Positions 1 through 64,000 are shown, numbered from the stretch's first letter. The stretch: 64,000 nt of DNA from Pyrinomonadaceae bacterium (GCA_036380435.1 DASVES010000154.1:924-64923), one strand, 5' to 3'. Notes: generated by a model from the letters alone, not told the origin. Made by a program: numbers and translations.

Positions 1-1
1 G

Positions 2-496
2 GCGGCCGGCTATCTCGGCGCGGATCACCGGGAATATCTCGCCGGCGTCGAGCGCAAGATGCGCGAGTGGGGGCTGGCGGAAGAGTTTCACTACCGCGGC
101 GTGCTCGACCGCGTGGAGAAGATCGACTTCCTGCGCTCGCTCGACGTGCTCTCCGTGCCGGCCACCTACGACGAGCCGAAGGGCATCTTCCTGCTCGAAG
201 CGATGGCCTGCGGCGTCCCCGTCGTGCAACCGCGCCGCGGCGGCTTCACCGAGATCGTCGAGCGCACCGGCGGCGGCCTGCTCGTCGCACCCGACGACCC
301 GGCGAGCCTCGCCGACGGCCTGCAAAAAATTCACGACGACCCGGCGTTCGCCGCCGACCTCGGCCGCCGGGGGTTGCAAGGCGTCCGCGAGCACTACGCC
401 GTCGAGCGCATGGCGGAGCGCGCGCTCGAAGTCTACGAGAGCCTTGCGGACACGAACGCGCGAAGTGTCGAGACGGTGCAGGCCGGCGCGGCGTAA
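2..496 (+). CDS. Glycosyltransferase, GT4/Glycos_transf_1 family, C-terminal fragment (5' end outside window)
   Basis: Frame open from base 2 to TAA 494-496. Translation contains the conserved GT-B C-terminal block DVLSVPATYDEPKGIFLLEAMACGVPVVQPRRGGFTEIV. Confidence 0.8.
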   Translation, partial: AAGYLGADHREYLAGVERKMREWGLAEEFHYRGVLDRVEKIDFLRSLDVLSVPATYDEPKGIFLLEAMACGVPVVQPRRGGFTEIVERTGGGLLVAPDDPASLADGLQKIHDDPAFAADLGRRGLQGVREHYAVERMAERALEVYESLADTNARSVETVQAGAA

Positions 497-576
497 CAGT
501 ACCGCGAGCGGGTCTACCTACGATGAGAGGCCCGCGTCGCGCGTCCACACCCGCTCGCTACCGCTCGCGGTACTGT
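496..576. repeat. ACAGTACCGCGAGCGG palindromic element, copy 1 (left arm shortened)
   Basis: acagtaccgcgagcgggt ... acccgctcgctaccgctcgcggtactgt. Starts on the last base of the upstream TAA stop. The loop shares ctacgatgag.ggcccgc with copy 7. Confidence 0.9.
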
Positions 577-613
577 TTGTGCCGGCAATCAATCATTATA
601 ACGAGGGCTAGGT

Positions 614-1282
614 TTGCTCGAAGTCTCGAATCTCTACAAAGAATACCCGACGCCGCAGGGGCCGCTCGCGATCCTCTCGGACGTGTCGCTGGCGCTCCGG
701 CGCGGCGACGCGGTCTCGATCATGGGGCCTTCGGGCAGCGGCAAGTCAACGCTGCTCTACATCGTCGGCGCGCTGGAGCGGCCAACCGGCGGGCGCGTCA
801 CGCTCGACGGGCAAGACCCGTTCTCCCTGCGCGAAAAAGAACTGGCCGCCTTCCGCAACGAGCGCGTCGGCTTCGTCTTTCAGGATCACTGTCTGCTGCC
901 GCAGTGTAACGTTATCGAGAACGTGCTCGCGCCGACGCTCGTCTCTAAAAACGGCGACGACGCGGCCGGGCGCGCGCGCGAGCTGTTGGAACAGGTCGGA
1001 CTCAGCGGGCGCACGTCGCACCGCCCCGCAGAGCTTTCGGGCGGCGAGAAGCAGCGCGTCTCGCTCGCCCGCGCGCTCATCCGCCGCCCGTCGCTGCTTC
1101 TGTGCGACGAGCCGACGGGCAACCTCGACGCGCGCGCGGCCGAGTCGGTCGCCTCGCTCCTCTTCGAGCTGCACCGGCGGCAGGAGACCATCCTCATCGT
1201 CGTCACCCACAGCGCGGAGCTGGCCGCGCGCTTCCCCCTGCGCTACGAACTCGTCGGACAGCAGCTCCGCCCCCGCCAATGA
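614..1282 (+). CDS. ABC transporter ATP-binding protein (LolD/MacB type)
   Basis: Walker A GPSGSGKST, signature LSGGEKQRV, Walker B LLLCDEPT. TTG start. The stop overlaps the next start (ATGA at 1279-1282). Confidence 0.92.
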   Translation: MLEVSNLYKEYPTPQGPLAILSDVSLALRRGDAVSIMGPSGSGKSTLLYIVGALERPTGGRVTLDGQDPFSLREKELAAFRNERVGFVFQDHCLLPQCNVIENVLAPTLVSKNGDDAAGRARELLEQVGLSGRTSHRPAELSGGEKQRVSLARALIRRPSLLLCDEPTGNLDARAAESVASLLFELHRRQETILIVVTHSAELAARFPLRYELVGQQLRPRQ

Positions 1283-4200
1283 CCACCGCCACACTCCTCC
1301 GCCGCAACCTCACCTTCTTCTGGCGCACGAACCTCGCGGTCGTCCTGGGCGTGGCCGCCGCCACGGCCGTCCTCGCCGGCGCGCTCCTCGTCGGCGACTC
1401 CGTGCGCGCCTCCCTGCGTAACATTTTCCTCGGCCGTTTGGGCCGCGCCGACCACGTCGTCTCGTCCGCCGGCTTCTTCCGCGAGGCGCTGGCCGAAGAC
1501 TTGAGAGGCGACGCGCGGTTCGCGTCGGGCGGGTTCGACGGAGCCTGCCCGCTCGTCATCCTCGAAGGCGCCGTCACGCACGAGGAGACGGGCCGACGCG
1601 CGGCCGGCGTCGCGGTCTACGGCGTGGACGAACGCTTCTGGGAGTTTCACGGCGTGGACGGCGCCGGTGAGATTGCCCCGCGACGGCGCGACGTGCTCGC
1701 CAGCCCGAGCCTCGCCGGCGAGCTTGAGCTGAAGGCGGGCGACGTGTTGCTGCTGAGAGTGGAGAAGCCCTCGTCGATCCCGGCCGAGTCGCTGCACGGG
1801 CGCAAGGACGACCTCGGCCGCACCATCCGTCTCACGGCGCGCGACACGCTCGACGCCGCGCGCATGGGCGACTTCAGCGCGCGAGCGCAACAGTCAGCCG
1901 TCCGCGCCGTCTTCGTCCCGCTCAGATTGCTGCAACAAGACTTAGAGCAGGACGGCCGCGTCAACTCCCTCCTCGTCTCGACCGCGGGCGGCGACGATGG
2001 CGCGGACGAGCGCGAAGACGCTGCGCGCACCGCGACGCTTGAGGCGATCATCAAAGAGCGCGCTTCGCTCGAAGACCTCGGCATCCGTCTGCGCGCGCTG
2101 CCCGAGCGCGGAAGCATCTCGCTCGAAACCGAGAGCGCCGTCGTCACGGATGCGCTTTACGAGACGGCCCGCGAGGCGGCACGCGCTTCGGGCCTGCGCG
2201 CCGCGCCCGTCCTCTCCTATCTCGCCAACACGATCCGCGTCGGCGCGCGCGAAGTGCCTTACTCGCTCGTGACCGCCATCGATGACGAAACCTTCGAGGG
2301 CTTGCGGCGAACGGCGACGCAGACACAGGGCGACGGAGTGACAGGGCAACAGGGCGACGGGGCGACTGGCGTCGATTCGTCTGCGAGTCAAACGTCATCG
2401 GCTGCCTCGCCGTCGCCGCCCACCGACTCCCAACCCCCAACCCCGATCCTTTTGAACGAGTGGGCCGCGCTCGACCTCGGCGCGCGCACGGGCGACGAAC
2501 TCCAGCTCGAATACTACGTGTGGAAGGAGGACAACCGGCTCGCGGCCGAGAGCGCGCGGTTCCGCGTCGCGGGCGTCGTCCCCATCGCCGGCCTCGCGGC
2601 GGACAGAGACCTCGTCCCCGTCTACCCCGGCATCACCGAGTCGGAGAGCCTTGCCGAGTGGGACCCGCCGTTCCCCGTCGAGCTAAAGCGTGTGCGCCGG
2701 CAGGACGAGGACTACTGGAAGCAGCATCGCACGACGCCGAAAGCGTTCGTCCCGCTCGAAGCCGGGCAAAGACTCTGGCAGACGCGCTTCGGCCGCCTCA
2801 CCTCCGTCCGCATCGACACGCCGGGCGCAGCGGCGACAACCGTTGACGCGCCGGGCGGCGCACAGTTTCAGGCGTCGTTCAATGCGTACCGCGACGAGTT
2901 GAAAAAGTTGATCGACCCGGCGCGCGTGGGACTCGGGGCCTACGGCGCGCGCGCGCAGGGGCTGGCGGCGTCGCGCGGGGCGACGAACTTCGGCGAGTAC
3001 TTCCTCTACTTCAGCTTTTTCATCGTCGTCTCGGCGCTGATGCTCACCGCGCTCTTCTTCAAGCTCGGCGTCGAGCAGCGTCTGCGCGAGATCGGCGTGC
3101 TGCGCGCCGTGGGCTTTCCGCCCGCGCGCGTCCGCAACATCTTTCTCGCCGAAGGGTTCGTGCTCGCGCTCCTGGGCAGCCTGCTCGGACTCGCCGGAGC
3201 CGTCCTCTACGGAAACCTGATGGTGCATGGCCTGCGCACGTGGTGGGTTGACGCCGTCGGCACGACGAGTATCGCCTTGCGCGTCTCGCCGTGGTCGCTC
3301 GCGGCGGGCGCGGCCGGCGCCGTCGTCGCCGCGCTCCTGTGCGTCGTCTGGACGTTGCGCCGGCTCGTGCCCGCGTCGCCGCGCAGCCTGCTCGCCGGTA
3401 AGCCGGAAGGGGGAAGGAGTAAAGGGGAAGGGGTAAAGGCCGGCGGCGCGGCGCGGCGCAAACTTTTGCCCTTTACCCTTTACCCTTTACCCCTTGCCCT
3501 CCTGCTCGCGGCCGTCGGCGTCGCCCTGCTTGTCGCGGCGTGGCTGAAGGCAGTGGGACAGGTGGCGGGGTTCTTCGGCGGTGGGACGCTTCTGCTCGTG
3601 GCGCTGCTGCTGGCGCAGGCCGGCTGGCTGAGAGGCGGACGCAGGAGAGGCGCGTCGATTCAGGGGCATGGCTTCTGGCCGGTGTCGCGTCTGGGTTTTC
3701 GCGGCGCGACGTATCGGCCGGCGCGAAGCGTCTTGTGCATCGCGCTCATCGCGTCGGCCGCCTTCATCGTCGTCGCCGTCGATGCCTTCCGGCGCGACGA
3801 CCGCGCGGCCTCGACGGAGCGCAAGTCGGGAAGCGGCGGCTACGCGCTCCTCGGCACGGCGCTGCTGCCAGTCATCCCCGACCCGAACACCGCCGAAGGG
3901 CGCGACGCGCTGGGCCTCGCGGCCGACGATGAGACGCGCGCGGCGCTCGCCGGCGTCGAGGCGGCGCGCTTCCGCCTGCGCCCCGGCGACGACGCGAGTT
4001 GTCTGAATCTCTACCAGCCGCGCAACCCGCGCATCCTCGCGCCGTCGGCCGATTTCGTCGCCAGCGGCCGCTTCGACTTTCAGGACTCGCTGGCCGAGTC
4101 CGCGGAAGAGAAGTCGAACCCGTGGCTGCTGCTGGGCCGCGACACGTCGGACGCTACGGTGCCCGTCATCGCCGACGCCAACTCGCTCAACTACGTCCTC

Positions 4201-4872
4201 CACCTCGGCCTCGGCGACGTGTTCGAGCTTGCCGGGGCGGGCGGCGAGCCTGTCCGTCTGCGCGTCGTCGGCGCGCTCGCCGACAGCGTCTTTCAGGGCG
4301 AGATGCTGATGTCGGAGTCAAACTTCCGACGCCTCTTCCCCGAACAGGAGGGCTACAGATTCTTCCTGCTCGACGTGCCGCCCGAGCGCGCCGCCCGCGT
4401 GGCCGGCATACTCGAAGAACGACTCGCCGATTACGGCTTCGACGCGGAGGCCACGGCCGAGCGCCTCGCGAGCTTTCATCGCGTCGAGAACACATTCCTC
4501 TCGACCTTCCAGATGCTCGGCGGCCTGGGTCTCGTGCTCGGCACTTTGGGCCTCGCGGCCGTGCTCCTGCGCAACGTCCTCGAACGCCGGAGGGAACTGG
4601 CGCTGCTGCGCGCCGTCGGCTACAACCGCTCACACTTCGCGCTGATGGCGCTGGCCGAGAACGCGCTGCTCCTGTTCTGCGGCCTGCTAACGGGCACGCT
4701 CTGCGCGCTCCTCGCCGTCGCGCCCGTCTCGCTCGCGCGCGGCGGACGGCTCCCGCTCGCCTCGGTCGGCCTGCTCCTCGCGGCCGTCGTCGCCGCCGGC
4801 CTGCTGTCGTCGCTCCTCGCCACCGTCGTCGCCCTGCGCTCGCCGCTCATCCCGACATTGCGCGCGGAGTAG
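1279..4872 (+). CDS. Very large FtsX-family ABC transporter permease with two permease modules
   Basis: ATG 1279 overlaps the ATPase stop. N-terminal LRRNLTFFWRTNLAVVLGVAAATAVLAGALLVGDS. Two FtsX-like blocks (…REIGVLRAVGFPPARVRNIFLAEG… and …RELALLRAVGYNRSHFALMALAEN…). The track start at 1102 is an Arg-rich shadow extension inside the ATPase gene. Confidence 0.85.
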   Translation: MTTATLLRRNLTFFWRTNLAVVLGVAAATAVLAGALLVGDSVRASLRNIFLGRLGRADHVVSSAGFFREALAEDLRGDARFASGGFDGACPLVILEGAVTHEETGRRAAGVAVYGVDERFWEFHGVDGAGEIAPRRRDVLASPSLAGELELKAGDVLLLRVEKPSSIPAESLHGRKDDLGRTIRLTARDTLDAARMGDFSARAQQSAVRAVFVPLRLLQQDLEQDGRVNSLLVSTAGGDDGADEREDAARTATLEAIIKERASLEDLGIRLRALPERGSISLETESAVVTDALYETAREAARASGLRAAPVLSYLANTIRVGAREVPYSLVTAIDDETFEGLRRTATQTQGDGVTGQQGDGATGVDSSASQTSSAASPSPPTDSQPPTPILLNEWAALDLGARTGDELQLEYYVWKEDNRLAAESARFRVAGVVPIAGLAADRDLVPVYPGITESESLAEWDPPFPVELKRVRRQDEDYWKQHRTTPKAFVPLEAGQRLWQTRFGRLTSVRIDTPGAAATTVDAPGGAQFQASFNAYRDELKKLIDPARVGLGAYGARAQGLAASRGATNFGEYFLYFSFFIVVSALMLTALFFKLGVEQRLREIGVLRAVGFPPARVRNIFLAEGFVLALLGSLLGLAGAVLYGNLMVHGLRTWWVDAVGTTSIALRVSPWSLAAGAAGAVVAALLCVVWTLRRLVPASPRSLLAGKPEGGRSKGEGVKAGGAARRKLLPFTLYPLPLALLLAAVGVALLVAAWLKAVGQVAGFFGGGTLLLVALLLAQAGWLRGGRRRGASIQGHGFWPVSRLGFRGATYRPARSVLCIALIASAAFIVVAVDAFRRDDRAASTERKSGSGGYALLGTALLPVIPDPNTAEGRDALGLAADDETRAALAGVEAARFRLRPGDDASCLNLYQPRNPRILAPSADFVASGRFDFQDSLAESAEEKSNPWLLLGRDTSDATVPVIADANSLNYVLHLGLGDVFELAGAGGEPVRLRVVGALADSVFQGEMLMSESNFRRLFPEQEGYRFFLLDVPPERAARVAGILEERLADYGFDAEATAERLASFHRVENTFLSTFQMLGGLGLVLGTLGLAAVLLRNVLERRRELALLRAVGYNRSHFALMALAENALLLFCGLLTGTLCALLAVAPVSLARGGRLPLASVGLLLAAVVAAGLLSSLLATVVALRSPLIPTLRAE
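3406..3502. repeat. Heptamer-arm hairpin (GTAAAGG / CCTTTAC) lying in frame inside the permease CDS
   Basis: Left arm ggaagggggaaggagtaaaggggaaggggtaaaggc, right arm gccctttaccctttaccctttaccccttgccctcc, GC-rich loop. Encodes GKPEGGRSKGEGVKAGGAARRKLLPFTLYPLPLALLL without breaking the ORF. Confidence 0.85.
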
Positions 4873-4873
4873 T

Positions 4874-4983
4874 AATTAACATGGATGGACAGGATGAATA
4901 GGATGAGAAATTTGAGATTTGAAATCTTCAATCTCAAATCTGCTTTGTCTTCATCCTAGCCATCCTGTCCATCCATGTTAATT
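4874..4983. repeat. Nested palindrome immediately after the permease stop
   Basis: aattaacatggatggacaggatgaataggatga ... tcatcctagccatcctgtccatccatgttaatt, with inner hairpin atttgagatt/aatctcaaat. Preceded by TAGTAATTAA. Confidence 0.9.
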
Positions 4984-4999
4984 CTCCTGCTGCCGTATT

Positions 5000-5043
5000 T
5001 TTTACAGACTTTTTACACCCGCCGAGCCGGGGCGTAATATGAT
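5000..5043 (+). promoter_or_regulatory. Bipartite TTTTACAGACTTTTTACA motif plus A/T-rich hexamers (candidate promoter of the 5118 gene)
   Basis: TTTACA 5012-5017, TAATAT at 17-nt spacing and TATGAT at 20-nt spacing. The same 18-nt motif recurs at 12240, 12271, 30390 and 41584 (minus strand). Confidence 0.5.
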
Positions 5044-5117
5044 TGCAGCCCGGCCGCTAAACGAAGGTCACACGCGACGCGTGAAGGCTTTCCGCGCCCT
5101 CGAAGGAGATTCGGAAG

Positions 5118-6377
5118 ATGTGTAAATCCCCCGTCAGAATGTTTCGCTTGGCCGCGCTCGCGCTCGCGCTGTCATCTTTGTCCGCCACGGGCGCACTCGC
5201 GCAGGGCGACTGGACGCAGTGGGGCGGCCCGTCGCGCAACTTCATCGCGAAGTCGAAGGGGCTGGCCTCCGCGTGGCCCGAGAAGGGGCCGAAGCAGCTC
5301 TGGACGCGAGCGCTCGGCGAGGGCTACGCGGCCATCGTCGCCGACGGCCCCGTGCTCTACACGATGTACAGTCAGGGCACGCAGGAGGTGGCCGTCGCGC
5401 TCGACGCCGCCACGGGCAAAACGCTTTGGGAGCACAAGTACGACGCCGCCGCCGCGGGGATGAACTACGAATTCGGCGCCGGGCCGCACTCCACCCCGCT
5501 CGTCGCGGGCGAGCGCGTCTTCACCGTCGGCTCGACGGGCAAGTTCCACGCGCTCGACAAGAAGACGGGCAAGGTCGTCTGGTCGAAAGACCTCTGGAAA
5601 GATTTGGGCGGCGCGCGCATGGATCGCGGCTACTCGTGCAGTCCCGTGGCTTACAAGAACCTCGTCATCGTCACCCTCGGCGGCCCCGGACAGTCGCTCG
5701 TCGCGCTCGACCAGAAGGACGGCCGCGTGGTCTGGAAGAAACAAGACCTCCCCGTGTCGCCCTCCTCTCACCTCGTCGTCAACGTGGACGGTCAGGACCA
5801 ACTGATCGCCTTCATGGGCGGCGCCGTCGCCGGGCTTGACCCCGCGACGGGCGAGCTGCTGTGGTCGCAGCCGCACGCGACCGACTTCGGCCTCAACATC
5901 ACGTCGCCCGTGTGGGGCGACGACAACCTGCTCTACGTCTCGTCGGCCTACGGCGGCGGGAGCCGCGTCATCAAGCTCACGCGCGACAAGGCGACGGGCA
6001 AGACCGCGGCGAGCGAAGTCTGGTTCCACCGGCGCATGCGCGTCCACCAGACGACGGCCGTGCGCGTCGGCGACATCGTCTACGGTTCGAGCGGCGACTT
6101 CGGCCCCTCGCCGCTCGTCGCCGTGGACGTGAAGACGGGGCAGGTGCTCTGGCAGGATCGCAGCTTCGCCAAGGCCAACATGGTCTACGCCGACGGCAAG
6201 TTCATCCTCCTCGACGAGGACGGCCAACTCGGCCTCGCCACCGCCTCGGCCGCGGGCCTCAAGGTGATCTCGAAGGTGTCGCTCCTGCAAGACCGCGCCT
6301 GGACGGTGCCGACGCTCGTCGGCACACGCCTCTACGTCCGCGACCGCAAGAACATCATGGCTCTGGATTTGAGCTGA
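5118..6377 (+). CDS. Secreted BamB/PQQ-like beta-propeller repeat protein
   Basis: AAGGAG 9 nt upstream. Signal peptide MFRLAALALALSSLSATGALAQ followed by the family entry motif DWTQWGGPSRNF. Repeated blade motifs (VVADGxVY, ALDxxTGKxLW). Confidence 0.9.
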   Translation: MCKSPVRMFRLAALALALSSLSATGALAQGDWTQWGGPSRNFIAKSKGLASAWPEKGPKQLWTRALGEGYAAIVADGPVLYTMYSQGTQEVAVALDAATGKTLWEHKYDAAAAGMNYEFGAGPHSTPLVAGERVFTVGSTGKFHALDKKTGKVVWSKDLWKDLGGARMDRGYSCSPVAYKNLVIVTLGGPGQSLVALDQKDGRVVWKKQDLPVSPSSHLVVNVDGQDQLIAFMGGAVAGLDPATGELLWSQPHATDFGLNITSPVWGDDNLLYVSSAYGGGSRVIKLTRDKATGKTAASEVWFHRRMRVHQTTAVRVGDIVYGSSGDFGPSPLVAVDVKTGQVLWQDRSFAKANMVYADGKFILLDEDGQLGLATASAAGLKVISKVSLLQDRAWTVPTLVGTRLYVRDRKNIMALDLS

Positions 6378-6454
6378 CGCCGGGCCGCGAACGCGCAGGG
6401 AAGTTAGTGACGGGCCGCGGAGACGTTGAAGCAAGCGACGACGAGCCGCGGAGC

Positions 6455-6640
6455 GGCGGCAGAATGTAGCCCCGGTCGTGAGACCGGGGTGGCAGCAGGA
6501 TGAAAAGATTTTAGCCCCGGAGGGGCGAAAGAACATTAACCTTGACGGTGGCCGATGTTGATGTTCTTTCGCCCCTCCGGGGCTTTCGTCTCTTTCGCAC
6601 CTGTTCCCACGGCTCGCGCCGTGGGCTACATTCTGCCGCC
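6455..6640. repeat. Multi-hairpin (cloverleaf-like) palindromic element, copy 1
   Basis: Outer stem ggcggcagaatgtagcc / ggctacattctgccgcc. Small hairpins ccccggtc-gtga-gaccgggg and cccacggc-tcgc-gccgtggg. Central stem agccccggaggggcgaaagaa / ttctttcgcccctccggggct. Confidence 0.9.
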
Positions 6641-6711
6641 GCCTTCGGCGGCTGGCATCGCGTTCCTCCCACGCGGTGCGTAACGCTTCTGTCGTCATCG
6701 TCGTTGGAAAC

Positions 6712-6742
6712 TTGAATCGCGCCGCCCGATGTGGAATAAAAT
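6712..6742 (+). promoter_or_regulatory. Candidate sigma70-type promoter for the 6771 gene
   Basis: TTGAAT 6712-6717, 17-nt spacer, AATAAA/TAAAAT at 6735-6742. This implies a transcription start after the ATG at 6729. Confidence 0.35.
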
Positions 6743-6770
6743 GGCGACAACCCTGAAAGGAGAATCACAC

Positions 6771-8054
6771 GTGAGTTCACGTCTCGCCCTCGCCTTCGCC
6801 GCCGCCTTGTCTTTCGCCGCCGCCCTCGCCTTCGCTGCGCCGGTCTTCGCCGACAACTGGCCGCAGTGGCGCGGCCCGGCGCTCAACGGCACGAGCGTCG
6901 AGCGGAACCTGCCTGTCAAGTGGGGGCCGGAGGAGAACGTCTCGTGGAAACTCCCGATGCCGGACGGCAGCGGCTCGACGCCGATTGTCTGGGACGAGCG
7001 TGTCTTCCTCAACGTCGCCGAGGGCGACGCGCTCGCGCTATGGTGCGTTGATAGATCGAAGGGCAGCGTCCTTTGGAAGCGCCCGCTCGGCGGCGGCAAC
7101 GAGCGGATGCGTAAGCACAACATGTCTTCGCCGTCGCCCGTGACCGACGGCCGCAGCGTCTACGTGATGACCGGCACGGGCCTCCTCAAAGCATTCGACT
7201 TCGCGGGCAAGGAACTCTGGTCGCGCGACATCCAGAAGGACTACGGACAGTTCGGACTCCAGTGGGGCTACGCCTCGTCGCCGCTCCTCCACGACGACGC
7301 GCTCTTCGTGCAGGTGCTCCACGGCATGAAGACCGACGAGCCGTCTTATGTCTTGCGCGTCGATAAGAAGACGGGTAAGACCCTGTGGCGCGTCGAGCGC
7401 CCGACGGCGGCCGTGCGCGAGTCGCCTGACGCGTACACGACGCCCGCGCTTCTGCGCCACGGTAAGACGTTTGAGATCGTCGTCACCGGCGGCGACGTGG
7501 TGACGGGCCACGACCCGGCGACGGGCAGGGAACTGTGGCGCGCCGGCGGTCTTAACCCCGACAACAACCCTTTCTACCGCATCGTCGCCTCGCCCATCGC
7601 CTTCGACGGAATCATCTACGCCCCGACGCGCGTCCGCCCCCTGCTCGCCATCCGCGCGGGCGGGCGCGGCGACGTGTCGAAGTCGCACCTGCTATGGTCA
7701 ACGGAGAACGGGCCGGACGTGCCGACGCCTGTCACCGACGGCAAATATTTCTACGTCGTTAACGACCGCGGCATCGTCTGGTGCCTCGACGCGAAGACCG
7801 GCAAGGAGGTCTACGGCGCGCAGCGCATCAAGTCGGGAACCTACAGCGCGTCGCCGGTGTTGGCCGACGGCAAAATCTACGCGACGAGCGAGGACGGCGT
7901 GACGACCGTCGTCAGGGCCGGGCCGCAGTTCGAGGTGCTGGCCGAGAACGACCTCAAGGAGCACACGCTCAGCTCGCCGGCCGTCTCCGACGGACAGCTC
8001 TTCCTGCGTACCTCGCAGAACCTCTACTGCATCGGCAAGCGGCAGAAGCAGTGA
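6771..8054 (+). CDS. Secreted BamB/PQQ-like beta-propeller repeat protein
   Basis: GTG 6771 with AAGGAG 7 nt upstream gives signal peptide [27 protein letters not shown], then [12 protein letters not shown]. The stop TGA 8052-8054 lies inside the AGCAGTG repeat arm. The track start at 6729 is less likely. Confidence 0.88.
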
Positions 8055-8330
8055 GCAGTGAGCAGTAATGAGCGCCGGAGGCGCGGAAGAAAGTAGCCAC
8101 GGGCGACCGTCCCGTGGAATAGCCGTAAATAAAAATTGAAAGCCCCGGAGGGGCGAAAGAATCTGAAGCCTGCCTGAAACGTGGCTTGAGGTTCTTTCGC
8201 CCCTCCGGGGCTTTGATCCTTTAATCGAACTCGTACCCACGGCTCACGCCGTGGGCTACATTCTTTCGCGCCTCCGGCGCTCGTTGACGCCCGTAGCTTA
8301 CCGCGCACCGCTCACTGCTTACTGCTCACT
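8047..8330. repeat. Multi-hairpin palindromic element, copy 2, enclosed by AGCAGTG heptamer arms
   Basis: Outer arms agcagtgagcagtgagcagtaatgagcg / cgctcactgcttactgctcact. Next layer gagcgccggaggcgcggaagaaagtagcc / ggctacattctttcgcgcctccggcgctc. The central stem has the same agccccggaggggcgaaagaa sequence as copies 1 and 3. Confidence 0.9.
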
Positions 8331-8332
8331 CT

Positions 8333-8782
8333 TCAAGACTGCGGCTTGAAGTAGAGGGCCATGCCGGCGCCGAGGGCGGCGAGGAGGAAGCCGACGTAGA
8401 CGAGCGGGTTGGGCGCTTGCTTCGGCGGGTGGAGGATCATCGAGACGATGACGTTGACGACGGGCGCGCCGGCGAAGACGAGCGGCATCACGTAGGTCGG
8501 CAGTCCGCCGTTGCGGAAGGCGTAGATGATGCAGACCGCGCCGACGGCGCCGAGGGCCCCGCCGGCCGTCGCCGCCGCCGACCCCTTCAGGTTGAAGCCG
8601 CCGAGCTGCCCCTGCGACCACAGGCTGATGACGGGCACGAGCACCCCGACCAGAAAGTACGCCACGCCCACACACAGCAGCGCCCGCATCGGGTTCTTCA
8701 ACTCCACCTGCCCCTGATGCAGTATCGGCCCGTACAAACCCCACGACAGCGCCGCGCCGAGCGCGAAGATTACCCAGAGCAT
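8333..8782 (-). CDS. Small integral membrane protein, EamA/DMT-like half-transporter
   Basis: 149 aa with about four hydrophobic helices (MLWVIFALGAALSWGLYGPIL…, C-terminal VYVGFLLAALGAGMALYF). High GC3 frame. The family call is tentative. Confidence 0.6.
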   Translation of the reverse strand: MLWVIFALGAALSWGLYGPILHQGQVELKNPMRALLCVGVAYFLVGVLVPVISLWSQGQLGGFNLKGSAAATAGGALGAVGAVCIIYAFRNGGLPTYVMPLVFAGAPVVNVIVSMILHPPKQAPNPLVYVGFLLAALGAGMALYFKPQS

Positions 8783-8801
8783 AGAAGACCTCTCGGAAGA
8801 A

Positions 8802-8921
8802 GGGAGTCAGGAGTCAGGAGTCAGGAGTCAGAATAAAAACCTCCGACCGCGCCGGTCTGTGGTAACACGGCGGCCGTCCGTCGTCAATCTTCTGACTCCT
8901 GTCTTCTGACTCCTGACTCCC
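8802..8921. repeat. GAGTCAG heptamer-arm hairpin, copy 1
   Basis: gggagtcaggagtcaggagtcaggagtcagaataaaaac ... cttctgactcctgtcttctgactcctgactccc, followed by ttttttat. Confidence 0.9.
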
Positions 8922-8928
8922 TTTTTTA

Positions 8929-11900
8929 TCAGAACACCAGCCGCAGCCCCAACTGAATCTGCCGCGACGAGGTGACGGTCGAGCGGACGCGCCCGAAGGT
9001 GGAGAGCGGAAGCTCGCCGTCGGTCGTGCCCGTGAAGGCGAGGAGGTTCGGCGGTGCGAAGTTTGCCCGGTTGAAGAGGTTGAACGCCTCGAAGCGAAGC
9101 TGGAGGACGGTGTTCTCGCCGAGCGCCGGCAGGCGCGTGTTCTTGACGGCCGAGAGGTCGAAGATTCTGAGGTTGGGGCCGATGAAGGTTCCGCGCCCGA
9201 GCGTGCCGAGCCGGCCGGCGCTCTGGAGCACGAAGGCGTCGGGGTTGAACCACTGTTCGGGCCGACCGAGCACGGCCGACTCGTGCGTGAAGCCGGGCGC
9301 GAGGCTCGGGCGGTCGAACCCCTGGCCGGGGCCGATGGAGGGCGACCACTGCGAGCGCGAGCGGTTGCGCTGGACGAAGACGGTCAGCGGGTTGCCCGAG
9401 CGCATCTGCCCGATGCCGGCGAGTTGCCAGCCGTCCAGAATCTTGCCGGCCGCGCCGCGCATCCCGCGCGCGAAGGGAAGCTCCCAGATGAAGTTGAGGA
9501 CGAAGTTGTGCTTGGCGTGGTAGTCGGCGAGGCCCTTGTTGTAGTTGAGGCCGGGGAACTCTGGGAAGGCCGTGGTGGTGCCGTTGGTGGCGTCGGAGAA
9601 GAAGGTCGATGCCTGCGTGGTGTCGATGTTGCGCGAGAAGGTGTAGGACGCTTGCGCGCTGAAGCCGCGGCTGAAGCGCTTGCGCGCCTCGAAGACGGCC
9701 GAGTTGTACCACGAGTTGCCGTCCGAGGACTTCAGCTCGATGGTCGTAAAAGCCGTGTTCGGCCGGAGCTGCCCCGTGGGGAAGAAGAGCGAGCCGTCGG
9801 CTTGCGTGACGGGCACAGGCGTGTTCACGTCGGAGCTACGCAGGAGGTGGACGCCGCGCGAGCCGGCGTAGCCGAGCGTGACGACGGTGTCGAACCACAG
9901 CTCGCGCTGGAGGTTCAGGTTCCACACTTGCAGGTACGGATTCTTCAGGTCGTACTGGATGGGCCGAATCGACTGCGACCCCACGGCGAACGAGGGAACG
10001 GGGAACGTCGGGTTGGCGATGATGGGCCGGGGCGTGGCCGGCGGGTTCGTCACCGTGACGATGAGGTTCTGCTGGTTGTTCGTGTTGAAGTAGACGCCGA
10101 AGCCGCCGCGCAGAGAGGTCTTCCCGTCGCCGAAGATGTCCCACGCGAAGCCGACGCGCGGGGAGAGGTTCTTGTGGGTCGGGTTCTGGTAGAGCTGCCC
10201 GGCGGTGGGCGTGCGATCCGTCAGGTTCGGCAAAGAAACGTCGCGCCCGCCGGTGTCGAGCGGCATGGTCGAGAACTCGTAGCGCAGGCCGGCGTTCAAG
10301 GTCAGGCGGTCGGTGACGCGGAAGGTGTCCTGCGCGTAGAGGCCGAAGAGGGTGAAGCGCCAGTAGCGGTCGAGCGCGCCGCCCGGAGAGATGCCGAGGA
10401 AGCGCGCCGGCGTGTTACGCAGGAAGTCGCGCAAAGAGTTGAAGGTGAAGACCCCGAGACTAAACGTCGGGTTGACCATGTTGTCCTGGTAACGCTCGGC
10501 GAGGCCGCCGACTTTAATCAAGTGGCGGCCGCGGCTGTGGACGAGGCCGTGCTCGAAGCCGAAGACGTTCTGGGTGAGCCGCAGGTTGGCGGAGGTCTGC
10601 GGGCCGAAGCGACCGGGGATGCCGCCGATGTCGATGCCGCCGACGAGGTCCTGACCCGGCACGAAGGGCGTCAAGGCTTGCGTCGTGTTCGACTCGACGT
10701 TCTGACCGACGCGCGTGCGGCCGAAGTTGAAGCGGAAGGTGTTGATGGTGTTGGCCGAGTGCGTGCGTCGGTACTCGCCCGTGAAGAACTGGTTGCGCGA
10801 AAGGAAGGTGCGCGGGAATTGCGGGAAGTCGGTCGGCAAGAGTTGGTCGGCGTCGTCGAAGGTGTAGCGGGCGAAGAACTGCTCGCGCTCGCTGCGGTTG
10901 TAGTCGATGCGCCCCTGAAAGAAGTGCTGGCGCACCTGCTGGTTGAAGCCGAAGACGTAGTCGGCGAGGTTGCCGCAGACGCGCGACGCGCCTGTGTTCG
11001 GCAGCGGGAACTCGTCGAGGTACGGCCTCACGGCGGCGCTCACGCCGACGAACTGGCGGTTCGGGCACGGCTGCCCTGCGGGCGCGACGGCCTGCGAGGT
11101 GGAGATAAAGCCTTCGCGCGCGTCGAGGTCGGGGACGATGGTGCGAACGGTGCGGCCGAGGTCTTCGCGCAGCGACTCGTATGCGCCGAAGAAGAAGAGT
11201 TTGTCGGTGCGGACGGGGCCGCCGATGGAGCCGCCGAACTGGTTGCGTCGAAACTCAGGCTTCTCCGCGCCGTCGAAGAAGTTACGCGCGTCGAGGTTGT
11301 CGTTGCGGTGGAACTCGTAGAGCGAGCCGTGAAACTCGTTCGTCCCCGACTTGGTGACGGCGTTGATCTGGCCGCCGAAGTTGCGGCCGAACTCGGCGCT
11401 ATAGGCGTTGGTCTCGATGCGAAACTCGCGGATGCTCTCGATGCCGAGCGAGGTGCCGGCGGCGCTGCCGGCGGGGCCGTTGGTGAAGTCGTTCTGCGGC
11501 GTGCCGTCGAGGAGATAGACGTTCGAGCGCGGGTCTTGTCCGTTGATGCTGGTGCCGAGGCCGTGGGCGACGACGGAGCCGCCGTCGCGGTGGGGGAAGG
11601 CGACGACGCCGGGCTGCAGGAGCGCGAGGTCGGTGTAGTTGCGACCGTTTAAGGGCAGCTCGCGGATGGCGCGCTCGCCGACGAGGTAGGAGAGTTCGGG
11701 CGTCTGCGTGTTGACGAGCGCCGTCTCGTCCGTGACGGTGATCGAGTCGGAGACGCCGGCCGCCTCCAGAGGGATGTTGAGCGTGGCCGTCTCGCCCACG
11801 GTGAGGCGCACGCGGTCGGCGACGTAGTTCTTAAAGCCTTCCTTCTCGGCGCTCACCTCGTAGGCGCCGACGGTGAGCGCGGGGAAGGTGAACAGCCCCT

Positions 11901-12135
11901 CATCGTCGCTCACGGTCTCGCGCTCAAGACCCGTCTCCAGACTCTTGGCGCGCACGCGCGCGCCGGCGACGACCGAGCCTTGCGCGTCGCGCACGTCGCC
12001 CGTCAGCGTACTCGTCGTCTGCGCGCTCGCCGCCGGGGCGAGACACAGCAGCAGGAGCAGCGCGGCGGCGGTCGTGTTGAAAAAGAAGGGGAGACGAAGA
12101 AAGGGCGCGGGAAAAAACCGTTGCGTGTGGTGCAT
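8929..12135 (-). CDS. TonB-dependent receptor with N-terminal carboxypeptidase-regulatory-like domain
   Basis: Signal peptide …[37 protein letters not shown] (CarboxypepD_reg), plug region, long beta-barrel, C-terminal [13 protein letters not shown] 12135 is preferred over the track start at 12198. Confidence 0.9.
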
Positions 12136-12239
12136 GACTGCCTTATGACTCCAGGTTGAACGGCGGACGAAACTGCCTGCCCGTTGACTGACGAACATTC
12201 TAACAGGCGGGTTCTGACATACATAAACGGCCCCGCCCC

Positions 12240-12314
12240 TTTTACAATCTTTTGACAGTTGCCGGCTGACTTTTACACGTCGTTTACAACAATCCCGCCC
12301 GATTCCGCGATAAT
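12240..12314 (+). promoter_or_regulatory. Two tandem copies of the bipartite TTTTACA motif plus GATAAT
   Basis: ttttacaatcttttgaca (12240-12257) and ttttacacgtcgtttaca (12271-12288). GATAAT at 12309-12314 lies 20 nt after the second TTTACA. Confidence 0.4.
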
Positions 12315-12374
12315 GCCTGAGCTATTTGAAAAGCCACGGTTGTCTGGCCGCGACAGCCGCGAGCGTCGTCACGC

Positions 12375-12467
12375 ACAGTACCGCGAGCGGAAGCCTCGCG
12401 GGTGCGGCCTGCGCTTAAGGCTCGCCTTGCGTGCGGCAGACCCGCTCGCTACCGCTCGCGGTACTGT
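12375..12467. repeat. ACAGTACCGCGAGCGG palindromic element, copy 2 (hybrid arms)
   Basis: The left arm is the ggaagcctcgcgggt variant and the right arm is the acccgctcgctacc variant, so only the outer 16 bp pair. It lies in a 5' region rather than a 3' region. Confidence 0.9.
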
Positions 12468-12571
12468 GGTTGTGTGGTTGCCCTCGCGTGGGCGGCGCGT
12501 TAAGGTTTGAATCTTCGTAGTACGTTTCGCCGTACATCCTGACGGGCGAAGATTCGGAGCCTTCAACACCC

Positions 12572-12976
12572 ATGACCTTCATCTCCGTGACGCGTTTGCG
12601 ATTGCGCTCGGTGCGCTATCTGCCGCCGTTTCTGTGGCACACGCTCAGGAGTCTCCTTCAGGCGAAGCGCGCGCCCGGAAACGCCAGTGCGAAGACGAAG
12701 CGCGCCGCCGACGGCGCCTACTGGACGCTGACGGCGTGGGACACGGCAGCCGCGATGCGCGCCTACCGAAATTCTGGCGCGCACAAGCGGGCGATGCCGA
12801 AACTCCTCGAATGGTGCGACGAGGCTTCAGTCGGCCATTGGGAGCAGGCGTCTGATGAGCTGCCCGACTGGCGCGTGGCGCACCGGCGCATGATCGAGAC
12901 GGGCAGGCTCTCGAAGGTCAATCATCCGTCCGAGAGACAGAGGGCGGGCGAGATGCCCGCGCCGGAAAACATTTAA
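12572..12976 (+). CDS. Small ABM/DUF3291-like (ferredoxin-fold) protein of unknown function
   Basis: MTFISVTRLRLRSVRYLPPF…YWTLTAWDTAAAMRAYRNSGAHKRAMPKLLEWCDEASVGHW resembles a recurrent monooxygenase-like family. Recognised from memory only. Confidence 0.55.
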   Translation: MTFISVTRLRLRSVRYLPPFLWHTLRSLLQAKRAPGNASAKTKRAADGAYWTLTAWDTAAAMRAYRNSGAHKRAMPKLLEWCDEASVGHWEQASDELPDWRVAHRRMIETGRLSKVNHPSERQRAGEMPAPENI

Positions 12977-13002
12977 GCCGAGATTAAATCGGGAGATCAC
13001 TC

Positions 13003-16000
13003 GTGAAGATAAAAGCCCCAGTCGCCGCCATCCTGCTGCTCGCATTCGCTGCCTCCGCCTTCGCGCAGACGCACCGCGCCACCGTCCGCGGCGCCGTCAC
13101 CGACCCAAACGGCGCCGTCGTCCCCGGCGCGGTAGTGAAAATCATTAACAGGGAGACCCGCGAGTCTCGCGAGACCGCGGCTGGTGAGAGCGGGGAGTAT
13201 GCGGTTTCCTCGCTCGCGCCGGGCTTGTACGAACTGACTGTGGAAACCGCGGGCTTCCCCAAATTCACGCAGAAACTCTCCCTTTATGTGAATCAGGAGT
13301 TGCGTGTCGATGTCATCATGGCGACCCCGACGCTTGATGCGGCCTATGTCGATGTCGAGACGCAGGAGGAGCTGAAAAAAGATTCGGCGGCCATCAGCAC
13401 GGTCATCGAAAATCGGCAGGTCGAAAATCTGCCGCTCGACGGCCGCAACTTCTTCGAGCTGGCTCTGCTCGTCCCCGGCGCCGTGCCGGCCGCGCCCGGC
13501 TCCGCCGGCTCGGTGCGCGGCGACTTCTCCTTCAGCGTCAACGGCGCGCGCGAGGACGCCAACAACTTCCTCCTCGACGGCGTCTACAACCTCGACCCCA
13601 AGCTCAACACCTTCGGCGTGCGCCCGCCCGTCGATGCCATCCGCGAGTTCGAGATGGCCACCTCGACCTACGACGCCTCGTTCGGACGCAACCCCGGCGC
13701 GCAGGTCAACGTCGTCACCAAGAGCGGCACGAATGACTTTCACGGCTCGCTCTACGAGTTCCACCGCAACGCACAGTTCGACGCGCGCAACTACTTCGCG
13801 CCCGCCGGCGAAGGTAAGCCCAAGTACATTCGCAACCAGTTCGGCGGCTCTCTCGGCGGCCCCCTGCGCCGCGACCGCACCTTCTTCTTCGCCGACTACG
13901 AGGGCACGCGCGCGCGCGAAGGCGTCACGCGCGTCACCAACGTGCCCACGGCGCAAGAGCGCGCGGGCGATTTCTCGCAGAGCATCTTCGGCATCCCGAC
14001 GAATCCGTTCACGGGCCAGCCGTTCGAGGGCGGGCGCCTCCCCGACTTCTTCATCCACCCCGTAGGCCGCCGGATCGCCGCTTTGTATCCGCTGCCGAAC
14101 CGCAACGTAGCGTTCCAGAACTTCGTCTCTTCGCCCACTCAGCGCGACGATCAGAACAGCTTCGACGTGCGCCTCGACCACGCCTTCAACGACGCGTCGC
14201 ACTTTGTCGCCCGCTACAGCTTCGGCGAGCGCGACCTCTTCGAGCCGTTCACGGGGCCGACCCTCGCGCTCGTCCCCGGCTTCGGCGACGACGTTCGCCG
14301 CCGCAGCCAGAACCTGATGCTCGGCGAGACGCACGTCTTCACCCCGCGCTTCGTCAACGAGGCGCGCGTCGCCTTCAGCCGCGTCGCCTCCTCGGTCACG
14401 CAGGAGGCGAGCGTCCTCAACACAGACGTGGGCCTGCCCTTCGTCTCGACGCGCGCGCGCGATGCGGGCTTGAGCTTCATCACCGTCACCGGCTTCTCGC
14501 CGCTCGGCGACGAGGGCAACAACCCGCAGCAGAGCGTGACGAACGTCTATCAGGTGCTCGACACCGCGACTTATGCGCGCGGCCGGCACCTCGTGAAGTT
14601 CGGCGCTGATCTGCGCTTCACACAGCAGAACGCCTTCCGCGACGTGGAGTCGCGAGGCCGCCTCCAGTTCTCGCCCTTCTTCCCGTTCACCGGAAACGCG
14701 CTGGCCGATCTCCTCCTCGGCTTCCCGCTTTTGACGAGCGTCGCCCGCGTCGATAACCCGCAGCAACTCCGCACGCAGAGCTACAACTTTTTCATTGACG
14801 ATAGCTGGCGCGTCACCCCGCGCCTGACCATCAACGCCGGTCTGCGTTACGAATACAACACGCCGCCCGTGGACGCCGAGGATCGCTCCAACGTCTACGA
14901 CTTCTCGACGGGCACGCTCGCCCGCGTCGGCACGAACGGCATCCCGCGCGGCGGCTATGAGGCCGACAAAAACAATTTCGCGCCGCGTGTCGGGCTGGCG
15001 TGGACGGTCGGAGAAGACGGCGAGACGGTCGTGCGCGCCGGCTACGGCGTCTATTACGATCAGTCGCCGCTCGCGCCCGGCGAGGCGCTCTACTTCAACT
15101 CGCCCTACTTCGACAACAACATCTTCTTCTCCCTGCCGGGGCTGCCGCTCACCCTGAGCGACCCGTTCCCCGCCTTCTTCCCCTTCCCGCTTCCCGACTC
15201 GGCGCTCGCCATCCAGCGCGACCTCCGCACCGGCTACATGCAGCACTGGAACCTGAACGTCCAGCGGCAACTCGGACGCAGCCGCGTCGTCGAGCTGGCC
15301 TACGTCGGCTCGAAGGGCACGAAACTTCTGACGGCGCGCGACATCAACCAGCCTCTTCCGTCGGTGCTTCCGCCGGGCCTGCCCTTCGTCCCGCGCCCCA
15401 ACCCGCGCTTCGACGACATCAGCACTCTGGAGTCGCGCGCCTCGTCCAACTACCACAGCCTTCAGGCGCGCTTCCAGCAGCGCCTCTCGCAAGGGTTGTC
15501 GATGCTCGCCTCCTACACCTTCGCGAAGTCTCTGGACGACGCTTCTAACTTTTTCTCCAGCGCCGGCGACGCAAACTTCCCGCAGAACTCCAACAATCCG
15601 CGCGCCGAACGCGGGCGCTCGAACTTCGACGTGCGCCACCGTCTCTCCGTCTCCTACGCCTACGACCTGCCCTTCGGACGCGGCCGCCGCTTCGCCGCTG
15701 ACTCCGGCCTGCTCACCACGCTGCTCTCCGGCTGGCAGACCTTCGGCATCGTCACCCTGCAATCAGGACGGCCCTTCACGGTCGCCATCCTGCCCGAGCT
15801 GGACGTGAGCGGCACGGGACGCTCCATCCTCGGCTTCGGCGCGGGCGACCGGCCCCAAGTCGTCGGCGACCCGCGCTTGTCTACCCCGACGCCCGAGCGT
15901 TGGTTCAACACCTCGGCCTTCTCCTTCCCGGCGCCCGGCACGTTCGGCAACGCGGGCCGCAACGTCCTCGACGGGCCGGGCTACCAGAACGTCAACGCCT

Positions 16001-16185
16001 CGCTCGTCAAGAACACCGCGCTCGGCGAACGTCTCAGACTGCAACTGCGCGCGGAGGTCTTCAACCTCTTCAACCACCCGAACTTCAACCTGCCCGACAA
16101 CTTCGTCGGCTCGCCCACCTTTGGGCGCATCACGTCGGCGCGCGACCCGCGCCACATCCAGTTCGGGGCGAAGCTGCTGTTCTGA
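13003..16185 (+). CDS. TonB-dependent receptor with N-terminal carboxypeptidase-regulatory-like domain
   Basis: GTG start, signal peptide [44 protein letters not shown], plug and barrel, C-terminal [10 protein letters not shown]. Confidence 0.9.
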
Positions 16186-16204
16186 GAGAGCGTCAAGGAG
16201 ACAT

Positions 16205-16876
16205 ATGAGCAACAAGATCGTCGTTCCGCGCAGGGAGTTTTTGCTGGCGGGCGCGGCGGCCGTCCCACTCCTCGGCGTCGCGGCCTCTCGCATGAAGCAG
16301 GGCGTCGTTGTCGAGCCGCTGGCGGCCAACGACGCTTCCGCCGCGGCCGAGACGTGTCGTCTCACGGAGGAGAGCCAGTACGGCCCCTTCTATCGCGAGG
16401 GCGCACCGTGGCGCGCGAAATTCTGCGGCTTGGAGGAGCCGGGCGAGCGGCTCACAATCGCGGGCCGCGTGACGGCCGCCGACAACTGCCAGCCGCTCAA
16501 AGACGCCGTCCTCGACGTGTGGCACGCGAGCGCCGCCGGCTTCTACGACAACAACGACCCGGCGCGCCCTTTCGACCCCGCGCGCTATCATCTGCGCGGC
16601 CGCGTCCGCACGGACTCGGACGGCCGCTACCAGTTCGAGACCGTCCTGCCCGGCAACTACGGACAGGGCCGCTTCATGCGCGCCAAGCACATCCACCTGC
16701 TCGTCACCTGCGCCGGCCGCGCGCCGCTCGTCACCGAAATCTACTTCGCTGGCGACAAGCACAACGACACCGACGGCCTCGTCCGCCGCTCACTCATCAC
16801 GCAGTTGTCGGGCGCCGCCCGCGAGAAGGACGCCGCTCCACAGCGCGGCACGTTCGACATCACTCTGGGGAAGTGA
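16205..16876 (+). CDS. Intradiol ring-cleavage dioxygenase-like protein with Tat-type leader
   Basis: MSNKIVVPRREFLLAGAAAVPLLG. Core YGPFYREGAP…LDVWHASAAGFYD…RGRVRTDSDGRYQFETVLPGNY…RAKHIHLLV. Stop TGA 16874-16876 lies inside the GTGATAA arm. Confidence 0.8.
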   Translation: MSNKIVVPRREFLLAGAAAVPLLGVAASRMKQGVVVEPLAANDASAAAETCRLTEESQYGPFYREGAPWRAKFCGLEEPGERLTIAGRVTAADNCQPLKDAVLDVWHASAAGFYDNNDPARPFDPARYHLRGRVRTDSDGRYQFETVLPGNYGQGRFMRAKHIHLLVTCAGRAPLVTEIYFAGDKHNDTDGLVRRSLITQLSGAAREKDAAPQRGTFDITLGK

Positions 16877-16946
16877 TAAGTGATGAGTGATAAGTGATAA
16901 GAAAGAACTGCCTCTCTTTCTTATCACTTATCACTCATCACTTATC
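16873..16946. repeat. GTGATAA heptamer-arm hairpin, copy 1
   Basis: gtgataagtgatgagtgataagtgataagaaaga ... tctttcttatcacttatcactcatcacttatc. TGA at 16874, 16881 and 16888 covers all three frames. Confidence 0.92.
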
Positions 16947-16962
16947 CCTCCCAGAGGTGTTC

Positions 16963-17388
16963 ATGGTCAACGGTTTCTTCGACTTCTTCAGGCGGCGCGC
17001 CGAGTACGGCCCCGTCTTTATCCGCCTCGTCGTGGGCTGGATGCTCATCTGGGGCACGCAGGACAACGTCCTCAGTTGGGAGCGGATGCTGGAGTTCGCG
17101 AAGTTCTTAGGCGAGCGCGGCACGCCCTTCCCGCTGTTCGCGGCGCACCTCTCGGTCTACACGCAGCTCATCTGCGGGGTTCTCATACTGCTCGGCGCGG
17201 CCGTGCGCGCGGCGGCCGTCCCGCTCATCATCAACTTCATCGCCGCCATCCTCATCGCGCACCTCGGCGACACCTTTGCGGGCGCCTTCCCCGCGCTCGT
17301 CATGCTGGCGTCCGCCCTCTTCTTCCTCTTCCACGGGGCGGGCAAGCTCTCGGTCGATGAAGCATTGGAGCGGCGCGGGCCGGCGTGA
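16963..17388 (+). CDS. DoxX family membrane protein
   Basis: MVNGFFDFFRRRAEYGPVFIRLVVGWMLIWGTQDNV… with four hydrophobic helices. The ATG at 16963 avoids reading through the hairpin. Confidence 0.8.
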   Translation: MVNGFFDFFRRRAEYGPVFIRLVVGWMLIWGTQDNVLSWERMLEFAKFLGERGTPFPLFAAHLSVYTQLICGVLILLGAAVRAAAVPLIINFIAAILIAHLGDTFAGAFPALVMLASALFFLFHGAGKLSVDEALERRGPA

Positions 17389-17395
17389 TTGATGA

Positions 17396-17486
17396 ACAGT
17401 ACCGCGAGCGGTAGCGAGCGGGTGTGGACACGCGACGCGAGCCTTCAGCGCAGGCCGCACCCGCTCGCTACCGCTCGCGGTACTGT
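17396..17486. repeat. ACAGTACCGCGAGCGG palindromic element, copy 3
   Basis: Perfect 28-nt arms acagtaccgcgagcggtagcgagcgggt / acccgctcgctaccgctcgcggtactgt. The loop is the reverse complement of the copy 1 loop type. Confidence 0.95.
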
Positions 17487-17579
17487 CCGCTACGAGCGGC
17501 GCGACGAAGCACTTCGCCACGCGGGAAATCGTCCGGCAGCGAGTTGAAAGCATGTGCGTGGATTTCATCGGCCGCACGC

Positions 17580-18230
17580 TTAGGAGTTCGAGGGCATCAC
17601 GTAGAGAATCACGGCGAGGTAGTGGCAGACGCTGCCGGCGAGGACGAAGAGGTGCCAGATGGCGTGATTGTGGCGGATACGGTCGCAGGCGAAGAAGAAG
17701 ACGCCCGTGGTGTAGGCGAGGCCGCCCGCGATGATGAGCAGGATTGCCCCGGCCGGCACCAGCTCGTAGATCGGCTTGACGGCGACGACGGCCAGCCAGC
17801 CCATCAACAGATAGGAGCCGAGGGTCGCCGCCTTGAAGCGTTCGCCGAACATCACCGTGACGGTGATGCCGGACAGGGCGAGCGCCCACACGAGTGCGAA
17901 GAGCGTCCAGCCCCAGCCGCCGCGCAGCGTGACGAGTGTGAAGGGCGTGTAGGTGCCCGCGATGAGCAGGTAGATGCAGCACTTGTCGAAGATTCGCAGG
18001 GCGTCCTTGGTGCGCGGGTGTCGCGCCGCGTGATAGAGCGTCGAGGCCGTGTAGAGGGCTACCAGCGACGCGCCGTAGACGCCGCCGCTGACGAGGTGTA
18101 GCGTCCCGCCGCGCGTGGCCGCCAGAAGGATCAGCGCCGCCAAGCCGACCAGACTCAGCCCCAGCCCCACGCCGTGCGTGACGCAGTTCGCCAACTCCTC
18201 GATGCTCAGCCTTTCTCTCGCCGTCTTCAT
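17580..18230 (-). CDS. Hemolysin III / PAQR family membrane protein
   Basis: MKTARERLSIEELANCVTHGVGLGLSL…STLYHA…IYLLIAGTYTPF…HAIWHLFVLAGSVCH, the typical PAQR His motifs. Confidence 0.88.
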   Translation of the reverse strand: MKTARERLSIEELANCVTHGVGLGLSLVGLAALILLAATRGGTLHLVSGGVYGASLVALYTASTLYHAARHPRTKDALRIFDKCCIYLLIAGTYTPFTLVTLRGGWGWTLFALVWALALSGITVTVMFGERFKAATLGSYLLMGWLAVVAVKPIYELVPAGAILLIIAGGLAYTTGVFFFACDRIRHNHAIWHLFVLAGSVCHYLAVILYVMPSNS

Positions 18231-18386
18231 CTCGCAACTCTTTCGTCCTGACGCGCAAAGACTCGCGCCGCCGCCGCCTTCAACACTTCGGCCCATGCTA
18301 ACGCCGTCGAGACTCGGAAGACAATACCGAGATGCGCGCGGGCGCGTTGGAGGACGCGCTACGGCCTCCGCGGCCGACCGATGATC

Positions 18387-18779
18387 CTATTTTTTCCGGT
18401 TGAGGATGGCGGAAGCCGACACGTCCGACGCCCCGCGATGTGAGTATCTGAAGGCGACTTGCCGGCGGCTTAATTTTTCGACGACCACGCGGCCTCTGTC
18501 CGCGCAAGCCTCCCGGTTGCGCGTGATGCGCTCCCGAAACGTGGCCCGCCGGGAGTTGATGCTCAGAAGCCTCCACTCCCCGCCGCAGTCGAGCGAAGGG
18601 TATTCGATCAAAAATTTCCGGCCCCGCGCCGTGAGCACCATCGTCCACGTGCTGTCGGTGTCCATCTGATAGCCTGTGCCCTCCCACCTGCCGCCGAGCC
18701 ACGCACCATTCCTGTTTTGCGGCAGAGCGACGACGCTCAGAGAGAAGAACAGGCAGAGGGCCGCCACAGTCCTGAGCAT
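18387..18779 (-). CDS. Secreted hypothetical protein
   Basis: Signal peptide MLRTVAALCLFFSLSVVALPQ. No recognisable domain. The region is visibly less GC-rich than its surroundings. Confidence 0.6.
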   Translation of the reverse strand: MLRTVAALCLFFSLSVVALPQNRNGAWLGGRWEGTGYQMDTDSTWTMVLTARGRKFLIEYPSLDCGGEWRLLSINSRRATFRERITRNREACADRGRVVVEKLSRRQVAFRYSHRGASDVSASAILNRKK

Positions 18780-18892
18780 TATTCAATGCCTCCGAAGGGT
18801 TGTGATTGATGGTCGAGCTTAATTATAGCCCTGTGCGAAGGGGGGCGTTCGTCCGCGCGCCGGGCTGGAGAGAACACGGATGAGACGGCCGT

Positions 18893-19816
18893 CTAACTCG
18901 CGGTCGGCTCCAAAGACTTGTTCGGCGCCGGACTGCCCAGAGGGGAAGTGACATGCGCCGGCGGCGTCCGCAAGTCCCACACGACTCCCACCCACGAAAG
19001 CATGCGGAGCGTGTAGTGGGCCATGTCGATCTCCCACCAGTAGAAGCCCTGTCGCTCCGAGGACGGGTAGTGATGGTGATTGTTGTGCCAGCCCTCGCCG
19101 AGCGTGATGAGGGCGACGAAGAGATTGTTCCGGCTGTCGTCTTTGGTCTCGAAGCGGCGGCTGCCGAAGAGGTGGGCCAGAGAGTTGACCGTGAACGTGC
19201 CGTGGTAGAGCAGCACCGTGCTGATGAAGAATCCCCAGACGAGCATCTGCCAGCCCGAAGTGCCCAAACTCGGATAGTAGCGTTCGAGCGCCGCCCCCAG
19301 TAGAAAGGTGGCCCCGGCCAGTATGATGGGCGGCAGCGCGTAGAAACGATTGAGCAGGCGCAGGTCGCGGAACTTCATCAGGTTGGAGACGAGCGGCGCA
19401 TCAGTCGTCCGGCTCTCGCGCGACATGAACCAGCCGACGTGTGAGCGCCACACGCTGCGGGAGACCGGCGAGTGGAAATCGTCATCGGTGTCGGCGTAGA
19501 GATGATGGCGGCGGTGATGTGCGGCCCACCACAGCGGCCCCTTCTGGTAGGCGGCCGTCCCCGCGAAGGCCATCAGGAATTGAAAGACGCGGCCGGTCTT
19601 GTACGAGCGGTGCGCGAGGAGCCGATGGAACCCGGCCGTGATCGCAAACATCCGCACGACGTAGAGCGCCACGCAGACGGCGACGGCCACCGCGCTCACG
19701 CCCGTCCAGACGGCGAGCAGGCAGGCCGCGTGCATCAGGAAAAACTGGATGCAGACGGAGTAGTCAAGATTTTCCCGGTCGAGACGGCGCGGATTGTGAA
19801 GAATGGATTCGGACAT
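18893..19816 (-). CDS. Acyl-CoA/acyl-lipid delta-9-type fatty acid desaturase
   Basis: Three His boxes: HRLLAHRSY, HHRRHH, HNNHHHYP. ATG 19816 is preferred because the candidate promoter overlaps the track start at 19846. Confidence 0.88.
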   Translation of the reverse strand: MSESILHNPRRLDRENLDYSVCIQFFLMHAACLLAVWTGVSAVAVAVCVALYVVRMFAITAGFHRLLAHRSYKTGRVFQFLMAFAGTAAYQKGPLWWAAHHRRHHLYADTDDDFHSPVSRSVWRSHVGWFMSRESRTTDAPLVSNLMKFRDLRLLNRFYALPPIILAGATFLLGAALERYYPSLGTSGWQMLVWGFFISTVLLYHGTFTVNSLAHLFGSRRFETKDDSRNNLFVALITLGEGWHNNHHHYPSSERQGFYWWEIDMAHYTLRMLSWVGVVWDLRTPPAHVTSPLGSPAPNKSLEPTAS

Positions 19817-19848
19817 TAACCAACCTTGTTCCCTGTAAGATGTCATCC

Positions 19849-19876
19849 ACTATAAAGTGTATTTTCCCTATTGCAA
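19849..19876 (-). promoter_or_regulatory. Candidate sigma70-type promoter for the desaturase
   Basis: On the minus strand, TTGCAA, 16 nt, TATAGT. Confidence 0.45.
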
Positions 19877-19933
19877 CTCCCGGCCGGCGCAGACCGCACA
19901 GTTGGCATTCACATTTTGCGGTATCGATGAAAG

Positions 19934-20719
19934 CTACCCGTCCATGACGATGCCAAAATGCTCGCGCAGCGCCGCGTCATACTCTTCCTTACTCGAAAGC
20001 GTTTGCTCCCGTCGCTCGCCGTCGAGAGAGGTCGTGATGAGACGCATCTCGCTCAGTGTGACGCGCCCTTCGCCGGACGAGCGCGTGCAGATGCGCCCCT
20101 TGGTGAAGTGCGACTGAGGGGAAGTCTGGTGATAGCGGCACATCTCTTCAAAGTCGGCAAATTCGTGGCGACGCAGGCTGAAGCGATACTGCGGGTTCCA
20201 TTCGCCGTCGCCGTCGCGTTGCATCAGACGGAAGTGGTCGCCGTCGGGGACGATGCGGTAGGCCCGGCTCCCCTGTACCTGCTCGCCGCGCGCGTCGAGC
20301 AGCAACGGCTCACGGAACGAATCGCCGAAGCCCACGTCCACGAGCCAACGCTCTTCCAGATCAACCAGCAGCGTCATGTGGTCGAAGTCGGGGCCGAAGC
20401 CGCCTTCCGCATTCGCGACCCCGGCCGAGAGCATCGAAACGTTGAAGCCCAGGGCACGCAGTAGCACGCAGAACAGGCCGTTGGCTTCGTAGCAGAAGCC
20501 GCCGCGCCGACGTCGGACGATTTTCGTGAACAGGGCCTCGTCATCAAGAACGATGGACTGCCCGGCGTGAATACTCAGATTCTCAAAAGGCACCGCCGAC
20601 AGGTGCGCCAACTGCAACGCGCGCAGGGTCTCGGCGGTAGGCGCTATCGAGTATTGATGATTGATGCGGTCGAGATAAGCCTCGATGCGAGCGCTGTTCA
20701 AGGAAAGCCTGCCCTTCAA
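19934..20719 (-). CDS. Arylamine N-acetyltransferase
   Basis: LRALQLAHLSAVPFENLSIH…RRRGGFCYEANGLF (catalytic Cys context). The length is typical for NAT. Confidence 0.88.
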   Translation of the reverse strand: MKGRLSLNSARIEAYLDRINHQYSIAPTAETLRALQLAHLSAVPFENLSIHAGQSIVLDDEALFTKIVRRRRGGFCYEANGLFCVLLRALGFNVSMLSAGVANAEGGFGPDFDHMTLLVDLEERWLVDVGFGDSFREPLLLDARGEQVQGSRAYRIVPDGDHFRLMQRDGDGEWNPQYRFSLRRHEFADFEEMCRYHQTSPQSHFTKGRICTRSSGEGRVTLSEMRLITTSLDGERREQTLSSKEEYDAALREHFGIVMDG

Positions 20720-20721
20720 TC

Positions 20722-21285
20722 TTAGATTTTCCTGACCACGTCGCCGACCCGGATGACGCCGGGTTGAACGACACGGGCGTTAATGCCGCGCAGGTGAAGC
20801 TGCTTGCCCACAGTTGAGTTGACGAACTTCATCGCGTCCAGCCCGAAGCGCGCCACGAATTTTTTGCAGCCGGTGTGTGGCTGGGCGGTGACTTCAATCA
20901 CGGCCGAGCCGAGCGCGAGGCGCGTCCCGGCGGGCAAGTTTTCGTCGCTCAGGTCGAGGTCGATGTAGAGCTGGTCGCCGGCCAGCGGCCAGCGCCCTTT
21001 GTCCCGCGCCACGAGGGCAACCGCGCGGGAGTTCATGACGTTGAGCTGCGTGTCGGGGTGCGGCGACCCGTCCGGTGTGCGAGAGCTGCCGCGCGCGCTC
21101 CAACTGTCGCCCACGAGACCCACTTCCGTGTGCAGCTCGCCCTCTTCCAAAATTTCCCGCGCGTCCTCCCGCGGCCGTCGCACGATCAACTCCAGCACGC
21201 CTTCGTCGCTGGGCGACAGGCGAATCTCGCTCAGGCCGGCTTCAAGTTCCGCCATCGTTAAATGTCTTACCTCGTCCACCGCCAA
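20722..21285 (-). CDS. MOSC domain-containing protein
   Basis: C-terminal …VTAQPHTGCKKF…LRGINARVVQPGVIRVGDVV is typical of MOSC. It ends 2 nt upstream of the NAT start, which suggests an operon. Confidence 0.8.
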   Translation of the reverse strand: MAVDEVRHLTMAELEAGLSEIRLSPSDEGVLELIVRRPREDAREILEEGELHTEVGLVGDSWSARGSSRTPDGSPHPDTQLNVMNSRAVALVARDKGRWPLAGDQLYIDLDLSDENLPAGTRLALGSAVIEVTAQPHTGCKKFVARFGLDAMKFVNSTVGKQLHLRGINARVVQPGVIRVGDVVRKI

Positions 21286-21395
21286 ACCTCCTTACGCCGC
21301 GCGTCCTCCCGGCGTCGTCATGGTCGATTATAAACCTATCGCAACCCGGTTCCTGATGTACGATTGCCGTCGGGATTATACAATCTGCATCGCCC

Positions 21396-22361
21396 ATGGT
21401 TTCAAGGCTCTGGCACATGAACGCCGATTTCGAGTCTGAGCTGGCCGCCCCCGCCGGCTCATACCGCCGTCCCGCTTCCTTTGAAACTCTCAACCGCCGC
21501 CTCGCCGAACACCTGCTGTGGCTGGCCCGACGGGGCGACGCGCTGTTACAAACGGAGCCGTGGTCTGAGAACCTTCGCGCGCAGTCGCGCCGGCGCGGCG
21601 TGGAACTCGTCTCTCCGGCCGAGGCAGGTGACCAAAGCACGCGCGTCTTTACGCCTTGGGGCTGGTCGCCGAGCGCCGTGGCGGCCGGCGAAGAGGCCGG
21701 GGCGGTGCTGCGCTCCATTCCTTTCGCCGTCGCGGCGCGCGTCAACTCAAAGCTCTGGAGTCACGCGCTCGAAGTCGAACTGGGAATAGCACAGGCGGGG
21801 GCGGCGCTCGCCGCCACGTTCGAGGAACTGCAAGAGGCGGTCGCGCGCGCCTGCCCCGAGCCGGATGACAAGTGGGTCGTCAAAAGTCCATACGGTTTCG
21901 CCGCCCGTGACCGCGTGCTGGGCCGAGGCCCGTCGCTGGAGGAGCCACAGGCGAAGTGGTCTCGCCGTCGTCTGGGCCGGGGCGAGACGTTGATCTTTCA
22001 GCCGTGGCTCAAGGTCGTTCGCGAGTACGGCGTCGTGTTGGAGATTAACCCGGACGGTTCATTCGAGGTTCAAGGCATCAGCGACCTCCAGACCAACGGC
22101 GCGGGCACAGGCACGGGCTACATCCTCGGCCGCGCGCCCGAACCACGACGCGCGGCCGAACTCACGCGCGTCGCGTCCCTCGTTGCCGCACGCCTTTTCG
22201 CAGAGGGCTATACCGGGCCGGTCGGAATAGACGCGCTTGAGCACGCGGGCGGTCTCCACCCCCTGCTGGAAATAAATGCACGCTACACGATGGGCTTCGT
22301 CGCGCTCGCCGTCGAGCGCAGCCTCAAGCCCGCCGCGCCCGTCTTCTGGAGTACGAAATAA
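21396..22361 (+). CDS. ATP-grasp-fold protein of unknown specificity
   Basis: …KWVVKSPYGFAARDRV…GPVGIDALEHAGGLHPLLEINARYTMG resembles the ATP-grasp C-terminal half. The assignment is tentative. Confidence 0.6.
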   Translation: MVSRLWHMNADFESELAAPAGSYRRPASFETLNRRLAEHLLWLARRGDALLQTEPWSENLRAQSRRRGVELVSPAEAGDQSTRVFTPWGWSPSAVAAGEEAGAVLRSIPFAVAARVNSKLWSHALEVELGIAQAGAALAATFEELQEAVARACPEPDDKWVVKSPYGFAARDRVLGRGPSLEEPQAKWSRRRLGRGETLIFQPWLKVVREYGVVLEINPDGSFEVQGISDLQTNGAGTGTGYILGRAPEPRRAAELTRVASLVAARLFAEGYTGPVGIDALEHAGGLHPLLEINARYTMGFVALAVERSLKPAAPVFWSTK

Positions 22362-22378
22362 CCTGAGGGAGTTTTCAA

Positions 22379-22470
22379 ACAGTACCGCGAGCGGTAGCGA
22401 GCGGGTCTCGCGTGTGCGGTGCAGGCCGCTCATCATGGCCGCACCCGCTCGCTACCGCTCGCGGTACTGT
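22379..22470. repeat. ACAGTACCGCGAGCGG palindromic element, copy 4
   Basis: Perfect 28-nt arms, 18 nt after the upstream stop. Confidence 0.95.
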
Positions 22471-22535
22471 TGCCGATGACGGCGACGCGTCGGGCGGCGG
22501 GCGTTGTAGCGTCGCCATCAGACGCACGACGTTTC

Positions 22536-23042
22536 TCATGTTTGCGGCAACGACGGCCCGCCCTTCGTCGCTTCGGGCCAGACATCGTCGGGGCTGATCG
22601 GCGCGGCCTGATCCGGGCCGAGGCGCGCGGCGTCGATGTCGGCCACGATGAAATTCTCCGGGGGCACGGGATGACCCGCGAGACGCCTCAGCAGGGCGAG
22701 TTGTCCGGCGTGGGTCATCGCATCGGAGAACGGCCCCTGTAGTAAGCGTTCCGCGGTCATCCCTTCGAGAAAAGGTGTGCCGGCCTCGATGTGCCGGGCA
22801 AGCTCCTCAAGCATCTCGTGAAAGCGAAGGATTTCTTCATTCAGCGAAGGCAGGGGCGCGGGCCTGTACTGACCGCCGACGAAGAAGGTGCGGGCGTAGC
22901 CGAGCACGCTCGTCATGTGACGAACCAACTCCGCTGGAGTACGCACCTTGTCGCCCGCGCGGAAGGCGCCGAACTCGGCGGGAGCGTCCCGCAGCGCCTT
23001 CTGCGTGCGGTAGGCGAGCGCGGCCAGAAAGTGCCGCAGCAA
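22536..23042 (-). CDS. DinB superfamily protein
   Basis: Four-helix-bundle pattern with conserved His residues (…LVRHMTSVL…, …DAMTHAGQLALLRR…). Confidence 0.7.
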   Translation of the reverse strand: MLRHFLAALAYRTQKALRDAPAEFGAFRAGDKVRTPAELVRHMTSVLGYARTFFVGGQYRPAPLPSLNEEILRFHEMLEELARHIEAGTPFLEGMTAERLLQGPFSDAMTHAGQLALLRRLAGHPVPPENFIVADIDAARLGPDQAAPISPDDVWPEATKGGPSLPQT

Positions 23043-23068
23043 TCCTCGTTTCTCATCAGATAGAACTG

Positions 23069-24130
23069 TCAGGGCTTGGCCTCGAAAATGAGATTGAATG
23101 GCGTTTCGGTGGCGCGGCGAAAGTGTTTGAATCCCCCGCCGGTGACAACCTCGCGCATTCTGGCTTCACCCGCTTGCGCCCCGAGCGCCAGCCCTACTTC
23201 CTGTGACAGAGACGCCGGAGTGCAGAGCAATGTCGAAGCGGAATAGTAGATGCGTCCGACCGGGTTCAGATTATCTTCCACTCGATCCCCGGCAAACGGC
23301 TCAACGATCATCCACGTGCCGTCAGGCGCAAGCGAGTCTTTGACATGAGCGGCCGCGCCGACGGGGTCTCCCATGTCATGCAAACAATCGAAGAACGTGA
23401 CGAAGTCGTAGTTATCTCCCGGATAATCTTTAGCCTTGGCGACTGCGAACTCCACGCGTTCAGCCACCCCCGCCTCGGCCGCCTTCTGCCGCGCCATTTC
23501 GATGGACTTGTCGTGATAATCGAAACCCACGAATGTAGAATTGGGGAAAGCCTGCGCCATCAGGATTGTCGAAGCGCCAAGCCCGCACCCCACGTCTGCC
23601 ACCTTCGCCCCTGACTTTAGTTTAGCCTCGACTCCGTCAAAAGCAGGGATCCATGCGTTGACCAGATTGGCGGCATAACCGGGGCGGAAAAATAGCTCAG
23701 TCCCACGAAACAATCCGTGATCGTGCTGATGCCAGCCGAAGCCCTCCCCCGTGCGAAATGCTTCGGTAATCTTCGGCACTGCTCTCAGCGAAGAGACGGC
23801 CAGCAAAAAAGCTCCCGGTAAATATGCCGGACTCTGCTCATCAGCCAGAGCGAAGGCTTGCTCCTCGGTGAGAAAGTAACGCTGCGTCTGGGCGTCATAT
23901 TCAACGTAACCCCCGGCCGCCTGTGAGCAGAGCCACTCGCGCACGTAACGCTCAGTCGTGTTGGTTCGCTCGGCCAGCTCGGCGGAAGTGAGCGGTTGCT
24001 CCGCCTGAGCCAGCGCCTTGTAAAGACCGAGGCTTTCGCCGATCACCACCAGACCAGCGTGGAGTGCCGCGCCGAAGTCGGCGACGAACTTTCCTAACAA
24101 TTGATTCAATTTTTCTTCGTTGATGGACAT
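23069..24130 (-). CDS. Class I SAM-dependent methyltransferase with N-terminal winged-helix domain (Rv2258c-like)
   Basis: N-terminal wHTH (LGLYKALAQAEQPLTSAELAERTNTTERYVREWL), SAM motif I VADVGCGLGAST. AAAGGAGAG RBS. Visibly lower GC than the flanking genes. Confidence 0.85.
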   Translation of the reverse strand: MSINEEKLNQLLGKFVADFGAALHAGLVVIGESLGLYKALAQAEQPLTSAELAERTNTTERYVREWLCSQAAGGYVEYDAQTQRYFLTEEQAFALADEQSPAYLPGAFLLAVSSLRAVPKITEAFRTGEGFGWHQHDHGLFRGTELFFRPGYAANLVNAWIPAFDGVEAKLKSGAKVADVGCGLGASTILMAQAFPNSTFVGFDYHDKSIEMARQKAAEAGVAERVEFAVAKAKDYPGDNYDFVTFFDCLHDMGDPVGAAAHVKDSLAPDGTWMIVEPFAGDRVEDNLNPVGRIYYSASTLLCTPASLSQEVGLALGAQAGEARMREVVTGGGFKHFRRATETPFNLIFEAKP

Positions 24131-24234
24131 TCAATTCTCTCCTTTGGCGGGCAGGTAATCAGGCGGAATGCTTTTTATAACAAAGCGGCCCGAGCGTCAA
24201 CGGCCGCGCGCGGCAAATAGTGTCCTAATTTCAG

Positions 24235-24334
24235 TTCTCTGCGCGTCCTCGGCGTCCTCCGCGGCTCGGCGGTGAATCACGGCTGAAGGCCACTCACCGC
24301 AGAGTCGCCGAGGACGCCGAGGACGCGCAGAGAA
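24235..24334. repeat. CACCGCAGAG-family hairpin with CGAGGACGC repeats
   Basis: 25-bp perfect stem ttctctgcgcgtcctcggcgtcctc (24235-24259) / gaggacgccgaggacgcgcagagaa (24310-24334). Inner ggcggtgaat … actcaccgc. Confidence 0.9.
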
Positions 24335-24466
24335 GAAACATTCAATTCAGGACACAACCTACCTGCGAGTCGCGCGCATGAAGACATAGGAAAGGCGGGC
24401 GGAAGCCGTTCAAGCTTCCGCCCGCTGGTGTTCGTCCGTCGTCGCGGGGCGTGTGTGGTGGCCGCT

Positions 24467-25990
24467 TCAGTCGGAGAGCTTGAAGGCGGCCATCTCGTTG
24501 GCGTTGCGGACGAGGAGGCGGCCGTCGGCAATGACGGGGACGTTCCACGTCTTGCCCTCGACGGCCTTGAAGCGCGCGACCTCCGTGTGCGCCGCGGGAG
24601 TGGCGCGCACGAGGACGACATCGCCCTCCTCGGTCGTGACGATGAGGTGTCCGCTGGCGAAGATCACCTGCCCGTAGCCGTAGCGCCCGCCCTTCCACTT
24701 GCGCTCGCCCGTGTTCACGTCGATGCAGGCCATGATGCTCTCGTCGAACCCGTAGACGTGGCCGTCGTGATAGACGGGGCTGTTGAACTTGGCCTTGAGC
24801 GACGTGTTCTCCCAGACGGCGCGCGCCGTGTAGGTGTTGCCGGAGCCGGCCACCTCGACGAGCGCCGAACCCTTGCCGTAGCCGGAGGAGATGAAGACGC
24901 GGTTGGCCGCGACGACGATGGGCTGCGAGACGTTGATGCCGTAGCCGTTCGACCACGGGTGCTCCCACAACACCGCGCCGTCCTCGGGCGCGAGGCCCGC
25001 GAGGCGGCGCGCCGTGACGACGACGATCTGCCGCCGGCCGGCGAGCGTCGTGAGCACCGGCGACGTGTACGACGCCTGATCGCTCATCGAGTTCCAGACG
25101 CGCGCGCCCGTCATCTTGTTGTAGGCGACGACCGTCTTGCCGGAGGTTCCGCCCGGCATCACGATCACCTTGTCGTCAACGATCAAGGGCGCGGCCGCCT
25201 GCCCCCACTGGATGTTCTGCGCGCCGTTGTCGGAGAGGATGTTCTTCGACCAGATGGCGCGGCCCGTCTTCGCGTCGAGACAGCGAAACTCGCCGGTGGC
25301 CCCGAGGGCGTAGAGGCGTCCGTCGTCGAAGGTGGGCGTGGAGCGCGGGCCGTCGCCGGTGTCGTCGGGGCTGAAGGTGGCGTTCCAGGCGTTCGTCCAC
25401 AGCTCGCGGCCCGTCGAGGCGTTGTAGGCGGCGACGACTTCCTGACCGCGCCGCTGCTCGATGGTGTAGGCCGTGCCGTCGGCGACGACGAAGGAGGCGT
25501 AGCCGCCGCCCACGGGCTGCTTCCAAAGGAGCTGTAACCCTTCGGCGGGCCAGCTCGTCTTCACCTGCCGCTCTTCATAGCGGCCGTCGCGCGAGGGGCC
25601 GCGGAAGTTAGTCCAGTAGCGACGACCGCCGCCGGCGGCTCCGGCCGCGGGCGCCGTGGCCGCGCCGGCCGCCGTGGCGGGCTGCTCGCCCGCGGGCGCG
25701 CCCGGTTGCGCCGCCGCGCCTTCCACCGCGGGCTGGCCCTCGACGGGCGCAGCCGCCGCTGCCTGTTCGGCCGGGGCTGCCTGCGTGCCGTCGGTCGCGG
25801 CTTGCTGTTGCTGCGCGGCGCGGTGGCGTTCGAGTTCGTCGTAGTGCGCCTGCGAGCCGGGCGCGCCGCCCCGCGTGGCAAAGAAGTAAGCGGCGACGGC
25901 CGCGAGAGCGACGACGGAGACGAGCGCGATGATGACGGGCGGGCGTCGATACCAGGGCGCGGGCTTGTTGAAGGACTCTTCGCTCAGCAT
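24467..25990 (-). CDS. Membrane-anchored BamB/PQQ-like beta-propeller repeat protein with Ala/Gln-rich linker
   Basis: N-terminal TM helix PPVIIALVSVVALAAVAAYFF, low-complexity linker, then YWTNFRGPSRDG and propeller blades. Confidence 0.88.
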   Translation of the reverse strand: MLSEESFNKPAPWYRRPPVIIALVSVVALAAVAAYFFATRGGAPGSQAHYDELERHRAAQQQQAATDGTQAAPAEQAAAAAPVEGQPAVEGAAAQPGAPAGEQPATAAGAATAPAAGAAGGGRRYWTNFRGPSRDGRYEERQVKTSWPAEGLQLLWKQPVGGGYASFVVADGTAYTIEQRRGQEVVAAYNASTGRELWTNAWNATFSPDDTGDGPRSTPTFDDGRLYALGATGEFRCLDAKTGRAIWSKNILSDNGAQNIQWGQAAAPLIVDDKVIVMPGGTSGKTVVAYNKMTGARVWNSMSDQASYTSPVLTTLAGRRQIVVVTARRLAGLAPEDGAVLWEHPWSNGYGINVSQPIVVAANRVFISSGYGKGSALVEVAGSGNTYTARAVWENTSLKAKFNSPVYHDGHVYGFDESIMACIDVNTGERKWKGGRYGYGQVIFASGHLIVTTEEGDVVLVRATPAAHTEVARFKAVEGKTWNVPVIADGRLLVRNANEMAAFKLSD

Positions 25991-26022
25991 TTTAAATTCC
26001 CTCCGATTACGAGCAAGGACTA

Positions 26023-26113
26023 ACAGTACCGCGAGCGGTAGCGAGCGGGTGCGCCTGCGGCGAAAGTCTCGCCCCGCGCACGCTGACCCGCTCGCTACCG
26101 CTCGCGGTACTGT
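26023..26113. repeat. ACAGTACCGCGAGCGG palindromic element, copy 5
   Basis: Perfect 28-nt arms, between two minus-strand propeller genes. Confidence 0.95.
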
Positions 26114-26132
26114 TTTTCATTTCATCCTTGCC

Positions 26133-27479
<1,347 letters not shown>

Positions 27480-27580
27480 GGTGCGATTTCCTCGGGCTGT
27501 AAGTTTAGACGGCACGGGGCGGAGTTTTGTTCCGTTTCCGCGTGATGTTTGGCTCGTTACTTGAGCGTTGGGCGAACTGG

Positions 27581-27717
27581 ACTCACCGCAGAGGCGCAGA
27601 GGACGCGGGGAAGCAAGGATGAAGGATGAAGGATGAAGGATGAGGGGAAGACGACCTGTCTTTTTTCATCCTTCATCCTTCATCCTTCATCCTTGCCTCT
27701 GCGCCTCTGCGGTGAAT
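27581..27717. repeat. Composite hairpin: CACCGCAGAGGCGCAGAGG outer arms plus GGATGAA heptamer inner arms
   Basis: actcaccgcagaggcgcagagg…caaggatgaaggatgaaggatgaaggatga / ttcatccttcatccttcatccttcatccttgcctctgcgcctctgcggtgaat. Confidence 0.92.
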
Positions 27718-27744
27718 ATTGCCCGCGTCAAACTCAAGTGAAAG

Positions 27745-29133
27745 TTAATTACCTGACTTCGAGACCTTGTCCTTCGCCGCTCCGGCCTCGCCGAAGGCGT
27801 AGACGTGTTTGAGGGCGCGGACGATGACGAGGCCGTCGGAGATGGCCGGCGTCGCCATGATGACCTCGCCGACCGGGTTGATGCCTAAGAACTCATACTT
27901 CGGCCCGGCCTTGACGACAAAGACCTCTCCGTCCTCGCTCGAAAAGTAGAGCTTGCCGTCGGCCGCCACCGGCGAGGCCGTGAACGCGCCGCCCTTGCCG
28001 CCGACCCGCTCCTGATAGAGCCGCTCGCCGGTCTTCGCGTTGTAGGCCGTCACCACGCCCTGATTCGAGATCGTGTAGAGATGATCGCCGTAGACGATGG
28101 GCGTCGGCATGTACGGGCCGCCGCGCTGCTTGCTCCACGCGATGGAATCGCTCGACTCCTTGCCTTCCTTGAGCGTGATGTCGCCCATGGCGCCGGGTTT
28201 GATGGCGTAGATGGGCTGGATGGGGCGGTAGCCGCTGGTGACGTAGATGAGGTCGTGGCCGAAGATGGGCGTCGGGGTGATGACCTCGGAGTTGGGCGTC
28301 AGACGCCACAGCTCTTTGCCGGTCGCGGGGTCGTAGCCGCGGATGGCCTTCGTGCCGTTGGTGACGAGTTCCGCGCGCGTCTTGCCCTCGACGACGGTCG
28401 GCGTGCTCCAGGAGGGAATCTCCTCGCGCGGCGTCATCCACAGGCGCTTGCCCGTCTTGATGTCGTAGGCCGCGATGAAGGAATCTTTCTGGATGTCGGC
28501 CTGCACGATGACCATGTTCTTGTAGATGATGGGCGAGGAGCCGTACTCCCACTGGTAATCGGGGTCGTAGAACCAGCCGGCGTCGAGCGTGCCGAGGTCT
28601 TGCTTCCACAAAAGCTTGCCGTTCAGGTCGTAGGCGTACAGGCCCTCGGAGCCGAACAGCGCGACGACGTATTTGCCGTCGGTGGCGGGCGTCGCCGCGG
28701 CGTGTGTTGACTTGGGATGGCGCTTCACCTTGGGCACGCCCTCCCATGCCGCGCGCTCCCACAGCACCTTGCCGGTGCGCTTGTCGAGCGCGTAGACCTT
28801 GTAGGTGTGCTTCGAGTCGTCCTTGACCGGGTCCACGTCGCCGTAGAGTCCGAAGCGCGTCTCGTCTTTAGCGGCGCCGCTGATGGCCGTGATGACGAAA
28901 ACTTTGTCGCCCCACACGACGGGGCTGGCGTGCGAGAGTCCGGGGATCGGGGTCTTCCACGCGACGTTCTGCGACTTGGCGGCGTCCCACGCGGCCGGCG
29001 TCGCCTTGCCGTCGGTCACGCCCGACGCGCTCACGCCGCGAAACTGCGGCCAGTTCTGGTTCTGAGTCTGCGCGCGGGCGCCGGCAGAGAGGGCGCTAAA
29101 GAGGCAGAGGAGGGAAAGTGCGAATCTTTTCAT
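27745..29133 (-). CDS. Secreted BamB/PQQ-like beta-propeller repeat protein
   Basis: MKRFALSLLCLFSALSAGARAQ, then NWPQFRGVSASG. Clearly paralogous to the 26133 gene (AWEGxPxxxRHxKS…, NGKLxWKxDLG). Confidence 0.9.
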   Translation of the reverse strand: MKRFALSLLCLFSALSAGARAQTQNQNWPQFRGVSASGVTDGKATPAAWDAAKSQNVAWKTPIPGLSHASPVVWGDKVFVITAISGAAKDETRFGLYGDVDPVKDDSKHTYKVYALDKRTGKVLWERAAWEGVPKVKRHPKSTHAAATPATDGKYVVALFGSEGLYAYDLNGKLLWKQDLGTLDAGWFYDPDYQWEYGSSPIIYKNMVIVQADIQKDSFIAAYDIKTGKRLWMTPREEIPSWSTPTVVEGKTRAELVTNGTKAIRGYDPATGKELWRLTPNSEVITPTPIFGHDLIYVTSGYRPIQPIYAIKPGAMGDITLKEGKESSDSIAWSKQRGGPYMPTPIVYGDHLYTISNQGVVTAYNAKTGERLYQERVGGKGGAFTASPVAADGKLYFSSEDGEVFVVKAGPKYEFLGINPVGEVIMATPAISDGLVIVRALKHVYAFGEAGAAKDKVSKSGN

Positions 29134-29156
29134 GGGAAGGAACCTCTCGGAAAGTC

Positions 29157-29240
29157 GGGAGTCAGGAGTCAGGAGTCAGGAGCCAGAAGGAAGAAAGCAA
29201 CCATGCTTTTATTCTGACTCCTGACTCCTGACTCCTGACT
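29157..29240. repeat. GAGTCAG heptamer-arm hairpin, copy 2
   Basis: gggagtcaggagtcaggagtcaggagcc … cttttattctgactcctgactcctgactcctgact. It abuts the TGA of the ankyrin gene. Confidence 0.9.
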
Positions 29241-30146
29241 TCACTGTTGTTTCGTTTCTTCGACCCTCGTGTAAGGGATGGTGGCCGGCCCCTGCTTGAG
29301 CGTGAAGCCGTTGACCTTGCCGGCCTCGGGCGTGAAGATAACGGTGATGCCGTCGAAGGCGGTCGGCTTGAAGGTCATCTTGTCGAGGGCGTACATGGTG
29401 AGCGGCGGCTGGCCCGTGGCCGCGGCGATGAGCTTGCCGTCCTTGACGGAGAAGACCAGCTCGGGGCCTTGCGTGCCCTTGAAGCGGCCGACGTATGTCT
29501 GGAGCGTCGCGGCATCGACCTCGGCGGGCGGCTGCGCGCCGGCCTTCTTCAACATCTCGACGATCTCGACTCCCTTATCGCCGGCCTCCGTCGCCGCGAC
29601 GAACGCGCCCGTCATCGACTCCGGCTTGAGATTGCCCTTGTCGAGCGCGGCGCGGACGAGCGCGGCGTTTCCGCCTCGCGCCCCCGTGGAAAGCACGTCG
29701 CCCGCGTCGTCGGCGCTCTTTTCAAGGATGGCGCGGACGGCATCGACGTGCCCCTTGTCGAGCGCCCACGTCATCGCCGTCGCGCCGTAGAAAGTATCGC
29801 GCACCGTCACATCAGCGCCGCGCTCGATGAGCAGTTTGACGATGTCGGCGTTGCCGCGCTCGGCGGCCTTGAACAGAGCCGTCGCGCCGTAGCGGAATTT
29901 GGCGTTCACGTCAGCGCCCTTGTCGAGCGTGGCCTTGACGGCGGCCACGTCGCCCTTGCGAACGGCCTCGTAGAGTTCATCGTTGAGCTTTTGTTTCTCC
30001 GGCGACGGTGTCGCGGCCGGCACGGGCGTCGGCGTCGCGGTCGGTGCTGGCGACGGTGTCGGCGTCGGCGTCGCGGTCTGCGCGATGGCGGCCGGCGGGG
30101 CGAGCAGGAGCAGGAGGAGGAGGGGCAGAAGTCTTCTGAGTTTCAT
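29241..30146 (-). CDS. Secreted ankyrin-repeat protein with extra C-terminal beta domain
   Basis: MKLRRLLPLLLLLLLAPPAAIAQ, Thr/Pro linker, then ANK repeats (GADVNAKFRYGATALFKAAERGNADIVKLLIERGADV…). ATG 30146 is preferred over 30236. Confidence 0.85.
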   Translation of the reverse strand: MKLRRLLPLLLLLLLAPPAAIAQTATPTPTPSPAPTATPTPVPAATPSPEKQKLNDELYEAVRKGDVAAVKATLDKGADVNAKFRYGATALFKAAERGNADIVKLLIERGADVTVRDTFYGATAMTWALDKGHVDAVRAILEKSADDAGDVLSTGARGGNAALVRAALDKGNLKPESMTGAFVAATEAGDKGVEIVEMLKKAGAQPPAEVDAATLQTYVGRFKGTQGPELVFSVKDGKLIAAATGQPPLTMYALDKMTFKPTAFDGITVIFTPEAGKVNGFTLKQGPATIPYTRVEETKQQ

Positions 30147-30389
30147 AAATCGTAACTCCCCGGTTTTTCGGAGTCGTCCGGTAGGTGGTAAATTAAAGGA
30201 GCAACCAGTAAGGCTCGCGCCCGTCGCGGGCCGCAAAACGCGGAGCCGACGTAAGCGCCGCTTGTCCCGGCCGAAAGCCCGGCGTATTTAAACTGTGTTC
30301 GGGCCTGAAAGCAAGGCCGCCGAAAGTCGCCTCGGGCGCGGGCCGAATTCTACACGCGTAGAAACGCAGGCGAGCGGCTAAAGGTTTCT

Positions 30390-30433
30390 TTTTACAGCCT
30401 TTTTACAACGAACACGGTTCGATGCGGCATAAT
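30390..30433 (+). promoter_or_regulatory. Bipartite TTTTACAGCCTTTTTACA motif plus CATAAT
   Basis: 17 of 18 nt identical to the motif at 5000-5017. CATAAT lies 20 nt after TTTACA. Confidence 0.45.
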
Positions 30434-30588
30434 ACTTTGGTCACTGAAACAAACCGCCGGCGTGCGGCGTCTAAACTTCGGGCGAGCCTGAATGAGTAGC
30501 GGCCCCGGCGGGCGCGGAAGGCAAGCCCGCGAGCCGTCTCCCGCAAGCTCTCCCACGAACCGAAATCAAATACCCGAGAACTTAGAAG

Positions 30589-32805
30589 ATGCGTGCAATG
30601 TTGTTCTCCAGACGTTTCGTCCTCCTCGCCCTTTCAACTCTTCTGCTCGCGCCGGCCGCACTCGCGCAGAAACTCACCGGCCCCGTCGATTGGGCGGAGT
30701 GGCGCGGCCCCCTGCGCGACGGGCGCTCGTTCGAGAAGAATCTGCCGTCGAAGTGGTCGCCGGCGGGCGACGGCCTGTTGTGGAAGGCCCCCTACGGCGG
30801 GCGCTCGACGCCGGTCGTCTTCGGCGACCGTCTCTACTTGCAGAACACGGCCGAGAAGGGTGAGCGCGAGCAGGAGCGCGTGATCGCGTTTAACGCCGAC
30901 ACGGGCAAGCTCGTGTGGGAGCATCGCTTCAACGTGTACCTGTCGGACGTGCCGGCGCATCGTGTCGGATGGGCCTCGCCCGCGGTTGACCCGGCGACGG
31001 GCAACGTCTACGTGCTCGGCGGCGGGGGCACACTGCTCGCGCTCTCGGGGCGTGACGGAAAAGTTTTATGGGAGCGCACGCTCGGCGAAGACTTCGGCCT
31101 GCTGACGACGCACGGCGGGCGCACCATGTCGCCGATTGTTGACGGCGACTTAGTCATCGCCAGCGGCGTGATGTTCGTCTGGGGCCAGCACGGGCAAGGC
31201 CGACACCGCTTAGTCGCTTTCGACAAGCGGACGGGCGAGGCCGTCTGGGTGAGCGCGCCGGGCGGGCGGCCCTACGACACGACCTACTCGCCGCCGCTCA
31301 TCGCCAACGTGGCGGGGACGCGCCTGCTGCTTCAGGGCGGCTCGGACGGGCAGGTCTACGCCGTCAAGCCGCAGACGGGCGAGTTCGTCTGGAAGTACGA
31401 AATCTCGAAGCGCGGCCTGAACACGGGCGTCGTCGTGTCGGGGACGACCGCATATCTCACGCACAGCGAGGAGAACCTGAATTCGAGCGAGATGGGGATG
31501 CTCACGGCCGTGGACGCCACGGCCAAGGGCGACATCAAGCCGGAGCACGTGAAGTGGACGGTGACGGGCTGGCAGGGCGGCTTCTCCTCGCCCATCCTCG
31601 ACGGCGAACGCCTCTACCAGATCGACAACGGCGCCAACCTCGGCGCCTTCGACACCAACACCGGCAAGCAGCTCTGGCTCCAGAACCTCGGCACCATCCA
31701 GAAGGCTTCGCCCGTCTTGGCCGACGGCAAGCTCTACGTCGGCACCGAGAACGGCAAGTTCTTCATCATCGAGCCGTCGGCGACGGGCGCGAAAGTTCTC
31801 GACGAGGATCAGCTCGGCACCGCGGCCCTGCCCGAGTCCATCATCGCCTCGGTCGCCGTCTCCCGAGGCCGCATCTTCCTCGTCACCGACGCGGCGCTCT
31901 ACGCCTTCGGCAAGAAGTCGAACGCCGCGCCGCCGCCGCTCCCCGGCGACCCCGTCAGCGGCAACTCCAACCCGACGGTCGCGCACGTGCAGGTCGTCCC
32001 GACCGAGCTGCTGCTGCGGCCCGGCGACAAGGCGAGCTTCCGCGCGCGTCTCTTCGACGAGCGCGGCAACTTCATGCGCGAAGAGAAAGCGACGTGGACG
32101 CTCGAAGGACTCAAGGGCGCGGTCACCGAAACGGGGCAGTTCACGGCCGCGGGCGACGCGGCGCAGGCCGGTCTCGTCAAAGCCACGGTCGGCGGCGTCG
32201 CGGGCGCGGCCCGCGTGCGCGTCATCCCGCCGCTGCCGTGGGCCGAGAACTTCGACGCGCTGGAGCCGAACGCCAGTCCGGCGCACTGGACGAACGCGAC
32301 GATGAAGTTCGCCGTGCGCGAGATGGAGGGCAACAAGGTTCTGGTGAAGACGACCGAGGGGTCGTCGCTCCTGAGCCGCTCGCGCGCCTACATGGGCCAG
32401 CCCGACTTGCACGACTACACGGTCGAGGCCGACGTGCGCGGCGCCGAGCGCCGTCGCACGATGGGCGACGCCGGCGTCATCGCGCAGCGCTACGCCCTCA
32501 CGCTCTACGGCAACGGGCAGAGGCTCAGCATCGAGCCGTGGCAGCCCGAAGTCGAACGCACTGCCTCCGTCCCCTTCGAGTGGAAGAAAGACACGTGGTA
32601 TCGCATGAAGCTGCGGGTGGAGAACCTGCCCGACGGCCGTGTGCGCGCGCGCGGCAAGGTCTGGCTCACGGGCCAGCCGGAGCCGGAGGCGTGGACGATT
32701 GAGAAGGTCGATGCGCTCCCGAACCGCGTGGGCGCCCCCGGCATCTTCGGCAACGCGCTTGCCGAAATCTACTTCGATAACCTGAAGGTGTACGCCAACA
32801 ACTAG
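30589..32805 (+). CDS. Secreted multidomain protein: PQQ-like beta-propeller + Ig-like domain + LamG/DUF1080-like jelly-roll
   Basis: Signal peptide, DWAEWRGPLRDG and propeller blades. Then VAHVQVVPTELLLRPGDKASFRARLFDERGN (Big_2-like). C-terminal …WYRMKLRVENLPDGRVRARGKVW…EIYFDNLKVYANN (concanavalin-like). Confidence 0.85.
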   Translation: MRAMLFSRRFVLLALSTLLLAPAALAQKLTGPVDWAEWRGPLRDGRSFEKNLPSKWSPAGDGLLWKAPYGGRSTPVVFGDRLYLQNTAEKGEREQERVIAFNADTGKLVWEHRFNVYLSDVPAHRVGWASPAVDPATGNVYVLGGGGTLLALSGRDGKVLWERTLGEDFGLLTTHGGRTMSPIVDGDLVIASGVMFVWGQHGQGRHRLVAFDKRTGEAVWVSAPGGRPYDTTYSPPLIANVAGTRLLLQGGSDGQVYAVKPQTGEFVWKYEISKRGLNTGVVVSGTTAYLTHSEENLNSSEMGMLTAVDATAKGDIKPEHVKWTVTGWQGGFSSPILDGERLYQIDNGANLGAFDTNTGKQLWLQNLGTIQKASPVLADGKLYVGTENGKFFIIEPSATGAKVLDEDQLGTAALPESIIASVAVSRGRIFLVTDAALYAFGKKSNAAPPPLPGDPVSGNSNPTVAHVQVVPTELLLRPGDKASFRARLFDERGNFMREEKATWTLEGLKGAVTETGQFTAAGDAAQAGLVKATVGGVAGAARVRVIPPLPWAENFDALEPNASPAHWTNATMKFAVREMEGNKVLVKTTEGSSLLSRSRAYMGQPDLHDYTVEADVRGAERRRTMGDAGVIAQRYALTLYGNGQRLSIEPWQPEVERTASVPFEWKKDTWYRMKLRVENLPDGRVRARGKVWLTGQPEPEAWTIEKVDALPNRVGAPGIFGNALAEIYFDNLKVYANN

Positions 32806-32806
32806 A

Positions 32807-33859
32807 ATGAACGAAGACGCACAGCACGCGACGCAGGCGACGACGCCACAGCAACAACAGCAGGGGCCGACGCCCGAGCGCATCTTTCTAACGCTCACCG
32901 GCTATCAGCAGGCCGCCGCCCTGAAAGCCGCCATCGAGCTGGATATCTTCAGCGCCATCGCCGAGGGCGACGACACCAGTGAGAAGCTGGCCGCGCGCCT
33001 CCCGGCGGCCGAGCGCGGCGCGCGCATTCTCTGCGATTACCTGACCGCTTTGCAGTTTCTCGCCAAAGAGGACGGGCGCTACCAGCTCACGCCGGAGTCG
33101 AAGTTGTTTCTCGACCGCCGCTCGCCGGCCTACGTCGGCGGCGTCTCCGGCTTCCTCTCGCGGCCTTACATGATCGAGGCGTTTCAGAACGTGGCCGAAT
33201 GCGTCCGCAAGGGCGGCACGATGCTCGAAGATCAGGGCACGGTGACGCATGAGAACCCGATCTGGGAAGACTTCGCGCGCAGCATGGCGGCGATGATGCA
33301 GCCCTCGGCACAGGCCATCGCGCGCATCACGGGCGCGGCCGAGATGGAAGAGTGTAAGGTGCTCGACATCGCCGCCGGCCACGGCATCTTCGGTATCACC
33401 ATCGCCGAACAGAACCCGAGGGCCGAGGTCTACGCCGTCGATTGGCACAACGTCTTGCAGATTGCGCGCGAGAACGCCGCCAGCGCGGGCGTCGCCTCGC
33501 GCTATCACATGATGCCGGGCAGCGCCTTCGAGGTGTTGTTCGGCGACGACTACGACCTCGTGCTCTTTACCAACTTCTTTCACCACTTCGACCCGCCGAC
33601 CTGCGAGGCGCTGATGCGAAAAGCGCACGCCGCCCTCAAGCCGGGGGGCCGCGCCGTGACGCTCGAATTCGTGCCCAACGAAGACCGCGTCACGCCGCCC
33701 GCGGAAGCCGCCTTCGCCATGACCATGCTCGCCTCGACCCCTTCGGGCGACGCCTATACGTTCTCCGAATTCGACCAGATGTTCCGCAACGCCGGGTTCG
33801 CCCGCAGCGAGCTGCACCCGTCGCCGCCGGAGCACATCATCGTGAGCACAAAGCAGTGA
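32807..33859 (+). CDS. O-methyltransferase, family 2 (COMT/ASMT-like, with N-terminal dimerisation/wHTH domain)
   Basis: Starts 1 nt after the upstream stop. VLDIAAGHGIFGI SAM motif. Stop TGA 33857-33859 lies inside the AGCAGTG arm. Confidence 0.85.
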   Translation: MNEDAQHATQATTPQQQQQGPTPERIFLTLTGYQQAAALKAAIELDIFSAIAEGDDTSEKLAARLPAAERGARILCDYLTALQFLAKEDGRYQLTPESKLFLDRRSPAYVGGVSGFLSRPYMIEAFQNVAECVRKGGTMLEDQGTVTHENPIWEDFARSMAAMMQPSAQAIARITGAAEMEECKVLDIAAGHGIFGITIAEQNPRAEVYAVDWHNVLQIARENAASAGVASRYHMMPGSAFEVLFGDDYDLVLFTNFFHHFDPPTCEALMRKAHAALKPGGRAVTLEFVPNEDRVTPPAEAAFAMTMLASTPSGDAYTFSEFDQMFRNAGFARSELHPSPPEHIIVSTKQ

Positions 33860-33992
33860 GCAGTGAGCAGTAACACAGAGGAATTGAAGTCAATGAAAAA
33901 TATTCGACGCAGTAGAGTCATCATTCTTTTAACGGCGGTGTTCGCGGCGGTAGCGGCAGGCGGTTTACTGCTTACTGCTCACGGCTCACTGC
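33853..33992. repeat. AGCAGTG heptamer-arm hairpin spanning a gene junction
   Basis: Left arm gcagtgagcagtgagcagtaa (33853-33873), right arm ttactgcttactgctcacggctcactgc (33965-33992). The 91-nt loop holds the RBS and ATG 33893 of the next gene. Confidence 0.85.
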
Positions 33993-35431
33993 CGAACCCT
34001 TCAGACCCCGGCACCGGCGACTGGCCGATGTGGGGCGGCACGCCCGACCGCAACATGGTCACGAGCATGAAGGGGCTGCCCGTCTCGTGGGACGTGAAGA
34101 CGAAGAAGAACGTCAAGTGGATGGCGCAACTGGGTTCGCAGACCTACGGCAATATCACGGTGGCGGGCGGCATCGTCTTAGTCGGCACCAACAACGAGGG
34201 CGCGCGCGATCCCAAGATCACCGGCGACAAGGGCGTGCTCATGGCCTTCAAGGAGTCCGACGGCACGTTTCTCTGGCAGGCCGTCCACGACAAGCTCGTC
34301 GCGGGCCGCGTCAACGACTGGCCGTATCAGGGCATCGCCTCCTCGCCCCTCGTCGAAGGGGAGCGCGTCTACTACGTCTCTAATCGGGGCGAGTTGATGT
34401 GCGTCGATGCTCAGGGGTTCCGCGACAAGGAGAACGACGGCCCCGTGACCGACGAGAAGCTGACGGGCGAGACCAACCCGGACATCATCTGGCGGCTCGA
34501 CATGATGGGCGACGAGGTCGGGAGCTTCCCGCACAACCTCTGCAACTCCTCGCCCGTCTCCTACGGCGACCTCGTCTACGTCAGCACCTCGAATGGGCAG
34601 GACGAGAGCCACGTCAACATCCCCGCGCCGAAGGCCCCGGCCATCATCGCCGTCGATAAGAAGACCGGGAAAGTCGTCTGGGAGGACGCCAGCCCCGGCG
34701 ACAAGATTCTCCACGGGCAGTGGTCAACACCCACGGTCGGAAAAATCGGCGACACCGTACAGGTCATCATGGGTCAGGGCGACGGCTGGGCGCGCGGCTA
34801 CGACGCTTTGAAGGGCACGAAGCTCTGGGAGTTCGACCTCAACCCGAAGGACTCCGTCTGGCCCAAGACGCGCAACGAGATCATCGCCACCCCGGTCATC
34901 TACGAGGGCAAGATTTATCTCGCCAACGGACAAGACCCGGAGCACGGCGAAGGCGTCGGCCACATGTACTGCATCGACGGCACCAAGCGCGGCGACATCA
35001 CGAAGACCGGCATGGTCTGGCACTACGACAAGATTCGCCGCACCATCTCAACGCCGGCCATCGTTGACGGCATCATCTATCAACCCGACTTCAGCGGCTT
35101 CCTCCACGCCATCGACGCCAAGACCGGACAGGCTTACTGGGTACACGACATGTTCGCGGCCATGTGGGGGTCGCCCCTGGCGTCGGTCGCGGGCGGCGTG
35201 CTGTATCTGGGCGACGAGGACGGCGACGTGGTCGTCATGCAGTTGGGGAAGACGAAGAAGGTGCTGGCCGAGATCAACATGGGAAGCTCTGTCTACAGCA
35301 CGCCCGTGCCGGCCAACGGCGCGCTCTACATCGCCAACCGCAACCAGCTCTTCGCGCTGGCCGAGGGGGCCGGCGGCGCGCCCGCCACGCCCAAGCCGGC
35401 GACGGCCTCGGCCACGCCGGCCAACCCGTAG
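33893..35431 (+). CDS. BamB/PQQ-like beta-propeller repeat protein with N-terminal signal anchor
   Basis: GAGGA RBS, MKNIRRSRVIILLTAVFAAVAAGGLLLTA, then DWPMWGGTPDRN. C-terminal Ala/Pro tail. Confidence 0.88.
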   Translation: MKNIRRSRVIILLTAVFAAVAAGGLLLTAHGSLPNPSDPGTGDWPMWGGTPDRNMVTSMKGLPVSWDVKTKKNVKWMAQLGSQTYGNITVAGGIVLVGTNNEGARDPKITGDKGVLMAFKESDGTFLWQAVHDKLVAGRVNDWPYQGIASSPLVEGERVYYVSNRGELMCVDAQGFRDKENDGPVTDEKLTGETNPDIIWRLDMMGDEVGSFPHNLCNSSPVSYGDLVYVSTSNGQDESHVNIPAPKAPAIIAVDKKTGKVVWEDASPGDKILHGQWSTPTVGKIGDTVQVIMGQGDGWARGYDALKGTKLWEFDLNPKDSVWPKTRNEIIATPVIYEGKIYLANGQDPEHGEGVGHMYCIDGTKRGDITKTGMVWHYDKIRRTISTPAIVDGIIYQPDFSGFLHAIDAKTGQAYWVHDMFAAMWGSPLASVAGGVLYLGDEDGDVVVMQLGKTKKVLAEINMGSSVYSTPVPANGALYIANRNQLFALAEGAGGAPATPKPATASATPANP

Positions 35432-35472
35432 CTTGAATGTGGATCCATAGCTTGAATGTATAGAGTGGGGCG

Positions 35473-35557
35473 TTCACCGCAGAGTCGCAAAGCACGCAGA
35501 GGGGCGCAGAGACTTGAATCAACTCTCTGCGCCCTCTGCGCCTCTGTGTACTCTGCG
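35473..35557. repeat. CACCGCAGAG-family hairpin
   Basis: gcagaggggcgcagaga / tctctgcgccctctgc, plus outer cgcagagt / actctgcg. Confidence 0.85.
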
Positions 35558-35617
35558 TTAAATGATTTTCCTGAACACACACGCCGACGAACTCTGTAAC
35601 GAGTTCCACGTCTGAAC

Positions 35618-36772
35618 GTGACCTTCATGCAATCTTTCGACTTCCAGCCGCGCACGCGCGTGATTTTCGGCGAGGGCGCTGTCGCGCGTCTCGGTGAGGC
35701 GGCGCGCGAGCTGAACTTTCGGCGCACGCTGCTCGTCGCCGATCATGGTCTCGTCGCGGCCGGACACGTCGGGCATGCGTCGGAGATTTTGTCGGTGGCG
35801 GGCGTTGAAGTAGTCGCGTTCCACGAGTTCGAGTCGAACCCGGACACGGCGATGGTCGAGCGCGGGCGCGCGTTCGCGGCCGACGCCGGTGTGGATTCCA
35901 TCGTCGGCCTCGGCGGCGGAAGCTCGCTCGACTGCGCGAAGGGAGTCAACTTCCTCCTGTCCAACGGCGGGCAGATGCGCGACTACCTCGGCTACGGCCG
36001 CGCCGCGCGACCCTTGCTTCCGATGATCGGCGTGCCGACGACGGCCGGGACGGGGAGCGAGGCGCAAAGTTACGCGCTCATCTCCGACGCCGAGACACAT
36101 GCCAAGATGGCCTGCGGCGACCCCGGCGCTTCCTTCCGCGTGGCCATCCTCGACCCCGCGCTCACTATCTCGCAGCCGCGCCACGTCACGGCCACCGCCG
36201 GCCTCGACGCCGTCGCGCACGCCGTCGAGTCGTTCGTCTCGACGCGCCGCACGCCTGTCTCCGAAGTCTTCTCACGCGAGGCGTGGCGGCTGCTCGAATC
36301 ATCCTACGAGCGCGTGCTCGCCGTAGCCACGGACGTGGAGGCGCGCGGCCGGATGCAGCTCGGCGCGCACTTCGCGGGCGCGGCCATCGAGAACTCGATG
36401 CTCGGCGCCACGCACGCCTGCGCCAACCCACTGACGGCCCGCTACGGCACCGAACATGGCGCCGCTATCGCCGCCCTGCTCCCGACGGTCGTGCGCTGGA
36501 ACGCATCGGCCGCGGGCGAGCGTTACGCGGAGTTGCTCCACGCGGCGCGGCGGGGCGGGGATAATGAATCGAACGCGGCGGAGGCGCTCGCGCGCCGGCT
36601 CGAAGAGTTGATCGCGGCGGGCGGACTCGCGTCGCACGTCCGCGCCGTCGTCGCGAGCCGCGAAGACCTCGCGGCCCTCGCCGAAGACGCGGCGGGACAG
36701 TGGACGGGACGCTTCAACCCGCGGCCGTTCGACCGGGCGGGCGCTTTGGAAGTTTACGAGCGGGCGTACTAG
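35618..36772 (+). CDS. Iron-containing (group III) alcohol dehydrogenase
   Basis: FDFQPRTRVIFGEGAV…, GLGGGSSLDCAKG, and His-rich metal site …AHAVESFVS…GATHACANPL. Start is GTG 35618 or ATG 35627. Confidence 0.88.
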   Translation: MTFMQSFDFQPRTRVIFGEGAVARLGEAARELNFRRTLLVADHGLVAAGHVGHASEILSVAGVEVVAFHEFESNPDTAMVERGRAFAADAGVDSIVGLGGGSSLDCAKGVNFLLSNGGQMRDYLGYGRAARPLLPMIGVPTTAGTGSEAQSYALISDAETHAKMACGDPGASFRVAILDPALTISQPRHVTATAGLDAVAHAVESFVSTRRTPVSEVFSREAWRLLESSYERVLAVATDVEARGRMQLGAHFAGAAIENSMLGATHACANPLTARYGTEHGAAIAALLPTVVRWNASAAGERYAELLHAARRGGDNESNAAEALARRLEELIAAGGLASHVRAVVASREDLAALAEDAAGQWTGRFNPRPFDRAGALEVYERAY

Positions 36773-36804
36773 ATTAGTTTTCGCTTGAGTGTAAGGAAGG
36801 TTGT

Positions 36805-36851
36805 ACTCACCGCAGAGGCGCAGAGGACGCAGAGGGGGCGCAGAGAGTTGA
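36805..36851. repeat. Solo half of a CACCGCAGAG-family element (no partner arm)
   Basis: actcaccgcagaggcgcagaggacgc is identical to 27581-27606. It continues gcagagggggcgcagagagttgaa, like 35496-35518. No inverted partner lies nearby. Confidence 0.8.
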
Positions 36852-36871
36852 AGCGTTTAGAGGGAGGGAAG

Positions 36872-38038
36872 ATGCGGGAAGTTGAAAGTGAAGAAGGGCA
36901 GGAGACGTTGGCGCGTTCAATCTCGCGGCGCGGGTTCCTCGCGGTGCCCGTGGGTCTCTACCTCGCGGGCCATGCGGCGCGCGCGCAGGAGTTCACGGGC
37001 GGCGACAGTTGGCCGCAGTTTCGGGGCAACCCGGCGCTGACCGGCTTTACGCGCTCCGGTCTCTCGGACACGTTGCGCGTGCTGTGGACTTACGAGGCGG
37101 GCGAGTCGGTCGAGTCATCGGCGGCGATTGTGGGCGGCACGGTCTACGTCGGCTCGCAGAAGGGGGAGCTGGTGGCGCTCGATTTGGGAAGCGGGCGCGA
37201 GCGTTGGAAGTACGGGGCCGGGTCGCCGATAGGCGAGTCGTCGCCGGCGGTCGTCGGCGGCACGGTCTACGTCGGCGACCTCGGCGGCACAGTCCACGCC
37301 GTCTCGGCGCGCGACGGGAAGCGCGTGTGGGTTTTCAAGACGGGGAGCGAGGTGAAGTCGTCGCCGGTCGTAAGCGCCGGCAAGGTGCTCGTCGGCTCTT
37401 ACGATCAGCACTTGTACGCCCTCGCGGCGCGCGGCGGAAACGTCCTCTGGAAGATGAAGACGGACGGCGCCGTCCATTGCACGGCGTCGGTCGTGGGCGG
37501 CGTCGCTTACATCTCGGGTTGCGATGAGCGTCTGAGGGCCGTGCGCGTCGCCGACGGCCGACAGGTCTTCCAGCTCAACTCGGGCGCATACACCGGCGCC
37601 TCGCCCGCCATCATGGCCGGCAACGCCTTCTACGGCACCTTCAACAACGACGTGCTCGGCATCAACCTCGTCGCCAAGCGCGTCGGCTGGCGCTACACGA
37701 ACCCGGAGCGGCAGTTCCCGTTCTATTCCTCGGCGGCGGCCGTGGACGCGCGCGTCGTCGTCGGCGGGCGCGACAAGGCCGTCCATTGTCTCGACGCGCG
37801 CAACGGCGCTCGACTCTGGAGCTTCAACACGCAGGCGCGCGTCGATTCGTCGCCCGCGCTCGCCGCCGGGCGCGTCTTCGTCGGCTCGAACGACGGACGC
37901 CTCTACGCGCTCGACTTCTTCTCCGGCGACAAGGCGCAGGAGTTCAACCTCGGCGGCCCCGTCTCGGCCTCGCCGGCCGTCGCCGCGGGCCGCGTCGTCG
38001 TCGGCACGCAGGACGGGCGCGTTTACTGTTTGGGATGA
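36872..38038 (+). CDS. BamB/PQQ-like beta-propeller repeat protein with Tat-type signal
   Basis: AGGGAGGGA RBS. …SISRRGFLAVPVGLYLAGHAARAQE, then SWPQFRGNPALTG. Regular VVGGTVYVGS…G.L.ALD…G blades. Confidence 0.88.
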   Translation: MREVESEEGQETLARSISRRGFLAVPVGLYLAGHAARAQEFTGGDSWPQFRGNPALTGFTRSGLSDTLRVLWTYEAGESVESSAAIVGGTVYVGSQKGELVALDLGSGRERWKYGAGSPIGESSPAVVGGTVYVGDLGGTVHAVSARDGKRVWVFKTGSEVKSSPVVSAGKVLVGSYDQHLYALAARGGNVLWKMKTDGAVHCTASVVGGVAYISGCDERLRAVRVADGRQVFQLNSGAYTGASPAIMAGNAFYGTFNNDVLGINLVAKRVGWRYTNPERQFPFYSSAAAVDARVVVGGRDKAVHCLDARNGARLWSFNTQARVDSSPALAAGRVFVGSNDGRLYALDFFSGDKAQEFNLGGPVSASPAVAAGRVVVGTQDGRVYCLG

Positions 38039-38061
38039 GTCAGTAAGCATTAAGCCTCAAC

Positions 38062-38275
38062 GAGCGCCGGAGGCGCGGAAGAATGTAGCCCACGGCGTCA
38101 GCCGTGGGTTTTAAGCGGCAACCAAAATCAAAGCCCCGGAGGGGCGAAAGAAGTGCAGCGCGCGTCTAACGGCGGTCGCAATTTCTTTCGCCCCTCCGGG
38201 GCTTCATTTCCTTTGCCGGGCCTGTCCCCACGGCTCGCGCCGTGGGCTACACTCTTCCGCCGCTTTCAGCGGCTC
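38062..38275. repeat. Multi-hairpin palindromic element, copy 3
   Basis: gaagaatgtagcc / ggctacactcttc outer stem. cccacggc-gtca-gccgtggg, central agccccggaggggcgaaagaa / ttctttcgcccctccggggct, cccacggc-tcgc-gccgtggg. Degenerate heptamer arms lie outside at 38036-38055 and 38281-38301. Confidence 0.9.
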
Positions 38276-38298
38276 GTCGTCTTCTTACTGCACATCAC

Positions 38299-38811
38299 TC
38301 ACGCCTTCTTAACGAAGACGCGCTTGTTGTTGAAGGTGCCGCGCGGGGTCTCCTGGATGGTCTCGATGGAGATGGTGCCGTCGGGCCACGCCGTCCACTT
38401 GCGGGCGATGATGAGGGTCACGTCCTGCCCCTGCGGGTTCTTGGTCTGAATCTCCTCTTCGAGGAAGAAGCCCTTGCCGTTGGGGAGCCAGTTGCCTTTG
38501 CGCTTGCCCTTGGCGGGCGGCGCGTCGGGGCGCGGCGGCGGCGGGGTGAAATCGATCTCCTTGCCGTCGAGCACGAACTCGTCCTTCTGTACGCGCTCGC
38601 CCTGCGCGTTGACGATCTTGACCTCTAAAGAGACCTTGTCGCCGTTGTGGACGACCGTCATCGTCTGCTTCATGTCGGGCGGGATACTGTGGCTTTGCTT
38701 CTGGTCGAGTTCCCATGTGCCGCTGAAGTTGGGCCGGGGGCCGAAGGCTTTCGCCGCGACCACCGCGGCGAGCAGGCAGGCGAGGGTAACGAGGGGGGTT
38801 CTTAGTCTCAT
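38299..38811 (-). CDS. Secreted hypothetical protein
   Basis: MRLRTPLVTLACLLAAVVAAKAF signal peptide. No recognised domain. ATG 38811 avoids the repeat-derived N-terminal extension. Confidence 0.65.
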   Translation of the reverse strand: MRLRTPLVTLACLLAAVVAAKAFGPRPNFSGTWELDQKQSHSIPPDMKQTMTVVHNGDKVSLEVKIVNAQGERVQKDEFVLDGKEIDFTPPPPRPDAPPAKGKRKGNWLPNGKGFFLEEEIQTKNPQGQDVTLIIARKWTAWPDGTISIETIQETPRGTFNNKRVFVKKA

Positions 38812-38849
38812 CGCTTTAATCTCCTGAATGACACCTGATTGTGGGAGCA

Positions 38850-38941
38850 ACAGTACCGCGAGCGGTAGCGAGCGGGTCTGACGCACGCGTGGCGAGCCTC
38901 TCAGTACAGCCGCACCCGCTCGCTACCGCTCGCGGTACTGT
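38850..38941. repeat. ACAGTACCGCGAGCGG palindromic element, copy 6
   Basis: Perfect 28-nt arms. Confidence 0.95.
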
Positions 38942-38963
38942 GGAAAACGGCCGCGGCGGGCAG

Positions 38964-39518
38964 CTACTTCTTCTGCAACTCGGCGAGCGCCGCCAGCACC
39001 TCTTCGCTGTGGACGCTCGGCTTGACCTTGAGGAACACGCGCGCGATCTTGCCCTCGGGGTCGATGATGAAGGTGTTGCGCGCCGAGTAGTTGGCCCCGT
39101 TGTATTCCATCACCGAGCCGTAGGCGTTCGACACCTTCGCGTCGATGTCGGCGAGCAGCTTGAAGTTGAGGCCCTCCTTGGCGCAGAACTCCTTGTGCGA
39201 GTCGGCGGTGTCCACGCTGACGCCGAGGATGACGGCCTTCGCCTGCTCATACTTCTGTAGGTCGCGCTGGAAATTGCGCGCCTGCATGGTGCAGCCGGAG
39301 GTGAAGTCCTTCGGGTAGAAGTAGAGCACGACCCACTGGCCGCGGAAATCTTTGAGGGCCGCCTGCTTGTTCTCGTTCGTGGTGAGCTGGAAGTCGGGAG
39401 CCGCCGCGCCGACCGCGGGCGGATCCGTGGCTGCCGTGGCGATGGCCGACGCGGAGAGCGTCAGCGTGACGGTGGCGATGGCGAGCAGTGTAAGAATGCG
39501 CGTTGTCAGCAGTTTCAT
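38964..39518 (-). CDS. bcp: Exported peroxiredoxin (Bcp/AhpC-TSA family)
   Basis: Signal peptide, then …WVVLYFYPKDFTSGCTMQA… (peroxidatic Cys context). Confidence 0.85.
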   Translation of the reverse strand: MKLLTTRILTLLAIATVTLTLSASAIATAATDPPAVGAAAPDFQLTTNENKQAALKDFRGQWVVLYFYPKDFTSGCTMQARNFQRDLQKYEQAKAVILGVSVDTADSHKEFCAKEGLNFKLLADIDAKVSNAYGSVMEYNGANYSARNTFIIDPEGKIARVFLKVKPSVHSEEVLAALAELQKK

Positions 39519-39546
39519 TGGGAATCCCTTTTGTCTTGTTTGTTGT

Positions 39547-41181
<1,635 letters not shown>

Positions 41182-41200
41182 CTAGAAGCTCCTATGAATA

Positions 41201-41269
41201 GGTGATAAGTGATAAGTGATAAGTGATAAGAAAGAATTTGTCTTCTCTTATCACTTATCACTTATCACC
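41201..41269. repeat. GTGATAA heptamer-arm hairpin, copy 2 (between DUF3311 and the symporter)
   Basis: ggtgataagtgataagtgataagtgataagaaaga … tcttctcttatcacttatcacttatcacc. Confidence 0.92.
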
Positions 41270-41481
41270 TTCCGTGCCACTTCTTCTTCGAGGTGGCCGG
41301 GCCAGGCGAAGGTCACGAGCAGCCACATCAGCCCGGCGCACGCCACCGAGAAGCACGCCTGATAGAAGAGGCCGATGGGCATGAAGCCGAAGACGAAGGG
41401 GCGCGCCTCTCTCCAGTTCCAGAAGTCCTGGTGCAGCACGTAGAGCACGGCGACGGCGATGACGAGCAGCAGTTTTCTCAT
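41251..41481 (-). CDS. DUF3311 small membrane protein
   Basis: MRKLLLVIAVAVLYVLHQDFWNWREARPFVFGFMPIGLFYQ…. The C-terminal KVISDK and the TGA are encoded by the repeat arm. Confidence 0.8.
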   Translation of the reverse strand: MRKLLLVIAVAVLYVLHQDFWNWREARPFVFGFMPIGLFYQACFSVACAGLMWLLVTFAWPGHLEEEVARKVISDK

Positions 41482-41557
41482 CGTTCTTTACAATGGCGGC
41501 GGGCGCCGCGGCGTTGGACGCGCTATTATCATCGCAGACGCGAAAGCCGGCAACTTT

Positions 41558-41601
41558 TTTATTCGCCGTTTCGCCGGATATGATGTAAAAAGGTCGTAAA
41601 A
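41558..41601 (-). promoter_or_regulatory. Bipartite TTTTACGACCTTTTTACA motif plus AATAAA (minus strand)
   Basis: Minus strand reads ttttacgacctttttaca, then 20 nt, then aataaa. It lies upstream of the DUF3311-symporter operon. Confidence 0.45.
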
Positions 41602-41679
41602 ATAGTGTCCTCGCCGGAACGACTTCCCCGGTTAACCACGAGGCCGCCGCCCCGACGAACGAAAGGGAGTGTGACCGCC

Positions 41680-42930
41680 GTGCGCCTGATACACAGAATC
41701 TTTCTCCTGCTGGCCGCGTTCGTCATGAGCGCCGTGAGTGCGTCGGCGCAGAAGACCACGCCGCCGTCTCAAACCGCGCCGCCTGCGTCGTCGTCGGCGG
41801 CCGCGACAACCCCGTCGGACGACGACGACGAAGTCGAGCGCGTGAGCGTCCACGTCGTCTCGGTGCCGGTGTCCGTGACCGACCGCGACGGCCGCTTCGT
41901 CCCCGACCTCAAGGAGTCCGACTTCCGCGTCTCCGAGAACGGCCGCGACCAGAGCATCTCTTACTTCGCCTCCGTCGAGCAACCCTTCAGCGTCATGTTG
42001 CTCCTCGACACCAGCGGCTCGACCAGCATCCGCCTTCGGGACATCCAAACGGCCGCCGTCGAATTCATCAACCAGCTCCGCCCGCAAGACCGCGTGTTGC
42101 CCATCGCCTTCGACAACGACGCCGTGGCGCTCCTGCCCGGCTGGGCCAGCGACCGCGCCGTGCTCACACAGGCCATCCGCTCCGCGCGCACGGGGATGAT
42201 CATGGAGGACAAGGATCGCGAGGTGAAGGTCGGCTCGGACGGCAAGAAGGTCGTCTTCCAGCACATCAACACGCGGCTCTACGACGCCTTCTACAAGTCG
42301 GCCGAAACGCTCCGACATATCAAGGGCCGCAAGGCTCTCATTCTCTTTACCGACGGCTACGACAATTCGAGTCGCCTCGCGACACGCGCGAGCACGCTGA
42401 CGCTGGCCGAGGAATTGGACGCGCTCGTCTACGTCGTCCAGTTCACGCCCTACGGCAACTACGCGCCCAAAGAGCAGCCGGTGGCGGGTAACCTCGGGGG
42501 GCCGGTCGCGCGGCCAAGCACGGCGCCTTCAGTGAGCGAGATTCGGCAGTCGACCACGCAGATGACCGCGGCGGGAGTGTCGCCGGCCTCGCCGACGCGG
42601 GCCTCGCCCATCGGCGGCGGCAGCGCCAGCGTGCTGGGCGCAAGGACGACGAGACCGTCCGAGCAGCGTCACCCGAAGGCGCTGGAGGTCGAACGCTATC
42701 TCGAAGGGCTGGCCGAGAAAACGGGCGGACGCTTCTACGTCGCCGACGACATGAACAAGATCAAGCTGGCGTTCGCGGCCGTCGCCGACGAGCTGCGACG
42801 CATGTACAGCATCGGCTATCACCCGACGCCGCTCGCCAAACCCGGCGAGCGTCGCGAAGTGAAGATCAATGTCCGGCGCGAGCGCGTCGCCGTCCGCGCG
42901 CGGCGCGCCTACGTCTTCCGTCCACGCTGA
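41680..42930 (+). CDS. VWA domain-containing protein (Acidobacterial VWFA-related type)
   Basis: GTG 41680 (AGGGAG upstream) gives VRLIHRIFLLLAAFVMSAVSASAQ. N-terminal beta-sandwich (VSVTDRDGRFVPDLKESDFRVSENG), then MIDAS-like LLLDTSGST. The exact start is uncertain. Confidence 0.82.
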   Translation: MRLIHRIFLLLAAFVMSAVSASAQKTTPPSQTAPPASSSAAATTPSDDDDEVERVSVHVVSVPVSVTDRDGRFVPDLKESDFRVSENGRDQSISYFASVEQPFSVMLLLDTSGSTSIRLRDIQTAAVEFINQLRPQDRVLPIAFDNDAVALLPGWASDRAVLTQAIRSARTGMIMEDKDREVKVGSDGKKVVFQHINTRLYDAFYKSAETLRHIKGRKALILFTDGYDNSSRLATRASTLTLAEELDALVYVVQFTPYGNYAPKEQPVAGNLGGPVARPSTAPSVSEIRQSTTQMTAAGVSPASPTRASPIGGGSASVLGARTTRPSEQRHPKALEVERYLEGLAEKTGGRFYVADDMNKIKLAFAAVADELRRMYSIGYHPTPLAKPGERREVKINVRRERVAVRARRAYVFRPR

Positions 42931-42978
42931 GCGCGCCGTCTCAAAAACCTCGCAGTGAATCATTCATGGAGTTCGATG

Positions 42979-45246
42979 ATGAAAACTAAAGCCTCGCTTG
43001 CGCCGACCCTCCTCTGTCTCAGCCTGCTCGCGCCGGCCTTCGCGCAACAGCCCGTCGCTAATCCGGCGAGCGCGCCGCGACAACAGCCGACCCAGCCGCG
43101 GCCGCAGCAGGACGATGACGACATCGTGCGGATCACGTCGAACCTCGTGCAGCTCGACGTGATCGTCACGGACAAAGACGGCCGCCCCGTCACCGACCTG
43201 CGCCCCGAAGATTTCCAGATTTTCGAGGACGGCAAGGAACGCGAGATTACGAACTTCTCCTTTGTCTCGACCGAAGGCCCGTCGCCCGGCCAGCCCACGG
43301 AGGCGGGCGCTCCACAGCCGGCCCCACGCCGGACGGAAAAGGCACTGCCGCCCATGCCGAGCGCCCCGCTGCATAGGAGAGAGGTGCGGCGCACCATCGC
43401 GCTCGTCGTCGATAATCTGAGGATGAGCCACCTGAGCGCCACGTCGGCGCGCGAGGGGCTGCGGAAGTTCGTCAACGAGCAGATGCGGCCGGGCGACCTC
43501 GTCGGCATCTACACGACGCGCGGCGGCAGCGGCTCGCTCCAGCAGTTCACCTCCGACAAGACCCAGCTTCACCGGGCCATCGACCGCGTGCGCTGGTATC
43601 CGCCCCCCCTCGGCGGCGTGGGCGTGGACGTGTTCGAGCCTGCGCGGGACGACTCCACCTTCAAGCCGACCACGCCGGGCTCCGGCGGCACGCGCCTCGA
43701 CGGCTTGGCCGTTGGCAAGGAGGAGTTCGGGGACGCGGAGACGCGGCAGAGGCGAGAGCGCATGGACGAGCGCAACCGCGACCTCGTCGCCTACGGCGCG
43801 CTCGGCACGCTGCGCTACATCATCCGCGGAATGCAGGAAGCGCCGGGGCGGAAGTCGGTCGTGCTGTTCTCCGACGGGATACCGCTCTTCTCACGCAATG
43901 ACGGCGCGGCGTCGCGCTCGTTCGACGCCATGGATCGGGTCATCGAATCGGCCACCCGCGCCGCGGTCGTCATCTACACGGTGGACGCGCGCGGCGTTCA
44001 CATCCCCGGCATGATCACCGCGGCCGACGACGTGCGCCCGAACGCCACCCAGAGTCTGGTTGAATCGCGTCTCGAAAAGGGAGCCCGCGCCGAGGACGGT
44101 TTGACCTACCTCCCGGCCAAGACGGGCGGCCTCTTCGTCCGCGGCACGAACAACATGGACCGCGCGCTCGAACGCGTGATGCGCGACCAAGGCGGTTTCT
44201 ACCTGCTCGGCTACCGCCCCACGGAGCAGACCTTCAAGGGCGGAAGCAAAGCCTTTCGTGAGATCGACGTGAAGGTCAGACGCTCGGGCGTGAGCGTCCG
44301 CTCGCGCGGTGGGTTCATGGCCATCACGGACGAGGATGCGCGCCGCGAGACGCGCGGCAGCGACAAGGAGCTGTACGCCCTGCTTGCGTCGCCCGTCAAC
44401 GCCGGCGGCGTTTACGTCCGCCTGACGGCGCGGGTCGTCGGCGACCCGCGCGGAGGTGGGTCGGCGGCCCGCATGCTCCTGCACGTGGACGGCAAAGACC
44501 TGACCTTCACCGACGCGCCCGAGGGCGGCGGCTATAAAAAACTCGTCCTCGACGTGGCGGCCGTCACGCTCGGCAAGGAGGGACAGATCATCGACGAGTT
44601 CAACCGCACGCACACCGTCCGCACGGGCGGCGAGCATCTCGACAACATCGTCCGCCACGGCCTGACCTACACGGCCGACGTGCCCGTCAAAAAGCCCGGC
44701 ACCTACCAACTCCGCATCGTCGTGCGCGATCAGGCGTCCCAGCGCGTCGGCTCGGCGAGCCAGCTCATCGACGTGCCCGACCTCAGTAAGCAGCGCCTCA
44801 CGCTCTCAGGACTCACGCTGCGCGAGATCGTCGCCGGGGGCGCACAGCAGCAATCGCCGCCCGATTCGGCGCGGCCCACGGCTGAGACGGCGATTGCGGC
44901 CGTCACCAGCCTCTCCGACCCTGCCGTCCGACGCTTCCGTCCCGGCGCCATCCTCGCCTACGGCTCACAGGTTTATCACACGACGGCCGGCGGCGGGCCG
45001 GGCGGGACGCCGCGTCTGACGGCTCAGGTGAGCCTGTTTCACAACGGCCAGCCGGTCGTGAAGGGCGCGCCCACCGCGGTCGAGTTCGACCCGACGCGGC
45101 CCGGCTGGCTCGAGGGCGCGCTACGGCTCGTCCCGCAGGCGAAGCCGGGCGAGTACGTCCTTCAGGTCGTTGTCACCGACGAGTCGGTCAAGGACAAGGA
45201 TCGGCGACAGACCGCGCAGTGGATCGACTTCGAGGTAATCAACTGA
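42979..45246 (+). CDS. VWA domain-containing protein (Acidobacterial VWFA-related type), long form
   Basis: MKTKASLAPTLLCLSLLAPAFAQ. VIVTDKDGRPVTDLRPEDFQIFEDG, VVDNLRMS…, and a long C-terminal extension. Confidence 0.85.
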   Translation: MKTKASLAPTLLCLSLLAPAFAQQPVANPASAPRQQPTQPRPQQDDDDIVRITSNLVQLDVIVTDKDGRPVTDLRPEDFQIFEDGKEREITNFSFVSTEGPSPGQPTEAGAPQPAPRRTEKALPPMPSAPLHRREVRRTIALVVDNLRMSHLSATSAREGLRKFVNEQMRPGDLVGIYTTRGGSGSLQQFTSDKTQLHRAIDRVRWYPPPLGGVGVDVFEPARDDSTFKPTTPGSGGTRLDGLAVGKEEFGDAETRQRRERMDERNRDLVAYGALGTLRYIIRGMQEAPGRKSVVLFSDGIPLFSRNDGAASRSFDAMDRVIESATRAAVVIYTVDARGVHIPGMITAADDVRPNATQSLVESRLEKGARAEDGLTYLPAKTGGLFVRGTNNMDRALERVMRDQGGFYLLGYRPTEQTFKGGSKAFREIDVKVRRSGVSVRSRGGFMAITDEDARRETRGSDKELYALLASPVNAGGVYVRLTARVVGDPRGGGSAARMLLHVDGKDLTFTDAPEGGGYKKLVLDVAAVTLGKEGQIIDEFNRTHTVRTGGEHLDNIVRHGLTYTADVPVKKPGTYQLRIVVRDQASQRVGSASQLIDVPDLSKQRLTLSGLTLREIVAGGAQQQSPPDSARPTAETAIAAVTSLSDPAVRRFRPGAILAYGSQVYHTTAGGGPGGTPRLTAQVSLFHNGQPVVKGAPTAVEFDPTRPGWLEGALRLVPQAKPGEYVLQVVVTDESVKDKDRRQTAQWIDFEVIN

Positions 45247-45263
45247 AGGCCAGAGGCCGGTGG

Positions 45264-46004
45264 ATGGACGATTACACGAGCGACACATACGGCGAGCGCC
45301 ACGCCGACATCTACGACGAGCGCCTGCCTGACTACGACGAGGCCGCCATCGAGATGCTCGTCGGGCTGGCGGGCGGCGGGCGTGCGCTGGAGCTTGGCGT
45401 CGGCACGGGCCGCGTCGCCCTGCCGCTCGCGGCCCGAGGCGTGGAAGTCAACGGCATCGACGCTTCACCCCGAATGGTCGAGAGGATGCGCGCCAAGCCC
45501 GGCGGCGAGGCCGTGCGCGTGACCTTCGGCGATTTCGCCGGGGTCGAAGCCGAAGGCGAGTTCGCGCTCGTCTACGTCGTCTTCAACACCATCTTCGCGC
45601 TGCTCACGCAGGACGAGCAGGTGCGCTGCTTCCGCAACGTCGCGCGCCGGCTCGCGCCCGGCGGCGTCTTCCTCATCGAAGCCTTCGTGCCCGACCCGAC
45701 GTTTCACCCCGGCGGCCAGAGCGTCAAGGTCGGACAGATGACCAACGACTTGGTCGAACTCCACGTCACGCAACTCGACGCGGCGACGCAGATGCTCGTG
45801 GGTCAGCAAATCCGTTTCGACGGCGCGGGCGCGCGACTCTACCCCGTACAACTCCGCTACGCGTGGCCCTCGGAGCTGGACTTGATGGCCCGGCTCGCCG
45901 GCCTCTCCCTGCGCCAACGCCATGCGGGCTGGCGCCGCGAGCCGTTCGACGCGCGGAGCACGAAACACGTCTCGGTCTACGCGCGCGAGGGTGACGCCGG
46001 ATGA
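45264..46004 (+). CDS. Class I SAM-dependent methyltransferase
   Basis: ALELGVGTGRVALPLA motif I. The stop overlaps the next start (ATGA at 46001-46004). Confidence 0.85.
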   Translation: MDDYTSDTYGERHADIYDERLPDYDEAAIEMLVGLAGGGRALELGVGTGRVALPLAARGVEVNGIDASPRMVERMRAKPGGEAVRVTFGDFAGVEAEGEFALVYVVFNTIFALLTQDEQVRCFRNVARRLAPGGVFLIEAFVPDPTFHPGGQSVKVGQMTNDLVELHVTQLDAATQMLVGQQIRFDGAGARLYPVQLRYAWPSELDLMARLAGLSLRQRHAGWRREPFDARSTKHVSVYAREGDAG

Positions 46005-47047
46005 GTCCCACGCGCGCGAAGGCGTCCAGAGGTGTGAACTCGAAATGGCACAGGCTGAGCGACGATGAGTTGCTCGACATGCGTCTGTGCGATCTGCCCG
46101 TGAGCATCCGCAAGACGCCGCTCGAAGGGCGTATCGTGCGGCTCTACTCGGAATTGGCCGAGCGCGGCCTGCGCTTCCGCCCGCACATCTGGCTCTCGGA
46201 GGATTGGTTCTCGCCCGACGGCGTGCCCGGCTTCGCCATCCCGTTCTACCTCGCGCACCCGCGCCTCGTGAAGCTTGAGCGCGCGCAGATGCTCGAAGTC
46301 GAGGGCGGCGCCGAGAAGGAATGTCTCGCCATCATGCGCCACGAGGCGGGCCACGCCGTCTCGAACGCCTTCAACCTCCACCGCCGCCGCCGCTGGCGCG
46401 AGGCGTTCGGACGCTTCACCGCGCCCTACCCCGAGCACTACATGCCCGACCCTACCAGCCGCGGCTTCGTCCTCCACCTCGGCGCATGGTACGCACAGGC
46501 CCACCCGGCCGAGGACTTCGCCGAGACCTTCGCCGTCTGGCTCGCGCCCGGCTCGCGCTGGCGCAAGCGTTACGTGAGTTGGCCGGCCATGAAGAAACTG
46601 CGTTACGTGGACGAGCTGATGCGCGAGATCGCGGGCGCTCGTCCGCCCAACAACAGCCGGCAGAAGGTCGAGCCTCTGGCCGAGATCAAAAAGACGCTGC
46701 GCGAGCACTACCGGCGCAAGCGCGGCCACTACTCCTTCAAGTGGCCCGCCTACTACGACCGCGACCTCAAACGAATCTTTTCGGACGACGAGGCCCACCG
46801 CGCTTCGGCCACGGCCGCCAGCCTCCTGCGCCGTCACCGTCGCGAGCTGGGGCGCCTCGTCGCCGACGTGACCGGCGTCCACAACTACGCCGTCGATCAG
46901 GTCCTGAAGAACATGATCGACCGCTGCAAGGAGCTGCGCCTGCGCGTCCCCCTACACGAGGAGAATGCCAAAGAGCGCGCTCTCATCATGCTCACCGCGC
47001 ACACGATGAATATCGTGCACGCCGGCTATCACCGCGTCCCGCTATGA
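46001..47047 (+). CDS. Putative zinc-binding metallopeptidase-like protein (HExxH)
   Basis: AIMRHEAGHAVSNAF motif. The stop overlaps the next start (ATGA at 47044-47047). Confidence 0.75.
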   Translation: MSPTRAKASRGVNSKWHRLSDDELLDMRLCDLPVSIRKTPLEGRIVRLYSELAERGLRFRPHIWLSEDWFSPDGVPGFAIPFYLAHPRLVKLERAQMLEVEGGAEKECLAIMRHEAGHAVSNAFNLHRRRRWREAFGRFTAPYPEHYMPDPTSRGFVLHLGAWYAQAHPAEDFAETFAVWLAPGSRWRKRYVSWPAMKKLRYVDELMREIAGARPPNNSRQKVEPLAEIKKTLREHYRRKRGHYSFKWPAYYDRDLKRIFSDDEAHRASATAASLLRRHRRELGRLVADVTGVHNYAVDQVLKNMIDRCKELRLRVPLHEENAKERALIMLTAHTMNIVHAGYHRVPL

Positions 47048-48087
47048 CGAAGAAAAAAAAGCCGACCGTCAAGAAGCTCCGCATTCTCGTGCTCTGCCAG
47101 CACGACCTCGTCCCGCCCGACGCGCTCCCCGAGGGCGTGGCGAAGGAGACGCTGCGCTGGCGCACCGAGTACGACGTGGTCTCCACCTTACGCTCGATGG
47201 GCCACGACGTTTACCCCGTCGGCCTCTACGACGAGACGGACGTGATTCGCACGGCGATGCAGGATCACGAGCCGCACGTCGCCTTCAATCTCATCGAAGA
47301 GTTCGACCGCCAGCCCATGTTCGACCAGCACGTCGTCAGCTATCTGGAGCTGAAGCGTCTGCCCTACACGGGCTGCAACCCGCGCGGCCTGACCATCGCC
47401 AAAGATAAGGCGCTCACCAAGAAGATTCTGGCCTACCACCGTATCAACGTCCCCGGCTTCGGCGTCTTCCCGCAAGGACGCAAGGTGCGCCGGCCCGCGC
47501 GCCTGCGCTTTCCGCTGCTCGTCAAGTCCGTGACGGTCGAAGGCTCGGTCGGCATCTCGCAGGCTTCCATCGTCAACACTGACGAAAAACTCGCCGAGCG
47601 CGTCGATTTCATCCACCGGCAGACGAACTCGCCGGCCATCGCCGAGGAGTTCATCGAGGGGAGAGAAATCTACGTCGGCGTCATCGGCAACCGTCTGCTG
47701 AAGGCTTACACGCCGTGGGAGCTGGAGATGAAGACGCTGCCCGAGGGGACTGTGAACATCGCCACGGGGAAGGTGAAGTGGAACCCGAAGTATCAGGAGA
47801 AAGTCGGCCTCGTCACGCACGCGGCCGAGGTCACGCCCGAGCTGCGCCGCCGCCTCGAACATCTCTCGAAGCGCATCTACCGCCTGCTGTTTCTCTCCGG
47901 CTACGGCCGTCTCGACTACCGCATCACCGAGGACGGCCGCATCTATCTCCTCGAAGCCAACCCCAACCCGCAAATCGCCCACAACGAGGACTTCGCCGAC
48001 TCGGCCGAAGACTGCGGCGTCAAATACGGCCCGCTGCTCCAGAAAATCCTCACCCTCGGCATGAGCTACGAGCCGGGCGTGGTGTAA
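47044..48087 (+). CDS. ATP-grasp ligase, D-Ala-D-Ala ligase-like family
   Basis: …KDKALTKKILAYHRINVPGF…PLLVKSVTVEGSVGIS…EEFIEGREIYVGV…GRLDYRITEDGRIYLLEANPNP. The track ORF from 46321 is an out-of-frame shadow extension. Confidence 0.85.
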   Translation: MTKKKKPTVKKLRILVLCQHDLVPPDALPEGVAKETLRWRTEYDVVSTLRSMGHDVYPVGLYDETDVIRTAMQDHEPHVAFNLIEEFDRQPMFDQHVVSYLELKRLPYTGCNPRGLTIAKDKALTKKILAYHRINVPGFGVFPQGRKVRRPARLRFPLLVKSVTVEGSVGISQASIVNTDEKLAERVDFIHRQTNSPAIAEEFIEGREIYVGVIGNRLLKAYTPWELEMKTLPEGTVNIATGKVKWNPKYQEKVGLVTHAAEVTPELRRRLEHLSKRIYRLLFLSGYGRLDYRITEDGRIYLLEANPNPQIAHNEDFADSAEDCGVKYGPLLQKILTLGMSYEPGVV

Positions 48088-48091
48088 AAAA

Positions 48092-48176
48092 GCAGTCAGG
48101 AGTCAGGAGTCAGGAGTCAGAATAAAAACGGAGGCGCTGTCTTCATTCTGACTCCTGACTCCTGACTCCTGGCTCC
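48092..48176. repeat. GAGTCAG heptamer-arm hairpin, copy 3
   Basis: gcagtcaggagtcaggagtcaggagtcagaataaaaac … cattctgactcctgactcctgactcctggctcc, followed by tgtttta. Confidence 0.9.
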
Positions 48177-48300
48177 TGTTTTATCCCTTTCGTCCTGAAG
48201 CGCGGCCCTTTCGTCCCACGCCGCTTCACAGGGCGGCGCGGGGGCGTTTATACTCACGCGTTTCGACGGGGTGGGCGGCGCGCGACTGTGGGTGCTTTCT

Positions 48301-49431
48301 ATGGATTTGCCGACTGAGACCGAGAAGAAGCCGGTGTGGCAGAGGCGCTGGTTCCTGTGGGCGCTGATTTTCGGCGTCTGGACGTTCCTCGCCTTCTTCT
48401 TCACGGGGCAGGTCTATTTCTCCCGGCGCATCATGGAGCGCCCGATACCGTGGTCGGAGGTCGCTCGGGAACAGTTCATCTACCCGTACATGTGGGCGCT
48501 GGCGACGCCGCTCATCCTCTGGCTCGCCGGCCGCTATCCCGTCGAGCGGCCCCGTCTCAAGCAGCACCTGCTCATCCACCTCCTCTTTAGTACGGCGCTC
48601 ACCGTCCTCATCATGAGCGCCTTCCAGTTCGTCTATTATGTGCTCTACCTCATGCCCCAGGGCAAGACCTTCTCCCCGGTGAGCATGCTGCGCGCCACCG
48701 TCTTCAACGCCAGCGAAAACTACGGCCTCTACGGCCTCATCGTCTTGCTGCACCACGTTTATCGCTACTACAACCGCTTCCGGCAGGGTGAGCTGCGCGC
48801 TTCGCAACTCGAAGCGCGTCTGTCGCAGGCGCAGCTTCAGGCCCTCAAGATGCAGCTCCACCCACACTTCCTCTTCAACACGCTCCACTCCATCTCCTCG
48901 CTCGTCCACAAGGACCCGGAGGCGGCCGACAAGATGCTCGCGCGCCTCGGCGACTTCCTGCGGATGACGCTGGAGAACTCCGGCGCGCAGGAGGTGAAGC
49001 TCAAACAGGAGCTTGAGTTCCTCCGCTGCTATCTGGAGATCGAGCGCATACGCTTCCGCGACCGCCTCACCACCGAGATGAACATCGACCCGAAGTCGTT
49101 AGACACACGCGTCCCCAACCTCATCCTCCAGCCCATCGTCGAAAACGCCATCCGCCACGGCGTAGCGCCCCGCTCCGCACCGGGCCGCATCGAGATTGAG
49201 TCGAAACAGCACAACGGCACCCTGCGTATAGAGGTCAGGGACAACGGGCCGGGGCTGTTACCGAATCAAAGGGCCGACGGCCTGTTACACAAAGGTCTCG
49301 GGCTCGCCAACACGAAGGCACGCCTCGAACAGCTCTACGGCGCGGCGCACCGTCTCGAGTTGGCCGAAAATCCCGGTGGCGGCCTGCTGGTGGCACTGGA
49401 AATTCCGACCCGCCGCGAGCCGGCCCTCTAA
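48301..49431 (+). CDS. Sensor histidine kinase, LytS/YehU type
   Basis: Polytopic N-terminus. …LKMQLHPHFLFNTLHSISSLV (His_kinase PF06580-type H box), NAIRHG, DNGPGL, GLGLANTKARL. Confidence 0.88.
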   Translation: MDLPTETEKKPVWQRRWFLWALIFGVWTFLAFFFTGQVYFSRRIMERPIPWSEVAREQFIYPYMWALATPLILWLAGRYPVERPRLKQHLLIHLLFSTALTVLIMSAFQFVYYVLYLMPQGKTFSPVSMLRATVFNASENYGLYGLIVLLHHVYRYYNRFRQGELRASQLEARLSQAQLQALKMQLHPHFLFNTLHSISSLVHKDPEAADKMLARLGDFLRMTLENSGAQEVKLKQELEFLRCYLEIERIRFRDRLTTEMNIDPKSLDTRVPNLILQPIVENAIRHGVAPRSAPGRIEIESKQHNGTLRIEVRDNGPGLLPNQRADGLLHKGLGLANTKARLEQLYGAAHRLELAENPGGGLLVALEIPTRREPAL

Positions 49432-49607
49432 AGTCCTAAACGCCTGATAAGAAAAGCATTCGGCCCCGCGCGAGCGGCTACTTGCCGACCCGGCCCGCCA
49501 CAAAACGGGCGTGGGCGGTGTTCTATTTTTAAGAACGGGTGCGAGAAGTTTCGGCAACCTGCGGGCGGTCACGCGCGTGTAAGGGGTCTAGAGAGGGCAG
49601 GTAAAGG

Positions 49608-50420
49608 ATGGCTTCGGACGCCCCCTCGCGAATCCGGGTGCTCGTCGTTGACGACGAGCCTCTGGCGCGAGAAAAAATTCGCGAGATGGTCAAGCGCGAC
49701 GCGGAGATCGAGATCGTCGGCGAGTGTTCGAGCGGCGCCGAGGCTGTCTCGGCCGTGCGCGAGCTGCGCCCCGACCTGTTGCTGCTCGACGTGCAGATGC
49801 CCGAACTCGGCGGCTTTGAAGTTCTTCAGGCGCTCGACGGCGAGCACCCGCCCGCCGTCATCTTCGTCACGGCCTACGACCAGTACGCCGTGCGCGCCTT
49901 CGAGGTACACGCGCTCGATTACCTTCTGAAGCCCTTCGACCGTGAGCGTTTCGAGGCCGCGATGGGGCACGCCAAGGCGCACCTGCGCGGACAGGGCCGC
50001 GGCGGCGGCGACTCAAACGGCGCCGGCGGCCCGTTCGACCGGAGGATTCTCGACCTGCTCGAAGAGTTGAAGGCCGAGAAGCGTTACGCCGAGCGACTCG
50101 TCGTCAAGGACGCGGGCCGCGTCTTCTTTCTGGAGACGGCCGAGATCGAATGGGTCGAGGCCGAGGGCAACTACATCAACGTCCACACGCAGAAGAAGTC
50201 GCACCTGCTGCGCGAGACCATCAGCGGACTCGAAGCGCAGCTCGACCCTCGGAAGTTCGTCCGCATCCATCGCTCGGCCATCGTCAACATCGGCAGCGTC
50301 CGCGAGCTTCAGCCGTGGACGCACGGCGAGTACCACGTCATCCTGCGTAACGGCACGAGCCTGACCTTGAGCCGCAACTACCGGGAGAACCTTCGCAACG
50401 TCCTCGGCAACGGGCTGTGA
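49608..50420 (+). CDS. LytR/AlgR-family response regulator (REC + LytTR)
   Basis: IRVLVVDDEPLAREKI…DLLLLDVQMPE (REC). C-terminal …IEWVEAEGNYINVHT…FVRIHRSAIVN (LytTR). Confidence 0.9.
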   Translation: MASDAPSRIRVLVVDDEPLAREKIREMVKRDAEIEIVGECSSGAEAVSAVRELRPDLLLLDVQMPELGGFEVLQALDGEHPPAVIFVTAYDQYAVRAFEVHALDYLLKPFDRERFEAAMGHAKAHLRGQGRGGGDSNGAGGPFDRRILDLLEELKAEKRYAERLVVKDAGRVFFLETAEIEWVEAEGNYINVHTQKKSHLLRETISGLEAQLDPRKFVRIHRSAIVNIGSVRELQPWTHGEYHVILRNGTSLTLSRNYRENLRNVLGNGL

Positions 50421-50761
50421 CGTGCGCCGAACGGCGCGCGGCGGGGCGCGTCGGAGTCGAACTGTAAATTGATTGTAAAGCGCGCCGCGGCCGCACACGG
50501 CTTCGAGTCCGCTCCGGCACGCGCCTTTGCCCTTTCATCACAAAATACTTCCGCGCATGCGTCCTGATCAATTAACTTCGACGCGTGCCAGCCCGCCGCC
50601 GTTCCCGGCGAAGACCATGTGTGACGAGCATGCCCGCCGCGTCGCACGCTCAGCCCCGTGGTCGCGCCAGAAGGGTCTCGGCTGTCATCGAATGTTAAGC
50701 GTCCGAATCGGGAACTCAATTAGTCGAAGGAGGGAATCAATTGTGCCAGGGAGGTGTGCCA

Positions 50762-51514
50762 ATGAGATTTCCTCTTGCTCCGAATGCGTTCGCGCTGATG
50801 CTCTGCGCCCCCATCTGGGTGGCGGCCTTCGAGACGCCGCCCTGCGTGCCCCCCGACGCCTGCGCCACGTTCGCCGAGAGCATGGCGATAGGTGCGACCG
50901 CCGGAGGGCGAGACGACTTGGCGGGGCCGCCGATGCCGACTGAAGCAGCCCCGGTGAAAATCATGCTCGAAGACGCGCAGCGGGCTGTACTCCTTGAAGA
51001 AGCCTACAAGGATGCCCGCGACGTGCTGGCCCGAGATGATGAGTGCAGCGACTTCTTCGGCGGACGTGACGGCGCACAACACGTCCTTGGCCGGCTCGTC
51101 GGTCAGTTGCGAGACGACCCGGCGCTCGAACCAAACATAGGCATCGTGATGAAGGGTGACTATACGAACATCATCAACTTACAAAGCGGCTTGAGCTATC
51201 GCCTGTTCACCGAGGCGATTGTCAACAGCAGAGGCCCCTTCTTCCGTAAGAACGACGGCCGGCGCGTGTTCCCGGACTGCGGCAGCTTCGCGCCGAACAC
51301 GCGGGGCGTGCGCGCCGCGATGCTCTTGCACGAACTGGGACACCTGATTCAAGGCGCCAATGGCCGCTGGCTGCTGCCGAACGACGGGAACAACCCGATG
51401 TTAGCCGAGCGCAACAGCAACCGCATCGAGAAGAAGTGTGGCCGGCAGATCAAAGCGCTCGACGCCAAACCGGCCCCGAGCGATCTGGGAACGGCGAAAC
51501 GCGCTCGCAGTTGA
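50762..51514 (+). CDS. Secreted hypothetical protein with HExxH motif (possible metallopeptidase)
   Basis: GGAGG RBS, MRFPLAPNAFALMLCAPIWVAA signal, LLHELGHLIQ. Visibly lower GC. Confidence 0.6.
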   Translation: MRFPLAPNAFALMLCAPIWVAAFETPPCVPPDACATFAESMAIGATAGGRDDLAGPPMPTEAAPVKIMLEDAQRAVLLEEAYKDARDVLARDDECSDFFGGRDGAQHVLGRLVGQLRDDPALEPNIGIVMKGDYTNIINLQSGLSYRLFTEAIVNSRGPFFRKNDGRRVFPDCGSFAPNTRGVRAAMLLHELGHLIQGANGRWLLPNDGNNPMLAERNSNRIEKKCGRQIKALDAKPAPSDLGTAKRARS

Positions 51515-51593
51515 AGGGAAAGTTAAACGAGGCTTCAACGCCGCGCGTTTAAAGCTGCGGGCGGGCCTGGGAAACAATAGGGAGGTTTACGAG

Positions 51594-51983
51594 ATGATTA
51601 ACGTCGCACTACTGGATCACGAAGTCATCCGCGCGCGCGAGGGCGTGAGAGTGGAAGGCTCCGCGGGCGAGATCGACCTCGCGCGCAAGGTCGAGTCGCT
51701 ACGCGAGGTGGCCCTGTCGCTCCTCAAGCAGGTGGAGCAGCTCGAAGAGTCGCTCTCGGCCAGAGGCACGGCCCGCAGCACCGACCTCCACGCCGAGGTG
51801 CAACGCTTTGAGACCGAAATCATCCGCGACGCGCTGAAGAAGACGGGCGGCCACCAGCGCCGCGCCGCGCGCATGCTCGGCGTCAAGGTTTCGACCCTCA
51901 ACGCCAAGATCAGGCGCTACGGCATCCGCCCGGAGGACTTGAACGACGCGGGCGGCCTCCGCCTCGTCGGCGAAGGAGCCTGA
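51594..51983 (+). CDS. Small Fis-family HTH (HTH_8) DNA-binding protein
   Basis: GGAGG RBS. C-terminal IIRDALKKTGGHQRRAARMLGVKVSTLNAKIRRYGI. Confidence 0.75.
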   Translation: MINVALLDHEVIRAREGVRVEGSAGEIDLARKVESLREVALSLLKQVEQLEESLSARGTARSTDLHAEVQRFETEIIRDALKKTGGHQRRAARMLGVKVSTLNAKIRRYGIRPEDLNDAGGLRLVGEGA

Positions 51984-52032
51984 CGCCGCCACAGAGGACG
52001 GCCGCCGCGCGCTCTTTCCGCGGCCGAAGTTC

Positions 52033-52062
52033 TTGACACGGTTTCGGCAGGCTGCCTATATT
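52033..52062 (+). promoter_or_regulatory. Near-consensus sigma70-type promoter with no CDS directly downstream
   Basis: TTGACA 52033-52038, 18-nt spacer, TATATT 52057-52062. Confidence 0.55.
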
Positions 52063-52068
52063 GATGCC

Positions 52069-52304
52069 CGCGGCGGTCGTCGGTTCGACCCGAAGAGTAG
52101 TTCACAAGTTTACAGACGCGATGCACGTCACACGTTTTTATTACTTCGCCTTTACGTTCCGCTTCTCCACAGGGGAGGGGCGGCTCGGGCGAAGCACGCG
52201 CGCGCGTCGAAGGTTTGAGGGCTAAGGCCCGGACGCCGCGAAAGAGTTTCCGAGAGCCGGCCGCGACCTCCCCGAGAGAGGTCGCGGCCGGCTCTTTTTG
52301 TTTT
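52069..52304 (+). ncRNA. Candidate small RNA or long leader bounded by the promoter and the intrinsic terminator
   Basis: About 230 nt between the predicted start and a strong terminator. Only an Arg-rich shadow ORF lies in it. Locally A/T-richer. No known RNA family recognised. Confidence 0.3.
52253..52304 (+). terminator. Rho-independent terminator
   Basis: 18-bp perfect stem agagccggccgcgacctc / gaggtcgcggccggctct, 7-nt loop, then ttttgtttt. Confidence 0.85.
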
Positions 52305-52364
52305 CAAGTTGAGTGCGTCGCCGGGACACCGGCGGCGCGGCCGAGTCGGAAGGAGACACACGAG

Positions 52365-52604
52365 ATGAAAGATGGGAATTGGCAGACGGAGGTCGAGGTC
52401 ATCGACGGCGAGGTGCTGCGGCTGTTGGAGCGCCGGTCGCAGATCGTCGCGCTGGCCGCGTGCGCCGGCGACTACGCGCGGGCGGCGCGGCAGGTCGATA
52501 CGAGCGCCGGCGGCGAAGCGCGCCCGCGACGCTCACGGGCGGCGTCGCTCTACGCCTCACAGCCGCACCCGGAGGCGCACGTCGCCGCCGGTGATTTGCC
52601 GTGA
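52365..52604 (+). CDS. Small hypothetical protein (N-terminal helix faintly chorismate-mutase-like)
   Basis: GGAAGGAG RBS 9 nt upstream of the ATG. GC3-rich frame. EVIDGEVLRLLERRSQIVALA. Otherwise low complexity. Confidence 0.35.
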   Translation: MKDGNWQTEVEVIDGEVLRLLERRSQIVALAACAGDYARAARQVDTSAGGEARPRRSRAASLYASQPHPEAHVAAGDLP

Positions 52605-52606
52605 GG

Positions 52607-52769
52607 AGCTATTAGCCATTTGCTGTTAGCTGTTAGCTAAATGCTGTCCGTTGTCCGTGGTCAGTCATCCGTTGCTCGCGGCCCGCGGCTTGAGCCGTCC
52701 GACGCGAGCGGGAAGAAGCGTCAACGGAAAGCGTTTAGCTAACAGCTAATGGCTAACAGCTAACAGCTT
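52607..52769. repeat. GCTGTTA heptamer-arm hairpin
   Basis: gagctattagccatttgctgttagctgttagctaaa … tttagctaacagctaatggctaacagctaacagctt, with a loop of about 92 nt. Confidence 0.9.
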
Positions 52770-52788
52770 CTTGCGTTAGAATCTGTGT

Positions 52789-53763
52789 GTGATGAGGCTC
52801 AGTCGTTTCTCGGTTTTCGTGTGGGGCGTGGTGGCCTTCAACCTCGGCGTGATCGTGTGGGGTGCTTACGTGCGCGCGTCGCTGTCGGGCGACGGGTGCG
52901 GGAGCAGTTGGCCACTGTGCAACGGCGAGGTGGTGCCGCTCGGCGCGGGCGCGAAGACGCTCGTGGAGTTCACGCACCGCGCGACGAGCGGCGTGGCGCT
53001 CCTGCTCGTCGTCGCGCTCGTCGCGTGGGCGCTGCGCGCCCTGCCGAAGCGACACCCGGCGCGAGCCGGCGCCGTCATGTCGCTCGTCTTCATCGTCGTC
53101 GAGGCATTGATCGGGGCGCTGCTGGTACGCTATCAGTTCGTGGCCGGCAACCCCTCGGCCTCGCGCGCCGTCTGGATGGCCGTCCATCTCGTGAACACCT
53201 TTCTACTGCTGGCGTCGCTCGCGCTGACGGCGTGGTGGGCTTCCGGCGGCACGGCCGTGCGTCTCAGGCGGCAGGGGACGCTCGGGCTGGTCGTCTACAG
53301 CGCGCTCGCCGGGACACTGGTGCTGGCGGTGAGCGGGGCGGTGGCCGCACTCGGCGACACGCTCTTTCCCGCCGGCTCGCTGGCCGAAGGGTTGAGACAA
53401 GACCTGTCGCCGGCGGCGCACGCGCTCGTCCGCCTGCGACTGTTGCACCCGCTGCTGGCATTGGTCGTCGGCGGCCTCGTCCTCTTCGCCGCCAGCTACG
53501 CCAACCGCGTGCGCGCCGGCTTGTGGGTGGGCCGACTCTCAGGCGCGGCGGCCGCGCTCGTGCTGTTGCAACTCCTCGTCGGCGCCTTCAACGTGGCGCT
53601 GCTCGCGCCCGTCGGCCTTCAGCTCACACACCTCCTGCTCGCCGACCTCATGTGGATCGCGCTCGTGCTGCTCGGGGCTGCGGCCCTGTCGCACGAGGCG
53701 CACGCGGCCGCCGCCCCCGGCTTCGAGCCGTCGGGCGTGCCCTCGGCGGCCGGGTCTTCCTGA
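52789..53763 (+). CDS. ctaA: Heme A synthase (COX15/CtaA family)
   Basis: …FNLGVIVWGAYVRASLSGDGCGSSWPLCNGEVVP…EFTHRATSG. Eight hydrophobic helices. Start is GTG 52789 or ATG 52792. Confidence 0.85.
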   Translation: MMRLSRFSVFVWGVVAFNLGVIVWGAYVRASLSGDGCGSSWPLCNGEVVPLGAGAKTLVEFTHRATSGVALLLVVALVAWALRALPKRHPARAGAVMSLVFIVVEALIGALLVRYQFVAGNPSASRAVWMAVHLVNTFLLLASLALTAWWASGGTAVRLRRQGTLGLVVYSALAGTLVLAVSGAVAALGDTLFPAGSLAEGLRQDLSPAAHALVRLRLLHPLLALVVGGLVLFAASYANRVRAGLWVGRLSGAAAALVLLQLLVGAFNVALLAPVGLQLTHLLLADLMWIALVLLGAAALSHEAHAAAAPGFEPSGVPSAAGSS

Positions 53764-53838
53764 ATCATCCGCGCCGCGACAAAATCGAGAGACAAGCGTG
53801 ATTCCTTCCGCGCCGCGCCCGCGCATCATAAGGGCACG

Positions 53839-54777
53839 ATGCACGGGGATAATCACTTGGGGATACAAGACGACGCGCGGACGACGCCGAACCTCGGCCT
53901 CGTCTGCATCACCACCACGGACGCCGTGCGTTACCGCACGACGACGCGCAAGCGGCTCTTGCAGTTTGAGACCGCCGAGCAGAAGCGACGCTTGCGCGAA
54001 CTCTACGCCGCCAACCTCTCGCGCCTCGACGGCGCGCTCGACTTCTGCCTGTCGCAAGACTTGCGCCTCTATCGCATGACCTCGGGGCTGTTCCCGTTCG
54101 CCGACGACGAGGCGGGCGCCGACGTGCTCGAAGAGTTTCGCAGTGAGGCGGCGCGCGTCGGGCGTCGCGCCACGCAACGGGGCATCCGCCTCGTGCTCCA
54201 CCCCGACCAGTTCGTCGTCCTCAGCAGCGACTCGCCGCACGTCGTCGCCAACAGCATCAAGATTCTGGAGACGCACGCCCTCGTCATGGACCTCCTCGAA
54301 CAGCCGCGCTCCGCGTGGGCGCTCGTTGAGATTCACGGCGGGAAGTCGGGCCGCGCCGCGCAGCTCGTGAGCGTGGTGCGCGACCTGCCCGACGCCGTCC
54401 GCTCGCGCCTCGCCTTCGAGAACGACGAGTACTCGTACAGCGCCGCGGAGATTCTCGAAGTCTGCCACGCCGCCGGCGTGCCGATGGTCTTCGACGCGCA
54501 CCACCACGTCGTCAGCGAGCGGCTGGAATCTTACGACCACCCGAGCGTGGGCGAGATGCTGCGCTCCGCGCGCGCGACGTGGGCCGTGCCCGAGTGGCAG
54601 CTCGTCCACATCTCCAACGGGCGCGAGTCCTTCAACGACCGGCACCACAGCGACCTCATCCACGACATGCCCGAGGCGTACCGCGATGCGCCGTGGATCG
54701 AGGTCGAGGCGAAACACAAGGAGTTGGCGATAGAAAAACTGCGCGCCGGGTGGCTGGCGCAGGGCGCAGCGGCATAA
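53839..54777 (+). CDS. uvsE: UV damage endonuclease
   Basis: LGLVCITTTDAVRYRTTT…YRMTSGLFPF…LVLHPDQFVVL…LVEIHGG…FENDE…VFDAHHH, the UvdE TIM-barrel signature. Confidence 0.88.
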   Translation: MHGDNHLGIQDDARTTPNLGLVCITTTDAVRYRTTTRKRLLQFETAEQKRRLRELYAANLSRLDGALDFCLSQDLRLYRMTSGLFPFADDEAGADVLEEFRSEAARVGRRATQRGIRLVLHPDQFVVLSSDSPHVVANSIKILETHALVMDLLEQPRSAWALVEIHGGKSGRAAQLVSVVRDLPDAVRSRLAFENDEYSYSAAEILEVCHAAGVPMVFDAHHHVVSERLESYDHPSVGEMLRSARATWAVPEWQLVHISNGRESFNDRHHSDLIHDMPEAYRDAPWIEVEAKHKELAIEKLRAGWLAQGAAA

Positions 54778-54811
54778 TTCCCAAATCAACTTTCAGTTGA
54801 ACGAAGTGACG

Positions 54812-55438
54812 ATGCTCCGCGAGTCGGCTAAAAAAGGGCGCAAGCTCAGTCGCTCCTTCTACGCTCGCGACGACACGCTGCTCGTTGCGCGCGAGCTTCT
54901 CGGCAAGCGTCTGGTCGTGCCGGCGGCGGACGGCGCGCGCGTCTCGGGCCTCATCGTCGAGACCGAAGCCTACATGGGGCCGGAGGACAAAGCCTCGCAC
55001 GCCTTCGGGGGCCGCCGCACCGCGCGCACCGAGATGATGTACGCGCGGGGCGGCGCCGTCTACGTCTATCTCATCTATGGCCTGCACCACCAGTTCAACG
55101 TCGTGACCGGAACGGAAGGCATTCCGCACGCCATACTCGTGCGCGCGCTCGAACCCGTCGAGGGCGTCGATGTGATGCGCGCGCGGCGCGGCCTCGAAGA
55201 CGTGCGGAGGCTCGCGAGCGGGCCGGGCAAGCTCTGTCAGGCGCTTGCCCTCGACCGCGGCTATAACGGCGAAGACCTGACGCGAACGCGCGTGTGGCTT
55301 GAAGACGCGGGACGCCCCGTTAGCCCTCGCGAAATCGCGCGCGGCCCGCGCGTCGGCATCGACTACGCGCAGGAGTACATCGCCAAACCGTGGCGCTTCT
55401 GGGTCAAAGACAACCCCTTCGTCAGCAAAAAGGCTTAA
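54812..55438 (+). CDS. DNA-3-methyladenine glycosylase (AAG/Mpg family)
   Basis: …LLVARELLGKRLV…GLIVETEAYMGPEDKASHAFGGRRTARTEMMY…GGAVYVYLIYGLHHQFNVV…SGPGKLCQALAL. Confidence 0.9.
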   Translation: MLRESAKKGRKLSRSFYARDDTLLVARELLGKRLVVPAADGARVSGLIVETEAYMGPEDKASHAFGGRRTARTEMMYARGGAVYVYLIYGLHHQFNVVTGTEGIPHAILVRALEPVEGVDVMRARRGLEDVRRLASGPGKLCQALALDRGYNGEDLTRTRVWLEDAGRPVSPREIARGPRVGIDYAQEYIAKPWRFWVKDNPFVSKKA

Positions 55439-55473
55439 CGTCGTCATCGCGTCCTTTGCGCCTTCATTGAGAA

Positions 55474-55567
55474 ACAGTACCGCGAGCGGCAGCCTCGCGG
55501 GTGTGTCTACGATGAGCGGCCCGCTTAGCGCATGCGAGACCCGCGAGGCTTCCGCTCGCGGTACTGT
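55474..55567. repeat. ACAGTACCGCGAGCGG palindromic element, copy 7 (variant arms on both sides)
   Basis: acagtaccgcgagcggcagcctcgcgggtg … acccgcgaggcttccgctcgcggtactgt. Both arms carry the cctcgcggg variant, so pairing is kept apart from one mismatch. Confidence 0.92.
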
Positions 55568-55708
55568 GCTTCTGGCATATGAAGACTCACGCGAAAGGCG
55601 CAAAGATAAGGCGCGGTTGAAACGTGGGGAGGGGGTTGGTCGCTTGTGTGCCGGCGGCGGATTGCTGTTACATTAGACAGCGACTTCACACGGACGGGAA
55701 AACCGAAC

Positions 55709-56647
55709 TTGCAGATAACTTTCCTCGGAACCAGCGCCGGCGTGCCGACGCGCTCGCGCAACGTCTCCTGCGTCGCGCTTCGCCTTGAGCAGCGCGGCGA
55801 GGTGTGGCTCTTCGACTGCGGCGAGGGCACGCAGCACCAGTTCCTGCGCTGCAACGAACTCAAGATCAGCCAGATCACGCGCGTCTTCATCACGCACATG
55901 CACGGCGACCACGTCTTCGGCCTCATGGGTCTTCTGGCCACCTGCGGCATGGCCGGGCACGCCCGACGCATCGATGTCTACGGCCCGCCGGGACTCGCCG
56001 AGTACGTCCGCGAGTCAACACGCCGCTCGCAGACGCGCTTCTCCTACCCGGCGGAGATACACACAATCGAGGGGGCCGGCCGTATCTATGAAGACGACGA
56101 GTACTCGGTCGTCTGCGACGCGCTCGTCCACCGCGCGCCGACCTTCGGTTACCGCGTGACGGAGAAAGACCGACCGGGCCGCTTCGACGTGGAGCACGCC
56201 CGCGCGCTCGGCATCCCCGAGGGGCCGCTCTACGGCCGCCTCAAGCGCGGCGAAAGCGTGGAGCTGCCGGACGGGCGCATCGTCAACGGCCGCGATCTCA
56301 CCGGCCCCACGGAGCCGGGGCGCAGCGTCGCCTATTGCACCGACACGGTCTACTGTCAGGCGTCGGTCGAACTCGCGCGCGACGCCGACGTGCTCATCCA
56401 CGAGGCGACCTTCGCGCGCGACGAGATAGAGCTTGCGCGCCAGAGCATGCACTCGACGACCGAGACGGCGGCCCGCGTCGCGCTTGAAGCGCAGGCGCGT
56501 CGCCTCGTCATCACGCACATCAGCCCGCGCTACGCCGAGGTCAACCCCGTCACCCCGCAAGACCTGCTCGAAGAGGCCCGCGCCGTTTTCCCTGATACCT
56601 ATCTCGCCCGCGACTTCCTCACCCTCGAAGTCCCGAGACGTGTGTGA
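55709..56647 (+). CDS. rnz: Ribonuclease Z
   Basis: LQITFLGTSAGVPTRSRNVSCVAL…WLFDCGEGTQHQ…ITHMHGDHVFGL. A TTG 55709 start fits the family N-terminus. GTG 55646 is the alternative. Confidence 0.9.
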   Translation: MQITFLGTSAGVPTRSRNVSCVALRLEQRGEVWLFDCGEGTQHQFLRCNELKISQITRVFITHMHGDHVFGLMGLLATCGMAGHARRIDVYGPPGLAEYVRESTRRSQTRFSYPAEIHTIEGAGRIYEDDEYSVVCDALVHRAPTFGYRVTEKDRPGRFDVEHARALGIPEGPLYGRLKRGESVELPDGRIVNGRDLTGPTEPGRSVAYCTDTVYCQASVELARDADVLIHEATFARDEIELARQSMHSTTETAARVALEAQARRLVITHISPRYAEVNPVTPQDLLEEARAVFPDTYLARDFLTLEVPRRV

Positions 56648-56668
56648 GGCCGCGGCCCGCACCGCACT

Positions 56669-59434
56669 TCACTCGTGGCGCAGCGCGATAACAGGATCGA
56701 CGCGCGCGGCCCTGCGCGCCGGCAGGTACATGGCGAAGAGCGCCACCGTCGCCAGCAGCAGCGAGACGCCGCCGAACGCCAAAGGGTCGAGTGGACTTAA
56801 CCCGTAGAGGAAGCCGACGAGCACCTTCGAGAGCGCGGCGGCCCCGATGAGTCCCGCGACGACGCCCGCCAGAACGACGCGCATCCCCCCGCCGATGACG
56901 AGCCGCAACACGTCGCGCCGTCGCGCGCCCAGCGCCATGCGGACGCCTATCTCGTGCGTGCGTTGCGCGACCGAGTAAGAGATCACGCCGTACAGTCCGA
57001 TGGACGCAAGCACCAGCCCCATCGCCCCGAGCACGCTGCACGCCAACGTGAGCACGCGCGCCGGCAGCAACTGCTGCGCGACCGTTTCCTCCAGAAGCGT
57101 CACGTTGGGATAGATTCCCCGGTCGAACCGCTCGACCTCGTCGCGCACCGCGCCCAGCACGGAGCGCGGCTCGCCCCGCGTGCGCGCCAGCAGCCACACC
57201 TGCACCTCGTTCGTCGGCCGCAGCGGCAGGTAGACCAGAGCATCATCGACTTCGCTGATGCGAACGCTGCGCACGTCCTTCGCCACGCCGATTACCTCGC
57301 ACGAGGGCGAGTAAGGCTCCGGCTCGAACTGCCGCCCCGCAGCGTCGCGCGCCGGCGCGACCCCCAGACGCACGCGCCGGCCCAGCGGCTCCTCGCCGGG
57401 CACGAACAGACGCCGCGCCGTCGCCTCGCTGAGAATGGCGACGCGCGGCGCCGTCTCGCGCGTCTCCTGCTCCGTGAAGCCTCGGCCGCGGAGGACGGCG
57501 ATGCCCGTCGTCTCGAAGTAGTTCGGCGCGACCATCGTGTAGTAGGCCCGGAGTTGCCGGCCGCCGCCTTGCGCCCCCGGCTCAGCGACGGCCGCGACCG
57601 CCGTCTTGCGCGCGCCGGCCGTCCGCGTGCTCAGTGTGACGGACTCCACACCCGGCAACGCTTGCAGACGCTCCGAGAGTTGGCGATGCATCTCCGCGGT
57701 GCGCGCGGCGTCGTGGCCGAGCGAGAGCAGGTTGGGTTCGACGACGAGGAAGCGCGCGGTCTCGTAGCCGGCGTCGAGCGACTGGCCCTTGCGCACGCCC
57801 CTGATGAGCAGCCCGGCCCCGACGAGGAGCACGAGACAGACCGCCACCTGCACGCCGACGAGCACATCGCGCAGGCCGAGCCGGAAGATTCCGCGCCGGC
57901 GGACGCGCGCCGCGCCGCCGTCCGCCTGTTTGAGCGCCGAGACGAGGTCAGGCCGCGACGCCTGAAGGGCCGGGGCGAGGCCGAACGTCACACCGGCCAC
58001 GAGCGTCAGTAGCAGCGTGTAAGCGAAGACGCGCACGTCCGGGCTTAAGTCAAACGCGGTGTTGACCACGCCCATCTCCGGCGGCAGCCCGGCGAGCACG
58101 ACCTTGAGCACCACGTCGAGCGTCCACACGGCGAGCAGTAGCCCCAACGCTCCGCCCGCGAACGAAAGCATCAGGCTCTCCGTCACCAACTGCCGCACCA
58201 GACGGCCGCGCGTCGCCCCCAGCGCGAGGCGGACGGCAATCTCCCTGCGTCTCGCGGACGCGCGCGCGAGCAGGAGGTTGGCGACGTTGGCGCAGGCGAC
58301 GAGCAGCACCAATAGATCAGCCGCGAGGACGAGGAAGAACATCGTGCGCAGGAAGCCGTCGAGCCGCGCGAACGACGACGCCGGCTCGACCGCCGCACCG
58401 ACGCGCTCATTCGTCTCCGGGAACGAACGCGCGAGTTGCCCGGCGAGCACATCGATCTCGGCTTGCGCCTGCTCCGTCGTCACGCCGGGTTTGAGTCGCC
58501 CGACCGAGCGGAAGAAGGTCGCGCCGCGATCCCGGCTGTCGAAGATGGGGAGCACGCTGTTCTGCATCGCGACGGGCACCCACACATCGGGGACGAGCGG
58601 CGTCACGCCATAGAAGTCGGCTGCGGCCACGCCGACGACGTTCAACTGCCGGCCGTTGATCGCAAACGTCTTCCCCAGAACGCGGGTGTCGGCGCCGAAG
58701 CGTCGCTGCCAGTATTTGTGGCTGAGGACGGCGACGGGGTGCGTCCCCTGTGTCGTGTCCTCGTCGGACGTGAAGGTGCGACCCAGTTGCGTCGCGCCGC
58801 CTAGTAGGGAGAAATAGTTGCCCGAGACGAAGGCGATCTGCGCCACCTCGGCCCGCGCGCCGGCGTCGGCCGCCCCCGCTTCGGAAGGCGACTCGCTCAT
58901 CGTCAGCGGGGCGGGGCCGGCGTAGACGAGCATCCCGGCGAAGACCTGATTGTGTTCGTCGAAGTATGCGTGGTCGGGGTAGGAAGTGGTCTCGGCGCGC
59001 GTGCCGTCGGGGTTGACGCGCTCGACGCGGACGAGCGCGCCGGGGTCGCGGACGGGAAGGGGACGCCACGCGAAGGCGTTGCAGAGCGTGAAGACGGTGG
59101 TGTTGACGCCGATGCCGAGGGCGAGGGTGAAGACGGCCGCGGCCGCGAAGCCGGGGTTCTTCCGCAACACGCGCGCGCCGTAGCGCAGGTCGTGCCAGAC
59201 GGTCTCCAGCCAGCCGCCGCCGCGCACCTCGTAGCCGCGCTCACGCACACGCGTGCGGTTGCCGAAGCGACGCAAAGCCTCTCGGCGCGCCTCCTCCGGC
59301 GACATCCCACGCCGCACGTTCTCCTCCGCGCGCATGTCGATGTGGAAGCGCATCTCCTCGTCGATCTCGCGCCCGATCTCGTCGGCTCGCCAGAGGCCGC
59401 GCGCCCTCCGCACAAAAGACTTCATCCAGCCCAT
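56669..59434 (-). CDS. ADOP-family (Acidobacterial duplicated orphan permease) FtsX/MacB-like permease
   Basis: MGWMKSFVRRARGLWRADEIGREIDEEMRFHIDMRAEENVRRGMSPEEARREALRRFGN is the canonical ADOP N-terminus. Two FtsX modules. GGGAGG RBS. Starts 12 nt after the PadR stop. Confidence 0.9.
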   Translation of the reverse strand: MGWMKSFVRRARGLWRADEIGREIDEEMRFHIDMRAEENVRRGMSPEEARREALRRFGNRTRVRERGYEVRGGGWLETVWHDLRYGARVLRKNPGFAAAAVFTLALGIGVNTTVFTLCNAFAWRPLPVRDPGALVRVERVNPDGTRAETTSYPDHAYFDEHNQVFAGMLVYAGPAPLTMSESPSEAGAADAGARAEVAQIAFVSGNYFSLLGGATQLGRTFTSDEDTTQGTHPVAVLSHKYWQRRFGADTRVLGKTFAINGRQLNVVGVAAADFYGVTPLVPDVWVPVAMQNSVLPIFDSRDRGATFFRSVGRLKPGVTTEQAQAEIDVLAGQLARSFPETNERVGAAVEPASSFARLDGFLRTMFFLVLAADLLVLLVACANVANLLLARASARRREIAVRLALGATRGRLVRQLVTESLMLSFAGGALGLLLAVWTLDVVLKVVLAGLPPEMGVVNTAFDLSPDVRVFAYTLLLTLVAGVTFGLAPALQASRPDLVSALKQADGGAARVRRRGIFRLGLRDVLVGVQVAVCLVLLVGAGLLIRGVRKGQSLDAGYETARFLVVEPNLLSLGHDAARTAEMHRQLSERLQALPGVESVTLSTRTAGARKTAVAAVAEPGAQGGGRQLRAYYTMVAPNYFETTGIAVLRGRGFTEQETRETAPRVAILSEATARRLFVPGEEPLGRRVRLGVAPARDAAGRQFEPEPYSPSCEVIGVAKDVRSVRISEVDDALVYLPLRPTNEVQVWLLARTRGEPRSVLGAVRDEVERFDRGIYPNVTLLEETVAQQLLPARVLTLACSVLGAMGLVLASIGLYGVISYSVAQRTHEIGVRMALGARRRDVLRLVIGGGMRVVLAGVVAGLIGAAALSKVLVGFLYGLSPLDPLAFGGVSLLLATVALFAMYLPARRAARVDPVIALRHE

Positions 59435-59448
59435 CCCTTCGACCTCCC

Positions 59449-59793
59449 TCAAGCCGTCTGCAAGACCTTGCCGACCGCCAGCGCGAACCGGCGCCAACTC
59501 TCCTCCTCGACGTGTAGCTGCCGGCGCCCGGCGGCCGTGAGCTTGTAGAAGCGCGCCCTCCGGTTGTTCTCCGACACACCCCACTCCGAGGTGATCCACT
59601 CGCGCTCTTCGAGCCGGTAGAGGGCCGGGTAGAGCGACCCCTCCTCGACGCGCAACATCTCCTCGGCCATCTGCGCGATGCGCTGCCCGACGCCGTAGCC
59701 GTGCATCGCCCCGTGCGAGAGCGCCTTCAGGATGAGCAGATCGAGCGTGCCCTGGAGCAAATCCGCCTGTTTATCTTCACGCCGCTTGGTCAT
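59449..59793 (-). CDS. PadR family transcriptional regulator
   Basis: LLQGTLDLLILKALSHGAMHGYGVGQRIAQMAEEMLRVEEGSLYPALYRLEEREWI. AAGGAG RBS. Confidence 0.92.
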   Translation of the reverse strand: MTKRREDKQADLLQGTLDLLILKALSHGAMHGYGVGQRIAQMAEEMLRVEEGSLYPALYRLEEREWITSEWGVSENNRRARFYKLTAAGRRQLHVEEESWRRFALAVGKVLQTA

Positions 59794-59805
59794 CGATATC
59801 TCCTT

Positions 59806-59859
59806 CCCTAGACAAGGTAGGGGAGAAGTCTAAATCATCTTTCCCTACCTTGTCTAGGG
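59806..59859. promoter_or_regulatory. 17-bp perfect inverted repeat just upstream of the PadR RBS (candidate operator or 5' UTR hairpin)
   Basis: ccctagacaaggtaggg (59806-59822) / ccctaccttgtctaggg (59843-59859), 20-nt spacer. Confidence 0.6.
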
Positions 59860-60065
59860 GAGAGGCCGTCTGCGCCCATGAAGAAGTGGAAGACGTGTCG
59901 CGCCGGGAACATCTCGCCACGAAACTGCGGGCGGCGCGTGATGACTGTGCCAATTGCCCTGTGTACAACCTCTGCCGGCTGTGATACGATGTGCCACGAT
60001 TGCAACAACCGGCGCGCGGTGTGTCGGCGGCACTTCAAGAGCTTACGAGAGAAGAGGACAAGATC

Positions 60066-60530
60066 GTGTCATTCAATAAAGTGATCGTGGTAGGAAACCT
60101 GGGCAAAGACCCGGAGATGCGCTTCACGCCGCAGGGCACGCCGGTTTGCACCTTCACCGTCGCCACGAACGAGCGGCGCAAGGACAAGGCCGGCGAGCAG
60201 CAGGACGTGACCACGTGGTTCCGCGTCACGGTCTGGGGCAAGCAGGCCGAGACCGTGTCGAAGTACCTGACGAAGGGCCGCAGCGTCTACGTCGAGGGCC
60301 GGATGCACGTCGAGGAATGGACGGACAAGGACGGGAAGCTGCGTTTCACTCTGGAGCTGAACGCGAGCGACGTGCGCTTCATCGACGGCGCGCAGGGCGC
60401 ACCGTCCGAAGGCATCCCCGTCCGGCAGACGGGGCAGGTGCGTGAGTCGGCCGCGCGCGCGGGCGTCGGCGGCGGCGGTCGCGCGCCCTCGTCCGCCGCG
60501 GACATCGACGACGACTCGATCCCGTTCTAA
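60066..60530 (+). CDS. ssb: Single-stranded DNA-binding protein
   Basis: GTG start. VSFNKVIVVGNLGKDPEMRFTPQGTPVCTFTVATNE…WFRVTVWGKQAE. Gly-rich tail ending in the acidic tip DDDSIPF. Confidence 0.92.
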   Translation: MSFNKVIVVGNLGKDPEMRFTPQGTPVCTFTVATNERRKDKAGEQQDVTTWFRVTVWGKQAETVSKYLTKGRSVYVEGRMHVEEWTDKDGKLRFTLELNASDVRFIDGAQGAPSEGIPVRQTGQVRESAARAGVGGGGRAPSSAADIDDDSIPF

Positions 60531-60668
60531 CGCCGTTGCGGCGGGCGGCGCAGACTAAAAACCTAACGACGCGGACAAACGCGAGGTGATTGAATTCCCG
60601 TGCGGCGGGGCGTTGAGACGCGCGCTCATGCGTTCGTCTCGCCGGCCCGGCTGTTGTATCTTCGACGC

Positions 60669-62084
60669 GTGAAGGATTCGACGACGCTCGTCTTAAGCTT
60701 CGAGGCCGGGACGCTCCTGCTCGAAGGGGTTGGCCCCACAGAGAAAGCGCCCACGGCCTTCCGCTGGGACGAGCGCGTCGGGCGCTGGCGCGCGCCGGCC
60801 AGCTCCTACCGTCAGGTCGTCAGCGAGTTGACGCGCGGCCGCGTCGCCTTCCACGACCGCGCGCGCGGCTATCATCAGTTCGACTTTCCCACCAAGTTCC
60901 TCGTCGAGCCACGGCCCTACCAGCACGAGGCGATCCGCGAGTGGAAGGCCGCGCTAGGGTGCGGCGTCGTCATCCTGCCGACGGGCGCGGGCAAGAGTCT
61001 CGTCGCGCAGATGGCCATCGAGCAGGTGAAGCGTTCGACGCTCGTCGTCGTGCCCACGCTCGATTTGATGAACCAGTGGTACGACCTCCTGCTCTCCTGC
61101 TTCGAGGCCGAGGTGGGACTCATCGGCGGCGGCTTCTACGAAGTGGGCGCGCTCACCGTGACGACCTACGCCTCCGCCTTCCGCTTCATGGAGCGACTCG
61201 GGAACGCGTTCGGCCTCGTCATCTTCGACGAGTGCCACCACCTCCCCTCCGGCTCCCACCGCTACGCCGCCGACCTGTGCATCGCGCCCTACCGTCTGGG
61301 CCTCACGGCCACGCCCGAGCGCGCCGACGGCGGCGACCAACTTCTCGAACAACTCATCGGCCCCACCGTCTATCGCCGCGAGGCGCGCGAGTTCGCCGGC
61401 GAATATCTTTCGGACTACACGGTCGAGCACGTCAGCGTGCGCCTCACGACGGAAGAGCGCGCCCGTTACGAGAGCGAGCGCGAAATCTTCCGTCGCTTCC
61501 TGAGCGAAAAGGGAATCGGCCTCGGCTCTTTGCGCGGGTGGCAGATGTTCGTCGCGGCGAGCGCGCGCACGAGTGAGGGGCGGCGCGCAATGATGGCCTA
61601 CCGCGAGTCGAAGCGCATCGCGCTCGGCACAGACGCGAAGCTACGCGTGCTGGGCGAGTTGCTGCTGCGGCACCGGCGCGAGAAGGTGCTCGTCTTCACC
61701 GCCGAGAACGAGATGGTTTATCGCATCTCGCGCCGTTTCCTGATACCCGCCATCACACACGAGACCAACGTCAAGGAGCGGCGCGCATGGCTCGAAGCCT
61801 TCAACCACGGCGACGTGCTCGCGCTCGTCACCTCGAAGGTCTTGAACGAAGGCGTCAACATCCCCGACGCGTCCGTGGCCGTCGTGCTCTCCGGCTCCGG
61901 CTCCTCGCGCGAGCACGTCCAGCGCCTCGGCCGCATCCTCCGCAAGCTGCCCGGCAAGGAGGCCACGCTCTACGAGGTCGTCACCGAAGACACGACCGAG
62001 GAGCAGATCAGCCGCCGGCGGGGCGGCGAACAGTTCGACGCGAAGCGACAACGCGCGCCGACCACCGCCGAGATACCCTTCTAA
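60669..62084 (+). CDS. XPB/Ssl2 (ERCC3/RAD25)-like SF2 DNA helicase
   Basis: N-terminal …LSFEAGTLLLEG… domain. RPYQHEA, motif I ILPTGAGKS, motif II IFDECHH, motif III GLTATPER, motif VI HVQRLGRILR. The start (GTG 60669 or GTG 60600) is uncertain. Confidence 0.85.
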   Translation: MKDSTTLVLSFEAGTLLLEGVGPTEKAPTAFRWDERVGRWRAPASSYRQVVSELTRGRVAFHDRARGYHQFDFPTKFLVEPRPYQHEAIREWKAALGCGVVILPTGAGKSLVAQMAIEQVKRSTLVVVPTLDLMNQWYDLLLSCFEAEVGLIGGGFYEVGALTVTTYASAFRFMERLGNAFGLVIFDECHHLPSGSHRYAADLCIAPYRLGLTATPERADGGDQLLEQLIGPTVYRREAREFAGEYLSDYTVEHVSVRLTTEERARYESEREIFRRFLSEKGIGLGSLRGWQMFVAASARTSEGRRAMMAYRESKRIALGTDAKLRVLGELLLRHRREKVLVFTAENEMVYRISRRFLIPAITHETNVKERRAWLEAFNHGDVLALVTSKVLNEGVNIPDASVAVVLSGSGSSREHVQRLGRILRKLPGKEATLYEVVTEDTTEEQISRRRGGEQFDAKRQRAPTTAEIPF

Positions 62085-62095
62085 AGAGGACTGGA

Positions 62096-63304
62096 ATGCT
62101 GACGGCCGACCTCGCGATGAGCTGGCAACGTGGCGAACAGGTTCGGCCGCGTCAGCTCGCCACGAAAGACCCGCGCCACCTGCAAACTGCCGCCGACCTC
62201 GTCGCCATCTTCGAGGCGCACGCGGGGCGCGAGCGGCACGAGCTGGACGAAGCTCTGGGCGAGTACGTCGGCACGGGGACGGACTACCGCGTCCTGCGCG
62301 GCCTGATAAAACTTCTCACTGACCGTTGTCGCTTCGAGACGGACGTGTCCGTCGAGCCTTCCGAGATTCGCCGCGCGCTCTTCCTCAAGGCGCGCGAGCG
62401 CCACCCCGTCGCGGGCGCGGACGGCGCGGCGCGCTTGGATGTCGCCGCCGAAGTCGCGTCCTCCCTCGGGTGCGACGCCGAGACCGTGCTCAGGAGTATG
62501 TACGCCGACCTACCGGCCGAGCAGCGCCTGCTGGAGTTCGACCCCACGGGGCCGGGCGAACTCATCGACCTCTACAACCTCGCGCAGGCACAGGCGCTCC
62601 TCTACCGCTCGGTCGAGATGCGCCTGTGGGTCGAGCCGCAGGGGCCTGACGGCTACCGCGAGTTGTTCGGCGCCATCAAGGCGTACCGGCTGATTCACAC
62701 CGTCCGAGGCGACGCGGCCACGGGCTACGAGATAACTTTGAGCGGGCCGGTCTCGATGTTCCACCGCTCGCAGAAGTACGGCGTGCAGATGGCCGTCTTC
62801 CTGCCCGCGCTGCTACTCTGCCGCGGCTGGCGCATGCGCGCCGAGATCAACACTAGACACGGCCACGCCTACTTCGAACTCGACAGCCGGCAGACCTCTC
62901 TGCGCTCACACTATCTGGAAGTGACCCCTTACCAGAACCCCGCGGCGGAGAAGTTCGCGGAGAGCTGGGAGCGCGCCGGCTGCGCCTCGCTGCTGGAGCC
63001 GAACCGAGAGGTCATCGGCCACGGCGATACCGCCTTCATCCCCGACTTCTCTATCACGCACCCCTCGGGCCGCCAGTTCTATCTTGAATTCCTCGGCTTC
63101 TGGACGCCCGAGCACCTGCGCGCGCGCCTCGCGGAGTTTGAGCGACACCGCCTGCGTAATTATCTCCTCGCCGTGTGGGAAGACCTGCGCGGGACGCGCG
63201 AGCCGCTCACGAATGTCCCGCCGAACGTCGTCGTCTTCAAAAAGAATCTCGACCCCTCAATCGTCGAACTCGCCATCAGTAAACTCGTCGCGGCCGAGGC
63301 GTAA
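62096..63304 (+). CDS. DUF790 / Bax1-like endonuclease
   Basis: Starts 11 nt after the helicase stop. C-terminal nuclease block AFIPDFSITHPSGRQFYLEFLGFWTPEHLRARL is typical of DUF790. Confidence 0.82.
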   Translation: MLTADLAMSWQRGEQVRPRQLATKDPRHLQTAADLVAIFEAHAGRERHELDEALGEYVGTGTDYRVLRGLIKLLTDRCRFETDVSVEPSEIRRALFLKARERHPVAGADGAARLDVAAEVASSLGCDAETVLRSMYADLPAEQRLLEFDPTGPGELIDLYNLAQAQALLYRSVEMRLWVEPQGPDGYRELFGAIKAYRLIHTVRGDAATGYEITLSGPVSMFHRSQKYGVQMAVFLPALLLCRGWRMRAEINTRHGHAYFELDSRQTSLRSHYLEVTPYQNPAAEKFAESWERAGCASLLEPNREVIGHGDTAFIPDFSITHPSGRQFYLEFLGFWTPEHLRARLAEFERHRLRNYLLAVWEDLRGTREPLTNVPPNVVVFKKNLDPSIVELAISKLVAAEA

Positions 63305-63356
63305 TCCGTCACACTTCGGCCGGCGTGCGGCGCCGGTCCCGTGGTCGCGAAATCTG

Positions 63357-63386
63357 TTGCAACGCGACCGGGAGTTGCGATATAGA
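63357..63386 (+). promoter_or_regulatory. Candidate sigma70-type promoter for the KAP NTPase gene
   Basis: TTGCAA 63357-63362, 18-nt spacer, TATAGA 63381-63386. Confidence 0.35.
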
Positions 63387-63559
63387 TGCCGCCGCGCGGG
63401 GCGCGGGGACTGATCCGCCGGGACACGTTACCCGCCCCCTCCGGTTGAAAACTTCGGACGGCCAGACACTCGCCACCCTGTCTGTCGCCACTCACGGGCG
63501 CGCGCGTCACACCGCACATCCCATCCTGCCTACGCAGGGGCCGCAAAGGATCGGCTGCT

Positions 63560-64000
63560 ATGGCCGTAATGATCGACGGACCATCCACACGACAACAGTC
63601 CGAGGCCGCGCCGGAGCAGGCGTCGGTGACCGCACCGGAGTCTCTGCGAGGCCCCTGCATCACGAAGCTGGTCAGTGACAAGCCCGTCGAGCAGGTCGGG
63701 TCGGACGATGAAGGCGCGCACAAGCGTCTGGCGTCTGCGCTTGCCGACCTCATGCGCGGCGAGGAGAAGGGTGGCGTCTCCGTCGGACTCGAAGGCGACT
63801 GGGGCTCCGGGAAGACGAGCGTCCTCATGCTCTTTAAGCAGGAGTTGCGAGACGCCGGGGAACTCATCGAACCGTCCCCCGAGGACGAGGGACAAGAGGG
63901 GGAGAAGGCGGCGGGGGCGGCCTTGCCTGCCCCCGGGAGCGGCGCCAAAGATTTCGCCGTCATCACCTTCGACGCGTGGGCGCACGAGAAAGACCCTCTG
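63560..64000 (+). CDS. KAP family P-loop NTPase, N-terminal fragment (runs off the window)
   Basis: Not in the ORF track because it is open-ended. ATG 63560, in frame to base 64000. …HKRLASALADLMRGEEKGGVSVGLEGDWGSGKTSVLMLF…AVITFDAWAHEKDPL matches the KAP Walker A context and the downstream FDAW motif. Confidence 0.75.
   Translation, partial: MAVMIDGPSTRQQSEAAPEQASVTAPESLRGPCITKLVSDKPVEQVGSDDEGAHKRLASALADLMRGEEKGGVSVGLEGDWGSGKTSVLMLFKQELRDAGELIEPSPEDEGQEGEKAAGAALPAPGSGAKDFAVITFDAWAHEKDPL

Follow-up and report, generated by a model that had tools for sequence, protein, structure and literature searches.

The 3' end of the DNA analysed here, a window of 64,000 nucleotides from a Pyrinomonadaceae genome (Acidobacteriota), probably consists of three functionally separate units: an ssb gene, an xpb-bax1 gene pair and the start of a KAP-family NTPase gene. 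The xpb-bax1 pair appears to be a commonplace module of the DNA-repair type that soil Acidobacteria inherit vertically. An earlier sequence-only reading had called the same four genes (ssb, an XPB helicase, a DUF790/Bax1 nuclease and an open-ended KAP ORF), correctly and with the right coordinates, and had proposed that they could form either a repair machine or part of a defence system. Of these two options, the evidence favours the repair machine.

The first gene of the pair (60669..62084, plus strand) encodes an XPB-type SF2 helicase/translocase of 471 amino acids, with a GTG start codon that is consistent with the N-termini of its orthologues. The protein is organized into the DRD, HD1, a motif at the RED position, the ThM region and HD2. 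Its Pfam domains are XPB_DRD (7.6e-16, 58.2 bits against a cut-off of 26), ResIII and Helicase_C, which represent the two RecA-like SF2 domains, and ERCC3_RAD25_C. The XPB of A. fulgidus (6p66_A, 2fwr) is matched over the full length (351 bits, E = 6e-104), with the DRD, the two RecA-like domains and the ThM region all covered; the predicted ThM region of HD2, residues 245-330, aligns to its A. fulgidus counterpart without a gap. Among 69 orthologues, the Walker A motif GAGKS, the DECHH motif and motif VI (QRLGRILR) vary little or not at all. In contrast to the archaeal RED motif, the corresponding residues after HD1 read R-A-D, with R218 and D220 invariant in these orthologues and A, T or G in the middle position across the clade. 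With 204.5 bits against a cut-off of 610 for the NCBIfam equivalog repair_heli_XPB, the protein is an XPB homologue outside this narrow NCBI family.

The second gene (62096..63304, plus strand) follows after exactly 11 nt, which include a GAGGA ribosome-binding site, and encodes a Bax1/DUF790 nuclease of 402 amino acids. The DUF790 domain (PF05626) is full length, covering residues 1-390 of 402 (1.7e-102), and the protein aligns with A. fulgidus Bax1 (6p66_B, E = 9.6e-35) through the N-terminal, central and nuclease domains. The positions of the metal-binding triad are kept, E285/D317/E331 being the counterparts of E275/D305/E318; all 80 sequences have D317 and E331, and position 285 is a glutamate in 58 and an aspartate in 12 of the 80. 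Several features differ from A. fulgidus Bax1: of its second, N-terminal active site (D133/E135) only the aspartate is retained (D138, invariant), with a proline at the position of E135, and the protein is shorter than the 468 amino acids of its archaeal counterpart. Scores against the NCBIfam models EndNBax1ARCFU and SULTO (171.8 and 120.3 bits) lie below their cut-offs of 500, both models being narrow and archaeal. Taken together, the full-length archaeal matches, the ATPase motifs in 69 orthologues and the nuclease residues in 80 orthologues establish, at the level of sequence, that the two proteins are XPB and Bax1.

The two genes belong together across relatives. In 67 of the 71 loci that could be tested out of 80 related loci, Bax1 is immediately preceded by XPB, a recurrence that makes the adjacency more than chance, and the pairwise identities of the two proteins are correlated (Mantel r = 0.86, a value reached in 0 of 999 permutations). 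Immediately upstream of the pair, TGTTGTATCT (60652..60661, plus strand) resembles an extended -10 element and is located 8 nt 5' of the XPB start codon. Of 61 regions upstream of XPB, 34 have a match to TGn[TGA][AG]TAnn[CT] at this fixed position, whereas shuffled sequences yield 2.9 on average and 7 at most. We infer that the element is the pair's own promoter, from which a leaderless mRNA, or one with a very short leader, would be made. The adjacency, the correlated identities and the promoter-like element at a fixed distance from XPB together mark xpb-bax1, as judged from the comparison of loci, as a stable and vertically inherited unit of co-evolving partners.

The parallel with the archaeal XPB-Bax1 pair drawn in the sequence-only reading is correct: among the solved archaeal complexes (A. 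fulgidus 6P66; S. tokodaii 6P4F/6P4W/6P4O), both proteins match that of A. fulgidus, and gene order and tight spacing are the same as in the archaeal pair. In contrast to these systems, the host is a bacterium (Acidobacteriota). The same reading described the role of such pairs in bacteria as essentially unstudied, which is supported by the literature: a 2012 paper on Mycobacterium tuberculosis XPB stated that a complex of the XPB-Bax1 type had not been identified in bacteria, and a review from 2026 calls bacterial XPB function "elusive". M. tuberculosis XPB is likewise a bacterial member of the XPB family, a 3'-5' helicase with an unknown cellular role that has been studied in vitro, but it is encoded solo, whereas the window encodes the Bax1 partner 11 nt downstream. 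Also in archaea the in vivo role is unsettled, as deletion of XPB, XPD or XPF in Thermococcus results in only slight UV sensitivity.

Bacterial XPB-DUF790 pairs were reported for Cyanobacteria in 2005, and Deinococcus offers a further comparison. Similar to the window, the XPB of Deinococcus has a DRD-containing architecture and is followed by DUF790, and in both clades the pair is widespread within the genus or family. However, the Deinococcus Bax1 proteins are only 32-35% identical to that of the window, four of the five contexts show a 14 nt overlap between the two genes (D. koreensis has a 2 nt gap) where the window has a gap of 11 nt, and copies of the pair reside on both chromosomes and plasmids. 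A spore-photoproduct-lyase-like gene adjoins the pair in Deinococcus gobiensis. Neither KAP nor ssb is found near the pair in the five Deinococcus contexts.

Judged from their predicted products, the genes around xpb-bax1 in the window form a repair and housekeeping neighbourhood. On the plus strand, uvdE, for a UV damage endonuclease (53839..54777; Pfam UvdE, 2.5e-62), is followed by mpg, for a methylpurine-DNA glycosylase (54797..55438; Pfam Pur_DNA_glyco, 1.1e-67), and by a gene for a hydrolase of the metallo-beta-lactamase fold (55646..56647; Pfam Lactamase_B_2, 3.6e-23), for which "RNase Z-like" is a label based on our reading of the sequence. The RNase Z-like gene is located immediately upstream of ssb in loci L001, L002, L004 and L011, and 9 related loci have mpg near the pair, arranged in one of two ways. 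The order uvdE-mpg-RNaseZ-like-ssb-XPB-Bax1 is common to the window, L001 and L005, the nearest relatives at the species level, and the uvdE/mpg repair neighbourhood is conserved only among nearest relatives. Between the RNase Z-like gene and ssb, the window carries an insert of two genes on the minus strand (56669..59793), encoding a MacB/FtsX-type permease and PadR (Pfam MacB_PCD, FtsX, PadR); among related loci this insert occurs only in L005. Just 5' of padR lies an inverted repeat with arms of 20 nt, a spacer of 20 nt and 95% complementarity (59803..59862), found again upstream of padR in L005, which is a candidate PadR operator and falls outside the helicase module.

Could xpb-bax1 itself, independent of KAP, be a defence-like or selfish helicase-nuclease that restricts foreign DNA? 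The combination of an SF2 helicase with a PD-(D/E)XK nuclease resembles the architecture of restriction enzymes, and the description of the family in 2005 left a "selfish character" possible. The pair also occurs on non-mobilizable Deinococcus plasmids and haloarchaeal megaplasmids, sometimes in several copies, and therefore can move; in Deinococcus, one copy has transposases and fragments of restriction-modification genes nearby, and HNH and phage-like (phrog_10048) genes are found beside the pair in relatives. Moreover, when the four proteins were run through PADLOC, XPB partly matched PbeA (177.7 bits, residues 172-449), and it also scores against the Dnd restriction model TIGR04095 (134.8 bits, cut-off 600). 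These matches reflect a shared SF2 helicase core, well below the family cut-off, whereas true XPB is matched much more strongly, over the full length and with the DRD included; the window protein lacks the long N-terminus of PbeA. Bax1 carries no signature of defence or of phages: it matches no PADLOC model and no PHROG, and neither phage genomes nor viral contigs contain the pair. Vertical inheritance throughout the family, a conserved chromosomal position, co-evolving partners and the neighbouring repair and housekeeping genes also argue against a defence function, which we consider unlikely. As a known system, Pbe/Dnd restriction was rejected for want of a full-length match to PbeA or dnd_restrict_1; among the four neighbouring proteins scanned no other Pbe/Dnd component was detected, with Bax1, SSB and KAP matching no Pbe/Dnd model.

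The ssb gene (60066..60530, plus strand; GTG start, 154 amino acids) encodes a canonical bacterial single-stranded DNA-binding protein, with an SSB domain (PF00436, 1.5e-39) and a score of 149.7 bits against NCBIfam TIGR00621 (cut-off 53.95). Both an OB-fold domain and an acidic (D/E)n-IPF tip are present, the C-terminus reading ...DIDDDSIPF, and the D/E-rich tip is kept in 25 out of 25 neighbouring orthologues. As the sequence-only reading had pointed out, the gene is not in the rpsF/rpsR context; its upstream neighbours are padR and the MacB/FtsX permease gene on the minus strand. Its proximity to XPB raises the possibility, which appears improbable, that ssb, xpb and bax1 encode a dedicated three-part machine with an SSB specialized for the helicase-nuclease. 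Consistent with such a machine, ssb is co-oriented with XPB and at most 3.5 kb upstream of it in 22 of 51 loci, at 46-311 nt in six of these, and the C-terminus of the window XPB (...AEIPF) is similar to an SSB tip. Yet an IPF-like XPB tail is conserved in no relative, another gene (c4, phrog_10048-like) intervenes between ssb and XPB in most linked loci, and more than half of the loci, as well as all five Deinococcus contexts, are without a nearby ssb. Furthermore, XPB has a conserved promoter-like element of its own, and SSB diverges at the rate of neighbouring housekeeping genes. The product looks like an ordinary housekeeping SSB with a partner-recruiting acidic tip.

Downstream of Bax1, a KAP-family P-loop NTPase gene begins at 63560 and runs off the window with 147 open codons (63560..64000, plus strand). 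The ORF contains the KAP_NTPase domain (PF07693, 37.5 bits against a cut-off of 20), with the Walker A region GDWGSGKTS followed by the FxAW motif FDAWAHEKD, and in both of these elements it matches KAP defence NTPases (PifA, QatA and the E. faecalis EF_KAP class of 2026). Its only close homologue (P0001, 57% identity) is encoded on L081, a short contig of a close relative; more distant relatives are mostly 1100-1300 amino acids long. In P0001 and the distant relatives, the FDAW motif is followed by a hydrophobic stretch. The relatives share with defence KAPs their great length, a hydrophobic insert downstream of Walker A and an extensive, uncharacterised C-terminal region. The match to QatA/PifA covers some 45-65 N-terminal residues in the window fragment and some 100 in full-length relatives, and the score against the QatA equivalog is 33.6 bits, with a cut-off of 600. 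As a Qat (QatABCD) or PifA system the gene does not qualify, the match being N-terminal only; QatB/C/D partners would lie beyond the window. Since 11 of 65 KAP relatives are located within type I restriction-modification operons (HsdM-HsdS-KAP-HsdR), and stand-alone single-gene KAP NTPases were validated experimentally as anti-phage proteins in 2026 (PMC13552941), the link with defence that the sequence-only reading made for this family is plausible for the window gene as well.

This does not extend to xpb-bax1. DNA homology to the closest relative (L154, Bax1 91% identical) ends at 63303, at the Bax1 stop codon, and the 255 nt spacer that marks the synteny break (63305..63559) is common only to the window and L081, the one contig on which the Bax1-KAP adjacency is repeated. 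A KAP gene was found in 0 of 80 related Bax1 loci by tblastn and by profile HMM, 69 of these loci having at least 2 kb of downstream sequence and the window fragment, as positive control, scoring 80.9 bits; it is absent even in the closest relatives, with Bax1 91%, 83%, 75% and 72% identical. Conversely, XPB, Bax1 or SSB was found in 0 of 70 loci of KAP relatives. On the basis of these comparisons and the synteny break, KAP does not behave as a conserved partner of XPB-Bax1. A single nucleic-acid-targeting defence system of XPB-Bax1 and KAP, continuing past the window, would fit the shared strand, the 255 nt gap, the adjacency on L081 and the type I operons of the KAP subfamily, but in view of the survey, the break and the five Deinococcus pairs without KAP we regard it as highly improbable, and by the measure that the sequence-only reading had set for refutation, the lack of a consistent association of XPB-DUF790 pairs with KAP or defence genes in other genomes, it is close to refuted. 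As ssb is linked in only 22 of 51 loci, ssb, XPB, Bax1 and KAP also do not stand as one module or one defence system, and the repair alternative is favoured. In other relatives, assorted nucleases and phage-like genes are found 3' of Bax1; these could reflect functional partnership or an insertion hotspot. The KAP gene would be a lineage-specific accessory gene in this variable spot right after Bax1, and the NTPase it encodes is most likely of an anti-phage type, associated with the membrane, acting alone and functionally untied to XPB-Bax1.

Under the preferred reading, the pair is a repair module that would work as follows. xpb-bax1 would be expressed as a self-contained two-gene operon from its putative extended -10-type promoter, and its product would be a helicase-nuclease heterodimer of the archaeal kind. 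By homology, XPB is predicted to bind a duplex/single-strand junction or bubble and to open the DNA by ATP-driven translocation, while the N-terminal domain of Bax1 would dock on the ThM/HD2 region of XPB. The displaced strand may then be cut near the junction by the PD-(D/E)XK-like site (E285/D317/E331) in the C-terminal part of Bax1. The locus adds a bacterial member to a known kind of helicase-nuclease, XPB-Bax1, which has been characterized biochemically in archaea, and in the Pyrinomonadaceae we infer a role in chromosomal DNA repair or in fork/bubble processing, alongside other repair routes.

The four genes listed in the sequence-only reading of the 3' end of the window are present exactly as it placed them. 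The ssb gene (60066-60530, GTG start) encodes a canonical SSB of 154 aa (PF00436, 1.5e-39; TIGR00621, 149.7 bits against a cut-off of 53.95) with the C-terminus DDDSIPF, and, as that reading held, it lies outside an rpsF/rpsR context, with padR and a gene for a MacB/FtsX permease upstream, both on the opposite strand. It is followed by a gene for a 471 aa SF2 helicase (60669-62084) with an XPB damage-recognition domain, ResIII, Helicase_C and an ERCC3/RAD25 C-terminal region, which over its entire length aligns with the XPB of Archaeoglobus fulgidus (351 bits, E = 6e-104); the GTG at 60669 matches the N-termini of orthologues better as a start than the upstream GTG at 60600. The C-terminus of this XPB (62067-62081, ...TTAEIPF) resembles the IPF tip of SSB, probably by chance, because the ending is found in none of about 70 orthologues. 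The 402 aa DUF790 protein Bax1 (62096-63304; DUF790, 1.7e-102) is encoded 11 nt 3' of XPB from a start preceded by a GAGGA ribosome-binding site, and matches solved Bax1 structures at E of about 1e-34. The KAP gene runs from 63560 to the window end as a reading frame open for 147 codons, with a GDWGSGKTS Walker A and the motif FDAWAHEKD (PF07693, 37.5 bits against a cut-off of 20).

Across related loci, the XPB-Bax1 pair behaves as a single stable unit. A search for exact copies of the window Bax1 gave no match. A scan for Bax1 with one genome per species yielded 80 loci, all from Pyrinomonadaceae or Blastocatellia (Acidobacteriota) and at 53-70% identity. Of the 71 with enough upstream sequence, 67 have XPB directly 5' of Bax1 and in the same orientation; the four exceptions comprise one split XPB, one insertion of 3.8 kb and two loci without XPB. 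The pairwise identities of the two proteins correlate (Mantel r = 0.86; 0 of 999 permutations as high). In the relatives, XPB shows little or no variation in Walker A, DECHH and motif VI, and Bax1 shows none at D317 and E331, the counterparts of D305 and E318 in A. fulgidus Bax1. The RED motif of XPB (residues 218-220; 61320-61328 in the window) takes the form R-A-D throughout the clade, the R and D being invariant and the middle residue A, T or G.

An element TG(A/T)TGTAA(T/C)CT was found at a fixed position, 8-12 nt 5' of the XPB start codon, in 34 of 61 loci (shuffled sequences: mean 2.9, maximum 7), and the window copy, TGTTGTATCT, occupies 60652-60661. Judged by its conservation, the element is probably an extended -10 promoter, from which the xpb-bax1 mRNA would start with no leader or a very short one. 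This speaks for transcription of xpb-bax1 independent of ssb, also in loci with ssb upstream. A scan for sigma-70 consensus promoters gave nothing near XPB or KAP, and a scan of 59700-64000 for intrinsic terminators returned 0 sites against 2.4 expected, a result that is uninformative because the genome is 67% GC. Upstream of KAP, TTGCAA-N18-TATAGA was considered as a promoter and dropped, because it is no more conserved than its flanks. Elsewhere in the window, the Rfam Acido-Lenti-1 RNA motif occurs in five intergenic copies, at 6444-6489(-), 6606-6653(+), 8236-8281(+), 38063-38108(-) and 38227-38274(+), among them two divergent pairs with about 120 nt between partners, and the copies show compensatory changes in both hairpins; no tRNA genes were found in the whole 64 kb.

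The simplest reading of the ssb gene next to xpb is synteny with the ordinary ssb of the cell. Of 51 loci, 22 have a co-oriented ssb at most 3.5 kb 5' of XPB, and just six of these 22 have the two genes side by side (46-311 nt); most other ssb-linked loci have, between ssb and XPB, a gene matching phrog_10048 (a phage family of unknown function), which occurs there in 24 loci and is absent from the window. The acidic tip of SSB is canonical and conserved, and SSB divergence equals that of adjacent housekeeping genes. An apparent neighbour, the SWIM cluster (c13), was set aside as partly an antisense reading frame over ssb.

The wider neighbourhood of the pair points to repair. The gene order in the window is uvdE (UV damage endonuclease; 53839-54777, Pfam 2.5e-62), mpg (methylpurine glycosylase; 54797-55438, Pfam 1.1e-67), an RNase Z-like MBL hydrolase, the padR-permease insert, ssb, xpb and bax1, and the order uvdE-mpg-RNase Z-like-ssb-xpb-bax1 is also present in two of the related loci (L001 and L005); nine loci have mpg close to the pair, arranged in one of two ways. 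Neither uvdE nor mpg figures in the sequence-only reading. Just 5' of padR there is an inverted repeat (59803-59822 and 59843-59862) with 20 nt arms, the core CCCTAGACAAGGTAGGG and a 20 nt spacer, kept in L005 (about 6662-6716); it is a candidate operator through which PadR would control padR and the permease gene.

A 2005 paper noted that in Archaea and Cyanobacteria DUF790 (COG3372) is associated with an SF2 helicase; it suggested a role in repair or recombination and did not exclude a "selfish character" (PMC1189080). The archaeal XPB-Bax1 complex has been characterized by structure and biochemistry (PMC7293015), archaeal knock-outs are only slightly UV-sensitive, and the role of the pair in bacteria is unstudied in the literature. 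At E <= 1e-10 the DUF790 family is sizeable, with 1592 clusters (50% identity), and around forty named species of Deinococcus carry members, some chromosomal and others on plasmids. In five Deinococcus contexts (L152, L153, L158, L160, L161) a DRD-containing XPB overlaps or abuts DUF790; neither KAP nor ssb lies beside these five pairs, whose neighbours are mostly metabolic. A spore-photoproduct-lyase-like gene (PF20903) is located directly 5' of the pair in Deinococcus gobiensis (L161; L162, 4501-5565), with padR nearby.

The sequence-only reading had proposed that the four genes might form one module, either a repair machine or part of a defence system. The gene content stands, and the joining of KAP with XPB-DUF790 in one module or defence system does not, as KAP is absent from the relatives: tblastn found no KAP homologue in the 80 related loci (69 with at least 2 kb 3' of Bax1), and a profile HMM from 450-residue KAP N-termini scored at best 12.6 bits there, compared with 80.9 bits for the window fragment. 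Likewise, 70 metagenomic loci with KAP relatives hold no XPB, Bax1 or SSB. In the closest relatives by Bax1 protein, L154 (91% identity), L155 (83%), L156 (75%) and L157 (72%), the downstream gene is PNPOx-like, a histidine phosphatase or a metallophosphatase and never KAP, and at the DNA level the window and L154 are homologous only up to 63303, the Bax1 stop codon. The KAP gene is thus not a partner of XPB-Bax1.

The arrangement of Bax1 3' end, spacer and KAP is repeated only on a 1178 bp contig, L081, that comes from a close relative and whose KAP protein (P0001) is 57% identical to the window KAP and its single close homologue among 5.8 billion proteins. At the end of L081 (about 1087-1176) the match to the KAP family lies on the other strand, probably through an inverted assembly artefact, so that the last ~40 residues of the annotated 249 aa P0001 would not be real. 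A metagenome scan for KAP returned only relatives at 28-42% identity. These KAP relatives are mostly 1100-1300 aa long, with a hydrophobic insert in the KAP domain and a long C-terminal region that matched no domain family; 11 of 65 (about 1100 aa) sit inside HsdM-HsdS-KAP-HsdR type I restriction-modification operons (L093, L101, L106, L115, L116, L122, L123, L124, L130, L143, L144), and L106 has a Schlafen/AlbA_2-domain protein beside its KAP. PADLOC matches to PbeA (by the helicase), PifA and QatA (by KAP) were rejected as family assignments because they span partial domains. The composition of the KAP gene (GC 0.667; GC3 0.80 vs 0.86-0.90 in neighbours) is close to that of its neighbours, which argues against recent acquisition from a distant donor.

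Bax1 had no relative among 50,697 phage genomes and matched no PADLOC model and no PHROG family, and the literature searched holds no link between Bax1 and anti-phage defence. Viral contigs scanned for Bax1 and for KAP gave none, in a search of limited sensitivity because it used two peptide patterns per protein.

The gene after Bax1 is highly variable in the relatives: a CoiA-like nuclease (directly after Bax1 in 17 loci, within 6 kb in 27), an RNase T-type exonuclease (10 loci), an HNH nuclease (phrog_5200; 7 loci), homoserine dehydrogenase, RtcA, a histidine phosphatase or a PNPOx-like protein. In many of them (L006, L007, L016, L017, L020, L025, L033, L036 and others) a co-oriented nuclease gene starts -23 to +60 nt after Bax1. 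XPB-Bax1 could be the fixed part of a modular system for nucleic-acid processing whose downstream slot takes interchangeable partners (CoiA-like nuclease, RNase T-type exonuclease, HNH nuclease, 3'-5' exonuclease, here the KAP NTPase), making the locus a system of conflict or recombination with exchangeable effectors and not plain repair. We hold this to be very improbable. The CoiA-like, RNase T-type and HNH (phrog_5200) genes are, like the phrog_10048-type gene, missing from the window.

The joint reading that we favour, and consider fairly likely, is that XPB-Bax1 would be an autonomous, vertically inherited helicase-nuclease operon for DNA repair or junction processing, with a housekeeping ssb beside it by synteny. 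KAP, inserted at the variable site behind bax1, would be an unrelated and lineage-specific NTPase gene whose product is probably a single-protein defence factor. If this is true, there would be no new defence system here, and KAP would be a separate candidate single-gene defence protein. The Pyrinomonadaceae, abundant soil Acidobacteria, would carry an archaeal/eukaryotic-type XPB with Bax1 as a stable chromosomal pair, adjoining uvdE and mpg in the window and its nearest relatives. Together with Deinococcus, they would offer a bacterial setting for asking about the in vivo role of XPB-Bax1. Neither a surprise nor a new system, the locus has its use as a lead towards a bacterial model of XPB-Bax1.
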